25,209 nt of DNA from a virus, in the IMG/VR virus record IMGVR_UViG_2922727739_000003, positions 1 to 25,209 of that record. One strand, given 5' to 3'. The notes below the pieces were generated by a model. The model was not told the origin of the DNA and searched no databases. It worked only from the letters and a program-made list of their open reading frames with translations. The position numbers and the translations under genes are program-made. Positions 1 to 25,209 of this stretch are shown piece by piece (position 1 is the stretch's first letter; each line of letters opens with the position of its first letter).

Positions 1-1287
1 TTAACTTTCTGTGAACTCACTGAGAGCATGACCATACTTTTCGTATTCGCCTCTTTGAATTTCTACCTCATAAATGACATCATTGCCATCATACTCTGTC
101 AGCAGTACATCTCCAATTCGATAAAGCACAGATGTTAAATCCCCACGTTCCGCAGGAATACGGAATCTCAGTGTGTCACCGCTCAGATGCTCCTGAACCA
201 GTTCGCGAATGCGTAGCAAATCCGCTTCATCAAATGCACTGATTTTCAAATAGCCTTCCCCGGAAGGAAGCATTTCCAATTGTACAGGGGTGCAAGCATC
301 TTTTTTGTTAAACAATACAATCTGAGGCTTGTCCGCAGCCCCAAGCTGTTGCAGAATTGACTCTACAACTTTCATTTGTTCGTCACGCATGTCTGAAGAG
401 GCGTCCACGACATGTAAAATGAGATGGGCCTCATTGGCCTCTTCCAAAGTGGCCCGGAAAGAGGCTACCAAATCATGAGGCAGATTTTGAATAAATCCTA
501 CTGTATCTGTGAGAATAACTTCTTTGCCACTCGGCAATTCCATTGTTCTGGAGGTAGGATCGAGCGTTGCAAACAGTTGGTTCTCAATATATACATCGGC
601 AGCTGTCAGTTGCTTCAACAGTGTTGATTTCCCGGCATTCGTATAGCCAACAAGTGCCACCTGAACGATGCCAGCCTTTTGTCTGCGCTCCCTGTGTAAA
701 TACCGATGACGCGTCACTTCCTCAAGTTGGCGTTTCAGATCACTAATTCGGTCACGAATGTGACGACGGTCCGTCTCGAGCTTGCTTTCACCAGGACCAC
801 GTGTTCCGATTCCGCCACCGAGCCGTGAAAGGTTTTTACCGTGTCCAGACAGTCGAGGCAGTAAGTATGACAACTGCGCCAGTTCAACCTGGATAATACC
901 TTCCCGTGTTTTTGCACGCTGAGCAAATATGTCCAGAATTAACTGTGTTCGGTCAATTATTTTGAGATCCAGGCTCTCTTCCAGATTTCGTACTTGAGCT
1001 CCCGAGAGCTCCTGATCAAAAATAGCTGTATTCGCTCCCAATTCTTCAGCAACTGCACGCAATTCATCTACTTTTCCTTTGCCAATAAACCATTTCGAGT
1101 CTTTGGATTCCCTATTTTGTGTGAGGACGCTCAGGACTTCAACTCCCGCTGTTTCAGCCAGCTTCACCAGTTCTTCCAGCGAATATTCCGTATTGATGCC
1201 AGATCGTTTGACTTCATCCGTAATTAAACTGACCAGTACCGCCTTATCCTGCATTTCGGTTTGTGTATCATGAGTGGAGTTCGCCAT
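1..1287 (-). CDS. hflX: Ribosome-splitting GTPase HflX (host)
   Basis: G1 GYTNAGKS, G2 LFATLDPT, G3 DTVGF, G4 NKKD; glycine-rich GGGIGTRGPGE loop; lies downstream of spoVK, the usual Bacillales order spoVK-hflX. Confidence 0.97.
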   Translation of the reverse strand: MANSTHDTQTEMQDKAVLVSLITDEVKRSGINTEYSLEELVKLAETAGVEVLSVLTQNRESKDSKWFIGKGKVDELRAVAEELGANTAIFDQELSGAQVRNLEESLDLKIIDRTQLILDIFAQRAKTREGIIQVELAQLSYLLPRLSGHGKNLSRLGGGIGTRGPGESKLETDRRHIRDRISDLKRQLEEVTRHRYLHRERRQKAGIVQVALVGYTNAGKSTLLKQLTAADVYIENQLFATLDPTSRTMELPSGKEVILTDTVGFIQNLPHDLVASFRATLEEANEAHLILHVVDASSDMRDEQMKVVESILQQLGAADKPQIVLFNKKDACTPVQLEMLPSGEGYLKISAFDEADLLRIRELVQEHLSGDTLRFRIPAERGDLTSVLYRIGDVLLTEYDGNDVIYEVEIQRGEYEKYGHALSEFTES

Positions 1288-1399
1288 ATTGTTTGCTCCT
1301 TTATTTTCATGTCAACTCTCGAACAGAAACCGACCTGATGTCAGGCCGGCCCTCGTTCGATGTCATACAATTCGATATGATTCAGATTCCTATTATCGC

Positions 1400-1807
1400 C
1401 TATCTTTTGTCCATTTTCAAATCCTCTGGTCGCAACGTCATCAACTCCTGCTTACCGGGTTGCCCGCTCCTGTACTGATTAAGCAGCCTGACAGCTTGGT
1501 GTCGAATCGCTTTTTCAATCACATTACGAACATAACGTGCATTACTAAATGCATGGAGACTGTCATTTCGCTCATTTAGCAAATGCTCTTTCATTTTGAG
1601 TATAGACTGAGGCATGAGAATATAATCCCTTTCCTTAGCCATCAATTCCGAAATTTGAATGAGCTGATCCACAGTGTAGTCAGGAAAATCCAACTGGATT
1701 GGAAAACGAGAAGGAAGACCAGGATTTGTCCGTAAAAAAAAGTCCATTTCTCCCGAATACCCTGCGAGGATCAAAATAAATTGATTTTTTTGGTCTTCCA
1801 TGGCCTT
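1400..1807 (-). pseudogene. spoVK: 3' fragment of host stage V sporulation AAA+ ATPase SpoVK, split by prophage insertion
   Basis: Frame reads (K A) MEDQKNQFILILAGY...NPGLPSRFP...FSNARYVRN, the C-terminal part of a CbxX/CfxQ-family SpoVK. Walker A and B are missing. Similarity stops upstream of codon AAG at 1805-1807, where the sequence turns AT-rich. Confidence 0.92.
1506..1549. repeat. 44-bp tract identical to phage 9075-9118
   Basis: Direct comparison of the two spoVK copies. Confidence 0.95.
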
Positions 1808-3464
1808 GGCGACTGTTTGAATTTATATGTTTATTATCGGATTCTTTCCCTCCCCAGTTTACAAAGTCTAAATGTAGATAAATGTTTACCTTATTGTCTT
1901 CGCCAAGCACAACTCTTTTGATGAATAACCGAGTCACTTTACGCTTTGCTTCCATATCTATATGATCATTGTCGAGCAAATATTTAAATGATCTTAATGA
2001 TTTTTGCACCATTTCGATATGATTTTGCTTATATAGTACAGATGATAAACTCTGCTCTATAACTCGTAACTCCTCTTTAATATCTTTAATAAGATTATCA
2101 ACCGCCGACACCTTATCTTCTAAATCCTTCATACTTTTAATAATTCCAGCCGCATACATCTCAGTATATCGTTCACGAGATGATTCTTTTTCTTGTAAGG
2201 ACTTTTCTAATTTCTGTTTTTGACCAATCAATTCATCTGAATTAGATCTTTCCGATTGCTGTTTAACTAAACGCTCAAAAAAGTCTGACGGATGCTCTAT
2301 TATCTTCTTGACGTATTCCCAAACAATACCGTCTACATAATCAACTCTCCAATTCCGTCCTTTACAAATTGGGTTAGATTCTCCAGTTCCCACCTCGTAG
2401 GACTTTTTTGTTTTATGTTGACATACGTAATACTTTAACAGTCCATTCTTAGTTTTTGTAGTGACACCAGATGATACTGCTGCACCACAACGACCACATC
2501 GACAAATTCCTTGTAAAAGATAGTCTTCGGATGGTCTACCAGACTTGTTTTTGTTTAATTCTTTAAGCCTTTTTTGAATAACACGATAAGTCTCCATATC
2601 AATGTAAGCAGGTACAGATATATGTCTCCATTCTTCTCTTGGTTGTGGAATTTGCTTTTTTGTCCCATCAGCTTCTGTTACTACTTTGGTTTTACCATAA
2701 TAGAAATTGCCTGTGTAGGTTTCATTTTTAAATATTCTACTTATCGTAACTTGATACCATCTATCTTTTTTAGGGGCTGGCACGTTACGCAACGACAACT
2801 CTTCTGCTATTCTAGAGCAGCTATAATCTTTATGTAAAAGCATATCGACCATCTTCAGATAAATTTCTTTTTCTTCTAAGTTTTCGACTAATGTGTCTAG
2901 TTCGGTATCATAAGTATAACCATAAATTCTATTAAGACCCGGAATAAGGCCCTTTTTAACTTTAGTAATTCTCCCGCGCTTAGTATCTGCTAAAATTTTA
3001 GCTTTATTGTATTCAGCAATACTGCCTTGAATGTTAAAGTTTAACATTGACTCGGGACTCGATTTATCAAACTCAAACTCCACGAACCAGAAGTCTTTTC
3101 CCATACCCCAGATACGATTTGACAGTTGTGTTTGCAGATGAAGGAAACGACTCATTCTGTTTGGGTGTAGGAATATTACGTGATCACCAATACCATATTC
3201 AAGTAAGAACAAAATGTAATTAATCATCGGGCGATTAGGATTATCTCCACTCTCACCATCTTCTATTAGAACGACTACTTCATCTTCTTTTATACCTTTT
3301 TGTCTTCCTAGATCCATACATCTCTCAATTTGAGACTCTATTGAATAATTGTCAACTTGTCCGTCAGTTGAAACGCGCGCATAAATAAGAGCCTTGATCT
3401 TGGTGACCAAGGCTTCAAGCTCAGCTTTTGTAAATTTTTCTGATCCTGTTAAAGTCCTGAGCAT
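1680..3464 (-). CDS. Large serine recombinase (phage integrase)
   Basis: Catalytic YARVST (Ser nucleophile), RMSR, YGY recombinase domain, Zn ribbon CRCGRCG...YYVC...C, coiled coil; RBS GAGGA upstream; last ~41 codons lie in host spoVK DNA. Confidence 0.95.
   Translation of the reverse strand: MLRTLTGSEKFTKAELEALVTKIKALIYARVSTDGQVDNYSIESQIERCMDLGRQKGIKEDEVVVLIEDGESGDNPNRPMINYILFLLEYGIGDHVIFLHPNRMSRFLHLQTQLSNRIWGMGKDFWFVEFEFDKSSPESMLNFNIQGSIAEYNKAKILADTKRGRITKVKKGLIPGLNRIYGYTYDTELDTLVENLEEKEIYLKMVDMLLHKDYSCSRIAEELSLRNVPAPKKDRWYQVTISRIFKNETYTGNFYYGKTKVVTEADGTKKQIPQPREEWRHISVPAYIDMETYRVIQKRLKELNKNKSGRPSEDYLLQGICRCGRCGAAVSSGVTTKTKNGLLKYYVCQHKTKKSYEVGTGESNPICKGRNWRVDYVDGIVWEYVKKIIEHPSDFFERLVKQQSERSNSDELIGQKQKLEKSLQEKESSRERYTEMYAAGIIKSMKDLEDKVSAVDNLIKDIKEELRVIEQSLSSVLYKQNHIEMVQKSLRSFKYLLDNDHIDMEAKRKVTRLFIKRVVLGEDNKVNIYLHLDFVNWGGKESDNKHINSNSRQGHGRPKKSIYFDPRRVFGRNGLFFTDKSWSSFSFSNPVGFS
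1785..1835. other. Prophage attachment junction (attL or attR); crossover at about 1806-1810
   Basis: - strand reads ...ataaattcaaacagtcgcc|aaggccATGgaagac. The spoVK frame is TVA-KAMED where ...LV-KxMED is expected (the phage paralog reads DCLVKVMED). It adjoins a serine recombinase and a composition shift. The exact core dinucleotide cannot be fixed without the other end. Confidence 0.8.
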
Positions 3465-3510
3465 AAAGTCCCTCCTATTTTATTAATTTCATTATTTTTA
3501 TGTATATACA

Positions 3511-3663
3511 TTATATATTATTTGGCACTAAATGAGAATATTTTTTCATAGTATTCTCCAGCCATATTGAAAATTCTTTCTCTATTTCACTTATTTGTTT
3601 AGCATTTTCCTCGTCAACAACATGTATTACAACCTCAAAACTATTTATATTACTTCTTTTCAA
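3511..3663 (-). CDS. 50-aa protein immediately upstream of the integrase; candidate recombination directionality factor
   Basis: Not in ORF track. Strong RBS AAGGAGGG, TTG start, MKRSNINSFEVVIHVVDEENAKQISEIEKEFSIWLENTMKKYSHLVPNNI*. Function inferred from position only. Confidence 0.65.
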   Translation of the reverse strand: MKRSNINSFEVVIHVVDEENAKQISEIEKEFSIWLENTMKKYSHLVPNNI

Positions 3664-3722
3664 TTTGTTCCCTCCTTTCTATTTGTATTGAAAGAAGGCA
3701 TAAAAATAGTTGTCTGCACTCT

Positions 3723-3740
3723 GTAAAATACTACTTTTAT
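3723..3740. repeat. Dispersed dyad RTAAAA-N6-TTTTAY, copy 1
   Basis: gtaaaa tactac ttttat, 7 nt from the recU-like stop codon. Confidence 0.7.
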
Positions 3741-3747
3741 CATGAAA

Positions 3748-4296
3748 TTATTTGCTAAAACCATATGTATTTATTGCATTTTTTACAAAATCGTTTAAGT
3801 GGTAATGCCACTTGCTTCTTTTTTTAAATCCATTAATTTCTAGCCCTATTTCTTCACAAATACCTATTGGTATACTACTCTTATTGACTCTGCTCTTATA
3901 TGAGTGACTAAGCTGATTTTGAGCAATAAATTGATACTTAATAAAATCCTTGATATGTACAAAGAAAACTTTGTTATCTGGCTCTCGAAAGTTTATGATA
4001 AAACCACTAATAACATTGTCATACTCACTAGCCTCTTTTAATTTGTCAATCTGATGCTGTTTAATTACACTTTCATCAAAGCTGACCGATTTTTGTTTTG
4101 TGGACTTAAGTTCCAAAGTAAAAAGATATTTCTCAGAAAACATCATACAGTCATAATCATTTTTCGTGACTCTAATTCTGTTTCTTAGTTCCGCTGGAAT
4201 AAAAGTATCCTTAATTCTAGTGAAAAATATCTTCTGAGTTGATCCAGCAGACGCTTGAAAATTTCCCTCAAAGAGCTTGCCTTCATTCTTACTCAT
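3748..4296 (-). CDS. recU: RecU-like Holliday junction resolvase (PD-(D/E)xK nuclease)
   Basis: N-terminal GKLFE, DYD...LELKSTKQKS, IKQHQIDKL motifs typical of RecU. Confidence 0.8.
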   Translation of the reverse strand: MSKNEGKLFEGNFQASAGSTQKIFFTRIKDTFIPAELRNRIRVTKNDYDCMMFSEKYLFTLELKSTKQKSVSFDESVIKQHQIDKLKEASEYDNVISGFIINFREPDNKVFFVHIKDFIKYQFIAQNQLSHSYKSRVNKSSIPIGICEEIGLEINGFKKRSKWHYHLNDFVKNAINTYGFSK

Positions 4297-4469
4297 AGCA
4301 AACTCTCCATCATCTTCAATCGATCATCTAAATAATCTGTTTCTAATTTTACTAGTTCCTCATACTTATCTTCCTTTATAAATCCATATTTATTGTACAT
4401 CTCAAGTCTTTTTAAAGTATGTATTTTCAATTCTTTAACAAGTTGAATATTATGACCAACTAAATTCAA
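4293..4469 (-). CDS. Hypothetical protein (58 aa)
   Basis: Not in ORF track. TTG start after RBS GAGGA; ATGA overlap with the recU-like start (translational coupling). Confidence 0.6.
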   Translation of the reverse strand: MNLVGHNIQLVKELKIHTLKRLEMYNKYGFIKEDKYEELVKLETDYLDDRLKMMESLL

Positions 4470-4470
4470 A

Positions 4471-4698
4471 TTACCATTCCTCTCCTACAATAATTCTTTT
4501 TGCTCCATTAGCTTTCTTTAAACAGTCATAGTCGTCGTGAACGCTCAGAACGTCGAACAAGATCAATATTTCCTCTCCAACTAAAATATCTTCATTACAC
4601 CCTGCACAAGTTGAAAACATACTCACCTCCTCATCTTGTGCATCCGGGAATCTATACTCATGGTATGAAGTTTGAAATCTATCAAAGTTAATTGACAT
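4471..4698 (-). CDS. Small putative Zn-binding protein
   Basis: CAGC...HDDYDC motif; start moved to ATG at 4698 after RBS GAGGA. Confidence 0.65.
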   Translation of the reverse strand: MSINFDRFQTSYHEYRFPDAQDEEVSMFSTCAGCNEDILVGEEILILFDVLSVHDDYDCLKKANGAKRIIVGEEW

Positions 4699-4813
4699 TA
4701 ACTTGTTCCTCAAGAAGCTTGTTGAGAACGACAGAAACGATCTCCTTATACTCTTTCTCGCTAATCTTCCGTTTCAAAATACTTTCAATCTTATGTTTGC
4801 TCATCTTGTCCAT
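4688..4813 (-). CDS. Hypothetical protein (41 aa)
   Basis: Not in ORF track. RBS AAGGAG, MDKMSKHKIESILKRKISEKEY... Confidence 0.55.
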   Translation of the reverse strand: MDKMSKHKIESILKRKISEKEYKEIVSVVLNKLLEEQVNVN

Positions 4814-4827
4814 TAAGTCATTCTCCT

Positions 4828-7800
4828 TTAGCTTTTTCGCTCTGTAATTACTTTAACTGTGCCATCTTCTCTGATTTCATCAATAAACATAGTGGTATGT
4901 TTAACTCTAGAATCTTTATAGTTGTAAGGTCTAAACTGTGCACCTCTACGATACCCAAACAGAATCAACTTATTACCACGTGTAAACCATGATTTTTCAA
5001 TAATTTCTTTAGTACCATCTTGTTTTGGTTTTGATATTTGCTTATTGTAATGTGCAAAAGCACCATCGTAATATTTTGCGGTAACTACCCCTGTTGTCGT
5101 AAGAATTGTTACAGTATTTTTATTTTTATCTTTATCTAAAACAGTGCCAGCTATGAAGTCTAATTTGAATTTGGGTCTAGAAGATCCATTTCTATATTGA
5201 ATCATTTCAACAACTACTGGTTCTTCTGGTAATTCAAAAAAGTTAACAATTCCATATTTAAATGTGTCAACGTTCTGGAGTTCATGTTCTGTGTAGTAAA
5301 ATGATAAAGAGTCCATTTCCCACTTGCTCAATGTCCCAGATGCTAAACTGTTCCACTCATTCTGATACAACTTCGAGTTTAAATGAGATAAAGTACTGTC
5401 CTCTGACAACCAATTTTTTATGCCTTCCATTTTTTTATCGTATTCTTTTTTGAATGTTCGTTCTGCTATGATTGGGAAATTATTATGATAATCCTTTATA
5501 GCTTCTCCCGAGAAGTGTTCATAATAGAAGGGAGTGGAAATTTTATCGAGCAAGTAAAGTTTCTCTTTGCCTTCTTTACTGTAAACATTTTTGATAACGT
5601 ACTTTCTGAAGTTGAACAGTCTCTTATATTGGGTCATTTCTTCTGGAATCAGATTGTTTTCAATAAGAGCATTAAAGTTCTGCATTGTAACTTTTTGTTT
5701 GGGTGTAAAAATCTTATGTATAAATTGCTTCATAATTTCTAAGCGGTTCCCAAAAGATTCAAAACAACCAGCTTTAATCAACTGAATTACTTGGGACTTC
5801 TTAATAATTGAGGTACTAAACATCCTTTCAATAAAATCATCAAAAGATTTATATGGTCTATGTTTAATGATGTTTTGAACTACATCATCGCCAATGCCGT
5901 TAATTCCTTTTAACCCAAAGACAATTTGATTAAGTTCTGTATCGGGAAAAAAACCATAATCAGCTTTGCTTATATCAGGAAGACCTATTTTAACACCGCG
6001 ACTCTGCATATTTCCAATCGCAGAAGCAATTTTCCCATAGTTTGTAGATTGTGTTTTGGTGTCATCATCTTCATCGTGAATAGAGGCAGAGTTTACAGTT
6101 AAACAAGCTGTTCTCCAGTAAATAGGGTCATAAATATTATTTAAGTTGGCTTCCTGTAACGCAATAATGGAATAAGCCAATGTATGTAACACAGAAAATG
6201 AATATCCCAACTGTCTAACTATTTCTTTATTCCACACATAGTCGAGGATTTCTTTTCTATTGTTTAATTCCAACCCCTTTGTATAGAACTTAATTTTAAT
6301 GTCTTCGATTTCATTTGCTTTTTTCTTTGCTATGACTTTTCTGAGTTTATTTGCATCTTGGATTGTAAAACCTGCTACCTTTTTGTCCATTGAAAGAAGC
6401 ATAATAGACTCTTGTGTATCTGCCACTCCATTTAGTGCAAGCAAATGTTTTTTCATTGTCTCTATTTCGTCTTCATTTAAGTTGTTATCATGTAATTCCC
6501 TGTACCATTCATTAATGTCATTTTTGAATCTGATGAAGCTGTCAATGGGTGTTTCATTATTGTGATCCCCCATTAATCGCATTAGGGAATTTGCGGCGGC
6601 TAGTTCAATTAGGTTAGATGGCTTTGTTCTCTTAACAGTTTGTACACCAATTTCTGTAGAAAACTGAAAAAGATCGGTTATGCTATCTGATCCAATTAGG
6701 TCATATATTTCTTGACTCTTAATGTCAATAACATTGGGATGTAAATACTTGTTATATGTTTTGCGAATTGTGCCTTGCCACTCCATTAGATTTTCTTTAA
6801 TTAGAAAATCCAATGCTACACGAATCTTATCCAATCCTTCAATTGTCAACAAGTCAAATTTCATATTCGATACGGCTTCACAATCTTCTAGACTAAGTTG
6901 CGTTACATGAGTACCATTAGGAGCAGTCATCATGGCATTAGTTTTATAATATTCTTCATTAAAAACTATAACGCCACTAGCATGGATACTTCTTTTGTTT
7001 ACCAATCCTTCAATTTTCATTGCCACATTGAGCCAATTATCAAATTTATTTATTTCAGTAACAAATTCTTTAACTGGTTTGCGTTCTTTCTCTTCATTCC
7101 CATTAACACAGTCTGATAACGTCCAACTACTACCTCTCTCAAAAGGAATTAGTCCAGATACGTACATAGCAGTATCATTGTCGATACCCAAACCTCTTGC
7201 TGCTGTTTGTACTGCTGATTTTGACGCTTCTGTACCAAACGTACACACCTGTAGAACTTGGTTTTCGCCAAAGTACTTCTTTAGTTGCTTGAAGATCTGA
7301 TTTCGTTTTGCGGCTTCAGTGTCGATATCAATATCTGGGAACTCGGGTCTCTCTGCCGTCAAATGTCTCCAATGCGGCATTTCGATGCCATACTCTAAAG
7401 GATTGACTTGAGTAATTCCCAAGAGGAAGCAAATTAAGTACCCAGCAGAAGAGCCACGAGATGGGCCAACCAAACTATTCCCACAGTCATCATCCCAAAT
7501 AACATTTACAATTTCTCGAACTGTAATGTAGTAACTTGCTACTGATTGATTCATTTTCTCAGATATCTTCCATAGTTCGCCCAATTCAGTGTTAATTCTA
7601 GCGGCTACTTCATGCAATTTTTCTTTCGAGTAGGTATTGTATGGAAGATACTCTCTAAATCCGTCTTCTATTAATTTTACTATGTATCTATCTTGGCTAT
7701 TATTCGAGTGAGCCATTTTATCTATATATTCATACTGAGAATAAATTGAACGAAATAATCCACTAATTTCGAATTTTGGAAGATCGATTTTAGGGATAAT

Positions 7801-8769
7801 CGTTGGTTTTAAAATAGTATAATCTTTAATCTTGTTACCGACTTCTATTGTATTGTTTAATGCTTTCATTATCACATCGTGACTTAGATAACTTAAGCGA
7901 TCATTTATCTCTTCGTGATTTTGTACAAAAGTTGCCTCATAAAATGAATCAACTTCCCGTTCTCCTTCTTTTGCATTTAGGAAAGCTTTATGTACAATAC
8001 GATCTTCTGGACGAAGATAATGACTATCTGTTGTTACTATGTACTTAAGTTCAAACTTATCAGCCAATAAAAGCAATTGCTTGTTACAATAAATCTGTTC
8101 CTCGCTATATGCAGGTTGCAGTTCTAAATAAAAATCTTCTTTACCAAATACTTCGATACACCAATTTGTAAAATCACATACTTTTTTATAGCTCTTCTTA
8201 GCTTCTTCTCTGTTATCGTTGTCTAAGTGTGATTTCATCTCCAGCAGATATATACAATGTGGTGAACCCAAACAGGCAGAAGAAGCAATTAAATGACCCG
8301 GATTATCTTTGATAACTGATCGTAAAAAGCTGCGTTCTGTTGGTGTTCTTAACATTGGGCCTGTGAAAAATGAATCAGTCCAAGCCTTTGAACTCATATA
8401 GCGAAGCTGTTCATGACCAATTTCATCTTTAGCCAATAACAAAAAATGTGGAAACTTAGTAACTCCAGACTTATAATTGTCTCTTACTTCTACAAGGCTC
8501 TCAACCAAATAAATTTCATTGCCCAAAATTAGTTTAAAATCTTTATGTATCTTGCCTTCTTGCTTTAGTTTTTCTGTTGCCTGAATTGCTTTAACATGAG
8601 CAGAGATGGATTCATGATCTGTTATAGCAACTCCCTTATGTCCCATATCATAAGCTGTTTGTATCAGCTCTTCCACTCGATTTGTTGTATCTCTAAGCCT
8701 TAAGTTTGAACCCCTATCGACATGATTATGGAGCAAAATCGAATTACACTTTTCACACAAATTAATCAA
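4828..8769 (-). CDS. dnaE: Phage family C DNA polymerase (DNA Pol III alpha, DnaE type, like SPbeta YorL)
   Basis: PHP domain HNH/ITDH/GNEIY/DSHY, GPSRGSSAG, catalytic PDIDID, SIHASG, KFDLL, GYSFS, HhH GINGIG, C-terminal OB-like region; no intein seen. Confidence 0.95.
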   Translation of the reverse strand: MINLCEKCNSILLHNHVDRGSNLRLRDTTNRVEELIQTAYDMGHKGVAITDHESISAHVKAIQATEKLKQEGKIHKDFKLILGNEIYLVESLVEVRDNYKSGVTKFPHFLLLAKDEIGHEQLRYMSSKAWTDSFFTGPMLRTPTERSFLRSVIKDNPGHLIASSACLGSPHCIYLLEMKSHLDNDNREEAKKSYKKVCDFTNWCIEVFGKEDFYLELQPAYSEEQIYCNKQLLLLADKFELKYIVTTDSHYLRPEDRIVHKAFLNAKEGEREVDSFYEATFVQNHEEINDRLSYLSHDVIMKALNNTIEVGNKIKDYTILKPTIIPKIDLPKFEISGLFRSIYSQYEYIDKMAHSNNSQDRYIVKLIEDGFREYLPYNTYSKEKLHEVAARINTELGELWKISEKMNQSVASYYITVREIVNVIWDDDCGNSLVGPSRGSSAGYLICFLLGITQVNPLEYGIEMPHWRHLTAERPEFPDIDIDTEAAKRNQIFKQLKKYFGENQVLQVCTFGTEASKSAVQTAARGLGIDNDTAMYVSGLIPFERGSSWTLSDCVNGNEEKERKPVKEFVTEINKFDNWLNVAMKIEGLVNKRSIHASGVIVFNEEYYKTNAMMTAPNGTHVTQLSLEDCEAVSNMKFDLLTIEGLDKIRVALDFLIKENLMEWQGTIRKTYNKYLHPNVIDIKSQEIYDLIGSDSITDLFQFSTEIGVQTVKRTKPSNLIELAAANSLMRLMGDHNNETPIDSFIRFKNDINEWYRELHDNNLNEDEIETMKKHLLALNGVADTQESIMLLSMDKKVAGFTIQDANKLRKVIAKKKANEIEDIKIKFYTKGLELNNRKEILDYVWNKEIVRQLGYSFSVLHTLAYSIIALQEANLNNIYDPIYWRTACLTVNSASIHDEDDDTKTQSTNYGKIASAIGNMQSRGVKIGLPDISKADYGFFPDTELNQIVFGLKGINGIGDDVVQNIIKHRPYKSFDDFIERMFSTSIIKKSQVIQLIKAGCFESFGNRLEIMKQFIHKIFTPKQKVTMQNFNALIENNLIPEEMTQYKRLFNFRKYVIKNVYSKEGKEKLYLLDKISTPFYYEHFSGEAIKDYHNNFPIIAERTFKKEYDKKMEGIKNWLSEDSTLSHLNSKLYQNEWNSLASGTLSKWEMDSLSFYYTEHELQNVDTFKYGIVNFFELPEEPVVVEMIQYRNGSSRPKFKLDFIAGTVLDKDKNKNTVTILTTTGVVTAKYYDGAFAHYNKQISKPKQDGTKEIIEKSWFTRGNKLILFGYRRGAQFRPYNYKDSRVKHTTMFIDEIREDGTVKVITERKS

Positions 8770-8802
8770 TACCCCCCTTCAAACTGCGTTTTCTTTCTTC
8801 CT

Positions 8803-8820
8803 ATAAAATATTGATTTTAA
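8803..8820. repeat. Dispersed dyad RTAAAA-N6-TTTTAY, copy 2
   Basis: ataaaa tattga ttttaa, intergenic, upstream of the dnaE RBS. Confidence 0.65.
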
Positions 8821-8864
8821 TCAGATACAATAACATGTTACATCTCTCTCACCCCCTTTAAATC

Positions 8865-8926
8865 TTCATAAAGAACAATCAATGAACTACTATTTACGTA
8901 GAATAAGCATGATTGTTCTTTATGAA
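8865..8926. terminator. Long inverted repeat (perfect 17-bp arms, 28-nt loop) between phage spoVK and dnaE
   Basis: ttcataaagaacaatca (8865-8881) and tgattgttctttatgaa (8910-8926); no clear U-tract, so a terminator role is uncertain. Confidence 0.55.
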
Positions 8927-8941
8927 CTGATAAAATTTAAA

Positions 8942-9916
8942 CTACGGTAATATGATAGATTCGTTTTTATTTATTTCAATATTTGAATTTGATATATCTC
9001 GTGGCAAAATATCCATTAAGTTTTGTTTTGAGATCTTCACACGTCTACTCATTATTCTAACAGCTTGGTGCCTGATCGCTTTTTCAATCACATTACGAAC
9101 ATAACGTGCATTACTAAAATTACTTCTTGAGTCTTTCTCAATCTGAATTATTTCTCTAAGCTTTATAAGTGCATCAGAGGTAATGTTATAGTCTTTTTCA
9201 TATGCCATCTTTACTGCAATTAACATTAGCTCATCTGTTGTGTAATCCTGAAAATCTATTTGTATTGGAAACCGTGATGGAAGACCTGTATTTGTTCTAA
9301 GGAACATCCCCATCTCATCTGGATAGCCTGCAAGGATAATTATTAAATCATCGCTTCTATCCTCCATGACTTTTACAAGACAGTCTATAGCTTCCTTTCC
9401 AAAATCTTTATCTCCTCCTCTAGCCAAACTGTAGGCTTCATCAATAAAAAGAATACCTCCCATAGCCTTCTTAACAAGATCTCGTGTTTTTTGCGCGGTG
9501 TGACCAATGTATTCCCCAACTAAGTCTGCTCGTTCCACTTCAATTAGATGACCTTTACTAAGGATACCCATTCTGTTTAGCAATTTAGAAGCTATTCTTG
9601 CCACTGTCGTCTTCCCTGTACCGGGATTCCCTTTGAATATCATATGGTATACCTGATTACTACTTTTAAGACCTTCTTCACTTCTAAGTTTTTGTACCTG
9701 TATCAATGCATAAATTTCGTACACAAGTTCTTTTACCTTTTCAAGTCCAATCATATCGTCTAAATCTTTAAATATGTCTGCTGCGGATTCGTAATGATTA
9801 CTGGTTAATGGAACTTCTTCGTTTTGCTCGGATATTGCTTCATAAGCCTCTTGACTTTTAAAGACAACATTAATTCTTGATTCATTAACAGTAATCCTTC
9901 TGGAGTTTTCATCCAC
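8942..9916 (-). CDS. spoVK: Phage-encoded full-length SpoVK homolog (CbxX/CfxQ AAA+ ATPase)
   Basis: MIGLEKVKE, HMIFKGNPGTGKTT (Walker A), ERADLVGEYIGHTA, ILFIDEAYSL (Walker B), FGKEAID, GLPSRFP, SNARYVRN; probable GTG start at 9916 after RBS GAGGTG. Confidence 0.93.
   Translation of the reverse strand: MDENSRRITVNESRINVVFKSQEAYEAISEQNEEVPLTSNHYESAADIFKDLDDMIGLEKVKELVYEIYALIQVQKLRSEEGLKSSNQVYHMIFKGNPGTGKTTVARIASKLLNRMGILSKGHLIEVERADLVGEYIGHTAQKTRDLVKKAMGGILFIDEAYSLARGGDKDFGKEAIDCLVKVMEDRSDDLIIILAGYPDEMGMFLRTNTGLPSRFPIQIDFQDYTTDELMLIAVKMAYEKDYNITSDALIKLREIIQIEKDSRSNFSNARYVRNVIEKAIRHQAVRIMSRRVKISKQNLMDILPRDISNSNIEINKNESIILP
9075..9118. repeat. 44-bp tract identical to host 1506-1549
   Basis: atcgctttttcaatcacattacgaacataacgtgcattactaaa in both spoVK copies; extends to 56/59 identity (1491-1549 vs 9060-9118). 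Confidence 0.95.
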
Positions 9917-9938
9917 AGTAATCACCTCTCGTTGTGAC

Positions 9939-9968
9939 AGTATATGCCTAATATGGTCTACAACATGC
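9939..9968 (-). promoter_or_regulatory. Putative mother-cell sigmaE (or sigmaK)-type promoter of phage spoVK
   Basis: - strand GCATGTT-N15-CATATACT, close to the B. subtilis sigmaE consensus (-35 .CATAtt, -10 CATAca.T), ending about 10 nt before the RBS. Confidence 0.6.
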
Positions 9969-10064
9969 TGATATGTTTCATCAAATATTTAATGCCATTA
10001 ACATAACACTTATTCACTAGGGGCTTCTGATATTCAACGGTAGCTTCTCTTATTTTATGTATCT

Positions 10065-10080
10065 GTAGGCCGAAGCCTAC
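10065..10080 (-). other. cUUCGg tetraloop hairpin at the parR stop codon
   Basis: - strand GTAGGC-TTCG-GCCTAC; no U-tract follows. Confidence 0.5.
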
Positions 10081-10358
10081 TCAATCCCAATGAAATCATC
10101 CAAGCTTTTATCAAGATCTGATTGTGAAAAAGAATCATCTTCTTCTGGCATGTTAGTATCTATGATATCTTCATCATCAATGACAACTTTACTCCCCAAT
10201 ATTTCAGGCTTTCTCCCCTTGTGTCCGAATAAGAACTGTCTTAGTGCTTCTCTTACAATGTCGCTCTCATCATAATATATAGGAAGTTTACTCAGTGCCT
10301 TTTTAAGATCATCGTCTTTTCCGTTTCTGAGTCGTGCGCTGATCAATTTCTTCCCCAT
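10077..10358 (-). CDS. parR: ParR-like ribbon-helix-helix adaptor
   Basis: N-terminal strand ISARLR, helices ...ESDIVREALRQFL, acidic C-terminal tail; overlaps the end of the actin-like gene. Confidence 0.7.
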   Translation of the reverse strand: MGKKLISARLRNGKDDDLKKALSKLPIYYDESDIVREALRQFLFGHKGRKPEILGSKVVIDDEDIIDTNMPEEDDSFSQSDLDKSLDDFIGIE

Positions 10359-11308
10359 GCTCTAACCCCAATTTTTTCATATCCTCTTATTTGTGAAAGT
10401 TGATCGAAAAGTATTTTATTCTTGAAGTTAAGTGTGTTGTAAATCTGATGTGCTGCACCTCCACCAATTAAATAATAATCAAAATCTATATTTAGCCCCT
10501 CAACCTCATTTTGAATTTGAATCGCTAATGATTTAAACGCTTTTGCTATTAATGATTTTATATTTCTCCCTTCGTATATACCGCTTATCACATACTTGTC
10601 CAGTTCATAAATAGCTGGAGTCTTGCCAATAGTATTCATCAGATACTTACGCAATATCTGATAAGCCTTTTCGACCCCCAGCAATAAGCTTGTTGACTCT
10701 TTCATGATTTCTAATTTATCTAATCCTAAAAGGTTTAAAGTGTAGAATCCTAAGTCAATCACCAATATTTTCTTATTTGCAATATGTACTTTTTGAATCT
10801 TCCCTTTATTATCTAGCAGGTAATCCATTGCTATGCCATATCCTTGTGGAACTAGTTTATATTTATTTATTGAGAGCTTAATCTCCGAATAGTTTCCTCT
10901 ACCTTTCTTGAGACTGTAAGTATCTTCTGTATTAATTCTATCCAACATCTTCTCCATATCACTTTTTTGGTTAAAGTAAAATAGTACAGGCAATCCAGTT
11001 ACCATATTAAATGGATTGTTTTTGTTTAAATATCCTAAGCCAGTCTTCAGTAAGACATCGGAAGTCATTGCCTCACTCTTATTATTTTTTAGTGTGAAAT
11101 ATTTAATTTCACTATGCCTTAGTGCAACATTCCCTACGAATAGTTCTTCATTATAGAAAAAATCATTTGGTTTAATGTTTTCTTCGAACATTGGTTGAAC
11201 ATCACCAGAGATTGATGGCTGAAGGTACATTATATTACCTGTCTTTCCCTTGGTGTAGCTAAATCCGAGATCAATCACACTTAAATTTTTCACTACAGTT
11301 AAAGCCAT
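10343..11308 (-). CDS. parM: ParM/StbA-family actin-like ATPase
   Basis: Phosphate-1 IDLGFSYTK, VTGLP, VPQG, phosphate-2 IDLGFYTL, adenosine IGGGA; ATG at 11308 after RBS GGAGGT. Confidence 0.88.
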   Translation of the reverse strand: MALTVVKNLSVIDLGFSYTKGKTGNIMYLQPSISGDVQPMFEENIKPNDFFYNEELFVGNVALRHSEIKYFTLKNNKSEAMTSDVLLKTGLGYLNKNNPFNMVTGLPVLFYFNQKSDMEKMLDRINTEDTYSLKKGRGNYSEIKLSINKYKLVPQGYGIAMDYLLDNKGKIQKVHIANKKILVIDLGFYTLNLLGLDKLEIMKESTSLLLGVEKAYQILRKYLMNTIGKTPAIYELDKYVISGIYEGRNIKSLIAKAFKSLAIQIQNEVEGLNIDFDYYLIGGGAAHQIYNTLNFKNKILFDQLSQIRGYEKIGVRAWGRN

Positions 11309-11320
11309 GATATTACCTCC

Positions 11321-11380
11321 AAATACAATGAGTATCAAAGTATGACAATAGCTCAACAGTGTCGTACAATGTAATACATT
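11321..11380. repeat. Candidate parC centromere: six degenerate ACAAT-like iterons at 10-11 bp spacing
   Basis: acaat 11325, tcaaa 11335, acaat 11345, acagt 11356, acaat 11366, acatt 11376, between the promoter and the parM RBS. Confidence 0.55.
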
Positions 11381-11390
11381 CTATAAGATG

Positions 11391-11430
11391 ATTATATCAC
11401 GGCTTTATTGTTTTGTATATATTTCATTAT
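11391..11430 (-). promoter_or_regulatory. Extended -10 promoter of parMR with upstream ATAATGAAA box
   Basis: - strand ATAATGAAA..TATACA-N17(ending TGA)-TATAAT; same layout at 20107-20150. Confidence 0.6.
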
Positions 11431-11479
11431 ATTTATTTGTATAAATTTCTGATCCTATAAGTGTAGTATTGAACAAAGA

Positions 11480-11497
11480 ATAAAATCAGGATTTTAC
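11480..11497. repeat. Dispersed dyad RTAAAA-N6-TTTTAY, copy 3
   Basis: ataaaa tcagga ttttac, intergenic. Confidence 0.7.
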
Positions 11498-11588
11498 GTA
11501 GAAATCAGCATCATAAAACCCTTATAAACATTAACTTTTTAAACTAGTCAATTCTGATTCATCGGACATATTACTATTTCAGATGCAT

Positions 11589-11681
11589 TTATCTCCCGCT
11601 TTTATAATTAATAAGTAATCCAGCAATCATTCCAATTATTAAAGACATCCCAAAATACATTAATGCTTCGAATATACTCAT
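11589..11681 (-). CDS. 30-aa single-TM membrane peptide
   Basis: Not in ORF track. RBS GGAG; MSIFEALMYFGMSLIIGMIAGLLINYKSGR*. Confidence 0.5.
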   Translation of the reverse strand: MSIFEALMYFGMSLIIGMIAGLLINYKSGR

Positions 11682-11693
11682 AATAACTCCAAA

Positions 11694-12107
11694 TCAGATA
11701 ATTTGTTCATTTGTAATCAATCTTTCAAACCAATTTGTATTCAAGTTAAACAACATTTCTTTTGTATTTACAAGTGATCTCCAAACAACATTTTGTTCAT
11801 CTTCACTAATTTCTTTTATTATGTAATAATCATAAAGTTCGTGCATCCATCCCCATGTGTTGTCCACGTACTTACCATCACGAGTTTGATTAATAAAGTG
11901 TACAATTACTATTATATTATCGTTTTTATCTATTGCTACACAAGAAAACACCTTTGAAGCTTTATCTTCTCTGACTTTCTGAACCGCATTCAAATGGCAT
12001 CTGTGCGTGTAATTTATCTCACCCAAAACGAACTGTTCTGGATCTATTTTTTTACAGTTCGCCTTAACATAGGTCGCTATTTTTCTTTTCACCCTATCTT
12101 TAATCAT
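11694..12107 (-). CDS. Hypothetical protein, possible papain/transglutaminase-like Cys-His-Asp enzyme
   Basis: RCHLNA...VHFIN...YVDNT pattern; RBS AAGGAG. Confidence 0.6.
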   Translation of the reverse strand: MIKDRVKRKIATYVKANCKKIDPEQFVLGEINYTHRCHLNAVQKVREDKASKVFSCVAIDKNDNIIVIVHFINQTRDGKYVDNTWGWMHELYDYYIIKEISEDEQNVVWRSLVNTKEMLFNLNTNWFERLITNEQII

Positions 12108-12138
12108 TCAATACTCCTTTCCTAATCAAATTCATGTT

Positions 12139-12597
12139 TTATGCCAATTGCTTATATGTATTTGATAGTTCTATAAACCACTCTTTATCGTTCATATCAA
12201 TAGCCATATCGATTAAAGTCATGATGCAATCCTTATCTAATGAAAGTTCTTCGTTTGTCACTGTAGCTACTAAAACTGTGTGTTTATTGTAACTATCTCT
12301 TGTTAAGACTTCTTCGATCTCATTTATGTATGCTGCAACATTTACTTCTCCGCCTAACTCTAATTCAATCATTCCCTCAATTTCTTTCAAAGTAAGTCTT
12401 CTCTTATAGATTTCCTCACTATATTTAAAAGATACAATCTTTCCACTAAAACTAATTTTTCTCGAATAAAAATCATATTTGCTTGCCAAAACGTCTACAT
12501 CAATTTCAATCTTAGGTTCACTAGTAAAATTGCCATAATGCTTTTTTAGAGACTTCCTCAAAATTTGAAAAATATCATCTTGATTTAAAAATTTCAT
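12139..12597 (-). CDS. IDEAL-domain protein
   Basis: C-terminal LIDMAIDMNDKEWFIELS fits the IDEAL domain pattern. Confidence 0.75.
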   Translation of the reverse strand: MKFLNQDDIFQILRKSLKKHYGNFTSEPKIEIDVDVLASKYDFYSRKISFSGKIVSFKYSEEIYKRRLTLKEIEGMIELELGGEVNVAAYINEIEEVLTRDSYNKHTVLVATVTNEELSLDKDCIMTLIDMAIDMNDKEWFIELSNTYKQLA

Positions 12598-12612
12598 ATG
12601 TATTATTGATCA

Positions 12613-12762
12613 TCAAAAATGATCATCCTCCGATTGATAATATTCTGTAGGACTGTTTATTTGCCATTGCCATAGTTTGCTTATGTATTTTGCATATTGT
12701 TCATCTGTAATTTGCTTTGAGTCTTTCTTGTTATTCATGATTTCCATATAGTCTTGGATCAA
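12613..12762 (-). CDS. Hypothetical protein (49 aa)
   Basis: Not in ORF track. RBS GAGGT, TTG start; fills an operon gap. Confidence 0.45.
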   Translation of the reverse strand: MIQDYMEIMNNKKDSKQITDEQYAKYISKLWQWQINSPTEYYQSEDDHF

Positions 12763-12784
12763 ATTATACCTCTATTCATGTCAA

Positions 12785-12925
12785 TTATTTAACATAAGTT
12801 ATTTTCAATATATAAGGGTGAACGTCTCTAATTTTCCACCCTTGTAACTCCATAAGTTTTTGGTGATTGATTCCTTCTTCTTCTGTTTCATATGTATAGA
12901 TTATCTCTTCACGTTCAATCTTCAT
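12785..12925 (-). CDS. Hypothetical protein (46 aa)
   Basis: Not in ORF track. RBS GAAGGG; MKIEREEIIYTYETEEEG... Confidence 0.5.
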   Translation of the reverse strand: MKIEREEIIYTYETEEEGINHQKLMELQGWKIRDVHPYILKITYVK

Positions 12926-12945
12926 TGTCGCATTCCCTTCTCATT

Positions 12946-12963
12946 GTAAAAGTCGCCTTTTAT
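12946..12963. repeat. Dispersed dyad RTAAAA-N6-TTTTAY, copy 4
   Basis: gtaaaa gtcgcc ttttat; contains the TAA stop of 12960-13181. Confidence 0.7.
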
Positions 12964-13181
12964 TTGTTAATCAATGTTAGATACTCTGTGACAAACCAAA
13001 ATAATACTCTAGCTTTCATCTTCCCATCCAATTTATCGATGGTAGTCCAGACTCTATCAACGTATACATTGGAAAACCCATCTTTGTCTTTGTAAGCACA
13101 TAATTTAAACTCATCAATATAATCGTTTCTCAACTGCGTCTCACTCTTAAAATTCTCAATGTCAAAAGCCATTTGTTTCAT
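12960..13181 (-). CDS. Hypothetical protein (73 aa)
   Basis: ORF with RBS GAGGAG, co-oriented with neighbours. Confidence 0.55.
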   Translation of the reverse strand: MKQMAFDIENFKSETQLRNDYIDEFKLCAYKDKDGFSNVYVDRVWTTIDKLDGKMKARVLFWFVTEYLTLINK

Positions 13182-13201
13182 CTCCTCGTAAGGTGCATCT
13201 T

Positions 13202-13372
13202 TTACTTACATAATGCTTCAATTGACTTCAATAGTTCTTGCTTATCAAGACCAACCAACCTGTCTCCCAACCTTATTTTCACTTCCGAAGAATTACTGTA
13301 AGATTCAAAATCAATTGTTTCTGTTGAATATGAGTTGTAATTGTCAGTTAGTAAATTAAGTGTTATTTTCAT
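13202..13372 (-). CDS. Hypothetical protein (56 aa)
   Basis: Not in ORF track. RBS GGAGGG; stop lies in a degenerate dyad (13188-13205). Confidence 0.6.
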   Translation of the reverse strand: MKITLNLLTDNYNSYSTETIDFESYSNSSEVKIRLGDRLVGLDKQELLKSIEALCK

Positions 13373-13389
13373 GTTTTCCCTCCATTGAT

Positions 13390-13611
13390 TTATTCGTCAT
13401 CGTCATCATATAAGGCTTCTACGGATGATTTTTGATACTCCTCGCTCTGAAGATGGAAAGGTTCAATCTTAGAAATATAGTCGTTTAAATGATATGTATT
13501 TTCTACAATCTGATCAATCTTGCCTTGTCTGTACGCCTGTCTGTAATAATTAAGTCTAATGCCTTCCATCTCATCAGAATAGAATAATTCCTCAAGTCTT
13601 CTCTTGTCCAT
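13390..13611 (-). CDS. Hypothetical protein (73 aa)
   Basis: ORF with RBS AAGGAG. Confidence 0.65.
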   Translation of the reverse strand: MDKRRLEELFYSDEMEGIRLNYYRQAYRQGKIDQIVENTYHLNDYISKIEPFHLQSEEYQKSSVEALYDDDDE

Positions 13612-13622
13612 ATAAACACTCC

Positions 13623-13784
13623 TTATCTTAGATTGTGGATAAACATTAAAAAGGTTCCGTCAATCAGTCCCAACACGAACCAACCAAGTTGATTCCACGT
13701 AAAGTTCCTTTTTATATTTTTGTAAACTCCCACATACACAATTTGTGCCATCATAAACAAAAATCCAATCCAAAATATAATCAC
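13623..13784 (-). CDS. Small two-TM membrane protein (53 aa)
   Basis: Not in ORF track. GTG start after GGAG; two hydrophobic segments. Confidence 0.5.
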   Translation of the reverse strand: MIIFWIGFLFMMAQIVYVGVYKNIKRNFTWNQLGWFVLGLIDGTFLMFIHNLR

Positions 13785-13805
13785 AATTCCATCTCCAGTT
13801 GTCTA

Positions 13806-14057
13806 TTATATTCTTTCAAAATTCCAATAGACTCTATTGGTTAGTTGATCGACAGCTACATTTATTTGATGATTATTTGTCGTAAAGAGACCATACGAAT
13901 TGCATACAACTGTGAATTTCACTAAAGGAATTTTTGTGTAACTAGCACCTCTGTCTATTAACACTTCGGTTAGTGTAGCGCCCACTTGAATTCTTTTGTA
14001 CTTAGGAAAAGCTTGTTTAATTAGTTTTTTAGTATATCTGTATAAATCTTTATCCAC
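13806..14057 (-). CDS. Hypothetical protein (83 aa)
   Basis: ORF with RBS AAGGAG upstream. Confidence 0.6.
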   Translation of the reverse strand: MDKDLYRYTKKLIKQAFPKYKRIQVGATLTEVLIDRGASYTKIPLVKFTVVCNSYGLFTTNNHQINVAVDQLTNRVYWNFERI

Positions 14058-14075
14058 AAAATAGCCGTCTCCTTC

Positions 14076-14093
14076 ATAAAATATGAGTTTTAC
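14076..14093. repeat. Dispersed dyad RTAAAA-N6-TTTTAY, copy 5
   Basis: ataaaa tatgag ttttac; contains the TAA stop of the ORF at 14090-14278. Confidence 0.7.
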
Positions 14094-14278
14094 TTCAATT
14101 TTCGATAGTCTAAATAATCTAAAATACTACCTAATAAACAAACCCCAGACAATCCAAACCAAAACCAAGGTGTTGTGGTCTTAGGATAAATCAGACCATA
14201 AATTGCAGCTACTAATCCACATACGGTCATTAGAGTAAATAAGTTAATAGTGAAGGTTAGAAGTTGTTTCCTGTTCAG
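14090..14278 (-). CDS. Small two-TM membrane protein (~62 aa; start uncertain, CTG at 14278 or ATG at 14230)
   Basis: Not in ORF track. Open frame NRKQLLTFTINLFTLMTVCGLVAAIYGLIYPKTTTPWFWFGLSGVCLLGSILDYLDYRKLK*. Confidence 0.5.
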   Translation of the reverse strand: MNRKQLLTFTINLFTLMTVCGLVAAIYGLIYPKTTTPWFWFGLSGVCLLGSILDYLDYRKLK

Positions 14279-14279
14279 A

Positions 14280-14936
14280 TTAACCCACTTCCCAATCAGT
14301 ATATATTGGCGTTAACCTCTTAATCGTTCTTTGAAAAGCTTGATGCACCGCCTGACGTGACACACCAAGTTCAACTCCAATTTCCGATATACTTTTCCCT
14401 TCGAAAAAGTACTTGTCAGCAACGATTCTCTCCTTCTTCGCCAACAATGTATCCATTTGTTCAACTAAATGCGTATTGAACATGTCATCCTCAACTGTCA
14501 GATAATCTAGGTGACTGTCGTTAGGAATAACTTCAGTAAGAAGCTTTTCTTCGTCTGCACCTTTTGATTTATGAAGAGTTTCATTGAAGCTAATGCTGGA
14601 GTACTTGCTTCTGCATTTCATGCTTTTATATCTAGAATGTGCCATAAATTCTTTCCATACCACTTTTCCAAGATATGAAGTAAATTTAATATTCTTGTTC
14701 GTGTCATATGTATTGTAAGCCTTCATTAGTGCTACCATTCCCATACCCAATAAATCATCAAATTCTTCTGGGACTCCTCGTTTAAACCAACGGTCGGCTA
14801 GGCTTTTAACAAAAGGAATATTATTATTTATAATCTTATCCCTAAGTTCTTTATTATTTGTTAGTTTTGCCTCTTTAATTGTCTCCTCATTGTTCAAGCT
14901 AGGATCTCTTTTATAATTTAGACTCTTGTTAATCAT
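14280..14936 (-). CDS. Phage sigma-70-family sigma factor, sporulation-like (SigE/K/F/G-type architecture)
   Basis: Region 2 NNIPFVKSLA...DDLLGMGMVALMKAYNTYD...KFTSY; ISFNETL; region 4 HTH SISEIGVELGVSRQAVHQ; probable ATG at 14936. Confidence 0.85.
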   Translation of the reverse strand: MINKSLNYKRDPSLNNEETIKEAKLTNNKELRDKIINNNIPFVKSLADRWFKRGVPEEFDDLLGMGMVALMKAYNTYDTNKNIKFTSYLGKVVWKEFMAHSRYKSMKCRSKYSSISFNETLHKSKGADEEKLLTEVIPNDSHLDYLTVEDDMFNTHLVEQMDTLLAKKERIVADKYFFEGKSISEIGVELGVSRQAVHQAFQRTIKRLTPIYTDWEVG

Positions 14937-15663
14937 GTATTTCGCCTCTACGCACACAATGTTCTATGTATGTTCCTTCTTCAGTAATTTCAAGCAGGTT
15001 CATTTGTAATCCGTAAGCACAGGCTCCATCGATTCCAATCTTATCACCTTTCAGATTAAACCAAATATCTTCCTTATCATGTAGATGAATACAAGGCGTA
15101 TGACCAAAAACAATCTTCTTCTCTAAGCCAGTCTTATTGTTAAAGAATATATCTCTAATCCAAATGTAGTCACTCTCAGGTTGATTTCGCCAGTCTTCAT
15201 AGAATGGATTGATCCCAGCGTGAACAAATATGTGACTTTCTGTTTCATGATACAAAGGCAGCGACTCTAAGAAATCAATGTGATGCTGATAATGCTTTCT
15301 AATGAACTCTTTTGCTTTTATGTATTGCTCCCATTCGAATCCTTCTTCAAAAAAACTAATCCCACAATAACTCTCTATAGTTTGAAATCCACCATTATTA
15401 AGCCATTGGGCATCCAATTCTTCAATATCATTATTTATTGCAGCCACAAACATATCGTCATGATTTCCCTTAAGAGCAATTACACTCCATTCATTATGAA
15501 GCTGCATTACTTGTTCAACCATCTGTCTACTCTTTTGTCCTCGATCAACATAATCTCCAAGTAGAAAAAGTTTATCCTGAGAAGGATTGTACTTTACCTT
15601 TTTCAATAATGAATTAAATTCGTCATTACATCCATGTGGGTCACTAATTACTAATGTTCGAAT
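14929..15663 (-). CDS. Calcineurin-like metallophosphoesterase (Ser/Thr protein phosphatase family); probable ATT start
   Basis: DPHG (upstream of the track's start), GDYVDRG, GNHD, FVHAG, FGHT, IDG motifs. Confidence 0.9.
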   Translation of the reverse strand: MRTLVISDPHGCNDEFNSLLKKVKYNPSQDKLFLLGDYVDRGQKSRQMVEQVMQLHNEWSVIALKGNHDDMFVAAINNDIEELDAQWLNNGGFQTIESYCGISFFEEGFEWEQYIKAKEFIRKHYQHHIDFLESLPLYHETESHIFVHAGINPFYEDWRNQPESDYIWIRDIFFNNKTGLEKKIVFGHTPCIHLHDKEDIWFNLKGDKIGIDGACAYGLQMNLLEITEEGTYIEHCVRRGEIHD

Positions 15664-15667
15664 AACT

Positions 15668-15892
15668 TCACACCTTCTTCCAATAGTTTTCTCTGATATC
15701 TTCTACTTCTTCTTTACTTAACTTGTACATCCAATTTTCATATTTTCGGATAAACTCTTCACAGCTATCTTTGGGAATCCACATATGAGCCATTTCATAC
15801 TGAAATAGTACCCCCAACATCCAATGCGTTTCACAATGATCTAAATGCTTAACTTCATCGGAACAATATTTGCACGTATTCATGTATTTCAC
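15668..15892 (-). CDS. Hypothetical protein with CxxC...HCxxH motif
   Basis: ORF with RBS AAAGGTG. Confidence 0.6.
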   Translation of the reverse strand: MKYMNTCKYCSDEVKHLDHCETHWMLGVLFQYEMAHMWIPKDSCEEFIRKYENWMYKLSKEEVEDIRENYWKKV

Positions 15893-15900
15893 CTTTCTTT

Positions 15901-15918
15901 ATAAAACAAGTGTTTTAC
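15901..15918. repeat. Dispersed dyad RTAAAA-N6-TTTTAY, copy 6
   Basis: ataaaa caagtg ttttac, directly before the RBS of the next gene. Confidence 0.7.
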
Positions 15919-15972
15919 AGAAATATGTATTAGCTAAATGTCTTTAAGGTTATTTTCCAATGTCATCATTGA

Positions 15973-16149
15973 TTATTCCCATCGATTTTTATGTTTTTTC
16001 TCTTCGATTACCTTCTGCATGCGTTCTAATTCCAAACTATTACAATGAACTAATTCACCATCTATGTACCACCACGATGATCTTTCTTTTAATCGTCTCC
16101 AGATATCTAAGAATTCTTCATCTCTCATTTTAGATCCAAATTCATTCAA
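15973..16149 (-). CDS. Hypothetical protein (58 aa)
   Basis: Not in ORF track. RBS AAAGGA, TTG start. Confidence 0.5.
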   Translation of the reverse strand: MNEFGSKMRDEEFLDIWRRLKERSSWWYIDGELVHCNSLELERMQKVIEEKKHKNRWE

Positions 16150-16326
16150 TATTTATATTCCTTTCTAAATAAAACAGGTAATTTACCAAGTTATTTTAGT
16201 ACAACTTTTTTATTGTTTTCTAATGCCCGATAATTAGCAATTACGTAATATTTAGATGCATAATATTTCGGTGTTTTATTTTTTTCAAGAAACGATACAC
16301 TATTTTTGGAAAGGAGGTGATACTAT

Positions 16327-16662
16327 ATGATAACAATTCGTAAACAAAAACTATTTTTAGCTTTGACGCTTGCTTTTTTAATTGCTCTTGTTACGGTAAT
16401 ACCTGCATCAGCAGCGCCAGATGGTTACTACGATACCACTCCTAAATATGTCGAGATTGACAAAACATTTAATTTTAAAAAGAACGAACATGTTACTGTT
16501 CCTCTTAAAATCTACAACTATGTTACTTATTTTCCGAAAGGACGTTTTGTTGGAACCCTAGATTTAAAAAATCCTGTAACTACAGTAACTCATCAAGACG
16601 GTTCTGGCTACCACTACGCAAAGTATACAGGATATGTGTACTTCAATCCTAATGGCTATTAA
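16327..16662 (+). CDS. Secreted small beta-rich protein (moron on the opposite strand)
   Basis: RBS AAGGAGGTGA; Sec signal peptide (basic N-region, hydrophobic core, ASA|A); Tyr/Thr-rich mature part; own terminator. Confidence 0.85.
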   Translation: MITIRKQKLFLALTLAFLIALVTVIPASAAPDGYYDTTPKYVEIDKTFNFKKNEHVTVPLKIYNYVTYFPKGRFVGTLDLKNPVTTVTHQDGSGYHYAKYTGYVYFNPNGY

Positions 16663-16670
16663 AAAAACCG

Positions 16671-16701
16671 GGGTACTCTTTTTTAAGGGAGTGCCCTTTT
16701 T
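16671..16701 (+). terminator. Rho-independent terminator of the moron (possibly bidirectional)
   Basis: gggtactctt...aagggagtgccc followed by ttttt; A-run upstream; sits between convergent genes. Confidence 0.7.
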
Positions 16702-16724
16702 CATCTCTTAAAATCAATATATAA

Positions 16725-17066
16725 CTAGACTTTTACAGACTTTTTATTATTAATCAAAAGTTCAATTTCTTTTAATTGCTCTATATTCAATGTTCCAAGT
16801 TTGTTGCTGATTCTGCTAACAAGCCCTTGTTTTTCTTTTGTTTGATTAATATAATTCCAGTAATCGTTTGGTTCAACATATGCCTTATAACAACCCAATA
16901 TTCCGCTGTTATTAGTTAATGTTTTCTTATCTAATCTGATAGGATGCTTATCGCCCTCTTGGGTTACATACACGCTTGATGAATTTATTTTTTGAACAGT
17001 AAATTCTTCGAGATTTTCGTCTTTGAATAAAAAGCCACTTATACTCACATATAAGGTTTGCCCCAC
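16725..17066 (-). CDS. Hypothetical protein (113 aa)
   Basis: Co-oriented ORF; start uncertain. Confidence 0.6.
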   Translation of the reverse strand: MGQTLYVSISGFLFKDENLEEFTVQKINSSSVYVTQEGDKHPIRLDKKTLTNNSGILGCYKAYVEPNDYWNYINQTKEKQGLVSRISNKLGTLNIEQLKEIELLINNKKSVKV

Positions 17067-17260
17067 CTCAATTTTTTTTCACTAGAATTCTCCTTTTCTC
17101 TAAAATCTTTTATACTGATATTTCCAACCGCTTCATTATAGTTAACAAGCGTTCGTTTAATGCTGTCCAACATGACATTACAATTCTCTTTGCTTGGGTT
17201 TTGCGAGATGTTGTAGAGCATATTGGACAATCCACGCATAGTAACTTCTAAGTAACTCAT
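17045..17260 (-). CDS. Hypothetical protein (71 aa)
   Basis: ATGA overlap with upstream ORF; RBS AAGGAG. Confidence 0.55.
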   Translation of the reverse strand: MSYLEVTMRGLSNMLYNISQNPSKENCNVMLDSIKRTLVNYNEAVGNISIKDFREKENSSEKKLRWGKPYM

Positions 17261-17523
17261 TGCTTTGCAAACTCCTTTCTACTTTTAATCAAGCTTTCGA
17301 CCTCTACCTTATATTCTTCAGGACTTGAATGCTCATAATCCGCTATGTCTTCAACATCTTTAAAAAGTTGATAGGTTAAGTCATAAAATAATTCTCTATT
17401 GGGTAAAGACTCCCGATATGCATTGATCCGATTTTTATATTTATATATTTGTTCAATGCCACAATCTTCCCACATTTTTAATAGTAATAGTTCTAATTCG
17501 TTCATAATATATACCTTCCTCAT
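17257..17523 (-). CDS. Hypothetical protein (~82-88 aa)
   Basis: Co-oriented ORF in an operon. Confidence 0.6.
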   Translation of the reverse strand: MRKVYIMNELELLLLKMWEDCGIEQIYKYKNRINAYRESLPNRELFYDLTYQLFKDVEDIADYEHSSPEEYKVEVESLIKSRKEFAKQ

Positions 17524-17534
17524 CTCTAATTAAA

Positions 17535-17789
17535 TTAGATTTTTATCTTGTTTTTAATTTCTAATTTAATTTGTTCAAATAATTCTAATGCTTTTTGTTG
17601 AGTTTCTTTAGAGAACATTGACAGGCTGATATATTCTGTTTCCGAACATTCCAATGTTTTTCCGAATAATTCCCCCATCGAGACATCAACTTTAATTTTT
17701 GCACTTCCATTAAGCTCATTATCTTCGCCATAATAATTCTCGCTGCTAAGTGAAACACTAATCAGTTCACAATCCACACTACTTTTCAT
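17535..17789 (-). CDS. Hypothetical protein (84 aa)
   Basis: RBS AAGGAG. Confidence 0.65.
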   Translation of the reverse strand: MKSSVDCELISVSLSSENYYGEDNELNGSAKIKVDVSMGELFGKTLECSETEYISLSMFSKETQQKALELFEQIKLEIKNKIKI

Positions 17790-17818
17790 TAAATCATCTC
17801 CTTATTTGTTATCGTAGT

Positions 17819-18100
17819 TCATTTTAAATGGTCAGCAATTCTATTTTTGGGTAGTCTCATTAATATGGAAGCTCCAAAATCATTCAATGCATCCTCGCCT
17901 TTAATTGAATCTTCAGGAATCCAAACTTCAAGCTTGACCCGATAGTATCCTTTATTCTTTCCTTTTTTGGATGGAGCGTATGTACTAATTGTTCCTGATG
18001 GTGGAGCCAAGACCATCAAACTGTCTTCGTTCTTCTCTAATACCTGATCCATATACATTCCAACAAATTCTTTTGTAGCTCCAAAAATCACTTTACTCAT
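17819..18100 (-). CDS. Hypothetical protein (93 aa)
   Basis: ATG at 18100 after RBS GGAGGG. Confidence 0.65.
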   Translation of the reverse strand: MSKVIFGATKEFVGMYMDQVLEKNEDSLMVLAPPSGTISTYAPSKKGKNKGYYRVKLEVWIPEDSIKGEDALNDFGASILMRLPKNRIADHLK

Positions 18101-18141
18101 TATATTTCCCTCCAAAGTATTTTATTTTTTATATGTATTGT

Positions 18142-18699
18142 CTAGAAATTGTTAGTGGCAATCGCAATAGCAACATGTCTTTTTTCAGATTGAATCATTT
18201 TGACCTCATTTTTAATGTTTGTAATTTCACTTTGAAGTATAGCTATTTTTTCATCACAATCTTTTTTTACATTATTTGAACGAGTCGTATATCTTTTATA
18301 TTTCAGCACAGCTATTTCTGCTTCATTCTTTAGTCTTGTAAGTTCAACTTTTTTACGTTTAGTTTGTTCCAGTCTATGCATTTTTCTGAACTCTTTTTTA
18401 TAAATTTCTTTTACTTTGGTCCTAAAAGAGATATGTTGTCTATTATCTCTGTCAATTTCATATATGGTTGTCACAATACCTCCAGTCATATCGGTATAAA
18501 TGGCTACTTTATTGTCATAAGCAAACATATGACCATCTACCCCTTCATTGTCTGGAACAACTCCAATATACTCCGAATTTTTAAGAAGATAGCGAACTTG
18601 ATTGGTTGCTTCTTTTTTGTTTCTACTGTGAGTGGGAAATCTTTCTTGCATACGTTCAAAAGTATGGTTAGAAATAATAATATTCTTGGTTTCAATCAT
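18142..18699 (-). CDS. Hypothetical protein: DUF4258/RelE-like N-domain plus C-terminal coiled coil
   Basis: ISNHTFERMQERF...IVTTIY pattern followed by a long basic coiled coil; RBS AAGGAG. Confidence 0.6.
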   Translation of the reverse strand: MIETKNIIISNHTFERMQERFPTHSRNKKEATNQVRYLLKNSEYIGVVPDNEGVDGHMFAYDNKVAIYTDMTGGIVTTIYEIDRDNRQHISFRTKVKEIYKKEFRKMHRLEQTKRKKVELTRLKNEAEIAVLKYKRYTTRSNNVKKDCDEKIAILQSEITNIKNEVKMIQSEKRHVAIAIATNNF

Positions 18700-18755
18700 G
18701 TAAATCAACTCCTTTTAATATCATTAATAGATTGTTATATGTAGTATATATTTTG

Positions 18756-18773
18756 ATAAAAGACGGCTTTTAC
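18756..18773. repeat. Dispersed dyad RTAAAA-N6-TTTTAY, copy 7
   Basis: ataaaa gacggc ttttac, 6 nt from the stop of 18780-19070. Confidence 0.7.
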
Positions 18774-18779
18774 GAAGAA

Positions 18780-19070
18780 TCAAACCAATAGTTTGCCCTC
18801 AAGTTTATTGTATGCATTTTTAACTTTCTCACGAACTTCTATGTATTCATTCATATTTTTGAACATATCAATAACATTATTATCTTTGACCACAAAACAA
18901 TTATAGTAGTATTGAATTAATTTCTCTCCATTTTCATCTTGTTTGATTTGACATCCTAGTACGACTGCTCGCTTAATTTTAAATTCTACATCTGTAATGG
19001 AGTCGCACTTAAGATAACTGTGTGGACAAAGTTCTTTGTACTTATCAATAACATTGTTACTTATTTTCAT
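18780..19070 (-). CDS. Hypothetical protein (96 aa)
   Basis: RBS AGGAG; N-terminus KISNNVIDKYKELCP resembles the neighbour's. Confidence 0.65.
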   Translation of the reverse strand: MKISNNVIDKYKELCPHSYLKCDSITDVEFKIKRAVVLGCQIKQDENGEKLIQYYYNCFVVKDNNVIDMFKNMNEYIEVREKVKNAYNKLEGKLLV

Positions 19071-19093
19071 TTCAATTCATCTCCTATGTATTA

Positions 19094-19282
19094 TTATTGT
19101 AAATGCCATTCGTCAACATATGTATTGTTCGAGAATTCTTTATAAAATTGATTATTTTTATTTACTTGATCCCTGCCATCTTTTACACCCAGTTCGTAGC
19201 ACATCTTTCTGTGTCCTTCTCTAACTTCATCAAAAGCTCTACTCCAAAATAATTTATGTATAATCGAATTGAACAAAATCAT
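19094..19282 (-). CDS. Hypothetical protein (62 aa)
   Basis: ATGA overlap; RBS AAGGTG. Confidence 0.55.
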   Translation of the reverse strand: MILFNSIIHKLFWSRAFDEVREGHRKMCYELGVKDGRDQVNKNNQFYKEFSNNTYVDEWHLQ

Positions 19283-19518
19283 TTCACCTTCCTTCCCGTT
19301 AGGTTAACGAACTTACCAAACTTCTCAATCTTATATGGTCTTGGAGAGTTGGATTGATATTCAAATAATTCATTATAGGTTTCTTCAGTAGGCTTAAACT
19401 CTGCCCCTTTGAAATTAGTCTTTTCTCCAATGAGAAATGTTGTTGATCTAGGGTCGCCATCAACCCAACAAATATCTAACAGAATTTGTGCTTCATAACT
19501 TAATTGCATGCTTTTCAT
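19279..19518 (-). CDS. Hypothetical protein (79 aa)
   Basis: ATGA overlap with the upstream CPBP gene. Confidence 0.6.
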   Translation of the reverse strand: MKSMQLSYEAQILLDICWVDGDPRSTTFLIGEKTNFKGAEFKPTEETYNELFEYQSNSPRPYKIEKFGKFVNLTGRKVK

Positions 19519-19976
19519 CCTCTCAGTGACATAAATAAAATGACGAAGTAATTAAACAACAGGTGGCTGCAAATGGGAACCAGTATGTTATTTGTCTTTT
19601 TGTAATAGTGACTCCAAACTATCCCTATAAAAACGTAACCAAGGAAACCAACTAGATTCCAGTGTGGTATTGCAAATAGTATAGAGCTTATAATTGAAGC
19701 GACCCAAAAGTTATATTTCTTGTACAGTTTCGAGAATAAATACTTTCTACAAATTAATTCTTCAATGACAGGACTAAAGATTATTGCGTATATGTACATA
19801 ATTGGTGTTTGAAGATGTGTTAATGGCTGCTGAATAATAAACAAAGATGATAGTTTGGTTAGAGCAGAGAATCCCATAATGGCGAAACAAAATGAATTGA
19901 ATATTGATTCTCTGTTTATTTTAGTATTGATCTGTTCGTAATCTTCCCTGAACCAATACTTACAGTATTTCAGCAT
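19515..19976 (-). CDS. CPBP/Abi (CAAX protease-like) intramembrane metalloprotease; 5' end possibly frameshifted
   Basis: PVIEELICR (EExxxR), FAIPH (FxxxH), HLLFN (HxxxN) motifs; several TM segments. Confidence 0.85.
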   Translation of the reverse strand: MLKYCKYWFREDYEQINTKINRESIFNSFCFAIMGFSALTKLSSLFIIQQPLTHLQTPIMYIYAIIFSPVIEELICRKYLFSKLYKKYNFWVASIISSILFAIPHWNLVGFLGYVFIGIVWSHYYKKTNNILVPICSHLLFNYFVILFMSLRG

Positions 19977-20074
19977 TAAACCTAAAATGATAGTTGGCGC
20001 TATATTTATAATGAGGGAAAACGTATATAGTCACTCCTTTTGTGGATGTTTTTCATTTCAACCACCTCCTAAAT

Positions 20075-20104
20075 AAAAAAGTACAGGCCTTGTTTGACCT
20101 GTAC
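20075..20104 (-). terminator. Rho-independent terminator downstream of thyX
   Basis: - strand GTACAGGTC-aaacaa-GGCCTGTAC-TTTTTT. Confidence 0.75.
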
Positions 20105-20106
20105 CT

Positions 20107-20150
20107 ATAATATCATATGTGATTATATTTGTATATATGTTTTTCATTAT
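20107..20150 (-). promoter_or_regulatory. Extended -10 promoter with upstream ATAATGAAA box (same layout as the parM promoter)
   Basis: - strand ATAATGAAA...TATACA-N17(ending TGA)-TATTAT. Confidence 0.55.
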
Positions 20151-20152
20151 TT

Positions 20153-20836
20153 TTATTTATTTAATTCATCAATGCTGACAGGAAACCTTTCTTTAGCCAA
20201 TTCAATGACTGCTTTTGCGTATTGTTGAATCTCCTTTTGAGCATCATGTTCAAGTCTCTGGTTTAGGAAATGGCAAACTCCTTGAAGTGATGTAGACCAA
20301 TACCAACGTACATACATACCATAGGCCGGGAGAAATAGTCTTGCTTGTTCTGCACAAATTCCTTTCTCAATAGCCCACTCATAATTACTTTCTGCATCTT
20401 CAATAGTTTTAAAGAGTCGATATGTAGCTTCTTCACCAAGCTCAAATTTAACAATATCTCCGCTGCCTTGTTTCGAGTTTTCAGGTTTAGAACGCCACTC
20501 ATTAAATGCTGGTACATGAAAGTTTGGCTCTTCAGTGATGTAACGTCGACTAGATTCATTCCAAGCGTCCATCGTATGGTCAGAGCCAACAATATATTTC
20601 CACCATTGTCGAGCTACCATAAGTGGTGCATATACTTCAAACTGAAGAAATGCATGTCTAAAAGGGCTGGTATGATCTTCCCGCGCTAGAAATTTAATTA
20701 GCTTAATATCCTTTTCAGTTAGTTCTTTTGACTCTTTTGCATAGGATACACGAGCAGCGTTAGCCACTGTAAGATCCGAACCCATTACATCCACTAATCG
20801 TACATAACCTTTATCTAGCACATCAATTTTGTTCAT
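20153..20836 (-). CDS. thyX: FAD-dependent thymidylate synthase ThyX
   Basis: VANAARVSY, HTSPFRH, VARQW...WNESSRRY, EQARLFLP, HDAQKEI; ATG at 20836 after RBS AAGGAG. Confidence 0.93.
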   Translation of the reverse strand: MNKIDVLDKGYVRLVDVMGSDLTVANAARVSYAKESKELTEKDIKLIKFLAREDHTSPFRHAFLQFEVYAPLMVARQWWKYIVGSDHTMDAWNESSRRYITEEPNFHVPAFNEWRSKPENSKQGSGDIVKFELGEEATYRLFKTIEDAESNYEWAIEKGICAEQARLFLPAYGMYVRWYWSTSLQGVCHFLNQRLEHDAQKEIQQYAKAVIELAKERFPVSIDELNK

Positions 20837-20866
20837 ATTTAAATTCTCCTTTTGATCAATTTTAAA

Positions 20867-20887
20867 GGCAGTGGATTTACCACCGCC
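20867..20887 (-). terminator. GC-rich hairpin between the pyrophosphohydrolase gene and thyX
   Basis: - strand GGCGGTGG-taaat-CCACTGCC-TTT; short U-tract. Confidence 0.45.
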
Positions 20888-20897
20888 CAAGACTATA

Positions 20898-21641
20898 CTA
20901 AATGAATCGTTTAGCACCAAGTTTAATTTGTCGTTTTACTTCTTCTTCAATTTTAGGTTCAGGAGCTTCCCATTCTTCAGGCTTGATTACTTTACCCACT
21001 TTATCATAGTGTGGTTCCCCATCAGGGAAAATTTTGGACATATTTGCCTGATGTACTAAATCAAAAATTCTGTCTGGAACAACAGAAGTCTCAACAAATC
21101 CACCTTCAGCAAAATACTTGATATCAGTAAGAGCGTCAATTTGCCCAATTAGACGGTCTTCGGGGAAAGGCTTAGTGAGCTGTTTTTTGTATGTTTCTTC
21201 GGCATTCAAGATTAATTCAGCAAAAAACTTATCGAATCTTTCTTTGCTTCCAGCAGAAGCATACAAAAGTTCAATTACCTCCTCAAGAATAAAAGAGGCG
21301 CGGTTGATTGCCAATTTATCTGACAGTACAGTTGGCACATCTGGAGCAGGGCAATTAAATGCCTTTTGGAATTTACGTACTTTGAAGAAATCAGAATATA
21401 CAGGAGTTCCAGTATAGTTACCAAGAAAGTTTTTCTTTTGTTTTCTTTTTTCTTTATAATGTCGTAGCAAGGAAGCGTCAAACTTATTCGTTCGTCTTTT
21501 ATTTTTGATATAGTATGTTACCACTGTCAAACCATCCAGATGTCCTTTAACAACACCTTTCACCTTGAGTGGCTTAATATAAACTGTCTCATTAATTGCG
21601 TAAAATGGTTGTTTTACTTGCTTATTATTTTTGACTGTCAT
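20898..21641 (-). CDS. MazG/PRA-PH-like (all-alpha) nucleoside triphosphate pyrophosphohydrolase with extra basic N-terminal domain
   Basis: VRKFQKAF, ILEEVIEL, IDALTDIKYF, VHQANMSK, GKVIKPEEWEAPE motifs. Confidence 0.82.
   Translation of the reverse strand: MTVKNNKQVKQPFYAINETVYIKPLKVKGVVKGHLDGLTVVTYYIKNKRRTNKFDASLLRHYKEKRKQKKNFLGNYTGTPVYSDFFKVRKFQKAFNCPAPDVPTVLSDKLAINRASFILEEVIELLYASAGSKERFDKFFAELILNAEETYKKQLTKPFPEDRLIGQIDALTDIKYFAEGGFVETSVVPDRIFDLVHQANMSKIFPDGEPHYDKVGKVIKPEEWEAPEPKIEEEVKRQIKLGAKRFI
21600..21617. repeat. Dispersed dyad RTAAAA-N6-TTTTAY, copy 8 (inside the 5' end of a CDS)
   Basis: gtaaaa tggttg ttttac at codons ~9-14 of the pyrophosphohydrolase gene; may be chance. Confidence 0.4.
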
Positions 21642-21646
21642 ATGTA

Positions 21647-22081
21647 TTACTGCTCCCTTATTATGTTTTTTAAATGGATTAACTTATTAAAATCTTCAAC
21701 TACTCTATTGGTAGGGTAACTTTCAAATCTAAATTTAAAAAGAATACTATTTTTCTCAATCAATAATTCTTCTAGTATATCTAAGGCTCCACAATATACA
21801 TCATATATGGAGTTACCACTACCAAACAGTCCTATCTTCTTATTGTGTAAACTAATTAATTGAGTATATATATTTTGAAAATACTTGTGCGGAACTCCTC
21901 TCCCAACTGTTGAGGTTCCGATTAGTATTGTTTCGTAGTCTCCAAAACTAAATTCAAAGGGGTTTGTCTTGGCTAAATTGATAAGATCATATCCAGTAGT
22001 ATTACTTAGCTCAACCAATGCTTTGGTATTACCAGACATTGAATAATAATAGATAGCCTTATTGTTATAGGTCAAATCCAT
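21647..22081 (-). CDS. Flavodoxin associated with the RNR operon (NrdI-like role)
   Basis: YYSMSGNT FMN loop, GTSTVGRG, FGSGNS.Y..YCGA; start uncertain (22081 or 22099). Confidence 0.85.
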   Translation of the reverse strand: MDLTYNNKAIYYYSMSGNTKALVELSNTTGYDLINLAKTNPFEFSFGDYETILIGTSTVGRGVPHKYFQNIYTQLISLHNKKIGLFGSGNSIYDVYCGALDILEELLIEKNSILFKFRFESYPTNRVVEDFNKLIHLKNIIREQ

Positions 22082-23090
22082 CGCCGCTTTCATGTCCATA
22101 TGAAATTACATTCGTTTGGAAGAAATCACTTTTTGTATTACCACCTTTTGAGCCATAGGTAATAATCCATTTTGATTTCAGTTCTTTGTTGTCTGGATAA
22201 ACTTCTTGTATACCTGCATTTCTACAAATAACATTTGCAAGATATTCAACGTAATCTTTGTATTCTAGAATAGACAACGTATCGATTCCTTCAAATATAA
22301 ATTCAGCCCATTCTTTTTCTTTTTCGACGCATGTTTTGATAAATGATACGGCTTCTTTATGATTCAATTCAGTGTTTAATTCAGGGTTTTCCAACATCAG
22401 AATCTTCATCACATCTCCATAAAACACTGAATGAAAATTCTCATCAGTTTTAATGAGATTGACCATGTTGTTAGAGCCAATCATTCTGTTTGAACGAGCA
22501 AGAGAATTAAAGTACACGAACGCTCCAGTAAAAAACACACCTTCGAGGACTAAGTTTGCAAGTAGTGCATGATATAGTTTTTCTAAATTGGTTGGATCGT
22601 CGATAAAATTTTGGATTTTTTCAAAAATGATATCGTTTCGTTTGCGCAATAATGGGATTTCTTTTGGTGCATTAAATGCCTGTTTCTTTTGTTCAGAGTT
22701 AAGCATGGTAGAAGTTAAATACTGATATGATCTAGCATGCAGCCCCTCAAAAGCACCAATAATTTGAATGACTGCTGCTACACTTGGGTCTGTACATGTA
22801 TGCCCAATAGTAAAGTTGAAACGATTAGCTACAGAATCCAAAGATGTCAACATTCCCGTTACAACGTTATAAGTATATCTTTCTTTTTCTGTTAAACCGT
22901 CACGATATTGCTTCAAGTCTGAGGTAAGCCTAATCTCATCTTCAATCCAATAATTACCAAATAGTTCTTTGTACAGAGTCAGCATATGAGGATATTTGAT
23001 ATCATCCCAATCGCATATACCGCTTGCCTCACCGCCAAAAATCTTGGTTGCTTTATTATTCACTTCTCCGTTAAATACTCTAAAAGCCAA
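22065..23090 (-). CDS. nrdB: Class I ribonucleotide reductase beta subunit
   Basis: Metal ligands LD, EGLH, LEGVFF, DENFH; radical Tyr in HARSY; C-terminal DFF...Y. Confidence 0.93.
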   Translation of the reverse strand: MAFRVFNGEVNNKATKIFGGEASGICDWDDIKYPHMLTLYKELFGNYWIEDEIRLTSDLKQYRDGLTEKERYTYNVVTGMLTSLDSVANRFNFTIGHTCTDPSVAAVIQIIGAFEGLHARSYQYLTSTMLNSEQKKQAFNAPKEIPLLRKRNDIIFEKIQNFIDDPTNLEKLYHALLANLVLEGVFFTGAFVYFNSLARSNRMIGSNNMVNLIKTDENFHSVFYGDVMKILMLENPELNTELNHKEAVSFIKTCVEKEKEWAEFIFEGIDTLSILEYKDYVEYLANVICRNAGIQEVYPDNKELKSKWIITYGSKGGNTKSDFFQTNVISYGHESGDGFDL

Positions 23091-23153
23091 TACTCATCAT
23101 CCTATCTACAAATTATTAAGAAGAGAGAAGATTCCCCTCTTCTATTTCATCGT

Positions 23154-25209
23154 TTATCCAGCACAAGACTCACAGTTTTCTTTTCTATTTACCGAATTTT
23201 TATCTACATATGTATAATACAAAGATTTGCATCCAGAATCCCAAGCGTATGTGTGGATCTTTAACATCTCACTAGCTTTAACTGATTCGTGTACCATAAC
23301 ATTATGAGAAATAGATTGGTCTATTCCTTTTTGAGCCGCAGCCACTATTTTCAGCGACCACAATTCATCCATCTCAAATCCTGATTTATAGTACCACTTA
23401 GTTTTAGCGCTGAAGTTTGCGGGAATAACTGTTACATTCATGCCCTGTTTTTCTTCTTGGAAGATTACTTCATATGGAGCATCTAGAGAAGCAAAGACAT
23501 TATTGATTAGACTGTTAGAACCAGTGGGAGCAATGCAGCTCAAATTACCGTTTCTAATGCCTTGTTGCATAACCATTTGTTTAAGATCCAGCCATTCAGG
23601 GGAATTGTAGTCTCTCTTTTCAAAGTATTCGCCTGTATTCCAGTCAGACCCCTCATACATCTTATACGACCCTTTTTCCACTGCTAGTTTATGACTAGCA
23701 AGAATATGAGCATAGTTTAACTTTTCAAAAATTTCTTTTACATATTCTGAAGCAGCTTCGGATTCCCATCGAATTCCTTTCTCTGCTAAGAGGTTTGCTA
23801 GGCCCATAGCTCCAGCACCCACACTACGATAAATATTGTTAGTATGAGTTGCTTGTTCAACAACTGTGCGATTCAACGAAATTACGTTGTCTAATAGACG
23901 AAATTGAATATCAATTACTTTTTGAAGGTCTACATCATCATTACCGAATACGGCAGGTAATGAAATGGAACTTAAATTACAAGTTACCAGTCCAGAACCT
24001 TTTCGCTTTTCAGTTACTACACCGTCTTCACTTAACTCCTTGCTCACAAATTCATCGTAATCACAGTTTAAAACAATCTCTGAGCAAAGATTAGAAGAAA
24101 TCGGAATACCAACATGATTATTAGGATTCATTCGAGCAGCCGTATCCACATAATACATGTAAGGCGTTCCACCAGTTTTTTGAGCTTCAAAGATTGATTT
24201 GTATATATCAGTCGCTCTAACAACTTTTTTCAATTCCAAGGTGTTATTTTTTTCAATTTCACGATAGTAGTATGTAAATGAATGATCTTTTTCGTTTGGT
24301 GTTTCTCCATCACGAAGCTTTCTCTTGTCGTATAATTTATTTATATCGATCCCAAGTTTATTATTTACCTCGTAAGGATCAAATATCGTCCAATTGTCTC
24401 GCGCGTTTAGTCTACGCATAAATTCATCAGGCACATTTACTGCTGTAAAAATGGAATGCGCTCTTCGCTCCTGTGAACCAGTTTTCATTCTTAAATCTAA
24501 AAAGTCGAAAATGTCAGCATGCCATAATGGTAGGTAAAGTGCTACTCCACCCGGTCTCATATTGAGTTGGTTAACATATGTCGCAATTTCGTTAAATAAT
24601 TTAGCAGGGCCAACTACACCAGTAGACCGACCTTTATATCCACGAATCCAGCTTCCATGAGATCTGAGACGACCAAGATAAATACCCAATCCAGCGCCGT
24701 TTTGACTAAATGTTGAAGCGTCTTTCACTGCATCCATGATACTTTGTAGGCTGTCGTCAATCGTAATAATGTGGCACGAACTTAGTGTACCAGTTACTCT
24801 ACCTGCATTCGCAAGCGTTGGAGTAGCAAGTCCCACTATATGTAGGCTTAAAACATCATACGCTTCTTTAACAAGACTCATTCTCTTCTCTTTGTCTTCG
24901 TCTTTTAATAGATAAAGAGCACATGTTAGATATCTTTCTTGAAACAACTCAAGGGTTTCTTCATTGTATCCTTTTGCCAAATAGTTTTTGTTAAACAGAA
25001 ACAAGCCTGCGTAACTAAATTTTCGATCCCTTTCTCTGTCAATGAATCCACCAGCGCATTCAATCTCATCTTTGCTGTAGCTGTTCAATATATCTTCTGA
25101 GTAAATTCCTTTTTCAGTCAACATTTTAACAAGGGTGTAGTAATCACCGTATCCAAGCTTGTAGTCAAATCCTCGTTCCTTTGAAGCTTCTTTGTATTTT
25201 TTACGTCTG
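23154..25209 (-). CDS. nrdA: Class I ribonucleotide reductase alpha subunit (5' end outside the window)
   Basis: ATPTLAN, SSC, SNLCSEI, TCNLSS, IAPTGS, KSLYY, C-terminal CESC; frame appears open to the window edge. Confidence 0.95.
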   Translation of the reverse strand, partial: RRKKYKEASKERGFDYKLGYGDYYTLVKMLTEKGIYSEDILNSYSKDEIECAGGFIDRERDRKFSYAGLFLFNKNYLAKGYNEETLELFQERYLTCALYLLKDEDKEKRMSLVKEAYDVLSLHIVGLATPTLANAGRVTGTLSSCHIITIDDSLQSIMDAVKDASTFSQNGAGLGIYLGRLRSHGSWIRGYKGRSTGVVGPAKLFNEIATYVNQLNMRPGGVALYLPLWHADIFDFLDLRMKTGSQERRAHSIFTAVNVPDEFMRRLNARDNWTIFDPYEVNNKLGIDINKLYDKRKLRDGETPNEKDHSFTYYYREIEKNNTLELKKVVRATDIYKSIFEAQKTGGTPYMYYVDTAARMNPNNHVGIPISSNLCSEIVLNCDYDEFVSKELSEDGVVTEKRKGSGLVTCNLSSISLPAVFGNDDVDLQKVIDIQFRLLDNVISLNRTVVEQATHTNNIYRSVGAGAMGLANLLAEKGIRWESEAASEYVKEIFEKLNYAHILASHKLAVEKGSYKMYEGSDWNTGEYFEKRDYNSPEWLDLKQMVMQQGIRNGNLSCIAPTGSNSLINNVFASLDAPYEVIFQEEKQGMNVTVIPANFSAKTKWYYKSGFEMDELWSLKIVAAAQKGIDQSISHNVMVHESVKASEMLKIHTYAWDSGCKSLYYTYVDKNSVNRKENCESCAG

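Follow-up and report, generated by a model that had tools for sequence, protein, structure and literature searches.

An intact second spoVK with a sporulation-type promoter motif in an SPbeta-like Paenibacillus prophage that interrupts the host gene

How does a Paenibacillus lysogen fare in sporulation when its prophage is inserted in spoVK, and what does a second spoVK inside the same prophage do? The question is raised by the window, the whole stretch of 25,209 nucleotides that was analysed (positions 1 to 25,209 of the 164,715-base virus record IMGVR_UViG_2922727739_000003), in which spoVK of a Paenibacillus host is interrupted at position 1807 by an SPbeta-like prophage of more than 163 kb. 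Features are collected in Table 1. GC content was 0.46 in hflX against about 0.33 in the phage. The host part was 99.7% identical to the uninterrupted locus of a relative (G040/L059) and identity stopped at 1807, in the Lys codon, in agreement with the cut near 1808 that had been proposed from the letters alone. The attachment core comprises 2–10 bp common to both prophage ends in five relatives; short inverted repeats at this site were uninformative. The record stops within the prophage and lacks the 5′ half of host spoVK. That half, expected at the other prophage end, was located in DNA runs X1 and X2 (which hold the window at 100% and may be its source), where it joins phage DNA in a single contig; no attB joint was among the joints listed for these runs. 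The host fragment and the phage copy share a 44-bp tract in a region of 15 identical codons in a row (permutation p = 1.5e-4), a likely trace of gene conversion.

Table 1. Features of the window and the evidence for each
Feature	Position	Strand	Evidence
hflX, host, beyond the prophage edge	1..1287	-	TIGR03156, 467 bits
Host spoVK, 3′ portion, followed by hflX	1400..1807	-	TIGR02881 positions 130-261
44-bp tract shared exactly with phage-copy positions 9075-9118 (sensor-2 helix)	1506..1549	-	
Large serine integrase, Goe14 type	1680..3464	-	Pfam Resolvase, Recombinase, Zn ribbon
Attachment core, Lys codon	1798..1807	-	Comparison with relatives; loose end at 1807
50-aa ORF, sprB slot (recU, small ORF, integrase)	3511..3663	-	Position
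RecU-type Holliday junction resolvase, YotM homologue (53%)	3748..4296	-	
Phage DnaE polymerase	4828..8769	-	
17-bp hairpin past the spoVK stop	8865..8926	-	z -5.0, 0/200 shuffles
Full-length phage-borne spoVK, 324 aa	8942..9916	-	Homology, alignment, RNA contig 8797-9911
sigmaE/sigmaK-type promoter motif, GCATGTT-N15-CATATACT	9939..9968	-	
ParM/ParR-like partition pair, upstream of spoVK	10077..11356	-	

The element is called SPbeta-like and is not assigned to the genus Spbetavirus because the AimR trait was not found: tblastn with SPbeta YopK gave no match in G000, a record without the far end, at E 0.01. A YonO RNA polymerase homologue, a trait of Spbetavirus, was present (51% over 842 aa). 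Ten of 17 query proteins matched at 21–54% identity, so a genome-wide nucleotide identity of at least 70%, as in Spbetavirus, is unlikely. In several relatives DnaE is replaced by another DnaE type, and spoVK is retained there.

Phage spoVK runs from GTG 9916, preceded by a GAGGTG ribosome-binding site, to 8942. Its product was 54% identical to the host fragment (135 aa) and 56% to the whole host-type protein, as expected of the intact, roughly half-identical paralog described by the sequence-only reading. Alignment with host types found Walker A (GNPGTGKT), Walker B (FIDE), GY sensor-1, the arginine-finger region and the sensor-2 helix intact. The clade signatures given for SpoVK, namely GY sensor-1, an Asn upstream of the arginine finger and a sensor-2 Arg (PMC11513918), were present as AGY, TN.GL.SRF and NARY. 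The TIGR02881 score of 407.7 bits is below the curated cut-off of 422.95, as are those of two host-type Paenibacillus SpoVK (418.4 and 414.0); CbbX (268) and EccA (240) scored far lower. Six of six pairs involving the window copy, with dS reaching 1.4, gave a dN/dS of 0.04–0.06, which indicates that phage spoVK is under purifying selection. The N-terminal domain, the part that contacts MurG in the B. subtilis protein, was distinct from the host type, a point against its standing in for the host gene. The description of the gene as a captured copy has to be qualified: it is a member of an old phage clade that has a promoter motif of its own, rather than a recent acquisition from this host.

That motif consists of GCATGTT (9968-9962), a 15-base spacer and CATATACT (9946-9939). 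It had been noted from the letters alone ahead of the phage copy, and its pattern matched only there in the record (0.0–0.3 matches expected from 10 shuffles). GCAT, a spacer of 14–15 bases and CATATACT were found upstream of 16 of the 18 phage-type genes, with divergent spacers. In csfB, CATATACT is reported as the -10 of a putative sigmaK promoter (PMC4383634); a literature search for the motif returned no useful match, and a sigma-70/terminator scan gave results at chance level. Retention of the motif in prophage-free chromosomal copies (G049, G052, G060, G086 and G114) points to a host factor as its likely reader. A phage sigma factor (14280-14957) was rejected as the main reader, given the single occurrence in the record and the persistence in prophage-free chromosomes. 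Capture of a host promoter along with the gene was also rejected, since host-type genes carry a different conserved motif, CTAATA-N14-GAATAC. Past the stop codon, the arms of the hairpin covary in relatives, and it likely forms the 3′ boundary of the spoVK transcript. In one soil RNA run (X5) a contig of 1115 nt covered 8797-9911 with 0 differences, weak support, from one study, for expression of phage spoVK; integrase and dnaE were covered by short pieces only, and the scarce cover of dnaE is not read as silence.

Host spoVK was split in five of 93 Paenibacillus genomes surveyed. A phage-type copy was present in all five (with a stop in one of them), and none held another intact spoVK. Two sets of candidates were removed: G400, taken for a split spoVK, proved to be a tandem AAA protein, and L015-L017 were host genes within virus records. 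The capsid was too mosaic to serve as a family marker (5/93 genomes), and sister prophages were therefore marked by ParM. With duplicates removed, 10 of 11 at spoVK and 2 of 10 at other sites had the copy (rows non-independent; Fisher p = 0.002). A survey for such enrichment of spoVK paralogs had been proposed from the letters alone; the association weakened to p = 0.035–0.14 when close relatives were collapsed and non-ParM cases added.

Taken together, these comparisons give good support to a phage copy that is functional, controlled by sporulation and able to replace the host gene. Phage spoVK probably supplies its protein in trans during sporulation, and the host would sporulate with the prophage integrated. 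On this reading, the prophage splits host spoVK while bringing an intact second one; host sigmaE/sigmaK would read the motif in the mother cell, and phage SpoVK, by analogy with B. subtilis, would act as an AAA+ activator of MurG. Excision in the mother cell would no longer be needed, because it is spoVK, rather than the occupant of the excision-factor slot, that has the mother-cell motif ahead of it. As a prophage of this kind decays, the copy would likely be retained and the host halves lost. Trans-complementation, proposed by the sequence-only reading, is thus likely by comparison (purifying selection, conserved motif, association with the site, lineages with this gene as their only spoVK), with counter-examples in G150, G450, G030 and the ytfJ-site phages.

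It is unlikely that the copy is only a backup, bridging a delay or raising the dose while host spoVK is still restored by SPbeta-style excision of the prophage in the mother cell. Such excision would be served by the integrase, which is intact and 42–44% identical to most of the related group. Its frame spans the attachment site, so that the last ~43 aa derive from another frame of spoVK; in the circular form its C-terminus would be the ~125-aa piece found at the far end. A separately translated factor in that piece was rejected, its start codon not being conserved across five elements. The small ORF in the sprB slot is conserved and is a candidate directionality factor by position; profile comparison gave no match to SprB (probability 0.2%), and tblastn with the small ORF among cultured phages gave no match. 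Three spoVK-site elements hold no working copy (none in G150, a 154-kb prophage, or G450; one with an in-frame stop in G030), as a backup would allow. Run X5 also held a 116-nt contig of uninterrupted host spoVK (attB form), which could stem from excision or from a non-lysogen. Strict promoter patterns were null even in presumed positives, so a looser one was used, a simple 12-point mother-cell rule written post hoc, after the sequences had been seen, on which the mapped sprB promoter scores 11/12. Goe14 and 17/17 Goe14-like elements without a copy scored 11–12 ahead of the sprB-slot gene; 0/12 copy-bearing rows scored at least 11, the window being at 9, a background level, although this contrast coincides with the Bacillus/Paenibacillus divide and genuine host spoVK promoters of Paenibacillus go undetected by the rule (at most 10). 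G150, G450 and G030 scored 10, 8 and 9, none of them strong. A backup is disfavoured by the lack of such a motif ahead of the small ORF in 12/12 copy-bearing rows; read-through from the spoVK promoter into that ORF is possible, but the strong hairpin after spoVK stands against it. A dN/dS of about 0.05 is also strong for a redundant gene, and G408, which cannot rebuild its host gene (both halves broken, integrase truncated), keeps the phage copy alone intact. Sporulation of the lysogen without developmental excision, as first suggested, is plausible: no mother-cell motif was found at the sprB-slot gene, against which stand the intact integrase, the spoVK-site elements with no working copy, the two ytfJ-site phages that keep theirs and the attB-form contig.

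Two further readings concern the origin and use of the gene. It is improbable that the copy is a tool of the phage's own for manipulating sporulation at any site, for example by evading the SpoVID checkpoint, with a merely historical link to spoVK. Two ytfJ-site prophages do hold an intact copy and promoter alongside an intact host gene, under selection (dN/dS ~0.04 against sisters); a distant spoVK (42%) is found in phage G; and an N-terminal substitution in B. subtilis SpoVK yields a checkpoint-bypassing allele (PMC11513918), the phage N-terminus being distinct. However, of the 10 sister prophages inserted elsewhere, 8 have no copy; one of these, L221, has a parM 94% identical to the parM of two spoVK-site phages that do carry it. 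In the tree, the ytfJ-site copies each pair as sisters with a spoVK-site copy, a pattern consistent with integrase swaps. Amino-acid change was only modestly faster on ytfJ-site branches (27 against 13; p = 0.04, or p = 0.10 when set against synonymous change). The opposite direction, a native host allele picked up by the phage without benefit, is largely refuted and very improbable. In its favour, many host genomes have phage-type spoVK alone. The gene occupies the host locus, with no other spoVK in the genome, in 5/93 genomes and in six more from a family sample; this also counts for supply in trans, as does spoIVA, intact in 5/5 tested genomes of this kind. In a quick tree, however, these chromosomal copies nest inside the phage clade (support 96–98), and the G060 clade, which by HflX nests among host-type species, is in conflict with its SpoVK placement. 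Remnants of the host-type gene lie behind the phage-type one (~25 bp in the G060 clade; ~210 bp, 39% aa, in G019). GC3 was below that of hflX by 0.07–0.15 in 6/11 chromosomal type-A copies and by 0.13 in the G408 remnant, but not in the G060 clade. Selection within prophages is also strong, which speaks against a passenger. These comparisons indicate that phage-type genes displaced host spoVK in several lineages, some of them with scars.

Supply in trans by the phage gene remains the preferred reading, and a broader scheme built on it is held tentatively. spoVK-site prophages may follow either of two designs, distinguishable by sequence: a Goe14-like one, with a mother-cell promoter on a so far unrecognised 48-aa excision factor and timely exit, and a Paenibacillus one, with the promoter on the phage's own spoVK, in which the prophage stays and host sporulation becomes phage-dependent. 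Decay would then repeatedly have replaced an essential sporulation-checkpoint chaperone across Paenibacillaceae. If this is true, host sporulation depends on a replacement gene brought by a phage, unlike with excise-and-rebuild elements, and a phage can swap a core developmental gene by way of a full prophage, a decayed remnant and a fixed gene with host-gene scars. The comparisons also provide natural SpoVK alleles for tests of the MurG/SpoVID checkpoint and, for the cultured phage Goe14, a candidate promoter together with a candidate excision factor.

No published description of a prophage replacing its own split spoVK was found. In the available text on SPbeta in spsM (SprA/SprB; PMC4191935) and on skin, gin and vfbin (PMC5595907), the gene is rebuilt through mother-cell excision under a sporulation promoter. 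As with SPbeta, a large serine recombinase element divides a mother-cell gene in the window; the order recU (yotM), small ORF, att site is shared, as are YonO, terminase and YopP/Q/R homologues. Unlike SPbeta and skin, the window element has its sporulation motif ahead of a second whole gene. Goe14 and the prophage of B. subtilis BS155 integrate at a spoVK Lys codon, and the available part of the Goe14 paper reports no sprB equivalent (10.1101/2021.11.22.469490). The window element likewise uses a Lys codon of this gene, has attP within the integrase frame, so that the C-terminus is swapped upon integration, and belongs to a related integrase group. Full spoVK was found in 0/18 Goe14-like records (12 of them at least 90% complete) but is present in the window, whereas Goe14-like elements have a mother-cell-type motif ahead of a 48-aa ORF in the sprB slot, which copy-bearing elements lack.

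B. subtilis SpoVK is described as an AAA+ activator of MurG (Delerue et al., 2024; PMC11513918); in the available text its deletion lowers spore yield ~10^6-fold, and a single ectopic copy complements in trans. The word phage is absent from the main text of that paper. The window protein shares its clade signatures, single-domain layout and short N-terminal domain, and differs, as compared by sequence, in being phage-borne and in both termini. Sporulation genes on phages have been reported (PMC10294663, whose main text does not contain the word spoVK). Among them, gp596 of phage G is likewise a spoVK (PMC12484599), but it is 42% identical and, in the part of that source available, not tied to an integration site.

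The element also resembles those with attP-borne target repair in offsetting its own insertion damage. Such repair occurs at tRNA 3′ ends, in e14/icd and in SXT/prfC. At glnA it takes the form of a 106-bp duplication (10.1101/2021.11.22.469490). In those cases a partial duplicate restores the gene in place, whereas the window element has, 7 kb inside the prophage, a complete second gene that comes with a promoter of its own.

The coordinates, motifs and identity figures of the sequence-only reading for the divided host spoVK and the phage copy were all borne out on re-check, and a prophage that splits spoVK while carrying its own full copy is real. The record was searched with 16 SPbeta proteins and one protein of phage Goe14. 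Ten of the 17 queries matched, including YonO (51%), terminase, YopP/Q/R and YotM; AimR and SprB, among the same queries, gave no match. The prophage is SPbeta-like and was not placed in Spbetavirus. Genome G040, which belongs to the same genus as a named Paenibacillus genome, was 99.7% identical to the host part, and the host is assigned to Paenibacillus, presumably the 'polymyxa group'.

Coordinates of features (window positions unless a locus, L, is named)
Feature	Position	Remark
Host DNA	1-1807	hflX and 3' part of spoVK
Prophage end	from 1808 on	prophage is the remaining 163 kb of the 164,715-base record
50-aa ORF, sprB slot	3511-3663 (-)	between recU and integrase
A/T box	3725-3738	quasi-palindromic
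Phage-type spoVK	8942-9916 (-)	324 aa
Its promoter motif	9939-9968	
Sigma factor gene	14280-14957	
Exact tract, host gene and phage copy	1506-1549 and 9075-9118	
Soil RNA contig	8797-9911	
Host 5' half closed by stop	L094:7420-8010	
Second layout	L088:7558-9628; L134:6598-8632	
Integrase and ytfJ (gerW) fragment	L086:3729-5654; L087:3492-5437	sister prophages
Integrase and yifB/comM-type gene	L224:18186-18407	sister prophage
48-aa ORF	L240:1823-1969; L186-L203, just upstream of 10001	Goe14_01730 in L240

The break in spoVK falls at a Lys codon that ends at 1807, and the attachment site lies within the integrase reading frame. An in-frame integrase C-terminal piece of ~125 aa was found at the far prophage end of five complete relatives. 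The spoVK 5' half was looked for at the other end; the record does not contain that end, which was found in two DNA runs fully matching the window. In three of five lysogens a stop directly after the att core closes the host 5' half, and the cell could thus produce a SpoVK fragment of ~196 aa that lacks the arginine finger. In B. subtilis, alleles encoding ATPase-dead SpoVK act as dominant negatives (PMC11513918).

All SpoVK clade motifs defined in PMC11513918 were found in the phage copy. The protein scored below the TIGR02881 cut-off, as did two host-type proteins. Nei-Gojobori dN/dS was 0.04-0.06 among prophage copies versus 0.01-0.02 among host genes. The gene was kept at 90-98% identity across seven close prophages despite exchange of dnaE, parM and integrase, and was kept in G098 even though the integrase there was only 49% identical; a promoter motif and a 3' hairpin were conserved around it. 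In one soil RNA run, from a single study, a contig over 8797-9911 matched with zero differences; such contigs carry no strand, ends or level. The phage also encodes a sigma factor similar to the SigE/SigK/SigG families. Four of the seven close phage copies had exact tracts of 44-62 bp in common with the host gene of G040 type; two other copies shared 35 bp with other close hosts, and tracts with distant hosts were ≤26 bp. The shared tracts likely reflect recurrent gene conversion.

In a SpoVK tree of 78 proteins, built by a quick method and with gene halves and broken copies omitted, 24 phage-type sequences formed one clade (support 98), made up of 12 prophage copies, a remnant in genome G408 and 11 chromosomal sole copies. 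The G060 clade was nested among host-type species in the HflX tree. The terminal codons of a host-type gene remain behind the new gene of this clade, and a decayed host-type 3' part remains in G019; these scars give the direction of replacement. G408, with both host halves broken, the integrase truncated and the phage copy intact, is an intermediate. SpoIVA was intact in all five genomes with replaced spoVK that were tested. The replaced lineages provide the strongest evidence, at the level of sequence, that SpoVK's function can be performed by the phage type, and the phage gene appears to have been handed to the host repeatedly. Several of the replaced lineages retained the host-type promoter motif. 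In a second layout, phage spoVK comes directly after the 5' half of the host gene and the C-terminal piece of the integrase, a position in which it could be transcribed from the host promoter. Seven genomes (L135-L141) had as their sole spoVK another non-host type, of low GC3, that formed a sister clade to the phage clade; one member (G163) retained a host-type 3' remnant, and no prophage with this SpoVK type was seen.

Split spoVK was found in 5 of 93 Paenibacillus genomes, all five with a phage-type copy (that of G030 holds a stop). In two others host spoVK was intact and the copy lay in a prophage next to a fragment of ytfJ, and in five the phage-type gene was the only spoVK. The proposed enrichment of the copy in spoVK-site prophages held among ParM-marked elements (10/11 versus 2/10 at other sites, p 0.002), with duplicates removed (G005=G038, L214=G001, L220=G014); the L223 record does not contain its site. 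Adding G002, G030 and G450 gave 11 of 14 spoVK-site elements with the copy (p 0.011), and collapsing the close group gave p 0.035-0.14. G150 and G450, of the same family, use the site without a copy, and none of 18 Goe14-like records held a full one. Family-level counts are lower bounds: 401 genomes were searched, counts were taken from the 150 matches listed, and the top matches plus two genomes with low best scores were inspected.

The ytfJ-site copies were intact, under selection and each sister to a spoVK-site copy. Their branches carried 27 amino-acid changes versus 13 (p 0.04), with 62 versus 58 synonymous changes (Fisher p 0.10), at most a hint of relaxed selection. ytfJ, next to a different integrase, is another sporulation gene serving as integration site. 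In another sister prophage the integrase abuts what we take, by eye, to be a yifB/comM-type gene. In Alicyclobacillus tolerans (L002, L206, L207) the element that splits spoVK is not a phage but resembles an ICE or a plasmid and has a related integrase, and a 42% SpoVK paralogue lies elsewhere on the chromosome.

Supply of SpoVK by the phage copy is probably the main mechanism, and the sporulation-gene-splitting prophage likely complements in trans. Whether developmental excision is also absent from this Paenibacillus lineage stands close to an even call. SPbeta has the order yotM (recU), sprB, att, and transcription from the mother-cell promoter mapped for sprB begins 20 nt ahead of the start codon (PMC4191935). 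Nearly all of the spoVK-site elements that were inspected have a small ORF in this slot; the 50-aa ORF of the window showed no detectable likeness to SprB. Promoters were scored by a 12-point rule (KCAT, 14-16 nt after the 7-mer, CATAYANT) that was written after the sequences were seen and gives real host spoVK promoters ≤10. sprB and Goe14 scored 11 and Goe14-like elements 11-12 in 17/17 (L194 omitted, its small ORF not located). The 12 copy-bearing rows (11 distinct) scored 8-10 (window, 9), and the three elements of the Paenibacillus family that lack a working copy also scored 8-10. In the record 142 of 167 ORF upstream regions scored 8-9 and one scored 12; the window spoVK promoter scored 12. 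The sprB-slot motif sits inside the end of the recU coding sequence, and constraint on the protein therefore plays a part. A 116-nt contig of the soil RNA run starts in the host 3' part and continues for 31 nt of the host 5' part; it may derive either from excision or from soil bacteria that are not lysogens. The A/T box ahead of the 50-aa ORF is conserved among close relatives, occurs once in the record and is a possible operator. The RNA contigs, the conversion tract and the contrast between sprB-slot promoters make the excision question directly testable.

Full-text searches, which reached few subscription papers, turned up neither a prophage that carries a complete substitute for the gene it interrupts nor phage-to-host replacement of spoVK. 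They did show that integration in spoVK (Kohm et al., bioRxiv 10.1101/2021.11.22.469490), developmental excision (Abe et al., PMC4191935) and a distantly related spoVK of phage G (PMC12484599) are already published. The accessible part of Kohm et al. reports that the Goe14 excision factor was not found; a candidate for it in the Goe14-like elements is the conserved 48-aa ORF that lies between the Goe14-type integrase and recU and has, 40-43 nt upstream, a motif of sigmaE/K type. The same source describes for Goe14 the layout seen here, with att inside the integrase frame.
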